The notes under the pieces: model-generated
Told to the model about the DNA's origin: nothing
Seen by the model: the letters and a program-made list of their open reading frames with translations, nothing else
Databases searched by the model: none
In this document: positions 1 to 64,000 of the stretch, one piece after another
How positions within the stretch are numbered: position 1 is the stretch's first letter
Layout of the letters: every line of letters starts with the position of its first letter
NCBI GenBank assembly: GCA_043803745.1
Contig: JAZDJS010000015.1
Location: 17,573-81,572, forward strand
DNA length: 64,000 nt
Direction: 5' to 3'
Source: an archaeon
GTDB taxonomy: Archaea > SpSt-1190 > DYHY01
Position numbers and translations under genes: made by a program

Positions 1-134
1 GAACGCTCATAGGGGATGGCGCCAAAATCAAGGACCGGGTTCGTATTGGCTCCAGCAGCAAAATATGGCCGAACACGCGCGTGAACAAAGACGTCCCGGA
101 GAAGGAATGGTTCGGCTTCCTTAGGGAGGATTGA
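1..134 (+). CDS. 3' end of a hexapeptide-repeat (left-handed beta-helix) protein, probably an NDP-sugar pyrophosphorylase/GlmU-like C-terminus; partial
   Basis: Frame from position 3 reads TLIGDGAKIKDRVRIGSSSKIWPNTRVNKDVPE...RED*, with IG-xxx-I hexapeptide periodicity; stop TGA at 132-134. Confidence 0.6.
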   Translation, partial: TLIGDGAKIKDRVRIGSSSKIWPNTRVNKDVPEKEWFGFLRED

Positions 135-200
135 TTTTGTTCGGCATATCCGGTTTCGTCTTGGACGGATCTGTTCTCCTCCGTCGGTTTTTTGCTTACT

Positions 201-473
201 GTGAAGCTTCTCCGCCCTAAAGGGTGGAGTCAACCGAAACGTTGGTCCGGCTACGCTGTGACTTCGCCCAAATTCGCATACATTTTTCGGGCTTCTTTGC
301 TCCGCAGAGTTGTCCTCAGACAATCCAGCTAAGGGCAGGACCTCCGGCGTATCCAGGACATCCGTGCCCTGCTGAGCGACCGAAGGAAAGCGAAGTAAAG
401 AGCTCAGCTTGGAAGGGCGACGGCTTTTCCGTGCTGAAGCGCCGATCCATTCGAGGCTGGACGCCCGAATGGT
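201..473. mobile_element. Structured intergenic element with an IS200/IS605-like terminal hairpin (non-autonomous remnant or omegaRNA-like)
   Basis: Hairpin CTCCGCCCTAAAGGGTGGAG (210-229) is followed on the minus strand by AAGCTTCAC. Further stems AGGGCA..TGCCCT, GCTGAGC..GCTCAGC, CCATTCG..CGAATGG, plus motif TCCGTGCTGAAGCGCCGA at 428-445. Confidence 0.5.
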
Positions 474-1897
474 TAGGGTGAAAAAAGTTTTTTCGGTTGT
501 TCCCGATCGAGTTGCTTCGATATTTCCCCGTCGAACTTCTTCGCGAATTCTTCCAATTTGCTCTTGGGGATTGTAGCGCCGGCGGCAATGTTGTGCCCTC
601 CCCCTAGCCCTCCGACTTCTTTTGCCGCTGTCCGGATTGCCTCGGAAAGGTTCGCGCCCCTTCTTACCAGCTGGGCTGTGGTTCTCGCGGAAACTTTGAT
701 GTTTCCTGGATCCTGGGCTGCCGTACCGATGAAAACGCGCGAAGGATCGACGAGGCGCCCTCCGAGAGCTATCCCAATGACGATCCCTATTATTGTTGGC
801 TTGACTTTTTCGGATTGGAATATTTGAATGTTTTTCCCGAATAGACGAACTGGTTTTGCCTCAAGCTCCTGGAGCCCGTTCTTGATGTTTTCTCGGTGTT
901 CCGCCAATAGTTCCTTCGCTTTCAAGTACGCGTCTCCCCGGTCGCCCAAGCAGATTTTGATTCCGACATTTGCCCATTCATTCCGTCCGCATGAATTCAA
1001 AAGAGTTGAAAATTCCGTTGCATCCCTCGGTTCGGTGAGTTCCATCTCCTTAGGGAAGGTATATGTTTCCGTGACAAGGTTGCTTATTTGCCAGGGCTCA
1101 AGACCGACCGCTATTGCCCGCTCGTGAATGCCGGTGACCAGCCGGGCAAGTTCTTCGGAAGGCAGGCGGTTGTATGTTCCGAGTGGGTTTATTCCCAGTT
1201 TGCGAAGAAATTCGGAACAGCCGGCAATGCTTCCTGAAAGCCCAGGAAGAAAAGGATCGGTCGCATAGCTCAGAAAAACCGCTAGCTCCCTCGTTTCCCT
1301 TCCAAAAAACGGTAGCCCTTTTGTTGCAACTACCTCTTTTGCCGCAATTCCCTTTTTGAGGATTTCCCGATTTAGCCCGGTTAATCCCCTTTTCGCCTGG
1401 ATGTCCCCAACTGCGCCGGTTATTGCAAGAGGAATTAGTGAGGTCTCGCCAATGAGTCTTTCGGAGACGAGGTAGGCAAGTCCTGAAGCGGAAATTTCCG
1501 CTGAGCCGGAAAATCCTTGTTCGGCCGCATTGAGGTGGCTTATTTTCCCGGATAGCCCCCCTTCAATCGGCTCGTGGTGGTCTATTATCACGCCGGGGCC
1601 TTTGGGGTCCGATAGTAGATTTTTCTGGCCGCTTCCAAAATCAACTAAAACGAACGCCTCCTCTTTCGGAACAAGTAAAATTGTTTCCGCGTCAAGTTGA
1701 CGTATTGGAAAAATTTGAGGAGTTTTACCCATCTTTTCAATTGTGTAGAAAATTATTGAGCCGCTCGTGAGGCCATCTGCGTCAATATGGCAGAATATTT
1801 TCGGGTTTTCGAGCGAGCTGAGCTTCTCGGCAGTTTCAGCAAGCTTTTCTTGGAACCCGCCAGGTTCCCAGCTGGGGAGTTTGTCACCGAACTTCAT
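473..1897 (-). CDS. recJ: RecJ-like DHH/DHHA1 phosphoesterase (archaeal RecJ/GAN/HAN family)
   Basis: Motifs HIDADG, LVDFG, IIDHH, GAVGD, GGGHNIAAG. Confidence 0.9.
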   Translation of the reverse strand: MKFGDKLPSWEPGGFQEKLAETAEKLSSLENPKIFCHIDADGLTSGSIIFYTIEKMGKTPQIFPIRQLDAETILLVPKEEAFVLVDFGSGQKNLLSDPKGPGVIIDHHEPIEGGLSGKISHLNAAEQGFSGSAEISASGLAYLVSERLIGETSLIPLAITGAVGDIQAKRGLTGLNREILKKGIAAKEVVATKGLPFFGRETRELAVFLSYATDPFLPGLSGSIAGCSEFLRKLGINPLGTYNRLPSEELARLVTGIHERAIAVGLEPWQISNLVTETYTFPKEMELTEPRDATEFSTLLNSCGRNEWANVGIKICLGDRGDAYLKAKELLAEHRENIKNGLQELEAKPVRLFGKNIQIFQSEKVKPTIIGIVIGIALGGRLVDPSRVFIGTAAQDPGNIKVSARTTAQLVRRGANLSEAIRTAAKEVGGLGGGHNIAAGATIPKSKLEEFAKKFDGEISKQLDREQPKKLFSP

Positions 1898-1946
1898 TGG
1901 AGGGGGTGCTCAAATCAGAATATTTAACTTCTTTGCACTAGCGGAG

Positions 1947-2672
1947 CTATTTGACCAGCTCATAATAAATCCGCTCAGATAGCCCTCCCCAGGAGAACCC
2001 TCCGGAAGATTTTCTTTTCTCCGTTATCTTGAAAATTCCCTCTGAGACCCCTTTAGAAAGATGATAATATGTCAGCCTTAGAGACAGCCTACCGTAGCGA
2101 GTAACATATTTTTTGTTTATTTGATATCCATACAAGGGGGTTGTTTCCCCGATGAAAATCTCGACAATATTGTCCCTTATTTTACTCCGGGTCTTGATTC
2201 GTTTGTTTTCGGCAACCGGCTTTCCTTCGGGATCAATTGCGCCGCTTTGAATCCTTTCGGATGAGATAACAAGTCCGTCTTTTGCAAGGGTAAGGGGGAT
2301 TTCAATCACAATCAATGGCGGTTTGCCTTTTGAAACGATAAACGCGTTCAGGGAAGCGGCAGCTTCCTTGCCCCCGCTGGTAGTTGCTAAAAATCGTAAT
2401 CCGGGTGTTAATGAAAGATTCTCAAGATTGCCCTCCGATGCAACTATTTGGAACGGTATCTTCCGTGACAATAGAAAACGTTCGATCTTTTCCTTGCGGA
2501 ATTCAAACGAGGTTTTTCCGGCGTTTTTCACAATTCCGACAAGCAACTTTTTTCCTATTGAACTGCAGGAAATCAAAAAATTTCGATGTCCTTTGTGAAA
2601 AACCTCGAAGGTTCCGAAACAGAGCAAATCAGGTTCTTCGTCACCCGTTTGTTGCTTTTCGATCCTGACCAT
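1947..2672 (-). CDS. Phosphopantetheine adenylyltransferase-like nucleotidyltransferase fused to a C-terminal winged-helix domain
   Basis: N-terminal FGTFEVFHKGH (HIGH motif) and ISSERI..GAIDPEG; C-terminal ~80 aa IRDNIVEI..YGYQI..SLRLTYYHLSKG..FSWG..ERIYYEL has a wHTH pattern. Confidence 0.7.
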   Translation of the reverse strand: MVRIEKQQTGDEEPDLLCFGTFEVFHKGHRNFLISCSSIGKKLLVGIVKNAGKTSFEFRKEKIERFLLSRKIPFQIVASEGNLENLSLTPGLRFLATTSGGKEAAASLNAFIVSKGKPPLIVIEIPLTLAKDGLVISSERIQSGAIDPEGKPVAENKRIKTRSKIRDNIVEIFIGETTPLYGYQINKKYVTRYGRLSLRLTYYHLSKGVSEGIFKITEKRKSSGGFSWGGLSERIYYELVK

Positions 2673-2680
2673 TCAAGTCA

Positions 2681-2910
2681 CCCTTTCGTTTCCTCTGAAG
2701 TTTGGGTTGTTGGTTGGTTGTATTGTTATTTATATTGTTTTCTATATAGAAATATTGAATTTAAACCACTTTCTAGCAAACCTCCACTCGAAACAACGGA
2801 GACAGAGTACAAAGGTTTCCACTGGAAACGAAGGTCAATCCGAACAAGTCCATCGGAAGTGGAGGTTGAGTCACAATAAAAGTTAAAAACCCCTTTTTCC
2901 ACTGGAACCT
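2681..2910. other. Replication origin (oriC): ORB elements flanking an AT/GT-rich DUE
   Basis: Minus-strand ORB CTTCAGAGGAAACGAAAGGG (2681-2700); DUE ~2701-2765; plus-strand ORBs CTCCACTCGAAACAACGG (2782-), TTCCACTGGAAACGAAGG (2817-2834), TCCATCGGAAGTGGAGG (2849-), TTCCACTGGAAC (2897-); directly upstream of cdc6. Confidence 0.9.
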
Positions 2911-2939
2911 GCGTTCTCTGAAGGTGAAGACAGTCTAAA

Positions 2940-4142
2940 ATGCAATCCTCTCTGAAAGAAATGTTTCAAACATATCTCAACAGGCAGTCAATATTCGTCA
3001 ACAAGTCTGCACTGGACGACGAGTTCCTTCCGGTAAACCTTCTTCATCGGGACCGAGAGCAGAAGCAGATTGCGAGTATCCTTCTTCCAGCCCTCCGGGG
3101 GGAAAAACCCTCGAATCTGTTCATATACGGGAAAACCGGGACGGGCAAGACAATTGGCGCGAAATCAGTTTGCAGGGAACTGGAAGGGTTCGCCCGGGAG
3201 AACAATCGGCCAGTGAAAATCGTGTATGTCAATGCGCAAATGAAGAAAGTCGCGGATACGGAATACCGGCTGATATCTTCAATTGCCCAGCAGTATGGCG
3301 TTAATCTGCCTTCGACAGGGCTCCCAACTGAAAAAATATACAAAGCGTTCATATCCGCGGTTGAGAACACAAAAGCGCTCTCAATAATAATAATTGACGA
3401 AATAGACAACGTAGTACGGAAATGTGGAAACGATCTTCTTTACAATCTTATGCGGCTGAACAGCGAACTTTCAGAATCCAGGGTAAGCGTCATCGGAATT
3501 ACCAACGACCTCAACCTGTTGAAATTCATCGATTCGCGGGTGAAAAGCAGCCTTTCGGAAGAGGAACTCGTTTTTCCGCCGTATGATGCAAACCAGCTAA
3601 GCGACATATTGAGTTCACGCGCGGAAATTGCGTTCCTTCCAAACGCGTTGGACCAGGCAGTAGTTCCCAAATGTGCTGCATATGCTGCAAAGGAACACGG
3701 GGATGCGCGGCGGGCTCTCAATATCTTGAGATTGGCTGGGGAGCTTGCCGAGCGTTCTGGAGCGTCAAAAATCGAAGCGGAACACGTTGATGCAGCTCTT
3801 GACAAGCTCGACACCGAAACCGTAGTGGAATTTGTGAAAAGTCAGCCTCTGCAATCGAAAGCGGTTTTGTACAGCATTCTTTTCCTGCGGAATTCGACGC
3901 CTGATTTCACAACGGGCGACATTTATGACAAATACAGGCAAACCTGCACCCTTTTCAGGCAGAAATGCCTTACGCAACGGAGAGTGTCTGATTTGGTCAC
4001 TGAACTCGCAGGGGTCGGAATAATCTCGACGAACCTGATTTCCAAGGGCAGGTATGGCAGAAGCAAGACGGTTGACATCTTGATGAACGGACCGACCCTT
4101 GACAAGGTAGTCAATGTCCTCAAAGGGGACTTTTCTTACTAG
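2940..4142 (+). CDS. cdc6: Orc1/Cdc6 replication initiator
   Basis: Walker A GKTGTGKT, Walker B IIDEID, DSRVKSSL, HGDARRAL, C-terminal wHTH with GRYGRS. Confidence 0.97.
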   Translation: MQSSLKEMFQTYLNRQSIFVNKSALDDEFLPVNLLHRDREQKQIASILLPALRGEKPSNLFIYGKTGTGKTIGAKSVCRELEGFARENNRPVKIVYVNAQMKKVADTEYRLISSIAQQYGVNLPSTGLPTEKIYKAFISAVENTKALSIIIIDEIDNVVRKCGNDLLYNLMRLNSELSESRVSVIGITNDLNLLKFIDSRVKSSLSEEELVFPPYDANQLSDILSSRAEIAFLPNALDQAVVPKCAAYAAKEHGDARRALNILRLAGELAERSGASKIEAEHVDAALDKLDTETVVEFVKSQPLQSKAVLYSILFLRNSTPDFTTGDIYDKYRQTCTLFRQKCLTQRRVSDLVTELAGVGIISTNLISKGRYGRSKTVDILMNGPTLDKVVNVLKGDFSY

Positions 4143-4334
4143 GGACAGAAAAAGTTCGGAGCCCTTGGTCCGTTTTTTGCCCTTCCCGGCAGTCTCCCGT
4201 AACTTTCAATAACCCATGTCCAGTCCGGCCCAGACCAGTCCAGCAACCACCTTGAAAAAGCCGTCTGAATTCCCTGTAAATTATCGGAAACAGGGCAACA
4301 ACAGATAAAAACCACCCGCAAAGCCAGTCAGCCA

Positions 4335-5798
4335 ATGGGGCCAGAATATTCCGAGCCTGCCAACACACTCTCAATAGAATCGGTTGTGATGGAACTCCTG
4401 TCCAAGGGGGTCCTCATCCAGCCAGAAGCCCTAGAATACCTAAAAACGCGTCCGCACCTTCTCCAGACGCTTGACATTCCCTCGATAGGCGGCAGCCTCA
4501 CTCTTCAGAAGCTGCAGGAAACCGAGGATGCCGGAGGTTCCCTCCCGGTTTTGAACGACGAAGGCGTCCGCATACTTGAGGAATATGTCGAGAAATTCGA
4601 CATGAAGGGGGAGCTCTCGGATTTCGTCAAGCATTTCTCAGACAGATACGCGACGCTTTCCGGGATGCTGAGAACGCGACCGGAACTCAAAAATCTGTGC
4701 TCAATAGGGCGCCTTTCATCAATCAAGGAGCGGGAAGACGTTTCCGTGATAGGTCTTGTCGGGGCGAAAAGGGAAACGCGCGCGGGGCACTATCTTATCG
4801 AGGTCGAAGATACCACAGGGCAGGCGAAAGTCCTCCTTCCGAAGAACAGCCCGGTTTCGAGAAAAGCCGACGAAATAGTGGATGACGAGGTAATTGCGAT
4901 AAGCGGGACCGCATCCCGCGAGCTTCTTTTTGCCGAAGAAGTGATCTTTCCGGACGTTCCTCAGGCAACGGAATGGCCCGGCAGAAGCAAAAACGTGGCG
5001 GTAATGATTTCCGACGTTCACATAGGCTCCAAGCAGTTCCGAGCCGATCTTTTTGAGAACATGATAACCTGGATTAACAGCAGTGATCCGGTCGCGAGGC
5101 GGGCAAAATATCTGATTGTCGCAGGGGATATTGTTGACGGCGTCGGAGTTTACAAGGGGCAGCAGAAGGACCTGGCAATAGCGAACATAGTCAAGCAATA
5201 TGATTTTTTCTCAAGCTTCATTGACCGCATAAGCAAGCGAATCCAGATATTTGTCGCGCCCGGCAACCACGACGCGTCGAGGGATTCGGATCCCCAACCC
5301 GCGATTCCTCGGGAATTCGCCCAGACAATCTACGACCTGCCCAACGTTAGGATGATTTCCTCCCCCGCGACAATACAAATAGACGGGATAACGTTTCTCA
5401 TCTATCACGGGACCGCCCTTGACAGCATAATTGCCTCAATATCCTCGCTCAGACGGACCGGATATGACAACCCCCACCAGGCAATGATCCAGCAGCTTCG
5501 AAAGAGGCATCTCATACCCATTTACAACGATCTCTCGAGAATGTTCCCGGACAGCAAGGACGAAATGATAATTTCAAAAGTCCCCAACGTCTTCCACTCC
5601 GGGCACGTCCACAAGCTGAGCTTCTCGACTTATCGGGGAATCCGCGTCGTGAACTCGGGAACGTTCCAGGATCGCACGGCGTTCCAGGTGAAAATAGGAC
5701 ATCATCCTCAACCGGGGAAAATTCCATACATCGAACTCGGCACCGGGGCAATCAATCTTCTCGATTTGGAGCCGCAGCATGGCACGGAGGGATCCTGA
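4335..5798 (+). CDS. polB: DNA polymerase D small subunit DP1 (proofreading exonuclease)
   Basis: OB fold (EVEDTTG) plus calcineurin-like motifs SDVHIGS, GDIVDG, PGNHD, YHG, GHVH; abuts DP2. Confidence 0.95.
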   Translation: MGPEYSEPANTLSIESVVMELLSKGVLIQPEALEYLKTRPHLLQTLDIPSIGGSLTLQKLQETEDAGGSLPVLNDEGVRILEEYVEKFDMKGELSDFVKHFSDRYATLSGMLRTRPELKNLCSIGRLSSIKEREDVSVIGLVGAKRETRAGHYLIEVEDTTGQAKVLLPKNSPVSRKADEIVDDEVIAISGTASRELLFAEEVIFPDVPQATEWPGRSKNVAVMISDVHIGSKQFRADLFENMITWINSSDPVARRAKYLIVAGDIVDGVGVYKGQQKDLAIANIVKQYDFFSSFIDRISKRIQIFVAPGNHDASRDSDPQPAIPREFAQTIYDLPNVRMISSPATIQIDGITFLIYHGTALDSIIASISSLRRTGYDNPHQAMIQQLRKRHLIPIYNDLSRMFPDSKDEMIISKVPNVFHSGHVHKLSFSTYRGIRVVNSGTFQDRTAFQVKIGHHPQPGKIPYIELGTGAINLLDLEPQHGTEGS

Positions 5799-8700
5799 TG
5801 TCCGAAGGATTCCCAGCGGCATCGGAGAAGATAACCGCGTATTTCTCAAAAATACAGAGGACCGTCGAAGCGGAATACGGAATCGCGAAACAAGCAAGGC
5901 AGAAGCGCCTTGATCCGACCGAGCGGGTTGAAATAGCGCTTGCATCCGATGCAGCGGCAAGGGTCGAGGGGTTGCTTGCCACAATATATCCCCCGCTAGA
6001 GGGTTCCGGCCTTGCCGGGAGGATACGCGAGCTTGAAAAGAGATTCGGCAAGGGCTCGGAGAGGATTTCCCTTCAAATTGCGCGCGACGTTTTCGAGGAA
6101 AAGTTCATAAAATTCAAGACGGTCGAGGAGCGGCTTGAAGCTGGCGTCCGCGTCGGGACCGGGCATCTCACTCTCGGAATAGTCACAGCCCCCCTCGAGG
6201 GGATAACGAAAATAGTGAGCAAGCCGACAAGGGGCGGAGGCAAATACATTTCAATATACTTTTCCGGACCCATACGAAGTGCGGGGGGGACTGCCGCGGC
6301 ATTTGCGGTGCTCATAGCGGACTTTCTTCGGCGCCTTGCCGGATTTGACCCCTACGACCCAGACGAGTCGGAACTCGAACGGTATGCCGCGGAGATAGAT
6401 GACTATGACACGCGGGTTGTCAACCTGCAATACCGTATCAAGTCCGACGAAGTCAGGTTCCTCGTGAAAAATATCCCGGTGGAGATATCCGGAGATCCGA
6501 CGGAGGAAGACGAGGTGATTGCGTTCAAGGACCTTCCGAGGATTGAGACGAACAGAATCCGCGGCGGAATGTGCCTCGTCGTTTCATCAATAGGGCAAAA
6601 GTCCGCCAAGTTGATAAAGCGGCTGAAGAAATATGGAAGCGAGTTCCAGCTCCTCGATTGGCTGTTCCTTGAGGAATATGAACTCCTCAAGAAGCAGATA
6701 CACTCAACCGACGCCGAGAAGGCAACCTCCCCGGAGCAAACGGGTATTGAAACGGCGCCCGCGAAACTCCCTCCGAATTTCGCATATATGGAAGACGTTC
6801 CGGGAGGCAGGCCGATTTTTTCATTTCCTTCGACGCCCGGAGGCTTCCGCCTCAGATACGGGCGTGCCCGAAACACGGGATTTTCAACGGTCGGATTCCA
6901 CCCGGCCTCGATGGCGGTATTGTCAGATTTCATTGCAATCGGGACCCAGCTGAAGATAGAGCGTCCCGGAAAAGGCGCGACGGCGGCAGTGGTTGATTCG
7001 ATAGAGCCCCCCACAGTCCTCCTTTCGACTGGCGAAGTCCGGAGGATAGAGAAGGCGGAAGAAGCGCGCCTTCTGCTGAAGCAGAAGAAGATTTCGGAAA
7101 TACTGTTCGTCGGAGACATCCTCATTTCCTACGGAGACTTTGTTTCAAACGGGCACAAACTCGTTCCGGCTGGATATGTTGAGGAAGTTTGGCTGTTGGA
7201 GTTGAGAAAGGCGATGGGGCTCGCGGGAATGGTTCCGGAGACTGCGGCGGAATTTGTCAACATACCGACGTTGCGCTTCCTCGAGCTCCTCGAAACGCCC
7301 AGGGAAGTTTCCTTTCCGGAAGCGCTGTCAATCGGAACCAAGATGAAAATACCCCTTCACCCGAAATTCACATACTTTTATCATCGCGTCTCGACCGCGA
7401 ATCTGAAGGAGCTTTGCGCGGCATTGCAGGGAACAAGAACAGCAGCGCTGGACCTCGTCCAGACACCCTCCCTGAAAAGAACGCTCGAGCTGATGTGCTT
7501 TCCGCATGCAGTTGATCCCAATGGTCGGATTGTTGCCGAAGCGGACCCCGCAGCAGCACTTCGGATTTCGTTCGCAATAGACTCAGATCCCGGCGCGTTC
7601 GAGAGCATTCCCGCCGCGAACAACCCCCTTGAGTTCGTCAACAAGCTTTCAAAGATTGAAATAAGGGATCTCGGAGGGACTTACATAGGGGCGAGAATGG
7701 GGCGACCCGAGAAAGCCGAACGGCGCCTTCTCGACGGAAGGCCCCAAATTCTTTTTCCAGTCGGCCAGGCAGGGGGGCGCCTTAGGTCGGTTAACGAGGC
7801 GGCCAAGACAATCTACAACGCGCCGTTGGCATACCGCATTTGCCAGACTTGCGGCAAAAGAAACATTTTCCTCACCTGCTCTTGTGGCGGGGAAACGGTC
7901 CAGAAGCAAGTTTGCGTGATCTGCCAGAAAATCACAGAGGAGCCCGTCCACTGCAACATCCCCACCGGATTCGCAGCCTCTGCAGATGTCAATCTTGACC
8001 GGCATTTGAAAGCGGCTGAGAAATCCCTGAACGAGAAGATACCTCCGCTGATAAAGGGGGTTAGGGGACTTTCAAGCAGACTGAAAATACCGGAAAAGAT
8101 TGAGAAAGGCGTTCTGCGTGCGAAGAACAACCTATTCGTCAACAAGGACGGGACAATCCGGTTTGACGCAACCAATCTTCCCCTCACGCATTTCAAGCCC
8201 AAGGAAATCGGCGTGTCAATGGAAAAGCTCCTCCACCTCGGATATGACACCGACATTCACGGGCTGCCCCTCTCGAACAGCGGCCAAATACTGGAGCTCA
8301 AGCCCCAGGACATTATTCTGTCCGATTTCGAGGATTCCAAAAGGGGGATAATGAGCGGTGCGGAATATTTCGTGAGGATTGCCAACTATGTTGACAACCT
8401 TCTTGTGAAATTCTACGGGCTTCCGTCATACTACAACATAGTTTCCAGAGAGGACCTGGCAGGGCATCTCGTAATAGGGCTCGCGCCGCACACTTCGGCA
8501 GGGATAGTCGGAAGAATAATAGGATTCAGCAAGGCGCGCGCGGGGTTCGCGCACCCGATGTTTCATGCCGCCAAGCGGCGGGATTGCGACGGCGACGAGG
8601 ATTCCGTGATGCTCCTCATAGAGGCTTTGATTGACTTTTCAAGGGAATTCCTGCCGAACACGCGCGGTTCCTCGACAATGGACGTTCCGCTGGTCCTGAC

Positions 8701-9340
8701 GACAATCCTCGATCCGACCGAAGTCGACGACCAGGTTCACGAATTGGACATTGCGTCGGAATATCCGCTTGAACTTTACGAGAAGGCCCAGGAGTATGTT
8801 TCCCCCGTGCTTCTTGAAAGACCGATTGAACGCTTGAAGAACCGTCTCGGAAAGCCCGCTCAGTACGAAGGGATGTCATTCACGCACGCCACTTCGAACA
8901 TATCGGATGCAGTTTCAATAACCCGATACAGGTTCCTTGGCGCAATGGTGGAGAAGGTCACGGAGCAGCTCGAGCTTGCCGAGCGGGTCACCGCCGTAAA
9001 CGCCGACGATGTCGCAAACCTCGTTCTTTCGACGCACTTCATACGCGACATCAAGGGCAATATGAGAACCTTCTGTCGCCAGTCTTTCCGTTGCGTCAAA
9101 TGCAACGAGAAATACCGCAGGGTTCCGCTGGTTGGACGGTGCTTGAAATGCAGGGGTAAACTGGTGCTGACAGTCTATCAGGGAACGATAGAAAAATACC
9201 TTGAGGCATCCAAGAGGATATCCGAAAAGTACAATGTTCCCCCCTACCTGAAGCAGGAACTGCTGATTCTGCAGAAGCGGCTTTCGGCGATGTTCGGAAA
9301 GGAAAACCAGAAAAACCTGGATTCGTTCTTTGCAGCCTAG
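5798..9340 (+). CDS. polC: DNA polymerase D large subunit DP2 (no intein)
   Basis: GPIRSAGGT, GGFRLRYGRAR, GARMGRPEKA, catalytic RRDCDGDED, C-terminal Zn fingers. Confidence 0.98.
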   Translation: MSEGFPAASEKITAYFSKIQRTVEAEYGIAKQARQKRLDPTERVEIALASDAAARVEGLLATIYPPLEGSGLAGRIRELEKRFGKGSERISLQIARDVFEEKFIKFKTVEERLEAGVRVGTGHLTLGIVTAPLEGITKIVSKPTRGGGKYISIYFSGPIRSAGGTAAAFAVLIADFLRRLAGFDPYDPDESELERYAAEIDDYDTRVVNLQYRIKSDEVRFLVKNIPVEISGDPTEEDEVIAFKDLPRIETNRIRGGMCLVVSSIGQKSAKLIKRLKKYGSEFQLLDWLFLEEYELLKKQIHSTDAEKATSPEQTGIETAPAKLPPNFAYMEDVPGGRPIFSFPSTPGGFRLRYGRARNTGFSTVGFHPASMAVLSDFIAIGTQLKIERPGKGATAAVVDSIEPPTVLLSTGEVRRIEKAEEARLLLKQKKISEILFVGDILISYGDFVSNGHKLVPAGYVEEVWLLELRKAMGLAGMVPETAAEFVNIPTLRFLELLETPREVSFPEALSIGTKMKIPLHPKFTYFYHRVSTANLKELCAALQGTRTAALDLVQTPSLKRTLELMCFPHAVDPNGRIVAEADPAAALRISFAIDSDPGAFESIPAANNPLEFVNKLSKIEIRDLGGTYIGARMGRPEKAERRLLDGRPQILFPVGQAGGRLRSVNEAAKTIYNAPLAYRICQTCGKRNIFLTCSCGGETVQKQVCVICQKITEEPVHCNIPTGFAASADVNLDRHLKAAEKSLNEKIPPLIKGVRGLSSRLKIPEKIEKGVLRAKNNLFVNKDGTIRFDATNLPLTHFKPKEIGVSMEKLLHLGYDTDIHGLPLSNSGQILELKPQDIILSDFEDSKRGIMSGAEYFVRIANYVDNLLVKFYGLPSYYNIVSREDLAGHLVIGLAPHTSAGIVGRIIGFSKARAGFAHPMFHAAKRRDCDGDEDSVMLLIEALIDFSREFLPNTRGSSTMDVPLVLTTILDPTEVDDQVHELDIASEYPLELYEKAQEYVSPVLLERPIERLKNRLGKPAQYEGMSFTHATSNISDAVSITRYRFLGAMVEKVTEQLELAERVTAVNADDVANLVLSTHFIRDIKGNMRTFCRQSFRCVKCNEKYRRVPLVGRCLKCRGKLVLTVYQGTIEKYLEASKRISEKYNVPPYLKQELLILQKRLSAMFGKENQKNLDSFFAA

Positions 9341-9681
9341 CCTTTGGGAGGCGCAGGATCGGCGCTTTCCGTGGTCAGGGCAGCCTCAGGTTTGTTGGGT
9401 TTTTCCCGCCTAACCGTTCCGCACCTGGGGCAAGCTAGAAGACCGTCAGCACCTAGCCAGCTGAATTTGCATTCCGGATTCTCGCAATATACCACTTCCT
9501 CGCCTTCCCCTTCGGGAAGAGAGCCGCACTGGGAACATTTCAATCCTTCACGGAGCTCCCAGCCCCAGCCGCATTTTTTGTTCGAGCAGTAAACCATCCC
9601 AAATCGCAGTCGCTCCCTTTGCCGCACCCTCCTTGCCTGTGCAATCGCGGCAGAAAGAGGCTTCGTCTTCCGTCTTCCCAT
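9337..9681 (-). CDS. Small protein with two C-x4-C...CxxC zinc ribbons
   Basis: VYCSNKKCGWGW..KCSQCG and VYCENPECKFSW..ACPRCG; start taken at MGRRK (ATG 9681). Confidence 0.65.
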   Translation of the reverse strand: MGRRKTKPLSAAIAQARRVRQRERLRFGMVYCSNKKCGWGWELREGLKCSQCGSLPEGEGEEVVYCENPECKFSWLGADGLLACPRCGTVRREKPNKPEAALTTESADPAPPKG

Positions 9682-9720
9682 TGCCAAAATGAGAAAATTC
9701 CTGTTTTTATTCTTTCCTGC

Positions 9721-9911
9721 GTGAAACTTTCCTGAGCCTAGGACTTCGCCTGATGGCTCAGCCGCCTCCTTGAGGCGGAAATATCCGTGCTTAAGCACCG
9801 ATGCCCAGGGGGACACAGGCGAGCTTCGACCGCAAAGAGAAATGCGCTTAAGGGGGCTCGCCGCATTGCCCGACATCGCTTGGCTAGTTCAAGTAGTTCA
9901 AGTAGTTCAAG
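9721..9911 (+). mobile_element. Degenerate IS200/IS605-like miniature element, homologous to 24765-24914
   Basis: Hairpin CCGCCTCCTTGAGGCGG, shared core GAnCTTCGACCGCnAAGA...CATTGnCCG, ends in (TAGTTCAAG)x3 at 9885-9911. Confidence 0.55.
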
Positions 9912-9959
9912 GATTCATAGGTGTTAGCCCGCAGCAATTCAATTTCTTCGATAAGGCAA

Positions 9960-10217
9960 TTATTTCACGTTTTGCCCGTATGCAGCCGAGTCAACATCAT
10001 AATCCTGCCTGACTGGTCTGCGCTTGAAGATTTTCATGAAAATGAAAAGGAGCGCGATCAGTATTATCAGGGGGTCCCTGGAGGCCAGAATTATCGCAAG
10101 CAGGGCTGCGAGAAACAGGAACGAGAACACTTCAAGGAAATTCCCGGTCATGACCGATTCGAAGAAGAGCGTGAAGAACATGAGCGCGGCAATCAGAATC
10201 AACCAAATCCACTGCAT
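9960..10217 (-). CDS. Small hydrophobic membrane protein
   Basis: 85 aa with 2-3 hydrophobic segments and a basic tail; fills the gap before secF. Confidence 0.55.
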   Translation of the reverse strand: MQWIWLILIAALMFFTLFFESVMTGNFLEVFSFLFLAALLAIILASRDPLIILIALLFIFMKIFKRRPVRQDYDVDSAAYGQNVK

Positions 10218-10325
10218 TTCTTGCGACCTTCCGGGAGCATGTCAGCGCCCCTTAAAATTCCTTTCTATTACCCGGAAATCTTGGGCGCCCAAAAGTTAAA
10301 AAACCCCCCCGGAACACCCCCCAGA

Positions 10326-11273
10326 ATGTCTTCTGAACACCCGTTTGTCGAGAGATTCAAGCAGATTTACTCTCGGAACTACAAGAAGTTCTTCATCGTC
10401 CCTGCGCTCGCAGTTCTTTTCTGCCTCGGCGTGATAGCCTGGAACTACTATTCAACTGGAGAGCTCGTTTCAACGGGAATAGACCTCAAAGGGGGGATAA
10501 TAGTTACTGTTGGCTGGAATTTTTCATCCGAGCCTTCGATAGCCAGCATGAAAACCGCATTGATTTCTGAAAATCTGGAAAAAGACATTTCGATTTCCAG
10601 GATAGACGCATTCGCCTCTGGGAAAATCAAACTCAGGGCGCTCCAGTTCGAAGCCCCGCCGGAGGCGGATCCGGTCAAATTCACCCAATCCGTCAGGACC
10701 GTCTTGTCTTCCGAAGGATTCGAGACGGATCCGGTTGAATATAACGTAAAGATAGTGGGCCCGGCGGTCGGAAAGGTGTTCCTCTCCAACACCTACATCG
10801 CAATGGCCATGGGCTTCTTTTTCCTCGGAGTCGTGATTTTCTTCATTTTCAAGAAAAAGGCAGTAATCGCAACAGTCATTTCCTGCATCTTTTTCGATTT
10901 TCTAGGAGGGCTTGCAACAATGAATATTCTGGGAATCAAGCTTTCCCCGATAACTCTCGCATCCCTTCTGATGCTGATAGGCTTCTCAATTGATAGCGAC
11001 ATTCTGATAACGACTGCCGTTCTGAAGAATCGAGAGGGTCCCGCAATTGACAGGGCAATTTTCGCAATGAAGACGGGCATAACAATGGCTCTTGCCGCAT
11101 CTGCAAGCCTTACCGCGCTTTACATTCTGTCGGGAACCGCCGTTCTCAAAGACATGACCGTGATTCTGCTCGGGGGCCTGTTTTTCGATCTTATACACAC
11201 GTGGTTCACGAACCTCGGGGTGCTTTTTTTGATTGCCGAGAAGGAATCCGCAACGGGAGCGCAGCACCAATGA
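10326..11273 (+). CDS. secF: Protein translocase subunit SecF (archaeal)
   Basis: GIDLKGG, VGPAVG, LMLIGFSIDSDIL; six TM segments; ATGA overlap with secD; start taken at MSSEH. Confidence 0.9.
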   Translation: MSSEHPFVERFKQIYSRNYKKFFIVPALAVLFCLGVIAWNYYSTGELVSTGIDLKGGIIVTVGWNFSSEPSIASMKTALISENLEKDISISRIDAFASGKIKLRALQFEAPPEADPVKFTQSVRTVLSSEGFETDPVEYNVKIVGPAVGKVFLSNTYIAMAMGFFFLGVVIFFIFKKKAVIATVISCIFFDFLGGLATMNILGIKLSPITLASLLMLIGFSIDSDILITTAVLKNREGPAIDRAIFAMKTGITMALAASASLTALYILSGTAVLKDMTVILLGGLFFDLIHTWFTNLGVLFLIAEKESATGAQHQ

Positions 11274-12568
11274 ACTGGGGAAAGCTTGTGAAAAATTGGC
11301 GGGTCGCGTTTGCAATAATCTCGATTGCGGCAGCCCTTTTTTTCGTCGCTCCACGGGTCGGACCGAACGGATGGGAAACGAACGTCCAGAAGGGGTTCGA
11401 CATAGAGGGCGGAGTCAGGGCAATACTTTCCCCGGAGAGTACGGACAGGCAGCTCGTTCAGGACACAATCGAAATTCTCAGGCACCGGCTGAATGTGTAC
11501 GGACTGAAGGACATCAAGATAAGCACCGCTAGCGACCTTACGGGCGAGACGTACATACTCGTGGAAGCGGCGCGGCTCACCGAAGAGGATGTCCGCTCCG
11601 TTGTTGCAAAGCAGGGAAAATTCGAGGCGAAAATAGGCAACGTAACAATCTTCACAGGACAGGACATCGTCGTGGATTCTTACAAGAACGCAATAAGGCC
11701 CGTCAACAACTATTATGAATATTTCATCGCCCTTAGGATAATCAATCCGGACGCATCCCAGAGGTTCGCAACGGAAACTTCGCGCCTTTCAATTGCATTC
11801 TCCGACTTTACGGCGGAGAGCGCATATCTCAACGAAACGCTTGACATTTATCTCGACGGTAAAAGCGTCAGTTCCCTGCAGATAGCATCCGACCTGAAGG
11901 GAAGAGTTTTCGACAGCCCGGTTGTGCAGGGCGCTGCCGAGAAAAAGGAGGAGGCCCAGACCCGTATGGAGCAGATGAAAGCGCTTCTCCAGTCGGGTTC
12001 CCTGCCGATGAAAGTCGAGGTTTCCTCGATAGACAAAGTCTCTCCAGCCCTAGGAGGAACCCTGCTGCAGAACGTCCTGGTCGCCGGGCTCGTAGCAGTC
12101 TTGGCGGTCGGGTTTGTAATTTTCCTTCGATACAGGTCCCCCATCCTCACCGGGTTGATAATGACAACCGTTTTCACCGAAGCCCTGCTAGTTCTCGGGA
12201 TTTCTGTCGTGATAAACTGGCAGCTTGACCTTTCTGCGATAGCGGGAATAATAGTTTCCCTCGGAACGGGGGTCAACCAGGAAATAATAATGGTTGACGA
12301 ATATTTCTTTTACGGCAAGGATCGCCGCCGGCTTTCATTCAAGGAAAAAATCAAGGAGGCCTCCTTCATAATCTTCGCAGCGTTCGGAAGCGGGATAGGC
12401 GCAATGCTCCCCCTGGTTTTCATCGGTCTCGGGGCTGTAAGGGGTTTCGCGATAACAACGCTGATAGGGATGGCGGGCGGAGTGTTCATTTCCCGACCGG
12501 CATTTTTGGCGGCACTTGACATTCTGACTGAGAACGAAGGGAAGCCGAACGAGAAAACGTCGGCCTGA
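11270..12568 (+). CDS. secD: Protein translocase subunit SecD (archaeal)
   Basis: GFDIEGG, RLNVYGL, LQSGSLP, VSPALG, GTGV, RGFAITTLIG. Confidence 0.92.
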   Translation: MNWGKLVKNWRVAFAIISIAAALFFVAPRVGPNGWETNVQKGFDIEGGVRAILSPESTDRQLVQDTIEILRHRLNVYGLKDIKISTASDLTGETYILVEAARLTEEDVRSVVAKQGKFEAKIGNVTIFTGQDIVVDSYKNAIRPVNNYYEYFIALRIINPDASQRFATETSRLSIAFSDFTAESAYLNETLDIYLDGKSVSSLQIASDLKGRVFDSPVVQGAAEKKEEAQTRMEQMKALLQSGSLPMKVEVSSIDKVSPALGGTLLQNVLVAGLVAVLAVGFVIFLRYRSPILTGLIMTTVFTEALLVLGISVVINWQLDLSAIAGIIVSLGTGVNQEIIMVDEYFFYGKDRRRLSFKEKIKEASFIIFAAFGSGIGAMLPLVFIGLGAVRGFAITTLIGMAGGVFISRPAFLAALDILTENEGKPNEKTSA

Positions 12569-12816
12569 AGGGGAACTTCGCGGAATCCTCCGGCTAGTGG
12601 CGTCCGAAGACTGTCTGCAAGGTCAACAACTTCGAAATGAGGCCTGCGGAAGTGAGGGGGAGAAACTCATCTTGCACCATCACGAAAAGGAAGGCGAGTT
12701 TTTTCGTTGTCAAAGGGAAGCTGAAAATGCGCATAATTCTGATGGCGTCTGGTTCAGCCAGGAGCGCGCGTAACCTTGCCAAAGATTTGACCGCAGGAGA
12801 AGTCAGGCTCTTCTGA
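12549..12816 (+). pseudogene. Cupin-domain pseudogene
   Basis: LKGNFAESSG*WRPKTVCKVNNFEMR, then frameshifted LILHHHEKEGEFF and VVKGKLKM; matches the WSPK..N...HHH..EDELF.V.KG cupin pattern, with an in-frame stop and frameshifts. Confidence 0.6.
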
Positions 12817-13160
12817 GCGGCGCCTAGTTCGTGCTTCCACCCTTCAAACTTAATGATTGCGGCAGCAATATCCCCGCCAGTTTCCTCAAGAGCCCGTCCA
12901 GCTTCTTCTTCTGTCTTACCGGACGCTTCCGCAACAACTCGGGCGTCATCGGTACTTCTTTCGGGACTCGTCCCGGAACCCGTTTCGGAAACCTCTCCGG
13001 AAACTTGGAAAGTTGTCTGCCCCATCACCTGCATTTTCACAACAGCAGGCCTCTCAACGACGAGTTTTCTGCCGTCCGCGAGGAAAATTTCGACCTTTTC
13101 AGCGTCAAGTTCCTCCGTGCTCATCTGTTTCATTATTTTCTGCAAATTTCGTACGTCCAT
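12594..13160 (-). CDS. nac: Nascent polypeptide-associated complex protein (aeNAC) with an atypical C-terminal extension
   Basis: NAC domain (LQKIMKQM..QTTFQVSG) and UBA domain (ALEETGGDIAAAII); ~80 extra residues run antisense over the cupin remnant. Confidence 0.85.
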   Translation of the reverse strand: MDVRNLQKIMKQMSTEELDAEKVEIFLADGRKLVVERPAVVKMQVMGQTTFQVSGEVSETGSGTSPERSTDDARVVAEASGKTEEEAGRALEETGGDIAAAIIKFEGWKHELGAAQKSLTSPAVKSLARLRALLAEPDAIRIMRIFSFPLTTKKLAFLFVMVQDEFLPLTSAGLISKLLTLQTVFGRH

Positions 13161-13165
13161 AAGAA

Positions 13166-13567
13166 TTACCCTTTCTTCCCAGCAGCAACATTTTTTACAA
13201 TTATGACGGGAATGGGTGAGTTCTCGAAGACAACGCCGCTGGTGCTGCCGACGACCATTTTTTCAGAACCTTCCTTGTCTGTCGCGCCCATGACGACGTA
13301 CTCGTATCTTTTCAGGGCTTCCGCCAGAATCGCCCCCGAAATGTCCTGGTTTTGCACGGAGACGTAATTGACCTCCACCGCATAAGTTTCATCAAGCTGT
13401 GAGCGTATCTTGTCGATGAGCTTCCCTTGCTCGAGCGTCATGAGTTCCGGCCCCTTGACATTGAAAACAGTCACGCTTCCATTGACCTCCCGTGCAAGCA
13501 GTCCGGCAACGTCCGACGCTCTCAAGTCGTGCAGGGTTCCCTTGACTGGAAGGAGAAGGCGCCTCAT
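13166..13567 (-). CDS. Universal stress protein (UspA family)
   Basis: MRRLLLPV..VVMGAT..VVGSTS..SPIPVIIV; start at ATG 13567. Confidence 0.85.
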   Translation of the reverse strand: MRRLLLPVKGTLHDLRASDVAGLLAREVNGSVTVFNVKGPELMTLEQGKLIDKIRSQLDETYAVEVNYVSVQNQDISGAILAEALKRYEYVVMGATDKEGSEKMVVGSTSGVVFENSPIPVIIVKNVAAGKKG

Positions 13568-13618
13568 TCCAGGAACATTCACCAGCACATTTTTATTGTT
13601 TTCCTTCCAAATGCGGGG

Positions 13619-14884
13619 GTGGATGATGACTCTGCGCTCCTGACCGAAAAAGGGATGAACGGGATTTTGAGTTCTGACACTTGCGAGAACAAGCCCTTCT
13701 TGACCGAGCTCCTCCCGGGAACCGGCGGCGAGATAAAAACGTCCCCCGAGGATTTTTTCGTCGAGGAAATTCCCGCATTCCCATTTTCGGGTGAGGGCGA
13801 ACATCTGATACTCTTGGTCGAGAAAAGGGGGCTGACTACGCACCGTGCGGCTGAGATATTGGCCGGAACGGCGGGAGTTTCTTCCGAAAAAGTTGGCTAT
13901 GCGGGCTTGAAAGATGCGTTCGCCCTTACAAGACAGTTTTTTTCCGTTCAGACGCCCGGCGGCCCGCCGGAAACCGCCGCGCCCGGCTTGCGCATCGTTT
14001 CGGCAACAAGGCACGCGCACAAGCTGCGGGCCGGAATGCTTTCCGGGAACAGATTCAAAATCCGGATCAGAAACGTCCGGGCGCCCGGGAACGCTGCGGC
14101 AATCCTCGAAGTGCTCGGGTCCCGCGGCCTGCCAAATTACTACGGTTCCCAAAGGTTCGGCTCAATGAGAAGCGTTTCCGCAAAGGTGGGCTTCGCGCTT
14201 CTGAGAGGGGACTTCGAACTGGCAGTCAGGGAGTACCTTTCGGTTTCCGGAGCCCAAGAGCCGGACAAGACGCGGAGCGCGAGAAGCTTGTGCAGCGAGG
14301 GAAATTTTTCGGAAGCGGCCAGAACATTCCCTCCCGGATGTTTCTACGAACTGCGCTTGATATCCCTCTTGGAGGCGCTCGGAAACCCCGAGAGCGCGTT
14401 TCGGCGGACTTTCCCGAAGCATCTTCTGCGTCTTTTCGTTTCGGCGACGCAATCGGAAGTCTTCAACAAGATACTGTCAGAAAGGATCCGGTCGATAGAT
14501 TCATTCATCGACGGGGATGTCGGGATGTTCGAAAAAGGGGCGGTTTTCTTCCGGCACGCAGTTCCGGAGGATCCGCGCCTCAAGACGTTCGAGGTTTCCC
14601 CATCCGGGGTGCTGGTTGGCAACAAGGCAATTCTTGCGGAAGGGGCTGCGGGGGAGATAGAGCGGCGGGCGATTTCTTCAACGGGCTTTTCGGAATCCGA
14701 AAGCTTCCCCAAATCGCGCCTTCCTTTCCGCCTCGATGGTAGCCGCCGCCGGCTTCGGGAAAGGATTTCAGAGGCTTCCATTTCCGCAGCGCCCGACGGG
14801 ACGGAAGACATTTTAATCTCATTTGTCCTTCCAAAGGGAACTTATGCGACCGAAGTTCTCCGGGAGGTGACAAAAACCGCTTGA
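13619..14884 (+). CDS. truD: tRNA pseudouridine(13) synthase TruD/Pus7
   Basis: PEDFFVEE, YAGLKD (catalytic Asp), GNRFKI, PNYYGSQRFG, LPKGTYATEVLRE; start approximate. Confidence 0.95.
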   Translation: MDDDSALLTEKGMNGILSSDTCENKPFLTELLPGTGGEIKTSPEDFFVEEIPAFPFSGEGEHLILLVEKRGLTTHRAAEILAGTAGVSSEKVGYAGLKDAFALTRQFFSVQTPGGPPETAAPGLRIVSATRHAHKLRAGMLSGNRFKIRIRNVRAPGNAAAILEVLGSRGLPNYYGSQRFGSMRSVSAKVGFALLRGDFELAVREYLSVSGAQEPDKTRSARSLCSEGNFSEAARTFPPGCFYELRLISLLEALGNPESAFRRTFPKHLLRLFVSATQSEVFNKILSERIRSIDSFIDGDVGMFEKGAVFFRHAVPEDPRLKTFEVSPSGVLVGNKAILAEGAAGEIERRAISSTGFSESESFPKSRLPFRLDGSRRRLRERISEASISAAPDGTEDILISFVLPKGTYATEVLREVTKTA

Positions 14885-16182
14885 GACGAAAGCGAGACTT
14901 TCTTTTGATTTTCGTCGTTTTTCTCCTGGGACTGTCCATAAGGCTCTATTTTGCATTCCAGGGTTCGGGACTGATCGGGGCGGACGGGTTTTTCCACAAT
15001 TACCTGGTCTCGGAGACGGTTGAACATGGTGCGTTTCCATCCAGCGATCCGTTTTCCTGGGGCGGCCGCGAAGTAAGATATTTTCCCGGATTCCACCTTC
15101 TTCTCTCAACAATCCTCATTTCAACAAAAATTCCCACGAGCCTTCTCTTTCTTGCGGGACCCGTCTTTTTCTTCATTGCATTCCTCGCAATAGTCTCGAT
15201 TGCGCGCAAGCAGGGAATCAGCTCATTACCCCTATGCGCCCTGTTCTCAACGATTCCCGTCCTGATATGGAAAACGACAACGAACCTCCTTCCGGATTCA
15301 GCCGTTCTTTTCCTGCTCTTGATTTCGATATTCGTAACGAAGAGCTCTGAACTCCCGATTTCCGCGGCGATTCTGATCGGCGGTTCCCTTATTCACCCCA
15401 TTTTCTTCGTTGCGTACGTTCCACGCATAATTGAATCGAAATCGAGGGCCAAACTGGTCGGTATTTTGGCGACCCTCGCAGTCTCCCTCCTGGTATTGCA
15501 TTTCGCCGGACTCCGAATCCCTTCGGATGCCCGCCAGAACGTTCCATCGGCGATGCAGGACGAAATTTTCGAGGGGGTTGATTTTGTCAAGATAACCTAC
15601 CGGCTGGGACCCTCACTGGTTCCGATGCTTCTTCTTTTCCCGGAGAACTTCCTGTATTTTGCCGCGCCGCTGGTTCCCGTGCTGCTGAAGGTGATCGAAC
15701 TTGATCGGGGGCTCTTCATTTCCGCCCTTTTCATGATGCTGGTCGCGGGAAAGTTCATTTCCCGAAGGAAGACATTCACCCAGGTGCTGGTGATTTCAAT
15801 CCTTTTTTTCTGGTCATTCTACTCGATTCGCGCCCTCTCCTGGGCGCCCGTTAGGCAAGGGGATTTCAATTCACTCTTTTGGACGTCCGAGAATACGCCC
15901 CGGGAGTCGACAATCATCACGCTTCCCGGCGACGGATATCTCGTAGCATATGTAGCCAGGCGGAAAAATACGATTGACGGGCATTTCTCCGGGATGTCCA
16001 ACTCTTCCAGAAGGCTGGCTGATGTGACCGGCGCGCTGTCATCCCCGGAAAAATACGCCGCAAGCCTGAACGCATCCACATTGGTTCTCACGTCCAGGAC
16101 TGCGCACGTTGCAATCAGTCCGGAATGGAAGAAGCTGTCCGAAACCGGAGCTGCTGGAGGGGTTTTCGTTTATACCGGATAG
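14881..16182 (+). CDS. Polytopic GT-C-like membrane glycosyltransferase (STT3/PMT-like)
   Basis: TM1 followed by GADGFFH, YFPGFHLL, many TM segments, C-terminal W.SENTP..TIITLPGDG domain. Confidence 0.6.
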   Translation: MRRKRDFLLIFVVFLLGLSIRLYFAFQGSGLIGADGFFHNYLVSETVEHGAFPSSDPFSWGGREVRYFPGFHLLLSTILISTKIPTSLLFLAGPVFFFIAFLAIVSIARKQGISSLPLCALFSTIPVLIWKTTTNLLPDSAVLFLLLISIFVTKSSELPISAAILIGGSLIHPIFFVAYVPRIIESKSRAKLVGILATLAVSLLVLHFAGLRIPSDARQNVPSAMQDEIFEGVDFVKITYRLGPSLVPMLLLFPENFLYFAAPLVPVLLKVIELDRGLFISALFMMLVAGKFISRRKTFTQVLVISILFFWSFYSIRALSWAPVRQGDFNSLFWTSENTPRESTIITLPGDGYLVAYVARRKNTIDGHFSGMSNSSRRLADVTGALSSPEKYAASLNASTLVLTSRTAHVAISPEWKKLSETGAAGGVFVYTG

Positions 16183-16195
16183 ATAATCTTATAGA

Positions 16196-16915
16196 TTGAA
16201 AACGGGCCTTTTAGCGGTGGTTTCGAGGGTTCCGAGCAAAAAGGCAATACTTCTCCTGGCTTTTGCGGTATGTACGGCGACCTATTTCCTCGGGGTTCTC
16301 AGCGGGCTTTATGCGAACAAACTGCTCGAAAAAAAAGTCAGCACGGATATGGGGGTCATCAAGTACTACATGGATTCCTCCTCGCTTGACATGAAAAACA
16401 TGCTGCTCCTTCAATTCTTCATGGAGAATATGGGAGATTCCTGCAAATTCTCCGAACTCTACCTATCCCACCTTTATGACCAACTCCAGCCATATTGGTC
16501 GCGCCTTCCGAAGGACATCGAGGCATATGACCGGGAGCAGACCGGCTCCGCCGAATATATCGCGCTCAAGAGGGAATACACCCGGCTTTCCTTGCGCATC
16601 TGGCTTACTGCCGAACGCAACCAGCAGGCCTGCAATTCCACCAAGTTTGTCCCGATTCTTTACTTTTACTCCAAGGCTTGCGCCAATTGCACGCTGCAGA
16701 GGGAAATTCTGGATACCTTCTCCCTTGAGATGAGGCAGAGGGGATTTAGCATAGTCATCTTCCCGATAGATGAGACTTTCGAGGACGATACAATATATCT
16801 TCTCAAGAAATACTACAATCTGACGGCATTTCCCTCAGTTGTTTTCAAAAACACCCTCTTCAACGGGGTCGTTGCCGGACAGGGCGATCTTCTTCAGGTC
16901 CTGGGCACTAATTGA
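16196..16915 (+). CDS. Membrane-anchored thioredoxin-fold protein
   Basis: N-terminal TM, helical region, ILYFYSKACANC (CxxC), LTAFPSVVF cis-Pro motif. Confidence 0.65.
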   Translation: MKTGLLAVVSRVPSKKAILLLAFAVCTATYFLGVLSGLYANKLLEKKVSTDMGVIKYYMDSSSLDMKNMLLLQFFMENMGDSCKFSELYLSHLYDQLQPYWSRLPKDIEAYDREQTGSAEYIALKREYTRLSLRIWLTAERNQQACNSTKFVPILYFYSKACANCTLQREILDTFSLEMRQRGFSIVIFPIDETFEDDTIYLLKKYYNLTAFPSVVFKNTLFNGVVAGQGDLLQVLGTN

Positions 16916-18191
16916 CCTTTTCCCAGACGTTCTTTTGATTTCCGTCGAAATACGCAGGCAGGCAGAAAACGTTCACGATCATTATCGAAAGCCAGAACGG
17001 GAACATGAAAGCCAAAGGGATCAAAGTTCTCGGAGCGAACCGCTTGTCGAATTTCCAGACCGCGTAGACATAGAGCGGATATGACAGGAGGGTGCTTGCT
17101 ATGCCGACAACATTCAGATAGGTGACCGGTGTTGCCCCTGTGAACAGCCCGCCGAACCAGTTGAAAAAGCCGAATATCGAGAGCCATCCGAAAAGGAACC
17201 CCGCAACCCCCATACTGGCAAGGACGCCCTTTGAAGCAAAATATATGAAATAGCCGCTGGCAATCTGGTAGACGGTTATCAACCCCATGACTATTGCCTG
17301 TATGTAGTTGAACAAAAGAAGGGGCAGGGTGTAAAGATCTATTGCCGTCTTGGCCTTTCCGGCAAGGTGTTTCCGAAGAATGTACAAAAGACCCTTCCCG
17401 AACCGCGCCTTCTGCTTCAGGAACCCCCCAAGGGTCGAGGGCATGACCGTCTCAGAAACTGCATCGCTCGAGAACGCGACGGAATACCCCCGCCTTATCA
17501 GGCGGATTGTTATGTCAACATCCTCGGAAAAACCGCCTGTGCTGAACCCTCCGACCTGGATGAGCGCGCGCCTGCGGTACATGCTCAAGGGGCCGGGGGT
17601 CACAACATTCGCGTTGGCGTTCGCGAACATCATCCGCGTCAGGGCGCCGTAAAGTTGTTCAACATGAAGCCACATCCCGATGAAAGTTTTCCGATTTTTC
17701 ACCTTGACGACGCCCGTTGCGGCGGCAACATTCCGTTTTCCCAATTCGTTCGCAAGGAAGCCGAGGGCGCCCGGATCGACAGTCCCGTCCCCGTCAACAA
17801 TTGCAACGAGCTCCCCGGTTGCCCGTGCGAGACCGACATTGAGGGAATCCGCCTTGCCGGTATGGGGCTTGCGTATCAGCAGTACTTTCTTGCCGAACCG
17901 CCTTCTCGCCAGTTCCGCCCCCCCGTCAGAGCTTCCGTCGTCAACGACAATGATCTCCTTCCTTCCCGCAAAGTTCGCCGACAGCACGGACGAAATGCAC
18001 TCGGCAATCCTCGGCCGTTCATTGTGCATCGGAATTATTACACTGAGCGTCCGGTACTTTTTTCTCACGGGGGCTTGGGAAAGCTCGTTTTGCTTGAAAA
18101 TCAGGAGATAATAGTAGGAGATCACAACGCCCAGAAAAACCGTCGTTATTGCAGAAGGGACGAAGACAAAAAGAACATCCTGCGGCATCAT
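16908..18191 (-). CDS. Processive GT2 glycosyltransferase (cellulose/PNAG synthase-like)
   Basis: VIIPMHNE, DDGSSD, GKADSLN, VDGD, SED, QKARF, C-terminal TMs; ATGA overlap with the upstream GT2. Confidence 0.88.
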   Translation of the reverse strand: MMPQDVLFVFVPSAITTVFLGVVISYYYLLIFKQNELSQAPVRKKYRTLSVIIPMHNERPRIAECISSVLSANFAGRKEIIVVDDGSSDGGAELARRRFGKKVLLIRKPHTGKADSLNVGLARATGELVAIVDGDGTVDPGALGFLANELGKRNVAAATGVVKVKNRKTFIGMWLHVEQLYGALTRMMFANANANVVTPGPLSMYRRRALIQVGGFSTGGFSEDVDITIRLIRRGYSVAFSSDAVSETVMPSTLGGFLKQKARFGKGLLYILRKHLAGKAKTAIDLYTLPLLLFNYIQAIVMGLITVYQIASGYFIYFASKGVLASMGVAGFLFGWLSIFGFFNWFGGLFTGATPVTYLNVVGIASTLLSYPLYVYAVWKFDKRFAPRTLIPLAFMFPFWLSIMIVNVFCLPAYFDGNQKNVWEKVN

Positions 18192-19447
18192 TCTGATACC
18201 AGACTCACATTCGCGGCTTTTGGCGTGCAAAACCAATTTATCTTCTGATTGAGGACTGCCTTCATGAAAGCGAACGCGTTCGCAAATGCGACAACAAGTC
18301 CTATTGTGAACGACATGAAAACGACATCCTTCCATTCCGACAGCTCGCCCCGCTTATGAAGGGCGATGAAGCCGCCGAACAGGAATCCCCCCGTGACGAG
18401 GAGCCTTGAACCGAAAACGAACAGGTCCGAAAGCACGAAGAGCCGCACTTCTCCGAGGAACCACCCTGCCATTCCCGCGCAGGTCATTATGACCACTGGA
18501 ACGGTAGGTCCATTGCCAAGGGTGTTGAAGGCCATCATGAACCTTTGGCGCAATCCGAGGTTGCCTTCGAAGAGAATCAGCCTGAAATTGTCAATGAAAA
18601 CCCGCGTGTTCCCGTAGCACCATCGCATCTGCTGCTTAAGGAACGCCTCAAACGTGTCAGGGACCTCGCTAGGGGTTTCGTAATCCAGGTAAACAGAAGT
18701 GTATCCCCGCGCCAAAAGCTTGACGCTTATTTCGCAATCCTCAGTGACGCTATCCGGATTCCATCCGCCAACTTCCTCGAAATGCGTTCGCCGGAGGGCT
18801 CCCGCGGTCCCGCAGAAGAAGACGCTGTTGACTTTGCTGTTTATCGGCATTATTATCGAATGATACATTATCAGGAGATATGCCGCGAAACGAGTGACAA
18901 CATTAGCTTTTCGATTGTAGAAACCCTGTTTCGATTGGACAATTGCGACTTTTGAATCCGAGAACGGCTCGATTATTTTCCTCAGAAAGTCCCGCTTTGG
19001 AATCCAGTCGGAATCGAAAACAACAATGAACTCGCCCCTGCTGAAGCTCATTGCATTTTTCAGAGCTCCCGGCTTGAAGCCGGTTCTTTCAGACCTGTAT
19101 ACGTATTTCACCTGCCCCGGATTCTCCAGGGAAAGGCCTTCCATCATTCTCCGGGTTTTGGGGTTGGTGCTGTCGTCCGCGATGATTATCTCATACCTTT
19201 TCCGCGGATAATCGAATTCAAGGCACTTGGAAACGCATCTTGCCGCAATCGGGTCGTTGAAAACGGGTATTTGCACCGTTATGAAAGGCAAATCCTTTTC
19301 CGCGAAGGGCTTCCAGCGAGCCGTTTTTTGCCCTTTGTCAATGAAAATGCTGATGAAAGAGAGGACTACGAAAAGAGCCGAAAAGAAGACCAAAGGGACA
19401 AGCGCCAAGTTGTAGATGAAAAGCGAAATGTCATAAGGGTCAATCAT
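18188..19447 (-). CDS. Processive GT2 glycosyltransferase (cellulose synthase-like)
   Basis: VQIPVFN, DDST, GFKPGAL, FDSD, TED, QQMRW, TPK. Confidence 0.9.
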   Translation of the reverse strand: MIDPYDISLFIYNLALVPLVFFSALFVVLSFISIFIDKGQKTARWKPFAEKDLPFITVQIPVFNDPIAARCVSKCLEFDYPRKRYEIIIADDSTNPKTRRMMEGLSLENPGQVKYVYRSERTGFKPGALKNAMSFSRGEFIVVFDSDWIPKRDFLRKIIEPFSDSKVAIVQSKQGFYNRKANVVTRFAAYLLIMYHSIIMPINSKVNSVFFCGTAGALRRTHFEEVGGWNPDSVTEDCEISVKLLARGYTSVYLDYETPSEVPDTFEAFLKQQMRWCYGNTRVFIDNFRLILFEGNLGLRQRFMMAFNTLGNGPTVPVVIMTCAGMAGWFLGEVRLFVLSDLFVFGSRLLVTGGFLFGGFIALHKRGELSEWKDVVFMSFTIGLVVAFANAFAFMKAVLNQKINWFCTPKAANVSLVSE

Positions 19448-19460
19448 TCAAGTCCCTTTC

Positions 19461-20069
19461 CTACTCACCTGCTTCCATCAAATGTTGCCTTAAAACCTTT
19501 CGCAATTGGCTATACTCGGGGATGCCAACCAGTTCCGTATTCTCTCGCCCGGCTCTGCCGACAAGCACCATTGGGAACAGTCCAGGAACGCCGAACCGGC
19601 TACATTCCCCTGCCGAACGGAGGAGTTCTTCTGGGATTTCCTGTCCGCGTGCGCACGCTTCTTCTGACCGCTCGCACAAAGTCGAAAGCGCCGAAATGAA
19701 CTCGGGAGTCTTCCTCTCAATGTCGAGCAAGGTGAGGTATTCCTTTTGCAAATATGCGACTTTTCCGCTCTTGAGGAATTCGTTCTCAAGCTTCGGCAGA
19801 ACGGTTTCCAGGAATTCCCTGCTTCCTTTGTCTCCCGTCCTCAGGTATGCAACCACCGTGATGCCTCCCTCTCCAGGGGACTGGCCAACGTCTACTCTCC
19901 CGCTCAAATAGGAATAAAGGGCTGAGATATTCCCGGCAGAAACGAACTCGAGAACGTTCGGGTATATCAGGCGTTCCTGACCGACGAACACAAGCGAGGA
20001 CGCGACAAGCAGGGCTGCGACAAGGAAAGCGAAGGCCGGCAAAGCCCATTTTTCTCTCGACGACAGCAT
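19461..20069 (-). CDS. Membrane-anchored DsbA-like protein lacking CxxC
   Basis: N-terminal TM; ITVVAY....SREF..VLPKLENEFLKSGKV, FGV.G.FP, VGIPEY pattern of DsbA fold, with the cysteines replaced. Confidence 0.55.
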   Translation of the reverse strand: MLSSREKWALPAFAFLVAALLVASSLVFVGQERLIYPNVLEFVSAGNISALYSYLSGRVDVGQSPGEGGITVVAYLRTGDKGSREFLETVLPKLENEFLKSGKVAYLQKEYLTLLDIERKTPEFISALSTLCERSEEACARGQEIPEELLRSAGECSRFGVPGLFPMVLVGRAGRENTELVGIPEYSQLRKVLRQHLMEAGE

Positions 20070-20071
20070 TT

Positions 20072-20623
20072 TCAATCCCGGTAATTGACCGAAGTTCTCA
20101 GCATTCTTTGCCCGGACCCGTATTTGACCGACAGGGCGAACAGGAACGCCGTCCAGACGAGAAGCGCGCCGCCGACAATCGGAATCCAGCCGAACAGCAG
20201 GACGGGCGTCAGGGAGAACATTACATACTTCAGGATCTCCACATATTTCGTCCCGCGCAATCTTCTGCCGGAAGCGACGGAACGTGCCGCAAGGCTCGCA
20301 AGGAATGCAAGAAAGGTTCCCGCAAAAAGATAGAAAAGGAACGTCCCGAAGGAAATCCCTATTGCATAATTCGCGAAAATCCAGTAGTTTATGTCCGCTC
20401 CGTTGACAAATATCCAATAAGCGGCTTCAGCGGCAAAGAACAGGAGCCGGCAAATCCCCGCCGCGGTGGCAGTTAGCAGAAGGATTTTCAGATGGCCGAA
20501 CAGAACCGCCTCGAACTTTTCCTTCCGCAGGTTCGCAAGGGCGCGTTTCGGATTTTCGAGCCAGCTAATGCGTTCTTTCAAGAGGGTTGCGAGCGGAACC
20601 ATTTCTCTCCACACTTCAGACAT
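20072..20623 (-). CDS. Yip1-like multi-pass membrane protein
   Basis: ENPKRAL start, 4-5 TM segments, SLTPVLLFGWIP. Confidence 0.6.
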   Translation of the reverse strand: MSEVWREMVPLATLLKERISWLENPKRALANLRKEKFEAVLFGHLKILLLTATAAGICRLLFFAAEAAYWIFVNGADINYWIFANYAIGISFGTFLFYLFAGTFLAFLASLAARSVASGRRLRGTKYVEILKYVMFSLTPVLLFGWIPIVGGALLVWTAFLFALSVKYGSGQRMLRTSVNYRD

Positions 20624-20659
20624 ACAAATTTAAACTTTGCTGGGATTGACGGGCGGGCA

Positions 20660-21238
20660 ATGCTTGAAATAAGGCGGCAGGCGGTTCATCTGATTCTTTT
20701 CAGCATCTGCGCATTCCCCGTGATTTACTTCCCTCTGAACGTCTCAATCGCGATTTTCTCTCTTCTTTTATCCGTTTCCCTGTCCGGGGGGCTCATCCTA
20801 AAGTACGACCTGGAAAGATTCCTTCCGAAAAAACTGAGGATAGTGGAAGTTCTCTCAAGGAAGGCGGAACGCAAAGAAGACGCGGGGAAGCTGCCATTCT
20901 ATGGGTCAACAATCGGGCTTGTGGGAATCCTCGCAGCCCTTCTGATTTCCGGTTCAAAGGCGTTCATTCCGATATTGATTCTCGCGTGGGGCGACAGCAC
21001 CTCAACGGTTGTCGGGATTCATCTCGGAAAGACCAATCTCTTTTCAGGGAGAAGCCTCGAGGGGTCAGTTGGATTTTTCTTTGCAGCGCTAATCCCCCTC
21101 TTCATTTCAACATCCCTTTCGGACGGGAAAATAGTGCTGATTGCCCTTGCAGCAACCCTGACCGAGATATTTTCCCCCGTCAATGACAATCTCTCGATAC
21201 CGATCGTCACGAGCCTGCTGCTCCGGCTGCTCGCGTAG
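20660..21238 (+). CDS. Dolichol/phytol kinase-like membrane kinase (SEC59/VTE5 family)
   Basis: EIRRQAVH, LAWGDSTSTVVG, RSLEGS, NDNLSIP. Confidence 0.85.
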   Translation: MLEIRRQAVHLILFSICAFPVIYFPLNVSIAIFSLLLSVSLSGGLILKYDLERFLPKKLRIVEVLSRKAERKEDAGKLPFYGSTIGLVGILAALLISGSKAFIPILILAWGDSTSTVVGIHLGKTNLFSGRSLEGSVGFFFAALIPLFISTSLSDGKIVLIALAATLTEIFSPVNDNLSIPIVTSLLLRLLA

Positions 21239-21473
21239 GACAATACAAAGCAAAAGAAGGACGGTTCTCGCTAAAGCAGCGGTTTCAGAGGCCTACCCGC
21301 TGTTTCTTCATCCGTTTCATTCTTTTCCGTCTTTTTTTTCTCCATTTCCAGCGGCTTTTCTGCCCCTGCCGCTTTTTCCAAGGATGAGATGTTTTAGTCA
21401 CGAAGACATCCGGTTTTCTTGGGTATAAAAACGTTTGGCATCAGCCGTAAAAGCATAAAAGCGGACTTGAGGG

Positions 21474-21719
21474 ATGCTTGCCATGTTTCCGGCGGTCCAG
21501 ATCCCCATCGAGAAAAGGCCCGGCGAAACAAGCGCATACCGTGAATATTCGCGGCTCGGCAGGGGCGTTCTGAGAACCGAGGTGCGTGTTGGACCCGGCG
21601 CAATAGCGCTTTCATTTAGGGCAATAGAACCTGAAGAGCCCCGCGATCTCCTCGACCTCCAGATTCTTGACACACCGGCCGCAAGATACTCGTTGCTTCC
21701 AACCGGAAGATATGGATAA
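21474..21719 (+). CDS. Small hypothetical protein
   Basis: 81-aa ORF filling the intergenic space; no recognisable motif. Confidence 0.35.
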   Translation: MLAMFPAVQIPIEKRPGETSAYREYSRLGRGVLRTEVRVGPGAIALSFRAIEPEEPRDLLDLQILDTPAARYSLLPTGRYG

Positions 21720-21771
21720 GACGCTAGTTGTTCGTCCGCTGCCGAACCATTTTGCCAAGCAGAGCCCTAGC

Positions 21772-21963
21772 CCGCCAAAAATTTTCTCTTTTCCCGTGTC
21801 CGTGCTGTAGCACCGACGGTCCGAGGACCGAACGGATTTTCTCTTGGCAAAGAGAAAAGGGGTTCCTGGTGGACTCCTCTGCCGAGGACCTTCGGCCGCC
21901 AAAAGCTTCCCTTTCCCCGAGGGATTTTTTCTTTGGAAAAGAAAAAAGGGGCTCCTGGTGGAC
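21772..21963 (-). repeat. Imperfect direct repeat that includes the tRNA-Arg 3' end and a downstream hairpin
   Basis: Unit A 21772-21874 and unit B 21896-21963 share CCGCCAAAA..TT(T/C)CCCG..GGATTTT-hairpin-GGGGyTCCTGGTGGAC. Confidence 0.8.
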
Positions 21964-22032
21964 CCGCTGGGATTTGAACCCAGGTCAAAGGCTCCGCAAG
22001 CCCCCATGCTATCCAAGCTATACCACGGGTCC
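21956..22032 (-). tRNA. tRNA-Arg(GCG), CCA encoded
   Basis: GGACCCG acceptor stem, anticodon loop TT-GCG-GA, GGTTCAAATCC T-arm, ACCA end. Confidence 0.95.
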
Positions 22033-22087
22033 GTCAGTGAAACGCGCAACCAACCATTTATAATATGTTTCAGGCGAGGAATCTTGG

Positions 22088-22957
22088 ATGACGAGCCAGA
22101 TACTTTTCGGACTTGTTTCAATGCTTCTATGGGCGATTTCCGACATAATTGCAGCTAGCGCGGTGAGAAAATCGGGAACCGGACGGGTGCTTTTCTACAG
22201 CCAGCTTTTCTCGGTCGTATTTGCATTAATTGCGGCGCCCGCTTTCCTTGGTGCAGAAGCGGCCCGGATTGATGCAGTATCAATACTCCTTTTGTCCCTT
22301 TGCGGGCTTCTTAACGCCGGCGGGTTCCTTTTTTTCTACCGGGCTCTTGAAAGGGGGAAAATATCAATTGCGGTTCCGCTCGGATACGGATGGTCAATTG
22401 TGACGGCAGTTCTCTCTGTTGCGTTCCTTGCAGAGAGACCGAGCAGGGCTCTTCTATTCGGCTCCGTTCTGGTCGTCCTCGGGGGGGTAATATCCGAGCT
22501 CAAACTATTTGGGCACCGCTCGCAGGGGCACCAACCATTTTCCGACAAGGGAACCTATCAGGTTGTTCTATCAGTGCTACTTTGGGGAGTTTGCTACGCG
22601 CTATTTGATTCGGTTTCGTCGAGAACCGGTTCATGGTTCCTTCCGGTTCTTATCCTTCGGCTGGTTTCTCTCACGGTAATGGTTCCTTTTTTGTTCAGAC
22701 CAGACAAAAAAGAGCTCCGAAAGGGGATTCTCGTTGGAACCGCCCTGATAGGGCTTTTCGAGCTCGGCGCGACGCTTTCGTATTCTGTCGGAATCTCGAT
22801 TGGCTACAGCTCGGTTGTTGCCCCAATTGCAGCGGGCGCCCCAGCAATCGTCGTCGCATATTCACTGGTTTTCCTCAAGGAAAAAGTCTCGAGAACGCAG
22901 CTCGCCGGAATTATGTTGGTTCTTCTGGGATTGATTATTGCAGCCTTCGCAGCCTGA
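22088..22957 (+). CDS. EamA/DMT family transporter
   Basis: About 10 TM segments in two repeats, FYRALERG..SIAVP, FLKEKVS. Confidence 0.88.
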   Translation: MTSQILFGLVSMLLWAISDIIAASAVRKSGTGRVLFYSQLFSVVFALIAAPAFLGAEAARIDAVSILLLSLCGLLNAGGFLFFYRALERGKISIAVPLGYGWSIVTAVLSVAFLAERPSRALLFGSVLVVLGGVISELKLFGHRSQGHQPFSDKGTYQVVLSVLLWGVCYALFDSVSSRTGSWFLPVLILRLVSLTVMVPFLFRPDKKELRKGILVGTALIGLFELGATLSYSVGISIGYSSVVAPIAAGAPAIVVAYSLVFLKEKVSRTQLAGIMLVLLGLIIAAFAA

Positions 22958-22997
22958 AAGAAGAATTTATAAACCGCTCCAAGAAGCCCAATGTATT

Positions 22998-23171
22998 ATG
23001 GCTGAAGAGAGCAAAGCATGCGTTTCCTGCGGCAAAAAAGTCGCCGCAATTAAGGGCAGTCTGACTTTTATGTGCCCTTCGTGCGGAAACGAGACGATTC
23101 GCAGGTGCTTTCCCTGCAGAAAAGCCGGAAGATTGTACACCTGCAAGGGCTGCGGATTTGTCGGTCCCTGA
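22998..23171 (+). CDS. Small double zinc-finger protein (DUF1610/HVO_2753-like)
   Basis: CVSCG..FMCPSCG..IRRCFPCRK..YTCKGCGFVGP; typical position before EF-1beta; TATA TTTATAAA ~22966. Confidence 0.9.
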   Translation: MAEESKACVSCGKKVAAIKGSLTFMCPSCGNETIRRCFPCRKAGRLYTCKGCGFVGP

Positions 23172-23199
23172 TTTTTTGGCTGAGAAGGAGTGTATTGAA

Positions 23200-23523
23200 A
23201 TGGAAAACGGACCTGCGCAGCAGGAACAGATGAAAAAGCCGAAAAAGCCGACCAACGTGATTACCGAAATCCGAGTGATGCCCGAAGGGCTGGAAATCGA
23301 CCTTGTGAAACTGCAGGAGCAGGTCAAGGCTCTCGGCGCCCAGTCAATCGAGCTAAGGGACATCGCATTCGGGCTTAAGGCAATCCACGCGGTTTTCGCG
23401 ATCCCCGATTCTGACGGAGGCGCAATGGAACGCGTTGAACAGGGGCTTGCGTCAATTCCCGGAGTTGCAGCCATCGAGGTCGTCAGCATGGGACGCGAAG
23501 TTGACTTGGACGATTTCAAGTAG
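23200..23523 (+). CDS. ef1b: Translation elongation factor aEF-1beta
   Basis: RVMPEGLEIDL, IAFGLKAI, IPGVAAIEV. Confidence 0.9.
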   Translation: MENGPAQQEQMKKPKKPTNVITEIRVMPEGLEIDLVKLQEQVKALGAQSIELRDIAFGLKAIHAVFAIPDSDGGAMERVEQGLASIPGVAAIEVVSMGREVDLDDFK

Positions 23524-23566
23524 TTCCGGCAACAACCTATAAATAAGGAACTCTGCGAACCCTGTC

Positions 23567-24304
23567 GTGGCATATGGGACAGCGGTGGAAATAGTTGAGA
23601 CGAGGTTCGTGAAATTTGACAAGCCGACGGTAATAGAGGGGTTCCCCTCGGTTGGATTGGTTGGTTCTATCGCAACCGAATACATCGCCACGAAGCTGGA
23701 GATGGAGGAAATAGGGTTCATAAAATCGACGCGGTTGCCTCCGGTGACAATAGTCAAGGACGGGGTTCCCAAGGCCCCGATAAGAATCTATTCCAAGGAC
23801 AACATAATCGTGTTTGTTTCCGACACGGCCGTTCCCGAGAGCCTTACATACGATCTCGCGCGGACGATAGTTGATTGGTGCAAAAAGCACGGGGCAGTGA
23901 AAATCATTTCGGTCGGCGGGATTGCACGGGAGGAAAAGCCGTCAGAAGCGAAGATTTACGTCGTTGGAACCGACCCGGTCGAAATAGCGAAAATAATAGA
24001 AACCAAGAAATATTCGGCGATAAAACTCGGTTTCCTCACTGGACTTCTTGGGATTCTCATGATGGAATCCGGGGAAGCCGGAATCCCTGCGCACGCATAT
24101 CTTACTGACGCGCTCCTCGATGCGCCCGACCCCAAGGCCGCCGCGAAAACGGTTGACGCAATTGTGGACGAGCTCGGACTAAAGCTTGAAACGCAGTCTC
24201 TCGTCCAGACCTCGGACAAAATAGAGAAGAAGATTTCCCAGCTAATGCACCAGACAAAGCATCACCTGGAAGAAAGCAAGGCATATCCGAGCGTATATGG
24301 ATGA
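23567..24304 (+). CDS. Proteasome assembly chaperone (PAC2 family)
   Basis: IEGFPSVGLVGSIA, PIRIY, ISVGG, PDPKAAA. Confidence 0.88.
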   Translation: MAYGTAVEIVETRFVKFDKPTVIEGFPSVGLVGSIATEYIATKLEMEEIGFIKSTRLPPVTIVKDGVPKAPIRIYSKDNIIVFVSDTAVPESLTYDLARTIVDWCKKHGAVKIISVGGIAREEKPSEAKIYVVGTDPVEIAKIIETKKYSAIKLGFLTGLLGILMMESGEAGIPAHAYLTDALLDAPDPKAAAKTVDAIVDELGLKLETQSLVQTSDKIEKKISQLMHQTKHHLEESKAYPSVYG

Positions 24305-24764
24305 GGCAGAACTTTGCCGAATCGCAGCTGAGATAGTTGGACGCGCGATTGCACTCAAGGACTTTCTGACAGATGAGAAAACCGCGTCGGTAGGCTACTG
24401 TTGCATATACTGTCACGACCCGGAGGAATACCGGGCTCGTCTGACAACTGCCGCCGGAATAGGGAAAATTGTCAGGGAAACGCCAACCGGACCGTTCATA
24501 CTTCTGCGTGAGCCGATTCAAACAGCCGCCGGAAGCTTGCATATACTCAAAATAAGGGCTCCCGATCCGACTCATCCTGAGCTAGGGCATGCGGATTTCA
24601 CCGCGGCCGACTATCGGAAACTTAAGAAGTGGGCACTTGGACGGGAAGGATTCAAGCTAATAGTTAGGAAAGAGCACGAAATGATTGAGTTAAAGTCTCC
24701 AGAGTTCAAGGACGTCCGGGCATATTTTCCGGACCCGCCCATAGAAACAATCTTAGGAATTTAA
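24297..24764 (+). CDS. Hypothetical protein (possible VOC/YecM-like fold)
   Basis: 155 aa, coupled to PAC2; ETPTGP..LKIR.PDP..G.ADF..EMIEL pattern; fold assignment is tentative. Confidence 0.6.
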   Translation: MDEAELCRIAAEIVGRAIALKDFLTDEKTASVGYCCIYCHDPEEYRARLTTAAGIGKIVRETPTGPFILLREPIQTAAGSLHILKIRAPDPTHPELGHADFTAADYRKLKKWALGREGFKLIVRKEHEMIELKSPEFKDVRAYFPDPPIETILGI

Positions 24765-24914
24765 CCCTTTCCGCGCAAATCTCCCATCCTTTCAGGGCGG
24801 AGATACGCGTGATCTTCGACCGCGAAGATAGGCTCGCTCCAAGGATTTCACACCATTGGCCGGCTTTGCCGGCCCATCTTAGGAATCCGCGGGCTTGAGC
24901 CCGCGGTAGTTCAA
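24765..24914 (+). mobile_element. 150-bp non-autonomous IS200/IS605-like element (PATE-like)
   Basis: Follows TTTAA (24760-24764); left hairpin ATCTCC..CCTTTCAGGGCGGAGAT; right hairpin CCGCGGGC-TTGA-GCCCGCGG (24887-24906) followed by TAGTTCAA; no ORF. Confidence 0.7.
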
Positions 24915-25181
24915 TCAGGCGCGCCCGCCTCGCCAAAGCTCCAGGTTTTCCTTGCTAGGGGTTTTTGACAGGAGTTTTTTTGCCTCTCTTAGGCTTTCCT
25001 GGTCGGGATATTTTCCGCATTTCGGGCATTTTTCGCTCTCGGAGACGTTCCAACCCCAGCCGCAGCGCTTGTCGGAGCAGTAGACAATTCCCGCAGATTC
25101 AACCCCGCGCCCAAGCTCGAAAGTTTTCCGGTTCGCCTCAATCATCTTTCTGTTCGGCCTGAAATAGTTCGACTGTGCCAT
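24915..25181 (-). CDS. Small zinc-ribbon protein, paralog of 9337-9681
   Basis: GIVYCSDKRCGWGW..KCPKCG. Confidence 0.7.
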   Translation of the reverse strand: MAQSNYFRPNRKMIEANRKTFELGRGVESAGIVYCSDKRCGWGWNVSESEKCPKCGKYPDQESLREAKKLLSKTPSKENLELWRGGRA

Positions 25182-25229
25182 TGTAGGACCTTCGCCAACG
25201 GCGACCTTTTTTAGAGTTTTCCCGCCCCA

Positions 25230-25982
25230 TCACGCAACCAAAGGCACCGTGGAATATCCCCCGCTGCTTGAAAGGTACTGCTCGTGGAAAATCGGCGGCT
25301 TGCCCATGTTCCGGAGAAGCTCCGCGGTTATCTGTCTGACGAAAAGCTCCTCTCCCCCGCCGAGAATTTGGTGGACCTTTTCGTGAAGCCCGATTTCGAA
25401 TTTTCCTGCGGGCGACTCTTCCTTTTTCACACGTATCTTTCTTGTTCCGAGTTCGGCCGTTCCAAGAGTATCTTTCCCCAGCATATGCCCCGGAACCTCG
25501 CGTATGTCAAAATTGCTATCCGCAAGCACTTCCGGGCGCGCGTATATCGAATCAGCGACGACCTTCGCAGCCGACTTGTGCGGAGTCCGTCCGTGCCCGT
25601 ATCTGGGGTCTTTCTTTGAAGAGCCATAAACACCTTGCCTTGCGCCATATTTCTTTGGCCCCGCATCGTAAATTTCGACGGCAGTAACTTTCCCGGAAGA
25701 AGTTGCAAGGATTCCGTATGCCCCGGCAAAAGGGTCCGGTCCCGCTAGAACGCCGGGCAAGTCTGTTGCCGCGTCCATGACCGTCCTGTCAAGCACCTTG
25801 TAACGGGGATTCTCCTCAGGAGTTTCGATTCGCCCAAGGACATACGCGACAAACGCGCCGGGCTTTTCAGTTCCTGCAACGATGTGCCCGCGCGTCCCGA
25901 AAAGAAGGGAATCCGTTTCCGGCGAAAGTACAAGGACTGCAAGCTCCTCAATCGGAAGATTTGCATAGTTCGCAGTCAACAT
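25230..25982 (-). CDS. Hypothetical protein with a C-terminal HExxH zincin-like domain
   Basis: LG.AELGTRKIRV....IGLHEKVHQILGGGEELFV. Confidence 0.55.
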   Translation of the reverse strand: MLTANYANLPIEELAVLVLSPETDSLLFGTRGHIVAGTEKPGAFVAYVLGRIETPEENPRYKVLDRTVMDAATDLPGVLAGPDPFAGAYGILATSSGKVTAVEIYDAGPKKYGARQGVYGSSKKDPRYGHGRTPHKSAAKVVADSIYARPEVLADSNFDIREVPGHMLGKDTLGTAELGTRKIRVKKEESPAGKFEIGLHEKVHQILGGGEELFVRQITAELLRNMGKPPIFHEQYLSSSGGYSTVPLVA

Positions 25983-26046
25983 ATTCTCATTCCCAGGTTT
26001 TGCTACTTGGCAATTGCATTAGGGGTTTATCAAGCTTTCCCTCAAA

Positions 26047-26559
26047 CTATTCAATCCGGTCGATGTATTTTACCCAATCCTTCTCCGAAAGCTGGAACAC
26101 TTGCGCGCCATTTGCCTGCGCAATCATAAGCTCCTGCCCGAACTGCGTCTTGGTGGTTCCTTTGTAATTGTCCTTTCCAACAACCAACTGCACGCTTGAC
26201 TCTTGGGCCGAGCCGCAGGGCGAGCAGACAATTCCGATGATTGCAGTGTCCTTGTCAGCAAGGCCCTCAAGCTTAATGCTTATTTTTGGCGGGCTCGCGG
26301 TGAATCCGGTATAAACAAGGAACGCGCCCCCCAGAAGAAGGAGAATTGCGAGGATGTAAAGTATTTTCTTCTGCCCGCCTCCGACATCTTTGCCAATCTG
26401 GAAGCTCCCGCCCGAGGAAGGGATTGAGTAGCCTCTCTGAGGAGACGGCCAATATGAAGGGGAAGCTGCCCCGTAATATCCCCGCCGTTGCCCGCCCGGA
26501 GAGGGCCAGTTCTGTTGTTGTCCCCCCAGTCTTTGCGGAGTTCCCAAAGTCACTGCCAT
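26047..26559 (-). CDS. Single-pass membrane protein with a low-complexity G/S/Q/Y/P N-terminus
   Basis: N-terminal ~60 aa low complexity, KK-ILYILAILLLLGGAFLVY TM, beta-rich C-terminal domain. Confidence 0.6.
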   Translation of the reverse strand: MAVTLGTPQRLGGQQQNWPSPGGQRRGYYGAASPSYWPSPQRGYSIPSSGGSFQIGKDVGGGQKKILYILAILLLLGGAFLVYTGFTASPPKISIKLEGLADKDTAIIGIVCSPCGSAQESSVQLVVGKDNYKGTTKTQFGQELMIAQANGAQVFQLSEKDWVKYIDRIE

Positions 26560-27086
26560 TTTCCTAACGTGAACCTCTCAATTGTTTCATGTACTGCGCC
26601 GGTCTCACCCAACCTGCTTTCTTTTAATAATATCTCCTTTGCGATAAAGGAGCCAAACTCGAGTTCTCCGAACTTGTCAAAAATCCCCCCGAAATTTCCC
26701 TTCAGGAGCTTTACGCGCCCGATAGTTATGTGCGGTCTGAATGCCCCCGGTCCCGCCTCTGGGACGCCCAATCTTTCCAGTTCATACGCGCCCCGGCACT
26801 GCGCAAAGACGACCCGCGGGCTGGCTTGGTTCGGGAAAGCGGAAATTCCCCTGACATTGATGGGGAACGGCAGTGTTTTCTCGGAGACACGTCGCCATCT
26901 TTCCGAAATCCCTCCTAGCGCATCCGCGGCAACATCCCCGAGAAATTCCAGATTGATGTGGTACTGGGTCGGCTCGACATAATTCATCGGAACCCCGAAT
27001 TGTTTCAGTTCCCTCGAGACGAGGGCAATATTGTTTTTGACCGCGCTGTCCGGCTCAATGCAGACGAAACATCGTTTGGTTTCCAT
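26550..27086 (-). CDS. thpR: RNA 2',3'-cyclic phosphodiesterase (2H family)
   Basis: RCFVCI, YHINLEFLG, FP...PRVV, FRPHITIGR. Confidence 0.88.
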   Translation of the reverse strand: METKRCFVCIEPDSAVKNNIALVSRELKQFGVPMNYVEPTQYHINLEFLGDVAADALGGISERWRRVSEKTLPFPINVRGISAFPNQASPRVVFAQCRGAYELERLGVPEAGPGAFRPHITIGRVKLLKGNFGGIFDKFGELEFGSFIAKEILLKESRLGETGAVHETIERFTLGKWQ

Positions 27087-27146
27087 TCTAGGGTGAATGC
27101 TTTAAAGGAGTACAAATCATTTTCCTTTTTGGAGCGCAGACTAGAA

Positions 27147-27821
27147 ATGCAATCGGCAAAGAAAGGTGTCGTCGTCTTAAAGGTCGGAGGTTCAGTGGCT
27201 TTCCCGGGAAAGCCGGACCCGGAGGTGATAAACAAGCTTGTCGAATACATCAACCAGTTCAAAAGCCAGGGGAAGCGGGTTGCCGTTATCGTCGGCGGAG
27301 GGAAGCTTGTCCGTGATTATGTTTCAGCCTTAAGGGGAACTGGGATGAACGAGGCATTCCTCGATGAATTGGGAATCCTGATAGGGCGGCTCAACGCGCG
27401 GGTCGTTGCAAAAATGGCGGACGGCCGGTTTGTCGAAACCCTTGAACAGGCAAGATATGTTGTCGAGGAGGGCATCGTCCCCGTGATGGGCGGGATGATT
27501 CCGGGACAGAGCCACGATGCCGTTGCCGCGGTAGTCGCGGAATATTTGGAGGCCGAACATCTATACATCCTCACCGATGTCGGCGGCGTTTACGACAAGG
27601 ACCCGAAGATTAGCTCCGACGCCCGGCTTTTGCCAAATCTTTCCTTTTCCGAGATGATACGCCTCTGCGAAGGGCTCGAGAGCAAGGCAGGAAACTACCC
27701 TATATTCGATTTCGTCGCCGCAAAGGTAATTTCCCGTTCGAAGATAAGAACCACCCTGTGCAAATTCGAGAACCTTACCCTTGCAACGGAAGGAAAGTCA
27801 GGAACTTTGGTTGATGGCTGA
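27147..27821 (+). CDS. pyrH: UMP kinase (archaeal)
   Basis: VLKVGGS, VGGGKLVR, DELGI, PGQSHDAVAA, DVGGVYDKDP. Confidence 0.93.
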   Translation: MQSAKKGVVVLKVGGSVAFPGKPDPEVINKLVEYINQFKSQGKRVAVIVGGGKLVRDYVSALRGTGMNEAFLDELGILIGRLNARVVAKMADGRFVETLEQARYVVEEGIVPVMGGMIPGQSHDAVAAVVAEYLEAEHLYILTDVGGVYDKDPKISSDARLLPNLSFSEMIRLCEGLESKAGNYPIFDFVAAKVISRSKIRTTLCKFENLTLATEGKSGTLVDG

Positions 27822-28365
27822 ACCGGAAGCGCGGAAGGTAATAGCGGTCGTCGGAATGCCGGGTAGCGGCAAGGGGACTTTTTGCGAGGTTGCGGCAGAG
27901 CTCGGATGGATGGTGATAACTTTCCGGGAAGTCGCAGTCGAAGCAACAAAAAAGCACGATGCAAGCAACGACGCTCTCGCAATCCACCGTGTGGCGGACC
28001 GCCTTCGGAAGGAAATAGGTCCCGATTGGATAGCGCGAGAAATTGCGGGAAGGATGAAATCTCTCAGCGGGAAAATATGTCTTGATGATATGCGCACCCC
28101 CGAGGAACTCCGTTTTCTCAAAGGCGCCTTTCCCGAACTGAAGGTAATAGGAATCTCGGCCCAAAAGGAAGACCGGTTCGACAGGCTGATAAGACGGAAC
28201 AGATGGGACGACCATGTGGACCGGGAAACATTGGAGAAGAAGGATTCCGGCGGGGGCGCGTGGGGAATTCCCTCTCTTCTGGAAAAGTCGGACTTTCTGG
28301 TCGAGAACGCCGGGGCTCTGGAAGAGTTCAGATCGGCGTCGAGGAAAATCTTGGAGGGCGTTTGA
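27814..28365 (+). CDS. P-loop nucleoside monophosphate/dephospho-CoA kinase-like protein (UPF0200-like)
   Basis: VVGMPGSGKGT, DDMRTPEE, RFDRLIRRNR.DD. Confidence 0.8.
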   Translation: MAEPEARKVIAVVGMPGSGKGTFCEVAAELGWMVITFREVAVEATKKHDASNDALAIHRVADRLRKEIGPDWIAREIAGRMKSLSGKICLDDMRTPEELRFLKGAFPELKVIGISAQKEDRFDRLIRRNRWDDHVDRETLEKKDSGGGAWGIPSLLEKSDFLVENAGALEEFRSASRKILEGV

Positions 28366-28370
28366 AAAAA

Positions 28371-28814
28371 ATGTCCGGAATCATCCTGAAAATATCCGCC
28401 GAAATCAACCCGACAGAGTCCGAGGAAAAACTCCGCACAGCGCTGTTTGGCCTGTTTGAGGACGTCCGGTTCGAGCGCGTGAGAAATAATCTGTCCGGAA
28501 CCTCGGAAAGCAGCCAAGACCTTGAAAAACTCCGCGCAAAAATATTCGAGAAACGGATTATCGACACGGTGCGTTCGAGGCTTTTCCGGAATTCAGCAGG
28601 CACCCAGACAACTATCCTTCTCCACAAGCAGGCTCTCGCCGCCGGGAGAATCGCTGTTGTTGACTTGCCCGATGAAAGTCCCCTCGGTGCAGTGGAACTT
28701 TCCGTTTCCGCTCCGTCTTCCGAAGAATTGGAGAATTTTATAAACTGGTTTTCCCCTGAGACTAGGGAGGGGGTTGTTGTTTCGATTGAAGGGAAGGAAA
28801 AGGACCGCTACTGA
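28371..28814 (+). CDS. DUF54/UPF0201 RNA-binding protein
   Basis: INPTESEEK, IIDTVR, LHKQA, SPLGAV. Confidence 0.85.
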   Translation: MSGIILKISAEINPTESEEKLRTALFGLFEDVRFERVRNNLSGTSESSQDLEKLRAKIFEKRIIDTVRSRLFRNSAGTQTTILLHKQALAAGRIAVVDLPDESPLGAVELSVSAPSSEELENFINWFSPETREGVVVSIEGKEKDRY

Positions 28815-29442
28815 AGCTCTTTTGTTCCTGAACACCCTCGATTCCGGAGGGCTTGCCGCCGGTGCAATACTCTCAGCACTCCTGATTCTTTCCGGCGTGC
28901 GCTATCTTGCGCTTCTTTTGGTTTTCTTCGTCCTCGCCGCGGTTTTTACAAAACTCGGCTCAAAGAGGAAGGGAAATCACAGGCCGCGAGGATGGCGCAA
29001 CGTTCTCGCGAACGGAATCTTTCCGACATTCGCAGCAGTTGTGGGCAGCCCGCAATTGTTTGTCGGAGCGCTTTCAGCAGTGACCGCCGACAAGCTTGCG
29101 GGAGAAATAGGGCAGCTTTCCGACAGAAAGCCTATTTTGATAACTGACTGGGAAACGCAAGTTCCCCGTGGAACGAACGGGGGGATAACCCTTCTCGGGG
29201 AAAGTTCGGCCGTTTTAGCGGGATCAGTCATCGGCGCGGTTTCATTCGTTCTTCTGGGCAGGTTCGCGCCTCCCCTGTACCTTTTTGCCGGAGTTGTTAG
29301 CGGTTTCCTCGGGGCCAATTTTGACAGTATCCTAGGGGCCGTTTTTGAAAACAGGGGACTCCTTGACAAGCACGGGGTGAATTTCCTCGCATCCGTTTTC
29401 GGCGGCATTGTTTCATTGGCAATTTTCAGGTTTTTCCTCTGA
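28774..29442 (+). CDS. DUF92 (TMEM19) membrane protein
   Basis: RGWRNVLANG, ADKLAGEIG, GTNGGITLLG, DSILGAVFE, VNFLAS. Confidence 0.9.
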   Translation: MLFRLKGRKRTATEALLFLNTLDSGGLAAGAILSALLILSGVRYLALLLVFFVLAAVFTKLGSKRKGNHRPRGWRNVLANGIFPTFAAVVGSPQLFVGALSAVTADKLAGEIGQLSDRKPILITDWETQVPRGTNGGITLLGESSAVLAGSVIGAVSFVLLGRFAPPLYLFAGVVSGFLGANFDSILGAVFENRGLLDKHGVNFLASVFGGIVSLAIFRFFL

Positions 29443-29600
29443 AAACAAGCAATTTGTAGAAGTTAAGGGGCGGTGCAGTCTTGATCGGCGGTTCCCGTGG
29501 CGAGCCTTTTGGAAGCCCTAATTCGCCTGAAAACATTTATATAACAGCGCAGACGTTTATTTCATCAATTACACTGATTGGAGAAGGTGAAAAAACCAAA

Positions 29601-29882
29601 ATGGCAGCACTGGGGCAACAACAAAGCGAAGAAATGCAGAAACACTCGAGAACGCTTCTTGGAAAGGTTATTGTAAGCAAGGAAGGGCGCAAGTTCGGGG
29701 AGGTCGGCGACATCCGATTCGACCCAAGAACCGGCGAGCTGATAGACCTATTGATAACCAAGCCAACCGAATATTGCCGGAGCGTTGTTGCCGGAGACAA
29801 GTCCGGAATTTTCCGCGTTCCGTTCTCAGCAGTCATTTCCGTCGGGGATTTCTTGATCGTCTCCGAAGAGGACATTGTCTGA
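29601..29882 (+). CDS. PRC-barrel protein (CdpB-like)
   Basis: LLGKVIVSKEGRKFGEVGDI..TGEL..VPFSAVISVGDFLIV; TATA TTTATATA ~29537. Confidence 0.85.
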   Translation: MAALGQQQSEEMQKHSRTLLGKVIVSKEGRKFGEVGDIRFDPRTGELIDLLITKPTEYCRSVVAGDKSGIFRVPFSAVISVGDFLIVSEEDIV

Positions 29883-29891
29883 TAGGAACGG

Positions 29892-31328
29892 TCAGAGATC
29901 CGCGGCAATTTCGGGATAGCGGACGAGTCGTTCCCTGAAAACGGCGACTATTCTCTTCAACTCCACTTCGGTCCTTCCCTCGAACCTCATTGAGAAAACA
30001 GGCTCCCCATTCGAAACGCGCACAAGCCCCCAGCCATAGCCGAAATCCACCCGCGCGCCGTCTATGCCCAAGACGCGCGAACCCCATTCTTCTTTGAAAT
30101 CGGCGACAATCCGGTCCATCAATTCGAATTTCTTTTCCTCGGGCGTTCCGGTATATGCGAATCTGAACTCCTGAGTTGAATGGTACTTTGGGATGTCCGA
30201 GAGAAGTTCGGACAGTTTTTTCCCGCTCTCCGACACGATTCGGCAGATTCGTCCGGCTGCGTAAAGCGATTCGGAAAGCCAAGTCCGCCCGTCCGGAAGG
30301 ACGAAGAACATGTGCCCGCTCATTTCCCCGGCGAGAACAGCCCCCTCCTCAAACATCTTGTCCTCGATTTTCGTCCTTCCAGTTTTCCAGAGTATTGGGA
30401 CGCCTCCATGCGCCTTTATGTCATCGAGTACGGACTGGGAGCATTTTATCTCAACAACGACCTTCGCGCCGGCGTTCTTTCCAAGCAAGTCTCTTGCGTA
30501 AAGAATCAAAAAACCGTCCGCCCAGACGATTTTTCCGGCTTCGTCGACCCCCGCAATCCGGTCCCCGTCCGCGTCAAACATCAGGCCAAGATCGCATTTT
30601 TTCGCCCTCACAGCCGCAATTAGCTGGGGATAATACTCCGGTTTCACAGTGTCTGGAGGGTGGTTCGGATAGTTCGGGTCGCTCTTGCAGTTTATTGGAA
30701 CAACCACATGCCCTAGCTTTTTCAGATAGGGAACTATGAATTTCCCGACGACCCCGTTTCCGCAGTCGACGGCAACTTTCAGCTTCTTTTTGGGCCTCAG
30801 TCCGGCTGCAAGCGCAGCGAGGTAGCTTCTGAAAATGTTCTTCTTGACAACCTTTCCCCTGCGCACTCCCCTTTCGAAATTTCCCGCCAACGCGAAATCC
30901 CTTACCGTTTCTATCGTTTCCCCCCCGCGGTCGCGCCCATCCATCACGAATTTTACCCCGTTGTATTTCGCCGGGTTGTGGCTTGCCGAAACAACGAGCC
31001 CTGCGCGTATCTTTAGATGCGCGCATGCGAAAAGTATGCAAGGGGTTGTGATTTCCCCGACATTGACAACGTCAAGCCCGCTCCACGCAAGTCCCCTGAT
31101 TAGCGCCCCGGTCAAGCTTGGCGAACTTTCCCTATTGTCGCATCCGACAGCAATTTTTTTTGCACCCATTGAAATGACATATCTCGCGAAAGCCTTGCCA
31201 AAAAGTTCCATTCTTTCGGGATCAAGGTCCTCACCGACCAGGCCCCTAATGTCATATGCCCTGAAGATTGCCGGATTGACCTTCGAGTCTGCCATAGTAA
31301 TACACTGTAATACATTTTCTCGTTTCAT
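29892..31328 (-). CDS. Phosphomannomutase/phosphoglucomutase
   Basis: FRAYDIRG, SASHNP, FDADGDR, GEMSGH, VRVSNGEP. Confidence 0.95.
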   Translation of the reverse strand: MKRENVLQCITMADSKVNPAIFRAYDIRGLVGEDLDPERMELFGKAFARYVISMGAKKIAVGCDNRESSPSLTGALIRGLAWSGLDVVNVGEITTPCILFACAHLKIRAGLVVSASHNPAKYNGVKFVMDGRDRGGETIETVRDFALAGNFERGVRRGKVVKKNIFRSYLAALAAGLRPKKKLKVAVDCGNGVVGKFIVPYLKKLGHVVVPINCKSDPNYPNHPPDTVKPEYYPQLIAAVRAKKCDLGLMFDADGDRIAGVDEAGKIVWADGFLILYARDLLGKNAGAKVVVEIKCSQSVLDDIKAHGGVPILWKTGRTKIEDKMFEEGAVLAGEMSGHMFFVLPDGRTWLSESLYAAGRICRIVSESGKKLSELLSDIPKYHSTQEFRFAYTGTPEEKKFELMDRIVADFKEEWGSRVLGIDGARVDFGYGWGLVRVSNGEPVFSMRFEGRTEVELKRIVAVFRERLVRYPEIAADL

Positions 31329-32006
31329 TTATAAAACTGACACAAGCCCTGCCGCCTTAAGCCCTTCGGCAAGCCCTTCGGCAAGCCCTTCGGCAAGCCC
31401 TTCGGCAAGCCCGTTGAAGACGAATTGAACTGCAATCGCGGCAAGAACAAGCCCCATTACGCGGACAACAACCTTCACCGCAATTGGCCCCGTCTTTTCA
31501 AATACGCGCGCCCCGAGCTCGATGGCAAACCAGGACAGCAGGAACGCCGCGAGAATCGCGACAAGCACAAGCGGTTTTTGTACGAGAGTCGCCGAATCGA
31601 AAAGAACAATCGCGGTGGTTATCGCGCCTGGGCCGGTAAGGAGCGGAATTGCCATCGGCGTCACGACGACATCTTCGATTTCCCTTGCAAGTTTGTGTTC
31701 TTCGTCGCTGTATTCGGTTTTCGTGTGCTTCCCGAAAAGCATCTCGAGCGAGATTATGAAAAGGAGAATCCCCCCAGCAACCTTGAATGAGTACATCGAA
31801 ACTCCTAGCGCATCGAAAAAGAACTTTCCGGCAACGGCAAGCGTCATAAGCACGCTGCACGCGATAATCAGCGCCTGCCTGACCATCTTCTTTCTTGCCC
31901 GGGCCTTCCGCAAGTGCAAGATTGAGCCAAATATGGGGATGTTCGCGACGGGGTCTATTATCAGAAAGAGGGTGATTGTGCAGTAAGCGAAGAAGCCAAA
32001 GTCCAT
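31329..32006 (-). CDS. marC: MarC family membrane protein
   Basis: IIDPVAN, FKVAGGILLF, PMAIPLLTGPGAI, RVMGLVLAAIAVQF. Confidence 0.92.
   Translation of the reverse strand: MDFGFFAYCTITLFLIIDPVANIPIFGSILHLRKARARKKMVRQALIIACSVLMTLAVAGKFFFDALGVSMYSFKVAGGILLFIISLEMLFGKHTKTEYSDEEHKLAREIEDVVVTPMAIPLLTGPGAITTAIVLFDSATLVQKPLVLVAILAAFLLSWFAIELGARVFEKTGPIAVKVVVRVMGLVLAAIAVQFVFNGLAEGLAEGLAEGLAEGLKAAGLVSVL
31359..31412. repeat. 12-bp tandem repeat (AAGCCCTTCGGC) x4.5 encoding (GLAE)n
   Basis: Perfect copies read directly. Confidence 0.95.
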
Positions 32007-32014
32007 CAGTTTCC

Positions 32015-32608
32015 TCAGTCAACCGTCTTATTTATCCCTTTTTCCCTGGACGTCAGTCTCATCCAGGAGAGCCAAACCAAGAGTATTAGGGAAATCATCC
32101 CGAATTTCCAAAGAACGGAATGAACGACCTCTGTAAATGCGGGGATTCTCACAGCAACAAAAAGAACGGTCACTAGCCGGGCGAGGTTTGCCAGATACAT
32201 TACAAGGGAACCCACAATAATTCCGAACGCCTTTTCTTTCGCGCTTCTGTTCGGCACGGCTATTACAAGGGCGATGAATGCGAAAACGTCCTTCCAGGCA
32301 ACGCAAGCCTCAATGACCTCGAGTATCACATTGGAGCTTTTCACGAGATACCCTTCAGCGACAGCGGGATTCCCAAGCAGCCTGGAAACCGCCGCAACCT
32401 GCCCTGCAACGGTCTCCTGCGCGAAGCGGAAGTCCGCCTTCAAATATATCAGCAGGTAGAGCGGGATTGCCATCGCGAAAAAAACCGCGAAAAAACCGGC
32501 GAAGGAAACCCAGTTTTCACCCAGCCTAACGAGAAACGAACGCAAGATATTCTCGCGCCCATGCCTTTTCACTTTCCTTTCCAATTTCGAGCGCCGTCCT
32601 GTCAACAA
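32015..32608 (-). CDS. Exosortase/archaeosortase family protein
   Basis: EVIEAC (Cys), ANLARL (Arg), VHSVLW (His); multiple TM segments; start uncertain. Confidence 0.8.
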   Translation of the reverse strand: MLTGRRSKLERKVKRHGRENILRSFLVRLGENWVSFAGFFAVFFAMAIPLYLLIYLKADFRFAQETVAGQVAAVSRLLGNPAVAEGYLVKSSNVILEVIEACVAWKDVFAFIALVIAVPNRSAKEKAFGIIVGSLVMYLANLARLVTVLFVAVRIPAFTEVVHSVLWKFGMISLILLVWLSWMRLTSREKGINKTVD

Positions 32609-33521
32609 GGACGAACTCCCCGTTAAATATACTTTGCCCAGACACTTTGACTATTTTGCACGGCAGATTGGTGCGTCCCGTTTCGCAAACAACGACTTTT
32701 ATCCTGTTTCGGAAAATATCGCTTTCCGACAGCATGCTGCAATCTCCGACGTAAACGCATCCGTTTGCTGGCGCGCCCTTTTCCAGTATCGTCAGTTCTC
32801 CGCCGGCAAGGGAGCGCACGATTCTTTTCGCGTTTTCAAGTTCGAAGGAAACGGCGCGCACAGTTTCTCGGTTCTCAACGGAAACCTTTTCAATCACCCG
32901 TGCCCGAAGATTTAGCTTTTTGCCCAAAGCAATTTCAAGTTCCCCGTTTTTGGCTCTCAGGCGCAGCAGGGAGTTCTCGAGGAAGCGCACCCTCTCCGAG
33001 AGGATTCGCATCTTGAGCCGGATGGGAATTTCCGGCCCTTTCCGCCCGTCCGTTTTCTCAAGCGCCGCAGCCTCCTCAAAACTCAGGTTTGGAAGCGCGC
33101 CCTTCAATATCTGGAAAACGCGGGTTTCCCACTTTTCGCCCGATTTTTTTCTCGCTCGATCAAAAAGCCCGGAATACGAGCCGAGGCAGAAAAGTGCGGC
33201 CGCAAGCGCATCCCGTTCATGCACGTCAAGCTTCCTGCCGGAGACAATTTCCCGTTTGTCGGCAACGCCGAGGGAAAGTTCAGGACACCAGGTTCTGCAG
33301 GAGAATGCGCCCGCAAGTTTTCTTGTTGCCCCCTGGACGGGAAAAACGTCCGAAGCGAAAACGGCTGGAATGCAATAGTCTCCGACAATTTTCACGCAAT
33401 CCTCAAACGATGCGCCTTTGATGCTTTTCACAAAAACGACATTGCCTTGGAAATCCACAATCCCGATTGCGCAGGTGTTCCCGGGGTCAAATCCAACAAT
33501 TCCATAGGTTTCTTTAGGCAT
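32526..33521 (-). CDS. DUF460 domain protein
   Basis: IVGFDPG.T, ASDVFP, HERDALAAA, coiled coil. Confidence 0.85.
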   Translation of the reverse strand: MPKETYGIVGFDPGNTCAIGIVDFQGNVVFVKSIKGASFEDCVKIVGDYCIPAVFASDVFPVQGATRKLAGAFSCRTWCPELSLGVADKREIVSGRKLDVHERDALAAALFCLGSYSGLFDRARKKSGEKWETRVFQILKGALPNLSFEEAAALEKTDGRKGPEIPIRLKMRILSERVRFLENSLLRLRAKNGELEIALGKKLNLRARVIEKVSVENRETVRAVSFELENAKRIVRSLAGGELTILEKGAPANGCVYVGDCSMLSESDIFRNRIKVVVCETGRTNLPCKIVKVSGQSIFNGEFVLVDRTALEIGKESEKAWAREYLAFVSR

Positions 33522-33996
33522 CTTTTTCGGACACAATCCTTCGCGCGAAAGCTCTCCTTTTACTGTCTATTTCTGAAACGCAGGATCCCCTGCCCGGAAC
33601 ACCGTAAACTAGAATTGTTCCATCGGGCGCAAGGGCGCTTATTGCAAGGGCCGCAAGATCCTCTTCCCCCTCGACAAAAACCATTGTCCTGCGCTTCAGG
33701 GCCATTTTTGCAGCCGCCCACAAAGCAAGAGTTATTTTTCCCCTAGGGTTTTCGACGGAAATCCGCGTTTTTATCGGAAGTGCCCTTATCCGTTCAAGCA
33801 GATTTTCCGAAATTTTTCTCCTTCGGGTCCTGCCATCATAGAAAACGCTGAATATGCTTCCCGAAGGAACCTTCAGGGCGCAAGAATCACCGACGACAAC
33901 AATCTTCTTGCGAGCCGGAAAAAAAGACTCTGGAAAGCGTCCTCGAAAAACCCTTCCAGCGGGTTTCCTGAGGCGTGCGACAGCCTTCCTTTTCAT
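33514..33996 (-). CDS. GTP-dependent dephospho-CoA kinase (DUF359)
   Basis: VVGD, DGRTRR, NPRGKI, VEGEEDL, VYGVPG.G. Confidence 0.88.
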   Translation of the reverse strand: MKRKAVARLRKPAGRVFRGRFPESFFPARKKIVVVGDSCALKVPSGSIFSVFYDGRTRRRKISENLLERIRALPIKTRISVENPRGKITLALWAAAKMALKRRTMVFVEGEEDLAALAISALAPDGTILVYGVPGRGSCVSEIDSKRRAFARRIVSEKDA

Positions 33997-34868
33997 GCAA
34001 TATTCCTGTTCCGTTTTGTGTCGCCCCCTCCGGCCCATTTCCTCGCAGTTTCAAGGCAGTTTCTGAACGTTTTGTCGGAAACTTTCCTGACCCGTCCTTT
34101 AGACTCCTTCATAACCTCTATTAGCGTATGGCCCGCCCGGGCACCCTTAATCAGCTGTTTGAATTGCCGCCTAAGCTCAGTGTTTCCGGAACTGAAAGGA
34201 TAATGGTCGCCTAGCCCTTTAACAGCGTGCAAATGCAGTGCCCTTATCCGCTTTCCATATGTCCGGCCCCAATCCTTCGGCGACCGGTCCTCCCTTTCCA
34301 CCGCTTTTCGCGAAAGTTTGTTCACAATCGTCGAGTGCCCAAAATCGAAGCACAAACCGATCCCGGTTGCTTCCAGAATGAAATCGTTGTTTGACGCGAG
34401 TCCGAAAATCGGGTCTGGAGTGTTCTCGAAAGTTGCCGGAATCCCGAGTTTTTTTGAAAACCTGCCAAGTTCAAAGCAGCTTTTTCTTGAAGAATTTAGG
34501 ACTGCTGAAAGCCAAACGAGGTTGTCCGCGCCGAGGGTCTCGCCGCAATCTCCGTGGAAGTTGAAATATGCCGGCTTGAATTGCTTGGTCCATTTCAGGA
34601 GATTTTTCAGGAAATTGACCGAACTAATCCGAAGCTCCTGCCAGGGACTTCCTATTTCAATCCCTTCCGGCGGGGCATGAAAAGCGAATTCGATTCCTTC
34701 TTTCCGCGCTGTAAAAAGTATCTTTTCAATATCCCTTTTTCCAAGGAGTTCAGGCCAGGGATAGTCGAGGGAAACCTCGACATAATCGAATCCGAGGCTT
34801 GCAGCCCGTTCAATCTCGTCCTCGATTGATGAAATGTTCCCGTACCATACAGGCAAACCGAACTTCAT
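33993..34868 (-). CDS. Sugar phosphate isomerase/epimerase-type TIM barrel (AP endonuclease 2 fold)
   Basis: GFDYVE, FHAP, FHG, FEN, FDFGH, LHLH, DH.P. Confidence 0.8.
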   Translation of the reverse strand: MKFGLPVWYGNISSIEDEIERAASLGFDYVEVSLDYPWPELLGKRDIEKILFTARKEGIEFAFHAPPEGIEIGSPWQELRISSVNFLKNLLKWTKQFKPAYFNFHGDCGETLGADNLVWLSAVLNSSRKSCFELGRFSKKLGIPATFENTPDPIFGLASNNDFILEATGIGLCFDFGHSTIVNKLSRKAVEREDRSPKDWGRTYGKRIRALHLHAVKGLGDHYPFSSGNTELRRQFKQLIKGARAGHTLIEVMKESKGRVRKVSDKTFRNCLETARKWAGGGDTKRNRNIA

Positions 34869-34980
34869 TTCAGGAAAGGCTCCCTAGTCAGCTATTTAGT
34901 TTTTCCCGGGGTTTTTAGGGAAAACACCTCTAGAAACGCTATTGTTAAATCCGACCTCTGTTGTACTATATTGGACAAAC

Positions 34981-35421
34981 ATGCACAGAGGCGCAAGCGA
35001 GAGAATACTTGATTTGCTTGAGCGCGATGCTTCCCTGACAAACCGCGAAATAGGGGAAAAACTTTCGCTTCCCACGACAACAGTCCACAACATAATAAGG
35101 CGTCTTGAGAAGGACGGTACAATAAGAAAATATTCGATTTTGATAGACAAGGAGAAGCTCGGATATCCGATACAGGCAGTAATTTTAATTAACACAACCT
35201 TTGCCGGAAGCAAGTTGCCTGCACACGCAGAAATAGCCGCCAAAATAAAGAAAATCGGAAAGGTTGATTGCATACATTCGATAACTGGCGAGTTTGACCT
35301 CCTTGTACGGGTCGCAGTCCGAAGCACAAGGGAACTTGGCGAATTTGTTACAAAAGTGCGCAAAATTGACGGAGTAGTTAAAACGGTAACCTCAGTGGTT
35401 CTTGAGGAACTCAGCATTTGA
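34981..35421 (+). CDS. Lrp/AsnC transcriptional regulator
   Basis: ILDLLERDASL..EIG..TTVHN.IRRLE.DG.I; ITGEFDL; KTVTSVVL. Confidence 0.92.
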   Translation: MHRGASERILDLLERDASLTNREIGEKLSLPTTTVHNIIRRLEKDGTIRKYSILIDKEKLGYPIQAVILINTTFAGSKLPAHAEIAAKIKKIGKVDCIHSITGEFDLLVRVAVRSTRELGEFVTKVRKIDGVVKTVTSVVLEELSI

Positions 35422-35616
35422 CCTACGTGCAGTGAACTTATGTAATTGTTGCGACGGAAAAAAGGTGTTCGGCGAAGCCCATTTGAGATTAAACAGATTC
35501 CTGCGCCTATTCAGCCTGTTGAAGACTGAATAAACAACCTTTCACTTCAGTTGGGCTGAAAAAAGAACGCATTCTTCTTGAAATTGGCGAAAAAGACAAC
35601 TCAATTCAAATTAGAT

Positions 35617-38367
35617 TCACTTGCTGTCGGCATTGTTCCAATAAATCCTCGTTCTTGCGAAGGTTTTCTCCGCTTTTAGTATTTCAGAAATCAGCTCCGT
35701 GTAATCTCGCAAAGCTGATTTGGCAAGAACCCTTGCAGCGGTTTCCGGGCCAATTCCATATCCTGCAAGAACCAGGAACGTTTTTTGTCCATAGCTCAGG
35801 TAAAGATTTGCCGTTCTTTTCGATTTTTCAAGAATGCTCGCGTCCGCCTTGCTCAATGGGCCTTTCGCTGAAAGTATCGGGAGGTTTTCCCGTTTAAGAA
35901 TCCCAAGTAGCTTTGAATTGCAAATAGGGCAGGCAAAATCAATGCTTTTTGCAGTAAAAATTCCCAAACCCTTCTTGCAATTAAGGCAGGCTAACTGGAA
36001 TTTTTTCCTTTCCAGCCGTTTTTTGACCATTTCCCGAACTTTTCCCGCCGGAAGACCGGAGAAAACGAGTTCGGGACTATATCTTTCGATAAACCTCATT
36101 GAAAAAGGCGTCGGCGCCCCAAGTATCTCAATTTTCAAAACGCCGGATTTTATCCGTTTGACAAGTTCCCGGGTTTTTTCAATATCCAGTTTTTCGAAGA
36201 AATGTTCGTTAATTGTCTCTTCGAAAACCGGAGTCTCCGAATAAACGTCAACAAGCCTCTGTATCGACATTTTGGAGAATACCGCATCTTTCGAAACAAC
36301 CCCGAATTTCTTTGCAATCTGAATGAAACGCTGCTTGAATTGCGGACTGTTCCTGACAATTGTTCTCAGAGTCTGCCCGATTTTGTCCTCTTTAATTGAA
36401 AGAATGGTTTCCTTGATGCTTTCCTTGGAATAAGTTCCCGGAAACTTTATGAAAATCCTATATGCATCTGTGCGAAGCCCAATCGAATCGCCATATTTTA
36501 GCGAAAAATATGCTGAAAGGAGCCTCCCAAGGGTTTCGTTGACCTTGTTTCCGAAAAAGCTCCGTATTACCACAAAGTTTTCGCCGCATTCAACCCCCAA
36601 AATAGTCTCTTGAAAGTTTCCGCACAGTTTCAGGTCATTTTCTATCTTCTTGGCGCAATTGGCGTCGATTATCTTCAAATAGTCGGTTTTCTTCGAGGGC
36701 CAACCAGATCTAAGGCAATTAACCTCAATTGCAATGGAATAATCAACAGGCATAAGCTCTCCCGACCATTCGGGCACATTATATGCAACAGAAGTCTCCT
36801 CTACGAAAACTTTGTTGCCTTCTTTTGAAATGACCTTCCAATACGCGCCCCGACAAATAAATGAAGCACCCAGTTCAAGTTCCGACGAGAATTCTTCATC
36901 GATTTGGGCTATTTTTTCCTTGCTCTCGAACTTTATGACGTCAAACTTCCGGCTGTCCTTAATCATTGACAAATTGGAGAAGAAGAAGCTGAAAGCAGGC
37001 TTTTTAATCGAGATGACCCCGTTTTCGAGGATTCTCAGGATTCTGAGGTTGATAAGAAGATTGAGGATTTCAGTGAACTCCTCCCACGGAAGATTTTTGA
37101 AAGGAACCGCTCTTTTTATTGTAGCGAACGCGTTTTCAACGCTATAGCAGCCTTCAAAGCCAATTCCGGTTAATTGATTGGCAACAACATCGAAGGAATT
37201 TTCAATAAACTCCATTGGCTCAAGGCGCTTTGAAAGGGCAAGCTTTGCAATAACCGCGGCTTCTAATGCATCATCCTCATCAATAACAACAATTTCTCCC
37301 CTTGAAATTTCCGAAAGCCGGTGCCCGGCCCGTCCAATTCGTTGAACAAGGGAATCAACACGTCGTGGAGACATATATTGGATTACCAAATCAATATGTC
37401 CGATGTCAATGCCAAGGGCGAGAGAAGATGTTGCGACAACAGCTACAAGATCCTTGTTTTTCAGCTCTTTTTCAGTTTTTAGGCGAGATTCTTTTGACAA
37501 AGAGCTGTGATGGATACCGAATTTGCTGCTAATCGCTTTCAGCTTAGAACCGAGAATTTCTGCACTATCTCTGGTATTGACAAACACCAAAACGCCCGCA
37601 TTTTCCTTTACGCGCCGCGCTATGAAGTTTATTTTTGAGTAGAACCAATCTTTTTCCTCAGGTTCTTCAGTGTCTTGGACTTCCTCTTCAGGCCAAACAA
37701 CCGATATTTCAGTCTTCTTTTGGTCTTTTGACTCTATTATCAGGACTTCAGATTCATTACTTCCTTTTAGAATCTCTGCAACCGTCTTTGGATTAGAAAT
37801 TGTTGCTGAAAGGCCGATTCTTACAAAATCTCGTCCGAGTTGATTCTTTAGGCGTTCTAGACAAATTAACAGCTGTTCTCCTCGCTTTTCCCCTATTATT
37901 TCGTGTATTTCGTCAATTATGACGAAATCAACGTTTTTTAAATGTTCTTTGATTTTTTTCCCAATAATGATTGCTTGAAGGCTCTCAGGAGTTGTTATGA
38001 GCACGTTTGGCGGATCCTTTGTTTGCAAGGTTCTTTGGTTAGTTGGGGTGTCGCCATGGCGGATGTCAATGTCGATTCCAAGATCGTTACCAATTTCAAT
38101 GATGCGTTCGAAAAGATTTCTATTCAATGCTTTCAATGGAGTTATGTAAAGGCAAGAAATTCGTCTTTCCGGGTTTCTCGACAAAATATCAAGGATTGGG
38201 AGCATAACTGCTTCTGTTTTCCCGCTTCCAGTTTCGGAAACAACTAAGACAGACCTTTTTTCAAGTATGTGCTTTATAGTATCTTTTTGCACATTTGTTG
38301 GTGTTATGAAGCCCCTTTTCGAAAGAATTTGTACTAGTTTTTTTGAAAGAAGTTCGAAAGACACCAC
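35617..38367 (-). CDS. lhr: Lhr-family SF2 helicase with a C-terminal Zn motif
   Basis: SETGSGKT, TPLKAL, TTPESL, DEIH, SAT, QRIGRAGH; CLNC..CPIC; GIGPETAARVL. Confidence 0.93.
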   Translation of the reverse strand: MVSFELLSKKLVQILSKRGFITPTNVQKDTIKHILEKRSVLVVSETGSGKTEAVMLPILDILSRNPERRISCLYITPLKALNRNLFERIIEIGNDLGIDIDIRHGDTPTNQRTLQTKDPPNVLITTPESLQAIIIGKKIKEHLKNVDFVIIDEIHEIIGEKRGEQLLICLERLKNQLGRDFVRIGLSATISNPKTVAEILKGSNESEVLIIESKDQKKTEISVVWPEEEVQDTEEPEEKDWFYSKINFIARRVKENAGVLVFVNTRDSAEILGSKLKAISSKFGIHHSSLSKESRLKTEKELKNKDLVAVVATSSLALGIDIGHIDLVIQYMSPRRVDSLVQRIGRAGHRLSEISRGEIVVIDEDDALEAAVIAKLALSKRLEPMEFIENSFDVVANQLTGIGFEGCYSVENAFATIKRAVPFKNLPWEEFTEILNLLINLRILRILENGVISIKKPAFSFFFSNLSMIKDSRKFDVIKFESKEKIAQIDEEFSSELELGASFICRGAYWKVISKEGNKVFVEETSVAYNVPEWSGELMPVDYSIAIEVNCLRSGWPSKKTDYLKIIDANCAKKIENDLKLCGNFQETILGVECGENFVVIRSFFGNKVNETLGRLLSAYFSLKYGDSIGLRTDAYRIFIKFPGTYSKESIKETILSIKEDKIGQTLRTIVRNSPQFKQRFIQIAKKFGVVSKDAVFSKMSIQRLVDVYSETPVFEETINEHFFEKLDIEKTRELVKRIKSGVLKIEILGAPTPFSMRFIERYSPELVFSGLPAGKVREMVKKRLERKKFQLACLNCKKGLGIFTAKSIDFACPICNSKLLGILKRENLPILSAKGPLSKADASILEKSKRTANLYLSYGQKTFLVLAGYGIGPETAARVLAKSALRDYTELISEILKAEKTFARTRIYWNNADSK

Positions 38368-38409
38368 TATGCTTCCCTTAAACTAGTATAAAATCATATG
38401 TTTTTGCTG

Positions 38410-38832
38410 TTGATATCATTGACATCAATGATATCAATCTCATATTAGTGACATTGGATTGAATCTCGGGTAACAAAAGACCCCTCACATACCACCCTCT
38501 CGAAAATTGTAGTGGTTACACATACCTAACATACCTATATGCCCACAAGCTATCGCAACTTCAAACACATAAAAAGTCTCTAACATTTCATCTGTTTTTT
38601 TCGTATTTGTACTGCTTTCAAGGCCAAATGATGGGTTGACGGGCAGTTGATTGATTGTTTGCGGGCATTCCCTCAAGTTAGTATTGATATCATTAATGTC
38701 ATTCATTTTATTGATGTCAATAACCTCATTGACTCAGAAAAAAGGCAAAGTATAAATACTTTTCCACATTTTTAATGTCAATGACCTCATTGATATCAAA
38801 AACTTTTTGATGTTGAAATAGGATTAACCTCA
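38410..38832. repeat. Phased arrays of 9-bp units (consensus WTRAYRTCA/WTRACCTCA)
   Basis: 3 units at 38410-38436, 6 at 38684-38736, 3 at 38772-38798, 1 at 38824-38832. Confidence 0.85.
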
Positions 38833-38847
38833 ACAACAACAATTAGC

Positions 38848-39195
38848 TTAAATTCTCTCAAAGGATAGCCCCCTACCGTTACGGAAATCGACATAAACGC
38901 GGTTCGCTCGTTTTTTTAAGCTTTCCTTGTCGAAAATGACCCTTTCGCAGCCGGGCTTCCCTTCGGAAGCCCGTTCAAACACAATCTCTCGAAAAGAAGC
39001 ACATTCTGGAACTATGTGTTTGGAAGCAATATCTTTTTCAATGAAGAGCTGCGAATGAAGGAAAATAAGATCCTCCACAAAATTGCCACCGATGCAGAAA
39101 CATGATTTTCTAAACCATTTGGGCGCTTTGGGAGCGAGTTCACGTTCTTTCATCCAATCAGTCAATTTCCGAGCTTCCAAACTAAAGAAAGACAA
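38848..39195 (-). CDS. Hypothetical protein, possibly the 3' part of a frameshifted gene
   Basis: 115-aa ORF; a TATA box near 39310 precedes a short upstream ORF in another frame (MDETVGTEK..PVVFL*). Confidence 0.35.
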   Translation of the reverse strand: MSFFSLEARKLTDWMKERELAPKAPKWFRKSCFCIGGNFVEDLIFLHSQLFIEKDIASKHIVPECASFREIVFERASEGKPGCERVIFDKESLKKRANRVYVDFRNGRGLSFERI

Positions 39196-39340
39196 CGGGA
39201 GGACTCAAACCGACGGGTCCCTGATGTGTTACTTCAAGAAAAGTAAGCGTTTTTTCAGTTCCAACAGTTTCGTCCAATCAGATCGCGTTTCGACAGAATA
39301 ACAGCCCTTTTTATAGTCGTCTTCAGACCTTGAAAGCAAA

Positions 39341-39416
39341 TGGTAGCCCCAGGCAGATTCGAACTGCCGTCCCAGGCTCCAGAGGCCCGTATCCTTGACC
39401 GCTAGACGATGGGGCT
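39341..39416 (-). tRNA. tRNA-Gln(CTG), CCA encoded
   Basis: AGCCCCA/TGGGGCT acceptor stem (A1-U72), anticodon loop CT-CTG-GA, GTTCGAATC T-loop. Confidence 0.95.
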
Positions 39417-39829
39417 TTCCCAGATTTCGCAAGGCGCCAACCTCTTTAATAAATCTTTGCCCCAGTCAAGACACATATTCGAAAACTTCGTTTAGTATTG
39501 GAGAGGGGTGGCCATAATATATGTTTGGAAAATGTCAAATGAAACTAAGCATCCCTTGACAATTAACGTAACCATTGTATCGGAGCCGACAGGTTGCAAA
39601 TAATTCAACAACAAACTGTTATAATTTACCCTAGTATGGTATAAAAAAATATGGTTTTCCAGTCCTAATAGGGCGAAATATCTACCTTCAAGCACCTGAA
39701 GGCGCTGTTTATTTGTTTTGTGGGCTAATATCTTGACCCTTGGGTTGGTTCGTGTCACTCAATAACGGCCTCCCTTAGATACCCCGAGGCCTGCCCCCGG
39801 TTGGAAGCTTCATTTTGGATGAGAACCCA

Positions 39830-40201
39830 TCATCCCCGCGCAAATCTGCGCCATTTCTCAGCTTTTTCTTCAAGTTTATTTGCGAAATTATGACTTAGGA
39901 AATATCCGGAATATTTGCTTTCCCGGTCAATTAACCCCCCACGCTCAAGCGTTGAAACAATTCGATATATTGTCGCCCTTGGCCCCTGAACCTTGAGCTC
40001 CGAAGCAAACATTTGTCTGCCTGATCTTGAGTAGCATCCCGCAGCTTTCATTTCAAGTATTATCTGTATTGCAATCTCAACCTGGCTTTTTGCAACGAAA
40101 TCCTCCAGAAGCAGTTTCAGGAAGTCTCGATTTCCTGAAAAGCCATCCGTATCGGTTTTCTGAGACGAACGTTCAGTTTCCAAGAAAACACCCTCTTCCA
40201 C
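39830..40201 (-). CDS. Winged-helix domain protein
   Basis: MFASEL..PRATIYRIVSTLERGGLIDR..YFLS. Confidence 0.7.
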   Translation of the reverse strand: MEEGVFLETERSSQKTDTDGFSGNRDFLKLLLEDFVAKSQVEIAIQIILEMKAAGCYSRSGRQMFASELKVQGPRATIYRIVSTLERGGLIDRESKYSGYFLSHNFANKLEEKAEKWRRFARG

Positions 40202-40416
40202 AAACAGACCATTTCCATATTTTTGAGACGAATATATATGTCTGCAGTTGAAGCCCCATCATTTGCCAAACCCTCCTGAAAAGAATGAAATCGCCTGTTT
40301 TTCGAGCATCGTCTCAGCTAACCGGGATTGGACTATTTATTCATTGACCAGAGCATTCCTCTAATATTTCAAAAAAAGAAAAAGCCTAAAAGCAACAACT
40401 TGTCATAAAAAGCAAC

Positions 40417-40845
40417 ATGTCAACAACAGATTTGCCAATTTCTGAAATAACCATCAGGAAGTTCGAACGGCCCGAGAATATTGACAAAAAAGTGCTAATA
40501 AGGCGATTTTGCATTTCCCTTGGTTTGATAAATTCAGGAGATAATCGTGCTGGCTGCGTTGACGTTTTTGAGGTAATTTTCAATTCAAAAGAACCTTTAA
40601 GTGCCGAAGAAGTGTTTGAATCGCTTGGGAAGAAACTTGCACTCTCAGGAATACGTCGGCATTTGCGGAGGCTTGAAAGAATAAGGATTTTGGAACACCG
40701 AAACTCCAAATATCAGATAGCGGAAGGTCGAAATCTCTCTTATTGCCTGAAATACGTTGTGAAGGACTACTTGATTGAAGACATTTTTAATCGGATATCA
40801 GAATACGGCGAAAAGCTTCAAAATTTGCTCGATTCGGAGAAATAA
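40417..40845 (+). CDS. Winged-helix domain protein (uncharacterised archaeal family)
   Basis: PISEITIRKFERP..FCISLGL..LSAEEV..SGIRRHLRRLE..YQI. Confidence 0.75.
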   Translation: MSTTDLPISEITIRKFERPENIDKKVLIRRFCISLGLINSGDNRAGCVDVFEVIFNSKEPLSAEEVFESLGKKLALSGIRRHLRRLERIRILEHRNSKYQIAEGRNLSYCLKYVVKDYLIEDIFNRISEYGEKLQNLLDSEK

Positions 40846-40847
40846 GG

Positions 40848-41135
40848 TCACAGTTTGTCGAATGAGATATATATCCCTTCCATAGAATGTGCTATTTCTT
40901 CCCCGAATTTCGTCAAAATAACGTGTTTTATGCGCCCTTTTTTCTCGAATTCAACAAGCCCCAGTTTCTTCATATCCTGGAGAATCCGGACGCAATGGGA
41001 ATACGTGCAATCAGCTTCCTTCGCAAGAATCGAGGCATATTTCTTCAGCCCCTTCAGTTTCGTTATGATTCTCGCCGGTTTGTCATGCAGAAACATTAGC
41101 TCGAGATCTTTTCTTGCCCCCATTGCCATTTTCAA
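40848..41135 (-). CDS. MarR-like winged-helix protein
   Basis: YASILAKEADCTYSHCVRIL..GLVEFEKKGRIKHVILT..G. Confidence 0.85.
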   Translation of the reverse strand: MKMAMGARKDLELMFLHDKPARIITKLKGLKKYASILAKEADCTYSHCVRILQDMKKLGLVEFEKKGRIKHVILTKFGEEIAHSMEGIYISFDKL

Positions 41136-41237
41136 TAAACCCCCAAATTCTCCTATATTCTAAAAGATTGTGACAATCACTATATAACCGTTTTGATGCA
41201 ACCATTGAGTTAGTATATTTTTACTGCAAGGATGATA

Positions 41238-42296
41238 TTAAAAATACCACTTCAGCGCAATGTTCTTTATTATCTCCATCAAAAAGGTGAAGATTAGTCC
41301 CATAATCACAGAGGTAACAAGATTTGTCAACCCAAGAGTGGGCTCTAAAAAGTAGCTCGCAGCAGACTTAAGGACCCAAACGGAAACCCCGACAAGCACC
41401 CCTGTGTTGATGTAATGGAGCATAAGAGAGAAATTTGGGAAGGAATCAATCGTTTTCCCGGAAACAACTGAAATGGCCGCCATCAGGAAGAAGAACAGCG
41501 AGCCGTAGAGGAACGAGAAAACCGTGTTGACAATGCTGGTGCTCCCCGCCATCTGCTCGAGTCCTTTGTAAATCGCGACGCCAACCATTACAAGGGAGAC
41601 AACATACGTAAGCAAGGAAAACCTCATGAACTTGAAGGATGTCTTGAAATCGTTCACGAACCCGAGAACCGCGCTTTCAAGCTGGAAACCGCGTAGGAGC
41701 AGATAGCCGCCGACAACGGCAAAAATTATCCGCCAGCCGGACATTCCGAAAAGGGCAAGCATTATTGCGACAATTCCCGGAACGCCAAGGACAAGCCGCG
41801 CCATTTCCTTGTCCTTCGTTATCTTCTTCAACCAATCCATTGCCGTGTAATAGGTGTTTTCAAGCCGCTCCGCCTGTTTCACTACAAGACGCCGTATCCC
41901 AGTTATCTTAATCCTCGACTGCAGGAGCGGAAGGACCTGGTCGTCCTCGGCGCCGTCAGTCACGAGGATTGCGCCGCTGTATTTTCCGCCTTTCAGAACG
42001 TGTTCAATTTGCTCGGAAACGATTCTGTCAGAAGCAACCCCGACCTTGACCGAGCCAGTGACAACCGCAACCTCGCCCTTGACCTCCTTTGCGACCCGGA
42101 CCGCCTCAAACATTGTGTTTGAATCGTTGTCAGCGGGGTCCGCCAGGGAAAGGGCAATAGCAGCTTCAAGAACCTTTCTTTCCCCGACAATTGGGCCGTC
42201 AAACTGGGTCTTCCTGCCGAGATCGTCGTCCCTATCGACGCACATTACAATGAGCCGGTCGCTGATTTTTTCACTCTGTTGCCGCAAAATTAACAT
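41238..42296 (-). CDS. DUF373 family membrane protein
   Basis: CVDRDDDLG, DPADNDSN, TDGAEDD, VVKQ..LE.TYY, C-terminal TMs. Confidence 0.88.
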   Translation of the reverse strand: MLILRQQSEKISDRLIVMCVDRDDDLGRKTQFDGPIVGERKVLEAAIALSLADPADNDSNTMFEAVRVAKEVKGEVAVVTGSVKVGVASDRIVSEQIEHVLKGGKYSGAILVTDGAEDDQVLPLLQSRIKITGIRRLVVKQAERLENTYYTAMDWLKKITKDKEMARLVLGVPGIVAIMLALFGMSGWRIIFAVVGGYLLLRGFQLESAVLGFVNDFKTSFKFMRFSLLTYVVSLVMVGVAIYKGLEQMAGSTSIVNTVFSFLYGSLFFFLMAAISVVSGKTIDSFPNFSLMLHYINTGVLVGVSVWVLKSAASYFLEPTLGLTNLVTSVIMGLIFTFLMEIIKNIALKWYF

Positions 42297-42504
42297 CCTC
42301 TTTGGTTATAGTTTTCCGCTTGCCAATCCCGGCGAGCACCCCGGACTTTGCAGCCAGCCTCTTCGCAGTTTGTTCAAGGAAGTTGTGAAGTTCCTCGACG
42401 GATTCCCGTTCGAACCGCGCCCTGCCCGCCTTTCTCATGAGCCTCACGACGCCCGCTCTTGGAAGAAGTCCCTTTTCTCTTGAATCGGAAGAACCGCCAG
42501 CCAT
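42271..42504 (-). CDS. Archaeal histone
   Basis: LPRAGVVRLMRKAG..R....A...KRKTITKEDV histone fold. Confidence 0.88.
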   Translation of the reverse strand: MAGGSSDSREKGLLPRAGVVRLMRKAGRARFERESVEELHNFLEQTAKRLAAKSGVLAGIGKRKTITKEDVNFAATE

Positions 42505-42617
42505 TCCGCCTCTGTGCAGGCCTTCTTTTATTTAATTTTGTGTTTTCTGGCGATTTTATCGGAAAACCGTCCAATTGACGGTCACCATTATAAAATAGTC
42601 CTTCGATTCATACGGCA

Positions 42618-43460
42618 ATGCCTGTGATTTCCCCTCCAACGGACCGGGAAGAATATCTCCGCGCCTATTACAACGCCATGAAACCCGAGGAAGTTGAGTT
42701 TCTCGAATCCCTTGAACAGACCGGAGACGGCGACCCAATAGACGTCCGGAACGCAAAGCTAGCATTTATTGCGAACCACTACTTCAATTTCGAGTTCAGG
42801 ACTTGCAGCGCATTCAGACGGGGATATTTTCTTCTCGAGGAGTTGGACGAGACGGTAAAGGGAATTGACCTTGCCCCTTTTTTGAGAAGAAATAAAAAAG
42901 ACGGTTTCAAGCCAGATTACCCCAAATACTCTATCACGTCAATTCGGGTTTCTCCGGAAGGGCGCAAATCCGATGACTGCTGGAAGGGTCCCAAATGCCC
43001 CGACCGGGTGCAAATCCTGCCAGACGGGACACACCTCGTCCACAAATATTACATCGACGCGCCAGCGGGATTCGAGGTGTGTTTTTCCGGAGAGCCGATA
43101 TGCTACGCTTCCTTTTTTCCCTCAAGCGAAGATGCCCTCACAATAAGGCAGCTCCAAGGCGTTCGGTTCATTGACGCCTCTCGGAGAATTTTCCGCGGAA
43201 CGCGCCCCCTTGTCCCATTCAACTACAAAGGGATCCTTCTCGATGTTTCAACCGAAATAGCAAGAGCCCTCGGATATTCCCAGATAGGAATCCAGACGGG
43301 ACAGGCGCATCCCTCAACAAGGCTATTCTATCCGGAAACCGGCGCACCCCACCTCCCTCTTGAGAACGCTCTGCGAATATACGATGCCTTTGCCGAAGCA
43401 AATGGTTTCGAGCAGGGACCGGATTCCAACTGGTACAGATCCCTTGCACAAACGGGCTAG
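42618..43460 (+). CDS. Hypothetical protein, possible VirK/DUF535-like GNAT fold
   Basis: LTIRQLQG, ARALGYSQIGI, IYDAFAEANGF. Confidence 0.5.
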   Translation: MPVISPPTDREEYLRAYYNAMKPEEVEFLESLEQTGDGDPIDVRNAKLAFIANHYFNFEFRTCSAFRRGYFLLEELDETVKGIDLAPFLRRNKKDGFKPDYPKYSITSIRVSPEGRKSDDCWKGPKCPDRVQILPDGTHLVHKYYIDAPAGFEVCFSGEPICYASFFPSSEDALTIRQLQGVRFIDASRRIFRGTRPLVPFNYKGILLDVSTEIARALGYSQIGIQTGQAHPSTRLFYPETGAPHLPLENALRIYDAFAEANGFEQGPDSNWYRSLAQTG

Positions 43461-43541
43461 CGGCCAAGCCCTCCGGGAATTTGATGCTTTTACAGGAAAC
43501 CTCCAGAAAACAGATAAAAAGGCTGAGAACGGTCGGTGCCC

Positions 43542-44570
43542 ATGCAGGCAGATTTCGAATCGGTTGTTAGGAAGCTTGTGGAGGATTCCCAGCTTCCGAG
43601 GGAAGAGATACTCTCATTAATCGAGGGGAAGAAAAAAGAGCTCCCCGGGCTGATTTCGGATCTCGGGGCAGCCCATATTATCGCTAACGAACTCGGGATA
43701 CAGACGCTCCCCTCATTGAAAACAATCCAGAAAATAGAGGATCTAAAGCCCGGAACCCCCTCGGTCGAGCTCATTGCCCGTGTTTTGCGCGTTTATGAGA
43801 AGCGGGAATTCGACAAGGGAGGTCGAAAGGGACAGGTCGCTTCCCTGCTGATCCTTGATGAAACGGGCACAACCCGCCTTGTCCTCTGGGGAGTTCTCGC
43901 AAACCTGGCTGAAACAGTTACACAAGGGGACATTCTCAAGGTTTCCAACGCATATGTGAAGCAGGATCTGCAGGGGCGTTCCGAGCTTCACGCTTCGAAC
44001 AGGACAAGAGTTGCGCTCAACCCGGAAGGGGAGGGAAAGGATCTCCCTTCAGCGTCTTCAGGACTGGCAAGCGCGGGAACATTTTCAGCAAAGGAGAAAT
44101 ACATTTCCGAGCTTTCAGAAAACGAGACGGCTCAGGTAACCTTCCGCGCAACAGTAATGAAGGTTTTCGACACGCGTTCGCCCTTCTACGAAACCTGCCC
44201 GACTTGCAGCAAGTCAATCAACACCTGCGCCGAGCACGACCACGCGACAACGAAGCGCGCGCTGATACTGAACATCCTTGTCGACGACGGAACCGGGGTT
44301 ATCCGGGCAACCCTTTTCAAGCAGGCTGCGGAAGCGCTCCTTGGGATGAAAACGGAGGAAGCTGAGAAGCTGGCCGACCTTGCCGGCAACCCGCTTGTAA
44401 TCTATGCTGCAACGAACAAGCTTATCGGAACAGAGAGGGTTTTCACCGGTCGCGCCCGCTACAATTCGGTTTTCGAGCGGATGGAGCTTGTCGCAAACTC
44501 CGTCCTGAACGTCGATGTCGCCAGGGAAGTCGAGAAGCTTACGAAGGAACTGGAAGCAACGGCGAAATAA
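43542..44570 (+). CDS. rpa: Replication protein A (OB folds plus Zn finger)
   Basis: GLISDLGAAHIIA, DETGT.RLVLW, CPTC..C..H, DDGTG. Confidence 0.9.
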   Translation: MQADFESVVRKLVEDSQLPREEILSLIEGKKKELPGLISDLGAAHIIANELGIQTLPSLKTIQKIEDLKPGTPSVELIARVLRVYEKREFDKGGRKGQVASLLILDETGTTRLVLWGVLANLAETVTQGDILKVSNAYVKQDLQGRSELHASNRTRVALNPEGEGKDLPSASSGLASAGTFSAKEKYISELSENETAQVTFRATVMKVFDTRSPFYETCPTCSKSINTCAEHDHATTKRALILNILVDDGTGVIRATLFKQAAEALLGMKTEEAEKLADLAGNPLVIYAATNKLIGTERVFTGRARYNSVFERMELVANSVLNVDVAREVEKLTKELEATAK

Positions 44571-44594
44571 GTGAGAAGGGTCATTAACTGAAAA

Positions 44595-45296
44595 ATGGGC
44601 TTGTCCGACGAAATGCGCGAACTTCAGGACCAGATTTACTCGGACTACCGGCTAGGCAGCGACCTAGCAACATTTGAAAGAAGATTCCTTGGAAAAGACC
44701 GAGAAGTCGTGAAATACGGACAAGAATGTCTTTGCATAACTGCCCTGGGAAATGCAGTGGGATATCGCCCCGAAGTTCCCAGCGGCGACTTCCTTCCGGA
44801 AGTAACCGCGCTCATAGATGCAGTTGAAGAATACCGCAAGCCAAGGGAGATAGACCGTTCCGAGATGGATTTCTCATCTTCGTTGATATGCGCTCTCGTC
44901 CATGCCGTTCACGCAGCAAACGCAGATGCGGCCTACTGGATCGAACTGCAAGATGCCCGGGGAGTGGGCCGGACAATACAGCGGGCAAAAAACTTTCAGG
45001 GACGATATCCTAATGAGTTCAGGGAAATGAAGGAAGACGGTGGTTGGGAGGAAATAGGTTATTTTGATTTCGACAAATATTTCTATGCGCTTGCACGAAT
45101 ATGCGCAACGGACTCAAGGAAACTACTTGCAAGCGGATCTAGCGACCGCACGGAAACGGCCCAGAAAGCTCGGGAGCCCACCGAATATTTCAGAGCAATT
45201 GCAAAGACGGCGGAACTGGAACCTCCCGCGGATGCGGTCGCCCTCGTATCAACAGTTGAAGCGGAAATAGCAAAATATCAATTCGCCGGCTTGTGA
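44595..45296 (+). CDS. Hypothetical protein
   Basis: 233-aa ORF between rpa and radA; no motif recognised. Confidence 0.6.
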   Translation: MGLSDEMRELQDQIYSDYRLGSDLATFERRFLGKDREVVKYGQECLCITALGNAVGYRPEVPSGDFLPEVTALIDAVEEYRKPREIDRSEMDFSSSLICALVHAVHAANADAAYWIELQDARGVGRTIQRAKNFQGRYPNEFREMKEDGGWEEIGYFDFDKYFYALARICATDSRKLLASGSSDRTETAQKAREPTEYFRAIAKTAELEPPADAVALVSTVEAEIAKYQFAGL

Positions 45297-45580
45297 AGAC
45301 CGAACTCCGTTCCCGCCGGTTGAGCAAAAGCCGAGTAACGGGCGAGGCCTGGCATCTCCGAGCGCGTAGCCCCTCCGCAGAGAGTCCGTGCCGAAAATAG
45401 AATTTTTCCAAAAACTATGCACCGAAGAGGTCGCTATTCCGGAAAATATACTGTTCTCCGGCAAATCGGCTGAGCAATCATGCAAAGTCGGTATTCGCAA
45501 CCAAACGCCAGACAAAATGCGAATACCGGAAAGGCGCCCTCAGTCTCTATAAATAGAGATTGAGCCCAACCAAAGTTAAC

Positions 45581-46663
45581 ATGGCGAAGAAGACAGCAAC
45601 ATCGAAAGACGAAATAATCGAAACGGTTCCTTCAACGGAAAAAGAGGAAACTGTAGCCGCATCCGAAACAAAGCCCGAGGCAAAAGCGGAAGCCAAAGCA
45701 TCCAAAAAGTCGAAAATAGAATCGGTTGCTGAGCTCCCAGGAGTCGGCGACAAGACAGCCGCGAAGCTTGCGGCGGCTGGGTATGTAGATCTTCTTGCGG
45801 TTGCTGCGGCATCTCCGGCAGAGCTTGCAGCAATAACCGAAATAGGGGACGCAACCTGCGCGAAAATAATTAACTCCGCCCGCGAACAGCTTGAGATAGG
45901 ATTCGAGCCGGCCAGCGAGCTTCTTGAGAAAAGGAAGCTTGTCGGGCGGATAAAGACCGGGTCCAAAACTCTTGACGACCTCCTTGGCGGAGGAGTCCAG
46001 ACACAGGCAATAACGGAATCATTCGCAGCATTCGGGTCTGGCAAGTCCCAGCTAGGGTTCCAGCTCGCGGTTAACGCAACCCTTCCGGTTGAGAAGGGCG
46101 GGCTTGCGGGACAGGTTGCTTTCATTGACACTGAGAACACCTTCCGCCCGGAGAGGATCATCCAGATAGCCGAAGCAAGGGGGGTTTCCCAGGATGAAAT
46201 CCTTTCCAAGATAATAATCGCCCGTGCATATAACAGCGATCACCAAATGCTCCTCGTCGACCAGATTGAGGATATGATAAACAAGGGGAAGAAAATCAAG
46301 CTCATTGTAGTAGACTCCGTCACAAGCCATTTCAGAGCGGAATACCTGGGTCGCGGCACGTTAGCCGACAGGCAGCAGAAGCTGAACCGCCACCTCCACA
46401 GGCTCCAGAGGCTTGCGGACGTCTACAATCTTGTCGTTTACATCACAAACCAGGTTTCCGCAAAGCCGGATTCTTTCTGGGGACCCTCAATCGAGGCAAT
46501 CGGGGGGAACGTCCTGGCCCATGCCGCGACATACCGGCTCTTCCTAAGGAAGTCGAAAGGAACGAAGCGGGTCGCGAAGCTGATAGATTCTCCCGACCTC
46601 CCCGAAGGAGAAGCGGTTTTCCAGGTTACTGAAAAAGGCGTCGAGGATGCGGAAGAAGAATAG
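45581..46663 (+). CDS. radA: DNA repair and recombination protein RadA
   Basis: Hh[44 protein letters not shown]; TATA TATAAATA ~45548. Confidence 0.97.
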
Positions 46664-46730
46664 TCAGGAAGAGAAGATTGCAAAGCCAACAAGCAACCAT
46701 CGAGATGCTAGAAGGTTTCCGCAAGCATGA

Positions 46731-47435
46731 CTACTGATCCGGCGACGGGACAGGATTCGCGCTTTCATCCGTTTTCTCGCCGGAAGAAGCAGCCGGAACC
46801 GGCTCGCTTTCTTTCAGGACCTCTTCAGAGAACGGATTTCCCGGAGTCGGAGGCTCCTCGAAAGGTTCCTGCGGGATTTCCGGAGCCTCTTTCGCACCTT
46901 CCCCAAGCCGCGTGTACTTGTACTTGTTTGTGACAGGATCCCGGAGGCGCGCGACCTTTCCGATTGACCGGAGATGCCGCAGGCGCGCAGCGGTATACCC
47001 GTAGCTTTTCCTGATGTTGTCGGAAATCTCCTCAATTGATTTCGGATAGTCAAGGAACTTGATTACTGCGTTGTCAATGTCAAGATCCTCTATTGTCTTC
47101 CGCGCAAGCTCCCGTTCGTACGGGGTCAGGTTCTCAAGAAGGAGCTGGAGCCGTGAAACACGCGTCCCGTCGTCCGCGAGCGGCTTGAGTTCCTCGTAAA
47201 TTGAGAAAACCCCCTGGAGAATGTAATTTATTTTTTCGGAATCTGAAAGGAACCTCAAATCCTCCCTCGGGAGGCGCCAGTCAGATGGCTTTTGGAATTT
47301 CGGAGGGGTCTGCAGGTGAGGTGGGATTGCGGGCTTTTCAGTTCCCGTAGAAGTAAAAGTGCCGGGTTCACCCTTTCCAGCTCCAGCAGGTTTCTCTTGC
47401 GCCTTCCTCAGACCGAGCCATTCGAGGATTCCCAT
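46731..47435 (-). CDS. wHTH protein with an N-terminal amphipathic peptide and acidic tail
   Basis: MGILEWLGL start; KSIEEISDNIRKSYGYTAARLRHLRSIGKVAR..YKY. Confidence 0.6.
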   Translation of the reverse strand: MGILEWLGLRKAQEKPAGAGKGEPGTFTSTGTEKPAIPPHLQTPPKFQKPSDWRLPREDLRFLSDSEKINYILQGVFSIYEELKPLADDGTRVSRLQLLLENLTPYERELARKTIEDLDIDNAVIKFLDYPKSIEEISDNIRKSYGYTAARLRHLRSIGKVARLRDPVTNKYKYTRLGEGAKEAPEIPQEPFEEPPTPGNPFSEEVLKESEPVPAASSGEKTDESANPVPSPDQ

Positions 47436-47491
47436 ATATTCCCAAATAAGCCCCCTCTGGCTTTTTATATTGTGTCGTTCCTGAAGCTTTC

Positions 47492-48160
47492 ATGGACCGC
47501 CTCCTTTCCGAAGCAATTTTTCTGATGAAGCTGAAGACAATAAGGCGGGCTGGTTGGGTGAGGGCCGGGATTCCCTACCCTGAATCTGTCGCAGCCCATT
47601 CCTACGGAGCCGCCGCCCTCGCGCTGCTGTTCGGAAAGTTTTTCCCAGATGTTGACGGACACAAGCTCCTGAAAATGGCGGTTTTCCACGACATCGGGGA
47701 AGCAGCCACAGGGATAGATTTCGTCAAGGATCGGGGTCGGGAAATCAACTGGGAAAAGCGGGTTTCGACAGCGGAAAGGGAGGCTGCCGCCCTCGCTGGC
47801 AAGGTAAGCAAACGCATCCTCAAGATTTTCGTTGAAATGGAGACGCAGAAAACCCCCGAAGCAAGGGCACTTAAAGAAATCGAAAAATTCGACATGGCCC
47901 TGACCGCATTCATCTACGAGCGGCACAAGACCGGAAAGAACCTCCAGGAATTCTACGATTCTGCGGCAGTCTGGATAAAGAACCAGAAATTGAAGAATCT
48001 GTTCGAAGAGCTCCTTTCCAAAAGAACAAGAAGTCACTCCGCCCGGAAAGCCTCGACAGGGTCAAGGCCAGCTGCCCGCCTTGCCGGAAGTATCCCGCCA
48101 AGAACACCGAGGAAAAGCGCGAAGAAGAACGCCTCGACAATCGTGAAAACGCCCACATAG
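47492..48160 (+). CDS. HD-domain hydrolase (5'-deoxynucleotidase HDDC2/YfbR-like)
   Basis: LKTIRRAGW, ESVAAHS, HDIGEA, TPEA; the 3' end overlaps the convergent gene. Confidence 0.85.
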   Translation: MDRLLSEAIFLMKLKTIRRAGWVRAGIPYPESVAAHSYGAAALALLFGKFFPDVDGHKLLKMAVFHDIGEAATGIDFVKDRGREINWEKRVSTAEREAAALAGKVSKRILKIFVEMETQKTPEARALKEIEKFDMALTAFIYERHKTGKNLQEFYDSAAVWIKNQKLKNLFEELLSKRTRSHSARKASTGSRPAARLAGSIPPRTPRKSAKKNASTIVKTPT

Positions 48161-49215
48161 GGGACAAACGTCCCTCCGACAAGCTTCGGAAGGAGCCCGT
48201 AGGAAACGAAAAGACCAAGCCCAATGCCCATAAGCGCCCCGAAGCTGCTTATTATCAAACATTCCGTAATTACAAGGAGGACAATTTCCGAACTTTTCCA
48301 CCCGACCGCCTTGAGTATCCCGAACTCTTTCGTCCTCTCGGCAACCGACATTATCATCGAGTTCGCAATCCCAATCCCCCCTATTATCGCGGCAAGCCCG
48401 GCAATGACCCACGTTGCGACGCGGAGCGTGTCGGTGAAGCTTGAAAGCTGTTTTACAACCATGCGGCCGAAGCTCGGGTCAACCCCGGGCACGAGCATCT
48501 TTATCTTGCGCTCGATTTCCTCGCTCTGCGCGGGATTCTCCGGGACCGCCCTTGCGAATGAAATTTTGTAGGAAGGCATTGAAAGCATTTTCCGCGCCTG
48601 CTCAATGTCGATCACAAGGTCGTTCGCTCCCGAAGATCCCAGTTCGTAAATCCCCACAACATTGAACTCGTAGACTTCCCCCTTGTTCTCACCGTTCACG
48701 AGCTTGACGTTTATCGTGCTTCCGACTTTTATGTCGCTGTCCCGGACAATGTCAATCCCTACAAGAACGCCATCAGTTTCTCCGGACTTTAGGGATCTTC
48801 CAGCAACAACCTTGGTATATTCGCTGCTGGACCGTCTCTCCTTGTCCGGGTCGACGCCGATTATTCCCGCGATTCCTCCGACAAAAGGTATCGAGCTCCT
48901 ATAATCCTCTATCTCGACGGTTCCGACGACAAGCGGAGTTGCGAAAAGGACTCCCGGAATTTTCTCAATATTGTCGATTACTTTCGCATCAAGCTCCCCG
49001 TATCCCCCGGTTGCCGGGTTCACGCCTTTCTGGATCACAAGTATGTTTGTCCCCATCGTCCTCGAAAGGTCGTCGGTAAGCCTCTGGAGCCCGTCCGAAA
49101 CCGAGACAAGGGAGACAATCATCGCAATCCCGAGGAGAATGCCGAGGGCGGAAAGAGATGTCCTGATCTTCCTTTTCGAAAGGTTCCGTAGGGCGAGCGT
49201 GTGGTAGAAAATCAT
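48034..49215 (-). CDS. MacB/FtsX-like ABC permease
   Basis: RTSLSALGI, GGIGIANSM.MSV.ERTKEFG.LKAVG, PARRAA.LDPVEA. Confidence 0.92.
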   Translation of the reverse strand: MIFYHTLALRNLSKRKIRTSLSALGILLGIAMIVSLVSVSDGLQRLTDDLSRTMGTNILVIQKGVNPATGGYGELDAKVIDNIEKIPGVLFATPLVVGTVEIEDYRSSIPFVGGIAGIIGVDPDKERRSSSEYTKVVAGRSLKSGETDGVLVGIDIVRDSDIKVGSTINVKLVNGENKGEVYEFNVVGIYELGSSGANDLVIDIEQARKMLSMPSYKISFARAVPENPAQSEEIERKIKMLVPGVDPSFGRMVVKQLSSFTDTLRVATWVIAGLAAIIGGIGIANSMIMSVAERTKEFGILKAVGWKSSEIVLLVITECLIISSFGALMGIGLGLFVSYGLLPKLVGGTFVPYVGVFTIVEAFFFALFLGVLGGILPARRAAGLDPVEAFRAE

Positions 49216-49946
49216 TTTTCCGAGCCACCGCCGCTGACAATCAGGCCATCCTGGAGGCGAATCTTCCTCCTTGCATAGCTTGCGATGTTCGGGTCGTGGG
49301 TGACCATTATTATTGTTGTCAAATCATTCTCGTTGATATCTGAGAGGAGGGAAAGGATTTCCCCGCCAGTCTTGCTGTCCAACTGGCCCGTGGGCTCATC
49401 GGCAAGGACGATGTCAGGGGAATTTATCAAAGCGCGGGCAATCGCGACCCGCTGGTTCTGGCCTCCTGAAAGTTCGCTCGGTCTCCTTTCAAGCTTGTCC
49501 CCAAGGTCAAAGCGCTTAAGGAGCGAAATAGCCCTTTCCCGATAGCCGTCCTCGACATCGCCAAAGGGCATTACCGGAACGAGGACGTTCTCAAGGACAT
49601 TCAGCGTCGATATCAGGTTGAACGTCTGGAAAATTATCCCAACGTTCTCCCTCCTGAACTCGGAAAGTTCGTCATCTTCAAGCTCCCCGAGATTCTTGCC
49701 GCAGACGGAAACCCGTCCTTCGGTCGGCCTGTCAACCCCCCCGACAAGGTGGAGGAGCGTGCTTTTCCCGCACCCAGAAGGGCCCATTATCGTCACGAAT
49801 TCCCCTTTCTTCACAGTTATGTCAACCCCCCCGAGAGCCCAGACTTTTCCGACTTCGTAGAACTTTTTCACCCCCGAAACAGTTACAATAATCTCAGGCT
49901 TTTTCGTTTTCTCAGTCGACAACCCTAAACGCCTCCACAGGTTCAA
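49212..49946 (-). CDS. LolD/MacB-type ABC ATP-binding protein
   Basis: GPSGCGKST, LSGGQNQRVAIARAL, LADEPTG, VTHD. Confidence 0.95.
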   Translation of the reverse strand: MNLWRRLGLSTEKTKKPEIIVTVSGVKKFYEVGKVWALGGVDITVKKGEFVTIMGPSGCGKSTLLHLVGGVDRPTEGRVSVCGKNLGELEDDELSEFRRENVGIIFQTFNLISTLNVLENVLVPVMPFGDVEDGYRERAISLLKRFDLGDKLERRPSELSGGQNQRVAIARALINSPDIVLADEPTGQLDSKTGGEILSLLSDINENDLTTIIMVTHDPNIASYARRKIRLQDGLIVSGGGSEK

Positions 49947-51087
49947 GCGATGCGGCTTTTCTTGCGGGAATCAATCCTCCAACAAGTCCGAGGAAAATGG
50001 CAAAACCAACTGCCTGAAGAACAATCTGCCAGGTCAGTACGGGCGTCAGCGCGCCCTTGAATACCTGGGGAAGCGCTATCTGCGTTGAGAAGAGCCCGAC
50101 TGCAAGCCCCATCGCAGCACCTACAACGCTTATCCCAACGCTTTCGGCAACGATAAGCTTCATTACATCTCCGTTGAGCCAGCCGACAGCCTTGAGAACT
50201 CCGATTTCCTTCGTCTGTTCCATAACGGACATTATCATTGTGTTGAGTATCCCGACGCCACCTATGAATGCAGCGATCCCGGCAATCACCCAGGTGACCG
50301 TCTGGAGCGTTGACGTGAATGTCGAAAGCGTTGAGACAAAAGCCCTTGCATAGCTAGGGTCTGCGTTGTTAATCAGGAGTTTAATCTTCCTCTCAAGGAG
50401 TTCTGTCTGCCCCGGGCTTGTTGGGAGGACCTGCACAGCGTTTATCCTGTAGTTCGGAAGGTTCCCCACGCTCTGGACCTCTGCGAACGGAACAACAAGG
50501 TTGTCAGATGTTTCGCCGCCGCTTTCACTCTCGTAAATCCCGACAACATCGTAATCATAATCTTCCCCTTCAAAAGAGAATGTTACCGAATCCCCGATTC
50601 TCTTGTTCATGGCATTGGCAAGGACCCTCCCAATTACCGCGCTCCCCCGCTCATCTTCCTTCAGGAACCTGCCTGCAACTATCTTCGTATATGTGCTCGA
50701 GAGCCGCCTCTCCTTGTCCGGGTCGACGCCCACAAGCCCAGCCGCGCCGCCCCCGCCGCCAAAAATCCCGCCCCCGCTCCGATATCCCTCAACGGTTCCG
50801 ATTAGGAGGATCTGCGGAGCTGCAAGCTGCACACCCGGTATTTTCTCAATATCCTCGATAACCGAGATGTCAAGGTTGCTTGTGCTGGGAGGTCCGAATG
50901 TCCCTTCAGCAACAACGTAAATAGTGCCCCCTATCGAGCTTGCGAACTCGTCAGTTGTCCTTTTCAATCCCTGGGAAACCGAAACAAGGGAAATGATCAT
51001 TGCAACGCCTATCATTATCCCTAGGGCAGAAAGGAAGGTCCGAAGCTTCCTCTTGGTAAGGTTGCGTATTGCGAGGGTATAGTACAT
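49912..51087 (-). CDS. MacB/FtsX-like ABC permease (paralog of 48034-49215)
   Basis: Same motifs; shared GVDPDKERR, TKIVAGR.LK. Confidence 0.92.
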   Translation of the reverse strand: MYYTLAIRNLTKRKLRTFLSALGIMIGVAMIISLVSVSQGLKRTTDEFASSIGGTIYVVAEGTFGPPSTSNLDISVIEDIEKIPGVQLAAPQILLIGTVEGYRSGGGIFGGGGGAAGLVGVDPDKERRLSSTYTKIVAGRFLKEDERGSAVIGRVLANAMNKRIGDSVTFSFEGEDYDYDVVGIYESESGGETSDNLVVPFAEVQSVGNLPNYRINAVQVLPTSPGQTELLERKIKLLINNADPSYARAFVSTLSTFTSTLQTVTWVIAGIAAFIGGVGILNTMIMSVMEQTKEIGVLKAVGWLNGDVMKLIVAESVGISVVGAAMGLAVGLFSTQIALPQVFKGALTPVLTWQIVLQAVGFAIFLGLVGGLIPARKAASLEPVEAFRVVD

Positions 51088-51089
51088 GT

Positions 51090-52328
51090 CTACTTCTTCA
51101 TCGATCCGCGCCGCTTCCGGAAGAAAAAGAACCAGACTGCGATTGCAATCCCGGCCACTACAAGGATGATCGTCGTCACCGAGGGACCGCCTGCCGCGGC
51201 AATCCCGACCTCAACAGTTATCTCGCCGTTTTCAGTGAAGGAGTGCTCGCCGAAATCGTCGGTATATGTTACCCTGAACGCAACCGGGACGGTTGTTTTG
51301 GCAAGGACCGGTCCGGCATATGTCATCTCGAACAGGGCAACATCCTTGTCGCCAGCCTTTATCGTCCCAAGATATGCGCTTTTCTGCCCGGAAATCCTGC
51401 CGTTCTCGCCTATGAATTCGACAGTAACGCTCTTGCCCTCATTCTTTCCTGTGTTCTCGACCGTTGCGGAAAGAAGGAATGCCTTGTCAGGGATTACGTT
51501 TACCGGGTCTGTCTGCACCTTGGGCAGGGTGAGAAGCGCCTTTGAAACAACGACAAGCCCGATTCCGCTTTCCGAGGTTTGCCCGGAGTAGGTTATCTCA
51601 AGCGGGAAATTGTAAACGCCAGCTTCGACATTCTTGTCAGTGGCGAGCCTGAAAACGAATTCCTTCGCCTCCCCGACCCCGAGGCTTCCAATCGGGAATT
51701 CCGTTCCGGAGCCTATTACCGAGAATCTTCCCTTCGTATCTCCAGTAAGGACGGGAATTGTTAGCTTTGCCGCGCCGTTCAATGCCGGAGCGCTTCCAAT
51801 GTTCTTGACAACCATCGTTACAGTCGCGGTTTTCCCCGGCTCTATTTCCTCCGGAGCGTATGAGACGAAGGTGACGACAACTTTGGGGCTTCCCTGGACC
51901 GAGACGGTGAACTCCTTTTCCCTTGAGCCCCCGCTCCATTCCGCAACGACCTTGATCAGGTAATCCCCTGAAATCGCCTTTTCATCAACCTTGATCGAGT
52001 ATTTCGTTTCAAAGTTGCAGATGGCGCAGATCGGGCCGACGTTCTGGACGGCCATGTCGGTGTTCTTCAGGACAAAATCGTCCGGAAGGATGATTTTGAC
52101 AATCACCTCGCTCGCGGGAGTCGTTGCCCAGTTCTGGGTGATTACGTTGAAGTTGAGGTTCCCTCCGGGAGTCACCGCAGCCGGATCGATCCGGCTTGAA
52201 ATGAAAATTATGTCCGGGTTGCTTGATGGCGGCGCAGCAGCAAGCCCCCCGGCGACAAGCCCGCACACGAAAACCGCGAAAAACGCAAAAAGCAAGCCGG
52301 CAATCTTTCTTTTCTCAACGAAGCTCAT
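51090..52328 (-). CDS. COG1361 S-layer-domain/Ig-repeat protein with C-terminal anchor
   Basis: Signal peptide, repeated PG...N.G...A motifs, TM plus RKRR tail. Confidence 0.8.
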   Translation of the reverse strand: MSFVEKRKIAGLLFAFFAVFVCGLVAGGLAAAPPSSNPDIIFISSRIDPAAVTPGGNLNFNVITQNWATTPASEVIVKIILPDDFVLKNTDMAVQNVGPICAICNFETKYSIKVDEKAISGDYLIKVVAEWSGGSREKEFTVSVQGSPKVVVTFVSYAPEEIEPGKTATVTMVVKNIGSAPALNGAAKLTIPVLTGDTKGRFSVIGSGTEFPIGSLGVGEAKEFVFRLATDKNVEAGVYNFPLEITYSGQTSESGIGLVVVSKALLTLPKVQTDPVNVIPDKAFLLSATVENTGKNEGKSVTVEFIGENGRISGQKSAYLGTIKAGDKDVALFEMTYAGPVLAKTTVPVAFRVTYTDDFGEHSFTENGEITVEVGIAAAGGPSVTTIILVVAGIAIAVWFFFFRKRRGSMKK

Positions 52329-53551
52329 TTCCTTGTTTCACTCCCTTTTTTCGATTTAGTTCTCCTGAATTTAAAAAAGAGGCCTATTGCCAGGACAACT
52401 CCTGCAATCCCGAAAAACAGGTAGTTTGCCGGGAATCCCCCCACGACCGAAACTCGCACCTCGAGAATCTCCGATTTCCTCTGGGCCTGTTCCTCGAAGC
52501 TCGCGGCAATTTGCACCGGATAGTCCTGGAGGGCGCCCTTGGAATCCACATCAACGGTGAAAAGCGCAACGCGCTCCTCTCCCGGAGGAAGGGACTCTAT
52601 TATCGAACTCCGCCCGGACGGCGTAAGCGGATAGTCGGTTATCAGGGAAAGCCGAACGTTTTCCGCAGCGGAATTCCCGACGTTCCGTATCCGCACTTCA
52701 AGTTTCTGTTCGTTTTTCCCGGAGACAAGCTTCCCAGAAGTCCCGGAAATCTCAAGGTCTGCCGTTTTCCCGAGGAAGACCATTTCATGTTCGGAAAGGA
52801 CCCCCCCATCGAAGCTGACTTCAATTGGAAGCACGAACCCGGTTCTTCCCGGAACTTTGTCAGGGGAGAAACTCACCTGGAACGCCGATTTTCCATTCGG
52901 CAATAGCTCCCCGATGAAAATCTCCCTTGATGCAGAGCTTATGTCAACAGCTTCCGGCTCGGCAATCTTCACATGGACGTTCCGCGCAATATCGGTCCCG
53001 TTGTTATGCAGCTCGAACGAAAGCAGCGTTTCCCTTCCCGCTTCAATGATTCCAGGAACGGATGACTTTTGGGTGAGAACAAGCGAGGGCGCGCCCGAAA
53101 CCTCCACATAGAAATAGTCCGATGCTGAAAGCGTTTGCAGGGAATTGACAACGCTTCCGGAAAAGCTTGCCCCGCTAAGGGTTTTTGATTCGCTCGTTAT
53201 GGTGACGGGTATTGAGTAGACCCCGGCAACAAGGTTGTCGTCCGCCCTGAATGAAAGCGCCCCGGGAACGGCGGAGTTCCGCTCAACCTCCCCGTTGCTT
53301 GACCAGGTGTCCCCGCCGACAGGCATGAAATTGCTCGAGGAGGCGGCTTTCACAACAACGTATCTCAGGCGGTCGTTCAGCGTGTTATGCACCTGGAAGT
53401 TCACTGAGAACACCTCCCCGGCCCCGACTTGCCCGACTCGCACGTTCTCAATCTGCGCAAAGCCCGCCGGGAAGCCGGCCGCCAAGGTCAGCATCAACCC
53501 GATAAAAGCCACCGCAACAAAGCCAATTGTCCTTTTTCCATAAGTTCTCAT
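52325..53551 (-). CDS. COG1361 S-layer-domain/Ig-repeat protein with C-terminal anchor
   Basis: GGAGG RBS, signal peptide, NNGTDIARNV and NVGNSAAENV repeats, TM plus basic tail. Confidence 0.8.
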   Translation of the reverse strand: MRTYGKRTIGFVAVAFIGLMLTLAAGFPAGFAQIENVRVGQVGAGEVFSVNFQVHNTLNDRLRYVVVKAASSSNFMPVGGDTWSSNGEVERNSAVPGALSFRADDNLVAGVYSIPVTITSESKTLSGASFSGSVVNSLQTLSASDYFYVEVSGAPSLVLTQKSSVPGIIEAGRETLLSFELHNNGTDIARNVHVKIAEPEAVDISSASREIFIGELLPNGKSAFQVSFSPDKVPGRTGFVLPIEVSFDGGVLSEHEMVFLGKTADLEISGTSGKLVSGKNEQKLEVRIRNVGNSAAENVRLSLITDYPLTPSGRSSIIESLPPGEERVALFTVDVDSKGALQDYPVQIAASFEEQAQRKSEILEVRVSVVGGFPANYLFFGIAGVVLAIGLFFKFRRTKSKKGSETRK

Positions 53552-53553
53552 TT

Positions 53554-53859
53554 TTACCATTCCTCCTTGTTTGAATATCCTATCCGGCCGCCAGTTTCTC
53601 TGCTGTTGTTCTTGAAGAACCCGCTGACGAAGCCCAGCGCCGCGCCAACAGTCGTCAAGTCGGTCACCGGGAGGCCGAGCTGGCCGAACCCCGCCCGGAC
53701 TGCGGGGCCTATTACCGGTGCAATCTGCACGAACCATCCTGCAACAGCCCCGAACAGGGCGCCCAGTATTGCATAGACGAACAGAAACACGAGCCCAGTC
53801 ATCGCAACCGCGGCGGTGACGAGGCTCTCCAAGAAAAACCACTTCATTTTCGTTGCCAT
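53554..53859 (-). CDS. Small Gly-rich membrane protein
   Basis: GALFGAVAG and GAALGFVSG glycine-zipper TM segments; inside the operon. Confidence 0.65.
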   Translation of the reverse strand: MATKMKWFFLESLVTAAVAMTGLVFLFVYAILGALFGAVAGWFVQIAPVIGPAVRAGFGQLGLPVTDLTTVGAALGFVSGFFKNNSRETGGRIGYSNKEEW

Positions 53860-53863
53860 TTTT

Positions 53864-54946
53864 TCATTCCACGCTCCGTTTGAAGGACTTTATTCCGAAT
53901 ATCAGCATGCCGAGCCCGAGAAGGGCAAGTATGCTGAGGTCGAACGATACAGATGAGATTGTGAAACCCCTTATCATTATGTTCCGCGCGGCTCGGGTCG
54001 CATAGGTGAGTGGGCTTATTGCAGCCAAGGGCTTCAGCCACCAGACCATTGATTCAATCGGATAGAATGTTCCGCTGACGAACCAAAGCGGCATGATTAT
54101 CAACTGCATTGTCATCATCCAGGCCTGGAAATCGTTGATATACGCGGTCATCGCAATCCCTAGACCTATGAAGCAGAACGCAATTAGGAACATCAGAATG
54201 ACGAGGAAAGCGAGCCCGACAAGCCCGGTCTTTATTTTCGCCCCAAGGAAGAATGCTATAACTACAGCAGTGAGCCCGCTTGTCATGGACATCGTCACGG
54301 CCGAGAGTATTTTCCCGAGTATTATCGAGGTTTTCGAAATCGGCGCAACAAGGAGCTGATTGAAAACCCCGAGCTGCTTTTCGAAGAGCAGGCTCACGCC
54401 CCCGGAGAAGAGCGCGCCCATTGCAATCGTCTGGATTATGACGCCCGGAGCAAGGAAGTCAAGATAGCTTGCGCCCCTTGCGTAATGCACGTCCTTCCGT
54501 ATCTCGAGGGAGACCCTCCTTTCCGAAAGGGCCGAGTTCACGACGCCCACTATGGCGGATGAAACCGCAGGGGAAGACTGGTCAACAAGTAGGTTGATCT
54601 GCTGGACGCCTGCCGGGATAACCACAACCGCGTAAACTTCCCGCGCCTCGAACATTTCAAGGGCGCGTTCGTAGCTCGGGACCGCGGCAATCCTGACGAC
54701 GTTCCCCACTTGCAGGGCGTTCGTTATCTGGAGCGCCTGGCTCCCTCCGTCAAGGTCGACGACCGCGACCGGCAGGTCATATATTGACCCTCCAAAGGCG
54801 TTCGCGAAAATCAAGAGGTAAATCAGCGGGAAGATAAGCGCTCTTGAAATTACGACAAAGGGTTTCTTCAGCCAGACCCTTGTGTCCTTCTCCCAGACCG
54901 TGAGGACGTCCTGCAGAATCGCCCGCCAGCCTTCCGGGTTTCTCAT
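53864..54946 (-). CDS. ABC-2 type permease
   Basis: VAVVDLDGG, YLDFLAPG, EKQLG..LLVAP, SGTFYP, PLTYA. Confidence 0.9.
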   Translation of the reverse strand: MRNPEGWRAILQDVLTVWEKDTRVWLKKPFVVISRALIFPLIYLLIFANAFGGSIYDLPVAVVDLDGGSQALQITNALQVGNVVRIAAVPSYERALEMFEAREVYAVVVIPAGVQQINLLVDQSSPAVSSAIVGVVNSALSERRVSLEIRKDVHYARGASYLDFLAPGVIIQTIAMGALFSGGVSLLFEKQLGVFNQLLVAPISKTSIILGKILSAVTMSMTSGLTAVVIAFFLGAKIKTGLVGLAFLVILMFLIAFCFIGLGIAMTAYINDFQAWMMTMQLIIMPLWFVSGTFYPIESMVWWLKPLAAISPLTYATRAARNIMIRGFTISSVSFDLSILALLGLGMLIFGIKSFKRSVE

Positions 54947-55944
54947 CAGCTCCCTTTCAGCCTCCTTGCAAGGGCATGCGTAAGCTGGAGCCCGTCGGAC
55001 TTTTCATCCCTGACTTCCCTTCCGGTATAATGGAGGAAAACGTCCTCCATTGTCGGCTTGCGTTCGTAAATTTCGGAGATTTCGGCGCGCGCAGTCCCCG
55101 CAATGTGCGCAATCTTTTTCACGGCTCCGGTTTTGCCTGAGGAAATCCTTATGCGCCCCTTTGAAAGCAGCTCGGGCGAGAAGCCCCCTTTCTCCAGGAG
55201 CGTGACAAGCAAATCTTCCCTTCCGGAAACCACCTCGAACTCCACTATCTCGGAGATACCAATGCTTTTCTTGAGCTCAAGGGGCGTGCCAATTGCGATT
55301 ATCTTCCCGTGGTCCATTATCGCAATCCTGTTGCAGAGCGCCTCAGCCTCCTGCATGTAATGCGTTGTTATGAAAATCGTTATTCCTCGGCTCCTCCCGA
55401 TTTCGAAGATTTTCTTCCAAATCATCTCCCGCGACTGCGGATCGAGCCCTATTGTCGGCTCGTCTAGAAATATTACTTCCGGGTCGGAAATGAAGACCTT
55501 GGCAATTTCCAGCCGCCGCTTCATCCCCCCAGAGAAAAACCTGACCTGAATCTTCCTCTTCTCCGTCAGGTCGACGAAATCAAGTGCTGCGCCAATGCGC
55601 CTTTCCAGCGAACTTTCCGGAACATGATAGAGCTTTCCGTAGAAGCGGAGGTTTTCTTCGGCAGTCAGGTCCCCGTCGGCGCTCCCTTCCTGGGAAATGA
55701 GAGAGATTCTCTCCCGCACCTTTTCCGGATTTTTAGACACCTCCGCCCCGGCAACGAACGCAGTTCCTTTCGATGGGGAGAGAAGGGTTGTCAGCACGTT
55801 TATTGTCGTGCTTTTTCCGGCTCCGTTCGGCCCGAGGAAACCGAAAATCTCCCCTTTCCTGACCGAGAAGGAAATCCCATCGACTGCGGTGAAGCGTCCG
55901 AACTTCTTGACCAGATTCTCCGCGGACACCGAGATTCTGCTCAT
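54946..55944 (-). CDS. DrrA-like ABC ATP-binding protein
   Basis: GPNGAGKST, FSGGMKRRLEIA, LDEPTIGLDP, TTHYM. Confidence 0.95.
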   Translation of the reverse strand: MSRISVSAENLVKKFGRFTAVDGISFSVRKGEIFGFLGPNGAGKSTTINVLTTLLSPSKGTAFVAGAEVSKNPEKVRERISLISQEGSADGDLTAEENLRFYGKLYHVPESSLERRIGAALDFVDLTEKRKIQVRFFSGGMKRRLEIAKVFISDPEVIFLDEPTIGLDPQSREMIWKKIFEIGRSRGITIFITTHYMQEAEALCNRIAIMDHGKIIAIGTPLELKKSIGISEIVEFEVVSGREDLLVTLLEKGGFSPELLSKGRIRISSGKTGAVKKIAHIAGTARAEISEIYERKPTMEDVFLHYTGREVRDEKSDGLQLTHALARRLKGS

Positions 55945-56321
55945 CTGCTCTTTACCGCGCTCCCGTTGAAAAGCTCCGGCACGACCTCGCGGAAGAACAT
56001 CATAGCGCTCGAGAAGCGCCCCTTCGCGGTCTTAACAACCGTTTTGCCCTTGGCCGTAAGGGAGAATATCTTCTTGGGCCTTTTGCCGCTTGTCCAGGAC
56101 GACTTCAATATTTTCCCCTCTTCGAGAGCGGATAGGACGGCGTAGAATTCCCCGACCCCGAGTTTCCACCCGCCAAGGAAGCGGTAGGCTTTGCTGTTGA
56201 ACTCCTTGAGGAGCGCATAGCCGTGCATTTCCTTCTTCACAAGGGAGAACAGGATGAAGAGCTTCAACATCCCCTTGCACATATGGTTTCTAATGCCTGC
56301 GTCGTCAATCTTCCAGTCCAT
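55941..56321 (-). CDS. PadR family transcriptional regulator
   Basis: KGMLK..IL..MHGY..G.FY.VL..LE..G..KK.FSLT.KG. Confidence 0.88.
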   Translation of the reverse strand: MDWKIDDAGIRNHMCKGMLKLFILFSLVKKEMHGYALLKEFNSKAYRFLGGWKLGVGEFYAVLSALEEGKILKSSWTSGKRPKKIFSLTAKGKTVVKTAKGRFSSAMMFFREVVPELFNGSAVKSR

Positions 56322-56373
56322 ATTCGGGTTCCTGAGTATTCATGTTTCCGAATAAGGGGGTATAAAAACGTTT

Positions 56374-57093
56374 CTAAAGGTCAAGATACGGCAGGACGTC
56401 TCGCAGATTGTTGGTTTCGACGGAGACTCCGCCGAGTTCCTTTACCCGCTGCACGAGCTCCGGATGGGCGTTCAAGGCTATCCGGTGCGACACCGCCTCC
56501 ATTATCTTACTGTCGTTCCTGCCATCTCCCGTGAAACACCCGCCGTCAGGCAGGGGTATCCCGTATTTCTTCGCAATCTCGCGGAGAGAGGTCACTTTCC
56601 CCGCGTAGTCGTATTCCTTGAGGTCCCAACCGCAAAGAAGGCCAGTTTCTGGATCGAATCGGTATTTGCAGGCAGCCCTAATCTCATCAACGTAAGAAAT
56701 ACCTGGGAGACGCTCCAGCCGATTCTCGAAGCCTCCCGAGATTATCGCAATGCGGTTCTCCGGGTTTGCTTCCTTTATTCCGCGGAATGTTTCCTCAACG
56801 CCGCCTATGAATGGCACGCTTGCAAGAACGCCCGCGAAAACTTCTTCGGTCAGGCCGTGCATCCGGTGGATTTCAATTGTCTGTCGCATAAAATCAATAT
56901 AACTCCCCACGAGGAGCTCGCCGGTTCTCTGCTGCTCGTTCCAGCGGGCAGTCAGGGCGTCCTCCTCGGCAAGGCATGCGGGTCCGAGAGCGTTCGCAAT
57001 AAGAGGCCAATCGCTAGGATAGCGGCCTTGCGCGCTCGCATGCGTCGTGAGGGTGCCCTCAGAGTCAAAAGCGTAAATTCTAGGAGGTTTCAT
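56374..57093 (-). CDS. HAD-family phosphatase (phosphoserine phosphatase-like)
   Basis: FDSEGTL, IISGG, GK, GDGRND. Confidence 0.85.
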   Translation of the reverse strand: MKPPRIYAFDSEGTLTTHASAQGRYPSDWPLIANALGPACLAEEDALTARWNEQQRTGELLVGSYIDFMRQTIEIHRMHGLTEEVFAGVLASVPFIGGVEETFRGIKEANPENRIAIISGGFENRLERLPGISYVDEIRAACKYRFDPETGLLCGWDLKEYDYAGKVTSLREIAKKYGIPLPDGGCFTGDGRNDSKIMEAVSHRIALNAHPELVQRVKELGGVSVETNNLRDVLPYLDL

Positions 57094-57209
57094 TTGGGAA
57101 GCTTTCCAGTTTTCTTTATAAGAGTTACTTTTCCATCGGAGTATCGGCAATCAGATTACCGGCAAATCCGCGGGAAAGCCAATAAAAACCCCCCTTTCCA
57201 GCGGAAGGC

Positions 57210-59414
57210 ATGCCCGATTACTTTTCTGGAGAGTTCATCCGGGATGGGAAGATCGAGCGACGGCTTTACCAGGAGCTCATTTCCGCGAACGTCCTCAGAG
57301 GAGGCAACACGCTGGTTGTCCTGCCGACCGCAATGGGGAAGACCGCGATTGCCGCGGTCGTGATTGCCGCAAGAATCTCGAAACTCGGAGGCAACGCAAT
57401 CCTGATTACGCCCACAAAGCCCCTTGCCGAGCAGCATGCGAAAACCCTTTCGGAATTCCTCAACATCCCCGCAATTGCGATAACCGGAGAGATTCCCGCC
57501 GAGAAACGGAGGGAGGCATACAAATCAGCCAGGGCAATATGCGTTACCGCGCCGGCAATCAGGAACGATATCCTTACCGGGGTTTTTTCCCTTTCGGACA
57601 CTGTTGTTGCGGTTTTTGACGAGGCGCATCACTGCGTCAAGAACGATTCCTATGTAATGATCGCGTCCGAATACCAGAAAATAGCCAAGAATCCCATGAT
57701 TCTGGCCCTGACTGCTTCTCCCGGCCACACCAACGAAAGGGTTGACGAAATCTGCCGGAACCTCAGCATTTCCCGGGTCGAGGCGCGGACGGAATCAGAC
57801 CCTGACGTTTCCCAGTACGTTTCAAAGGTTTCCCTTGATTTCGTCCAGGTCGAACTTCCCCCGGAATTCCTGAAAGTGCGCGAGCTTCTCTTCTCAGTCC
57901 TCCGGGGATACTTGCGGGGGCTGAAAGCAGCGGGGCTGATAGAATCAGCGGACTCGGGGTTCATAACCAAGCGCGAACTCCTTGCGGCGAAATCCCGGGC
58001 AGCCGCACTGCGCGACTTCAGCTCAATTGCCGGGACGGCGGGCGCGATAAAAATACTCCACTCAATAGAGCTTTTGGAAACTCAGGGGATTTGTTCCCTT
58101 AATGAATTCATCGGCAGGATGAAGGTCGACGGCTCCAAGTCGGCCAAGCAGATTTCGGCACTCGAGGATTTCCGCCAGGCCGAATCGATTTCAAGGCATC
58201 TCCAGGCAAGGGGCATCGACCACCCGAAGCTCGACAGGCTTGTTGCGCTGGTTTCCGGTAACAAGGCCCCCTCAATAATTTTCGCGCACTATCGCTCCCA
58301 GGCGAAGAAAATATCAGAAATCCTCTCTTCGGCGGGAACAACCTCGCGCATTTTCCTCGGGCAGAAGGAAGGGTTCACTCAGAAGAAGCAGAAGGAAACG
58401 ATAGAGGCGTTCCGCAAGGAGGAATTCCAGGTCCTGGTGAGCACCTCGGTCGGGGAGGAAGGGATCGACATCCCCTCTGTTGACCTGATAATTTTCTACG
58501 AGCCGGTCCCGAGCGCGATAAGGCACATCCAGCGCAGGGGGAGAACGGGGCGGAAGGGCGAGGGCCGCGTAGTTGTCCTCTACGCGAAGGGCACTCGGGA
58601 CGAGGCATACAAGTGGATTTCCCACAGGAACGAAAAGGCAATGCGGGAGATAATAAAGTCGGCCAGGTTTGCGAAGAAGGAGGAGCGGGCCGCGAACAAA
58701 ACTCTTTTCCCTTTCATCAAAACGGATGAGGACGCGCAAGAGCCAGTCCAGCCGAAAATCCTCGCCGATTCCCGAGAAATTCCCTCCGGACTTGTCGCAA
58801 TCCTGAAGAACCAGAACTTCGCGCTCGAGATTTCCGCTCTAAGCGTCGGGGATTTCATAATTTCCGATTCAATTGCGATTGAACGGAAGACCGCGCTTGA
58901 CTTTGTTTCATCGATAATCGACGGGCGGCTTTTCGAGCAGGCTGCCGAGCTTTCCAGGAACTTCGACCGTCCCCTCATCATTCTCGAGGCCGAGAACGGT
59001 CTTTCTTCGGTTTATTCCGTCCGCAACATACATCCCAATGCGATAAGGGGGGCGCTCGTCTCCATTGCGCTCGATTTCGGAATCCCCATTATTCTTTCAT
59101 CCGGAATCGAGGAGACTGCGGCAGTCATATCGGTGATAGCCAAGCGGGAGTTTTCCGAGGGCAATCCCCCCCAGGTAAAGGGCAAAAGGCGGGGGAAAAA
59201 TCTTCTCGAACAGCAGGAGATTTTGGTTGCGGCTCTGCCCGACATAAACCTGACCCTTGCGCGCCGCCTCCTGGCAAGGTTCGGAACTCCCGCGCGCGTA
59301 TTTCTCGCCTCTGAGAAGGAGCTTTGCGAAGTTGGCGGAATAGGCAAGGTCACTGCCTCGAAAATAAGGCAGCTCCTGCTCGGGGAAACCGGTGCGCATG
59401 ATGGAAAAGAATAA
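57210..59414 (+). CDS. hef: Hef helicase-nuclease (FANCM/XPF homolog)
   Basis: PTAMGKT, DEAH, TASPG, QRRGRTGR; ERCC4 domain DSRE, GDF, ERK; HhH2. Confidence 0.95.
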   Translation: MPDYFSGEFIRDGKIERRLYQELISANVLRGGNTLVVLPTAMGKTAIAAVVIAARISKLGGNAILITPTKPLAEQHAKTLSEFLNIPAIAITGEIPAEKRREAYKSARAICVTAPAIRNDILTGVFSLSDTVVAVFDEAHHCVKNDSYVMIASEYQKIAKNPMILALTASPGHTNERVDEICRNLSISRVEARTESDPDVSQYVSKVSLDFVQVELPPEFLKVRELLFSVLRGYLRGLKAAGLIESADSGFITKRELLAAKSRAAALRDFSSIAGTAGAIKILHSIELLETQGICSLNEFIGRMKVDGSKSAKQISALEDFRQAESISRHLQARGIDHPKLDRLVALVSGNKAPSIIFAHYRSQAKKISEILSSAGTTSRIFLGQKEGFTQKKQKETIEAFRKEEFQVLVSTSVGEEGIDIPSVDLIIFYEPVPSAIRHIQRRGRTGRKGEGRVVVLYAKGTRDEAYKWISHRNEKAMREIIKSARFAKKEERAANKTLFPFIKTDEDAQEPVQPKILADSREIPSGLVAILKNQNFALEISALSVGDFIISDSIAIERKTALDFVSSIIDGRLFEQAAELSRNFDRPLIILEAENGLSSVYSVRNIHPNAIRGALVSIALDFGIPIILSSGIEETAAVISVIAKREFSEGNPPQVKGKRRGKNLLEQQEILVAALPDINLTLARRLLARFGTPARVFLASEKELCEVGGIGKVTASKIRQLLLGETGAHDGKE

Positions 59415-59441
59415 AACCGCGCGGCAGAGGTTTGCCAGCTG

Positions 59442-60113
59442 ATGCAATCCTCGATAAGGCACCTCGGGCTTATTCCTGACGGAAACCGCCGGTTCGCCAG
59501 GGGGAAAAGCAAGCCGCCCTGGTGGGGACATGAAGCGGGCGTCCGGAACATGCGGGAGTTCTTCCACTGGGTTTTCGAGGGCTGGAAAATACCCGTACTT
59601 ACTGTCTACGGGCTTTCATCCAAGAACCTTTCGCGGGCGCCGGTTGAGGTTTCAAGGATATTCTCCCTGATAAAGCTCGGTCTGAAGGACGCCGAGAAGA
59701 AAGACTTCTTCATGATGAACAACGTAAGGCTCCGCTTCATCGGCCGCCTGCATCTCCTTCCGAAGAACTTCCAGTCAGCCCTCCGGTCGGCTGAACGGGC
59801 AACCGAGGCAAACAAAAAGTTCTTCCTGAACATTGCGTTCGCATATGACGGTCAGGCGGAAATTGTCGACGCTGTTGCAAAGGGAGCGAGAACCGAGGAG
59901 GAAATCAGCCAGAAAATTTACCTCGGAGGCTTCCCCCCGCCCGACTTGATAATACGGACGAGCGGCGAGCAGAGGCTTTCCGGATTCCTTCTGTGGGGCT
60001 CGAGCTATTCCGAGTTCGCGTTCTGCCGGAAGAAATGGCCGGAATTCGTGCGCAAGGACCTCGACTCAATCCTGCGGAACTACGAGGCAAGGAATCGGCG
60101 TTTCGGCCGGTAG
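59442..60113 (+). CDS. uppS: cis-prenyltransferase (UppS)
   Basis: IPDGNRRFA, YDGQAEI, PDLIIRTSGEQRLSGFL, RRFG. Confidence 0.95.
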   Translation: MQSSIRHLGLIPDGNRRFARGKSKPPWWGHEAGVRNMREFFHWVFEGWKIPVLTVYGLSSKNLSRAPVEVSRIFSLIKLGLKDAEKKDFFMMNNVRLRFIGRLHLLPKNFQSALRSAERATEANKKFFLNIAFAYDGQAEIVDAVAKGARTEEEISQKIYLGGFPPPDLIIRTSGEQRLSGFLLWGSSYSEFAFCRKKWPEFVRKDLDSILRNYEARNRRFGR

Positions 60114-60121
60114 CCGCCAGT

Positions 60122-63100
60122 CTAGAAGAACAGCAGCAGGAGTGCAGCAGCCCCTATGGCGACGATGAACCAAGTGCCTACCCCGAGCCCGTCCTTCACA
60201 ATGATTTCCTCGCACTCGCTTGAGAGGAGGTTCCCCTTCCAATTCGTCAGGTTCGCGCAGGCGAGGTATTCTCCACTCTGCAAGTTCGCGGATATGGTCC
60301 CGTTCGTCGGGAGGTCGGATGTCGCCGACGAGGAAACGCTGACAGTTCCATTGGAATCCTGCAGGCTGTCGTTGACGAGCGCATTGGTTGTCCGTCCGAG
60401 GAGTATGTACGGGATTGAGACGGGTCCCTTGTAGAACACGACTCTCGGCCAGATTATCTGGAACGGGAGAACGTCCACAGAAACGTCCTTCTTAAGGACC
60501 CGTTTCCCGAGGTCGGTCACCTCAAGCGGGACAGTCCGATCTTCCGTTCCAATTACCGTGAAGGAAACTTCGGCGCTCGAACCGGGGGAAACTCTTGCCG
60601 TTCCGCTCTCATCCCCGAACTTCACAAGAGCCTGCCCTTCGGCAGTTCCCTCGTTCTTGACCGTAACCGAGAAAAGCGCCTCCTCAAACTTGTAAACTTC
60701 GATCATTTCAGGAGCGGAGGCAGTTATCTTCGGCGCGTTCTCAACCGGAACTGTTGTGGTCTGGCCGGGCGAAGTTGTCGATGTTTCAACTCCCCCGCCG
60801 ATTGTCACCTGCTCGCTGTCCGAGGCAAAAAGCCTGCCATCGTTGAGGTTCGCCCAAATGGTATGGGTTCCCGGGGAAAGCTCCTTTGGAACCTTGAAGA
60901 ACCCGTTGTCCATCCTTTCGTAAACATACCTGCCGGAATCAATTGCATATGCAAGGCTTCCGTTGGCAGAAGTGCCGTCCTCATATGTCCCGACGAACGA
61001 AATCTCCCCCGAACCGTATCCGATCGAGAGTCCCATTGAATCGTGTATTCTTGTGCAGACCTGGACCGACATGTTCCTCGCGCTTACAAGGTCGCAGCTC
61101 TCGGAAGAGGGCGAAAGCAAGGAAACGTCATAGATCCCGTCCGAAGGGGCTGCAGTCTTCCTCGTTGCCCGGTATGTCACTATGAATGGCTCGCTCGCGG
61201 GAATCCCCCCGACGAACCATTTGCCTTCTGCGGAGAAAAGGGAGTTCGGCTTGACGATTGCGGGAGCTTCGAGAGTAAAGTCTTCGTTTCCGTTGCCGGA
61301 AGGATTGACGGTCAGGATCGCGCTCGCCCAGCCGACCTTGTCCTCCTTTTGGGCATGCGCGGTGATGTTGTTGTTTCCGTACCACGAGGTTGTCCAAATT
61401 TCCTTTGAGAATTCCCCGAACGTGTTCGTCGTGAGGATTTCCTTGCCCCAGGGCATCCTGAGCTCGACGGTCGCGGACCGCACGGGAAGCGTCCCATCGC
61501 TGACTTTTCCGGAGATTATGCTGGTTTCCCCGGCGAGAACTGTCATCGGCACGGCCTGGACAGTCACTTTCAGGTTGTTCGGCTCAAGGATGAACCATTT
61601 GCTTGCATATGCAGTGACGGGACCCGTCGCGCTCGCCATCGCCTTGGCGGATATTTCATGGCTTCCCTCGGGCGAGTTGTAAATGGTCAGGTAATAGCTT
61701 CCAGTAAAGTCCGTGTAAGTTGTCCATTTGCCGAAAGTCGTCCTGACTTCGACGAAAGTGTCGGCAGACGTTTCGGACGGGCAGGCCTTGTTGTTGACGG
61801 TCCCCCGGACCCGTATCTCCTCGCCCGGCGCGTAGAAATATTTGTCAGTCTCAACAGTCATTCCATAGACCCCGCAACTTCCGCTTGTTTCGGAAGTTCC
61901 GGTCACTGAATATTTGCAAACCCCTTCTGAGCAGAAATAACTCCTCTGTTCGGCGGCGGGCCCGTTGCAATAGCCTCCGCTCCTAAGCGAGCAGTAGTAG
62001 CTTTCGCAAACTGGCGTGCCCTCGGTATGCCCGTTGTAGCAATCGACGCGCGCAACATCGAACCCGTAGTTTGCGGCAACCGGATCGCTGTTGAAGAGCA
62101 GTTTGGATTTCCAAGTCGGGTAGTATTCAGTCCAGCCATATTGCCCGCCGTTGAAGTTCTTTTCAACAACGCCAATGAGCCTGTTCCCGGCGGTCCCGTC
62201 ATAGACAAGTAGCTTGTCCCCGCTTTCAGCAGAGAGCTTGAGATAGAAGCGCATCTTGGTCGTCCCGTTCGGGCAGGAGAAATACCCCGAATCCGTCTGG
62301 ATTTTCGTCCGGTAGGGATGTTCGGTTCCGTAGCAGGTCTCCGTGTCCCCCCCGTTGAAGAATTGGTCCGTACTGCAGGAGGGATCTTGCGCGTCAATCA
62401 ATCCGTCATTGTCGTTGTCGGCCCCGTCGCAGCAGATTTCCCGCCTGCCCCATTGGGCCGGAGTGAGGCAGCCGTAGGTAGTGGAAGTGGTTGCCGTTCC
62501 GACATCATAGGTTTCCTTGGCAACGCAGAACCCCTTCGAGCACTTGAAGTCGGTCGGACAGACATGCCCGCAGAATCCGCAGTTGAAGCTATCGCTGTTG
62601 AAATTTCCCGAACACACAGATTCGCAGAAGTTTCCGACCTTCACATAATCTACCCTGAGCGAGCTCCAGTCGGCAGTTGTCGTGTAATAGGTGTAGTTTC
62701 CGAACCATATTGTCTTGGGAGCCGCTGTCGAGGTCCCCGCCGAATACATTACGCCATCGAAATAAATCTTATACTGGCCGGAAATGGACTCCATCCTGAT
62801 GACATGCCAGTTGAGGTCGTACGAACCGGAGTAAACGGGCTCTCCGAAAGCGGTTACGTTAAGGAGCCCCGTCACAGTGTCGGACTTTACGGAAAGGAAG
62901 TCTTCCCTGTCGAAAGCCCCGACGTTGTCAGGCATGCGCGTTGCTGCGCTAAATGGCGAGAAAGTCCCGATGAAAATCCCAGAAGAGCGCTCCCGCACCT
63001 GCGGATACTGGAAGCGTATTTCAACGTAGTATTTGGAGCCGATTCCCGAGAAGGCATTGCTCCTTCCCACGAGAGGGAAATCATTGTCAAGCCCGTTCGA

Positions 63101-63835
63101 GGAAAGGAAAAGGTAGCTGCTGCTCTCGGAGAACTCTGCGCGTCCCCCGGACTGGTCGAAGGACCATCCGTTCGGCACGCCAACCGAAAAAGTGTCCTCG
63201 AAAACGTTTCCCGGAGTGCACGCCTCTGTCGGAGTGTCCGTCATGCAGAACCCGCTCGAGCAATAGTACCCGGTCGGACAGGCATGTCCGCAGGCCCCGC
63301 AATTCTCCCTGCTGTTTTTCAGGTCAATCCCATAACAGTCGATTGAAGTGCCCGGAATATCCGAAACGCACATTCCGCTCGAGCAATAGTACCCGGTCGG
63401 ACAGGCATGTCCGCAGGCCCCGCAATTGCTTTCATCAGTTTCAATATCGGCTCCGTTGCAATAAGGCGCAGTTGTGCTTGTCGTGGTTTGACAAGAGATG
63501 CAAGAAGGAATTGTCGTCGCGGTTGTAGTGGTTGTCGGCCAAACATAGTTCCCGCAAATGCAGGTTCCGCCAGTCTTGAGAAGTTCCTTGCATGCAGTGT
63601 AGCAGTATCCGCTCTGCGAAAGGGGTTTGCACGGACCCAGCGGATTGCACCACTGGATTTCCCCGGGCCCGCAAGTGACCCCGTTAAACGAACATCCTCC
63701 GCCGCAGCCGTTGTTAGCTCCGGGGCTGCTGCAATGGCAGTTCCACGAAAAGCCGGTTGACAGAATAATGGAGAGAAACAGCGCAGACAAAAAAAACGCA
63801 GCCAGAACAAATCCAAACAGTTTTCCCTTTACCAT
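60122..63835 (-). CDS. Large Cys-rich multidomain surface protein
   Basis: Signal peptide; NCG.CGH.CP..C repeats x3; Thr-rich linkers; lectin-like beta domain; CDGADNDNDGLID motif; Ig-like repeats; C-terminal TM. Confidence 0.85.
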   Translation of the reverse strand: MVKGKLFGFVLAAFFLSALFLSIILSTGFSWNCHCSSPGANNGCGGGCSFNGVTCGPGEIQWCNPLGPCKPLSQSGYCYTACKELLKTGGTCICGNYVWPTTTTTATTIPSCISCQTTTSTTAPYCNGADIETDESNCGACGHACPTGYYCSSGMCVSDIPGTSIDCYGIDLKNSRENCGACGHACPTGYYCSSGFCMTDTPTEACTPGNVFEDTFSVGVPNGWSFDQSGGRAEFSESSSYLFLSSNGLDNDFPLVGRSNAFSGIGSKYYVEIRFQYPQVRERSSGIFIGTFSPFSAATRMPDNVGAFDREDFLSVKSDTVTGLLNVTAFGEPVYSGSYDLNWHVIRMESISGQYKIYFDGVMYSAGTSTAAPKTIWFGNYTYYTTTADWSSLRVDYVKVGNFCESVCSGNFNSDSFNCGFCGHVCPTDFKCSKGFCVAKETYDVGTATTSTTYGCLTPAQWGRREICCDGADNDNDGLIDAQDPSCSTDQFFNGGDTETCYGTEHPYRTKIQTDSGYFSCPNGTTKMRFYLKLSAESGDKLLVYDGTAGNRLIGVVEKNFNGGQYGWTEYYPTWKSKLLFNSDPVAANYGFDVARVDCYNGHTEGTPVCESYYCSLRSGGYCNGPAAEQRSYFCSEGVCKYSVTGTSETSGSCGVYGMTVETDKYFYAPGEEIRVRGTVNNKACPSETSADTFVEVRTTFGKWTTYTDFTGSYYLTIYNSPEGSHEISAKAMASATGPVTAYASKWFILEPNNLKVTVQAVPMTVLAGETSIISGKVSDGTLPVRSATVELRMPWGKEILTTNTFGEFSKEIWTTSWYGNNNITAHAQKEDKVGWASAILTVNPSGNGNEDFTLEAPAIVKPNSLFSAEGKWFVGGIPASEPFIVTYRATRKTAAPSDGIYDVSLLSPSSESCDLVSARNMSVQVCTRIHDSMGLSIGYGSGEISFVGTYEDGTSANGSLAYAIDSGRYVYERMDNGFFKVPKELSPGTHTIWANLNDGRLFASDSEQVTIGGGVETSTTSPGQTTTVPVENAPKITASAPEMIEVYKFEEALFSVTVKNEGTAEGQALVKFGDESGTARVSPGSSAEVSFTVIGTEDRTVPLEVTDLGKRVLKKDVSVDVLPFQIIWPRVVFYKGPVSIPYILLGRTTNALVNDSLQDSNGTVSVSSSATSDLPTNGTISANLQSGEYLACANLTNWKGNLLSSECEEIIVKDGLGVGTWFIVAIGAAALLLLFF
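63252..63427. repeat. Identical 53-bp direct repeat within the surface-protein gene
   Basis: 63252-63304 equals 63375-63427. Confidence 0.9.
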
Positions 63836-63862
63836 GTTTTCACCATTTATGCGTAGTCAATT

Positions 63863-63921
63863 ATTTATAAGCTTTCCCGTCAAATCCCCTCAGGAACCCC
63901 TTGAGGAACCACTCAGGAACC
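63863..63921 (-). promoter_or_regulatory. TATA box of the surface-protein gene with three upstream direct repeats
   Basis: TTATAAAT (minus strand, 63863-63870); YTSAGGAACC at 63889, 63901, 63912. Confidence 0.5.
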
Positions 63922-64000
63922 CTCGGTACATGCCCCTTTCCGCCCTTGATTTAAAAATCCACTCTAATAAACTTTTCCGGAGAATAACCCAATGTACCAC

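Follow-up and report, generated by a model that had tools for sequence, protein, structure and literature searches.

Phased 9-bp palindromic units beside tRNA-Gln and small winged-helix genes: a conserved candidate docking site in a class of DPANN archaea

MetJ met-boxes (8-bp tandem units) and omega heptads (7-bp units) are read by ribbon-helix-helix proteins, whose dimers bind side by side and cooperatively. The units of plasmid partition sites are 11 bp long in the parC site of R1 and 12 bp long in tubC. The repeats are continuous or split around a promoter in parC and form two or three blocks in tubC; a small dimeric DNA-binding protein coats them cooperatively and represses transcription, as described for TubR, a small winged-helix protein that reads tubC (PMC5016525). 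Among archaea, SegB, a chromosomal site-specific binder whose palindromic sites cluster around its own genes, is proposed to couple chromosome organisation and segregation. Its motif is a 13-bp palindrome (TCTAGA-S-TCTAGA), for which 39 ChIP peaks and about 46-49 mostly intragenic sites are described (PMC12284271).

The locus reported here lies in a window of 64,000 nucleotides (the whole stretch of DNA that was analysed) from a tiny-genome archaeon. Like met-boxes and omega heptads, its arrays are built of short or palindromic units placed head to tail with a period below a helical turn; the neighbouring genes, however, encode winged-helix (wHTH) proteins, and none of the locus ORFs covered by a Pfam scan proved to be a ribbon-helix-helix gene. 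The likeness to parC and tubC lies in several short direct repeats that fall into two or three blocks and have a promoter, or here a promoter-like element, between or beside them (PMC5016525). In contrast to these plasmid-borne sites the arrays are chromosomal, conserved class-wide and built on a 9-bp unit. SegB sites are scattered chromosome-wide (PMC12284271), whereas the arrays are phased in tandem at one place. A SegAB segrosome site was considered and rejected: the array unit is TCAWTGA with a 9-bp period, not TCTAGA-S-TCTAGA, and while segA (ParA-type) adjoins the SegB locus, no segA-like gene is present at the arrays.

The arrays occupy a non-coding gap (38368-38847) in which the palindromic core TCAWTGA recurs with 9-bp phasing in three blocks of three, six and three units, none of which is assigned a strand. 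Array 1 (38410-38437; units starting at 38410, 38419 and 38428) forms a 28-bp palindrome, the 13-nt arms of which (38410-38422 and 38425-38437) are 100% complementary with a 2-nt spacing. It was also reported by TRF as a period-9 array at 38411-38438 and can be aligned in the congeners G001 and L126. Array 2 (38684-38737) holds six in-phase positions (starting at 38684, 38693, 38702, 38711, 38720 and 38729), four of them good and two degenerate. Array 3 (38772-38799) comprises units starting at 38772, 38781 and 38790, and a lone thirteenth unit, TTAACCTCA, follows at 38824-38832. The central spacer (38438-38683, no strand) contains short blocks common to three congeners, including CTCACA at approximately 38484-38492, and two copies of ACATACCTA at 38520-38537. 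The initial annotation had described 13 units, most of them in 9-bp-phased runs of 3, 6 and 3, the 28-bp palindrome and a second duplicated 9-mer at 38520; all of these were re-found, the 13 units as 12 in-phase positions and the isolated one.

This clustering is not due to chance. The motif WTRAYRTCA matched the two strands of the window 17 times, with 14 matches inside 38410-38799, versus 3.85 +/- 2.08 matches in 100 shuffles (maximum 10), and clusters of at least three matches occurred at this locus only in the whole 1.23-Mb assembly. A three-unit pattern allowing up to three mismatches yielded 7+7 matches in this genome, every one of them in the locus, and the reversed pattern used as a control yielded none. 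Same-strand pairs of TCAWTRA were found at a spacing of 9 bp 12 times across 13 array regions and never at 1-8 or 10-17 bp.

The arrays lie at the centre of an AT trough of about 6.5 kb (35000-41500, no strand) that extends to synonymous sites and is also present in the congener G001. The AT-rich gap noted initially has 33.8% GC (28-48% in its 60-nt lines), and among the 1-kb bins of the window 38001-39000 has the lowest value, 38.0% GC (window mean 51.5%, sd 4.0). Inside the trough GC3 amounts to 0.42 in lhr, 0.40 in wH123, 0.39 in wH142 and 0.44 in the Lrp gene; DUF359 (0.48) and wH95 (0.51) are intermediate, and most flanking genes reach 0.54-0.67, with 0.67 in hef (55% GC overall). The AT bias thus enters lhr and the wHTH genes wH123 and wH142 as had been claimed, and the milder dip reported near oriC corresponds to bin 2001-3000 (41.5% GC).

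Arrays were read beside tRNA-Gln and small wHTH genes in 12 of the 17 genomes of this DPANN class of tiny-genome archaea (G000, which is the present genome, G001, G004, G005, G007, G009, G010, G011, G012, G014, G015 and G016), and the metagenome loci L126 and L127 carry them as well. A thirteenth genome, G013, was recognised by pattern match only, with a three-unit match about 560 bp past a wH123-type gene. The arrays always adjoin tRNA-Gln and small wHTH genes, even where lhr was not found, and they persist while the gene flanking them changes among relatives (lhr, a DtdA-type gene or NAC). The gene order DUF373-wH95-wH142-wH(slot 3)-tRNA-Gln-arrays is common to three families of the class. 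In family f4 (two genomes) wH95, wH142 and lhr are present, yet no arrays were seen near them. The core was 5-20 times as dense in the array region as elsewhere in each locus (p<0.01 for 10 of the 12 genomes); these p-values are descriptive, since the array regions were picked after viewing. The units of G001 have drifted, and core enrichment was significant neither there (p=0.12) nor in G009 (p=0.055). The array stretches of G011 and locus L039 share 72% identity, compared with 38-52% for most other non-coding DNA and up to 60% in one exceptional 50-bp bin, a contrast that argues for selection on the units. Judged from these comparisons, the arrays are an old, conserved cis element whose linkage to the wHTH genes is maintained throughout the class. 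The initial interpretation is upheld as far as it linked the site to these genes; its origin and centromere readings, discussed below, were not supported.

Two of the findings that the initial annotation had named as counting against it are the lack of arrays beside the orthologous wHTH genes of relatives, which is answered by the 12 of 17 genomes, and the origin of the segment from a mobile element that inserted at tRNA-Gln and decayed. Such an element, typically marked by an integrase, an att duplication and a patchy distribution in related genomes, would account for the AT-rich island; the AT-rich block does adjoin a tRNA gene, and G001 lacks counterparts of the ORFs at 38848-39195 and 39492-39758. 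Nevertheless, it is given almost no credence: the gene order is kept over three families, congeners share the trough despite protein-level differences of 17-44%, and no integrase or mobile-element match was obtained among the ORFs scanned. The occurrence of arrays beside tRNA-Gln in 12 of 17 class genomes rules out a recent integration.

The initial calls of Lhr, tRNA-Gln(CTG), histone, Hef, Cdc6 and three weak-scoring wHTH ORFs were borne out. The gene lhr (35617-38367, minus strand) encodes an Lhr-type helicase of 916 aa (DEAD 1.9e-39, DEAD_assoc 1.1e-28, WH_Lhr 2.6e-14) and is divergent from the arrays; its start codon that aligns with G001 is at 38364. The arrays lie on the 3' side of tRNA-Gln(CTG) (39341-39416, minus strand), here and in most relatives. 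Three genes within 1-2.5 kb of the arrays model or match as small wHTH proteins, and this linkage holds class-wide. The small, fast-evolving wH123 (39830-40201, minus strand; weak TrmB match) adjoins tRNA-Gln, and its AF2 model (pLDDT 73.7) gave fold matches of a generic ArsR/SmtB-like kind, of which none reached E<=0.001. The gene wH142 (40417-40845, plus strand) encodes a wHTH protein with a long C-terminal helix, the AF2 model of which (pLDDT 82.7) also has only generic fold matches. No specific TubR or ParR match was found for these two models, and AspA (4rs8) appeared at rank 17 with E 0.036. The gene wH95 (40848-41135, minus strand) encodes a pan-DPANN wHTH protein with an invariant helix DCTYSH, weakly matching AF_1382 (2qvo, E 0.0089) by sequence. 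While wH142 was found in 16 of the 17 class genomes, the wH123 type is present in 13 and in neither genome of the array-less family f4. The wH123 type is proposed as the most likely reader of the arrays, with wH142 as the second candidate. Against this proposal, the recognition helix of the wH123 type differs between orders, while the DNA core is conserved.

The locus is most likely a docking platform for one neighbouring small DNA-binding protein. The reading that we tentatively prefer, at a probability close to but short of an even chance, is that of an operator array bound cooperatively by one of the adjacent wHTH proteins, most likely the fast-evolving one beside tRNA-Gln. The gap would then be a single-copy, high-density operator, with the 7-bp core every 9 bp in three-unit modules (about 27 bp) to which dimers of a small winged-helix protein encoded nearby may bind cooperatively. 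In this genus the modules would stand directly upstream of the BRE/TATA of a leaderless lhr promoter and on either side of a second, near-palindromic TATA-like element, so that occupancy would set transcription from both. Bound arrays might repress or activate lhr and the second promoter through filament formation or looping.

With the archaeal BRE/TATA consensus and a TATA-to-start spacing of about 26 nt as guides, TATA-like elements were read by eye at 38386-38393 (minus strand, for a putative leaderless lhr transcript) and at 38752-38759, both conserved in three congeners. The former is 17 bp from the end of array 1, and the latter is part of a near-palindromic BRE/TATA-like element (38747-38763, no strand) between arrays 2 and 3 that is conserved in G001 and L126 and that we infer to be a promoter. 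A sigma-70 type promoter scan, based on a bacterial and not an archaeal model, revealed no excess. The position of the blocks on or beside promoter-like elements suggests an operator-like geometry. As the TATA-like elements face the central spacer, with its blocks conserved in three congeners and a G-U-rich hairpin predicted on the minus strand only, the gap could also mainly encode a small non-coding RNA or a long lhr leader, the repeats being incidental promoter or processing signals. This explanation is considered very improbable, with no Rfam match except the tRNA and a spacer that, unlike the arrays, is not conserved beyond the genus. RNAalifold predicted weak consensus structure for the spacer (-8.0 and -13.9 kcal/mol for the two strands), and most predicted pairs are invariant and so uninformative on structure.

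The operator reading also draws on the same-order relative G004, in which the slot-3 wHTH gene is immediately preceded by two units (L026 10628-10655) and a perfect three-unit module is located between a small ORF and ftsZ (G004:C3:2054-2078). This module at a second promoter region favours a transcription-factor reading. A pattern scan of the whole assembly of the present genome detected no second array site, hence no regulon there, and no array was found upstream of its two ftsZ genes. Other observations speak against an operator, among them the drifted units of G001 and the non-significant core enrichment in G001 and G009 given above. In 7 of the 17 class genomes lhr was not found, and the five of these that were read keep arrays (G007, G009, G011, G012 and G015). 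In G011 and G012 the 3' ends of tRNA-Gln and NAC face each other across 1.3 kb; the arrays occupy this gap, which offers no protein gene for them to control and, by tblastn, no lhr remnant. In addition, 12 to about 25 units per site are far above the usual archaeal operator.

This high number of short repeats, phased and split into two or three blocks with a promoter-like element among them as in parC and tubC, would also suit a centromere-like or organising site. The arrays may nucleate a wHTH filament, as in tubC-TubR or parC-ParR, and this filament would label the part of the chromosome near the origin so that it can be segregated or compacted, perhaps spreading into the AT-rich flanks and relying on a motor gene at another place or on no motor at all. 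Like parC and tubC, the arrays consist of short tandem repeats, one to three blocks of them, gathered at a single locus, and G000 has only one such site; they stay in place though the flanking gene switches, and the AT trough is centred on them in both G000 and G001. The distance to cdc6/oriC is 7-36 kb in all four genomes with both on one contig (G000, G004, G005 and G011), a closeness that may merely mirror the conserved synteny of a replication-gene island, so these genomes cannot be counted as independent cases in this respect. However, parC and tubC lie upstream of an operon for the binder and an NTPase motor (ParM or TubZ), which is captured by the higher-order filament or ring that the binder builds on the repeats, and no motor gene is linked to the arrays. 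A Pfam scan of 71 window ORFs found no partition ATPase near them, and ParA/MinD-like genes were located only on other contigs (C49, C35, C33, C36, C2, C31 and C40). With ParA/SegA, ParM and TubZ-type genes absent from the locus, the centromere proposed initially was not substantiated. The fold matches of wH123 and wH142 are only generic, and the perfect G004 module beside ftsZ resembles a promoter operator. A centromere-like role appears unlikely, although it retains a noticeable share of probability.

The second origin suggested in the initial annotation was not supported either. In this reading the arrays would serve as iterons of an accessory or Cdc6-independent origin, or of an origin-control site that titrates a replication factor. 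Like archaeal oriC, they are part of a repeat-rich, GC-poor intergenic region, here within the AT trough, in a replication-gene island (cdc6, PolD, RPA, RadA and Hef), but their unit is different, much shorter and strictly 9-bp phased. No ORB-like dyad or mini-ORB, the repeats on either side of the unwinding element of an archaeal oriC, was read in 38368-38847. The canonical oriC is located at 2672-2940 beside cdc6, 36 kb from the arrays, and contains TTTCCACTGGAA twice; canonical ORBs also accompany the single cdc6 of G005, G011 and G012. Neither of the two Cdc6_C matches of the present genome (window 2940-4142 and contig C21) adjoins the arrays, next to which no initiator gene (orc1/cdc6 or whiP) was found. 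On the 90-kb contig C15 cumulative GC skew turns at approximately 18-20 kb (oriC) and not at 56 kb (arrays); as skew is confounded by gene orientation, this evidence is weak. Two origins only 7-36 kb apart would moreover be unusual for a genome of 0.6-1.2 Mb, and an origin-related function is regarded as improbable. In some Aenigmatarchaeota-labelled loci, GTGAA-N-TTCAC repeats phased at 10-11 bp form analogous arrays immediately upstream of an AAA+ ATPase gene that adjoins RPA and RadA, which favours an origin, although the AAA+ protein is not recognisably Orc1/Cdc6. Also in its favour, 7 of 160 DPANN loci have a wH142 relative at a distance of 1-2 kb from a Cdc6-like gene, the arrays of G011 are followed by 52-53 bp repeats, and those of G012 are followed by three 51-52 bp repeats, one of which has a mini-ORB-like core.

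The non-coding gap at 38368-38847 of the window contains three blocks of in-phase 9-mers (arrays 1, 2 and 3) with 3, 6 (2 of them degenerate) and 3 units, and a further unit that stands alone, as the initial annotation had described. Block 1 also proved to be the 28-bp palindrome claimed there, whose 13-nt arms are fully (100%) complementary, and TRF returned a period of 9 at this block. The motif WTRAYRTCA was matched 17 times in the window (3.85 +/- 2.08 expected), with 14 of the 17 matches falling inside the gap. A scan of the whole source assembly (G000) for clusters of this motif detected this gap alone, and a three-unit pattern allowing up to 3 mismatches gave 7+7 matches, all located at the arrays, versus 0 for the reversed-pattern control. 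Read in an alternative register, the unit consists of a 7-bp palindromic core, TCAWTGA, and 2 variable bases. After pooling of 13 array regions, same-strand TCAWTRA pairs were found 12 times at 9 bp and never at 1-8 or 10-17 bp; with the looser core TCAWT, 20 pairs were spaced by 9 bp and 9 by 10 bp. The repeats constitute a genuine, strongly conserved and previously undescribed cis element, and it is highly probable that they serve as a cooperative protein-binding platform. No published description of the element was found, and a literature search gave no paper on 9-bp repeats and replication origins in archaea; the terms centromere, winged, tandem repeat, Lhr and origin of replication are all unmentioned in the main text of the founding Undinarchaeota paper. 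Lag autocorrelation was of no use for detecting the 9-bp periodicity, owing to interference from the 3-periodicity of coding sequence. Doublet or triplet pattern matches away from the locus fell into TruD coding sequence (G007:C18:2699-2723 and G013:C38) or also look coding (G002:C44 and G008:C106). A separate 12-bp unit (AAGCCCTTCGGC) is tandemly repeated in 4.5 copies within a MarC-family ORF (31359-31412).

The host contig spans 90 kb of an assembly of 1.23 Mb (51 contigs, approximately 90% complete), and the window carries a replication and repair gene island. It encodes a RecJ/GAN-like DHH protein, Cdc6 (2940-4142), both PolD subunits (DP1 and DP2), NAC, TruD, DUF373, a histone, three RPA-like ORFs, RadA and Hef. 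The arrays are surrounded by lhr (35617-38367, minus strand), tRNA-Gln(CTG) (39341-39416, minus) and three small winged helix-turn-helix (wHTH) ORFs, termed wH123 (39830-40201, minus), wH142 (40417-40845, plus) and wH95 (40848-41135, minus). With 33.8% GC, the gap is the minimum of a trough at about 35.0-41.5 kb. The AT bias was correctly reported to reach into flanking genes: for lhr, Lrp, wH123 and wH142, GC3 is lowered by about 0.15-0.25 and amounts to 0.39-0.44, compared with 0.54-0.67 for most of their neighbours; the trough is therefore regional and not confined to intergenic DNA. It may reflect local mutation bias or selection for AT-rich DNA. In the congener G001, the trough (L006 7001-13000) is deeper, with 26-36% GC versus about 50%. 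The identity between the two congeners is just 56% for lhr, inside the trough, and 77-83% for the flanking RadA, DUF373 and RPA. Two minus-strand ORFs at 38848-39195 (115 aa) and 39492-39758 (88 aa) have neither a Pfam/NCBIfam match nor a counterpart in G001 and may be spurious.

Relatives carry the labels Undinarchaeota, Altiarchaeota or just archaeon in public records, which makes this a DPANN lineage, and conservation was followed across the 17 genomes of its class. Gene order and tRNA-Gln are the same in G001, whose arrays are alignable, and an alignment of both congeners with L126, a closely related metagenome locus that agrees with the other two, has a mean column identity of 78%. When the gap DNA was searched against 41 relatives, G001 was the sole homologous match and three others were short chance matches. 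Arrays with the same core adjoin tRNA-Gln and wHTH genes in the same-order relative G004 and in genomes of a small-genome family (read in G005, G007, G009, G010, G011, G012, G014, G015 and G016); G013 has a pattern match alone, at the expected place, and G002 and G003 were set aside in judging presence or absence. Within each locus, the density of the core is 5-20 times higher in the array region than elsewhere. Of 12 genomes, 10 reach p<0.01, whereas the enrichment is not significant in G001 (p=0.12) and G009 (p=0.055); these values are descriptive only, as the regions were picked after viewing. When 80 DPANN loci were scanned for clusters of strict 7-mers, noise was excessive in AT-rich genomes, and the apparent clusters in L037 and L107 turned out to be coding or non-array sequence.

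Given the conservation of the arrays across the class, a recently integrated element at tRNA-Gln is excluded. Lhr was detected in 10 of the 17 genomes, and arrays are kept without it in G007, G009, G011, G012 and G015. In G011 and G012, they lie within a 1.3-kb gap flanked by the 3' ends of tRNA-Gln and NAC, in which tblastn found no lhr remnant (nothing below E=2.7). This retention after loss of the neighbouring gene argues for an important array function that would be independent of flanking genes. Comparison of G011 with locus L039 revealed 72% identity for the array stretch versus 38-52% for most of the remaining gap, which indicates that the array units themselves are under selection. In the array-less family, represented by two genomes of 3.6-3.8 Mb, wH95, wH142 and lhr are all retained; no arrays were found around wH95 or lhr, and a wH123-type gene was not found. 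Judged by their distribution among these genomes, the arrays are evidently ancient and follow the wHTH genes rather than lhr. Genomes of just 0.6-1.2 Mb from at least three families have retained both the wHTH trio and an array of 150-450 bp, with as many as about 25 phased sites. The Lhr matches in G005, G006, G008, G010, G014 and G016 each contain one in-frame stop (TAG/TAA) within the matched span, possibly owing to read-through upstream of the start codon.

The three wHTH proteins differ in their distribution. wH95 belongs to a pan-DPANN family with relatives at 292 loci, often beside RadA, RPA and DUF373, and its recognition helix DCTYSH is invariant; no TCAWTGA-type arrays were seen in the wH95-bearing loci read outside the class. 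wH142 likewise has a broad distribution, with 129 metagenome loci, and the tRNA-Gln context is found in just 4 of the 80 that were retained. The third slot, next to tRNA-Gln and occupied by wH123 in the window, encodes a fast-evolving wHTH protein. Because this gene was found wherever arrays were seen, is missing from the array-less family and in G004 carries two array units immediately before its start codon, its product is the best candidate for the reader of the arrays, with the caveat that its recognition helix is variable while the DNA core is constant. AF2 models of wH123 and wH142 (mean pLDDT of 73.7 and 82.7) are ordinary winged helices, the latter with a long C-terminal helix. Neither model had a Foldseek match at E<=0.001, and AspA, the centromere binder of pNOB8, came no higher than rank 17 (E 0.036); in PDB sequence searches with all three proteins, the sole match was a weak one of wH95 to AF_1382. 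The element thus provides a defined and testable DNA-protein pair from unculturable organisms, with a DNA fragment of 480 bp on one side and three 95-142-aa proteins on the other.

The leading proposal, at chances slightly below even, is that the arrays form a wHTH operator controlling embedded putative promoters. In this genus, a TATA-like element, placed for a putative leaderless lhr mRNA, lies 17 bp from the end of array 1, and a conserved near-palindromic TATA-like element lies between arrays 2 and 3; on reading, such elements also come after the arrays in other families. Among all genomes of the class, a strong second site was found in G004 alone, as a perfect three-unit module (L206, G004:C3 2054-2078) in the 340 bp that separate a Cys-rich ORF of 99 aa (minus) from ftsZ (plus), and this module has the look expected of a second operator of a transcription factor. 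The ftsZ genes of G000 itself have no array. Rfam searches of the window segment and the loci of four relatives returned tRNA alone, and RNAalifold predicted weak structure for three congeners. A sigma-70 and terminator scan showed no excess, the method being unsuited to archaea. To our knowledge, the control of the few DNA-repair and cell-cycle genes in tiny-genome DPANN is largely unknown.

One of the two proposals of the initial annotation had been a centromere-like or organising site, which is rather unlikely. G000 has just one such array site, close to the origin, and its architecture is indeed parC/tubC-like; a linked ParA, ParM or TubZ-type gene was not found. parC and tubC consist of short-repeat blocks around a promoter that are read by a small dimer doubling as repressor (PMC5016525), and here short-repeat blocks likewise lie beside and around a putative promoter. 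Unlike the arrays, SegB sites are scattered 13-bp palindromes (PMC12284271). A doubtful but specific form of this proposal would have the arrays act as the chromosomal centromere or organising centre of the class, on which a small winged-helix protein polymerises, similar to TubR on tubC, and spreads into the AT-rich flanks. If true, this would be an origin-proximal mark for segregation or compaction in cells without a linked ParA/ParB or SegAB pair. We know of little on chromosome organisation and segregation in archaea outside the Sulfolobales.

The evidence speaks against a main or independent origin at the arrays. The gap contains no ORB elements and no initiator gene is adjacent, as one of the two Cdc6 genes of G000 lies at 2940 and the other on a different contig. 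In the host contig, cumulative GC skew turns at 18-20 kb, at oriC, and runs unchanged through 56 kb, where the arrays are located, a weak indication because gene orientation confounds skew. The canonical oriC (2672-2940) adjoins cdc6 and contains two copies of TTTCCACTGGAA 80 bp apart, together with an AT-rich stretch and more ORB-like dyads. The other Cdc6_C-bearing gene, which is more divergent, is found on contig C21 (approximately 49776-49991, in a 423-aa frame); two Cdc6 genes are also present in G001 and G004, and one in the small genomes searched (G005, G011 and G012). That the arrays are an origin-related site is very unlikely. Extra 51-53-bp repeats beside the arrays in G012 and G011 would fit such a role, as would wH142 relatives of other DPANN located 1-2 kb from Cdc6-like genes at 7 of 160 loci (L146, L158, L181, L182, L188, L086 and L093; 28-34% identical to the Cdc6 of the window). 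However, G005, G011 and G012 each possess just one cdc6, accompanied by textbook ORBs and by an AT-rich unwinding stretch, at a distance of 7-10 kb from the arrays.

Purine-rich repeats with TGTGAG(A/G)G-like words follow the arrays in the lhr-less genomes (L028 11700-11870, L029 11930-12070 and L124 4500-4680). Those of G012 form three copies at intervals of 51-52 bp, all of which contain an AGTGA-N8-TCACT dyad, and their likeness to mini-ORBs was unconvincing by eye when compared with the organism's own ORBs. The word CTCACA is also conserved in the G000 spacer (approximately 38484-38492). Analogous phased arrays with a 10-11-bp period, a further point for an origin-related role, occur at Aenigmatarchaeota-labelled loci upstream of an AAA+ ATPase next to RPA and RadA, although this ATPase is not recognisably Orc1/Cdc6. 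At L084 2080-2680 (also L050, L075, L090 and L098), two GTGAA-N-TTCAC blocks of up to 9.8 copies flank a region holding several CTCACA words, directly followed on the 3' side by the 387-aa ATPase and then by PRC-barrel, RPA, RadA and a wH95 homologue. This region may be the origin of that Aenigmatarchaeota lineage.
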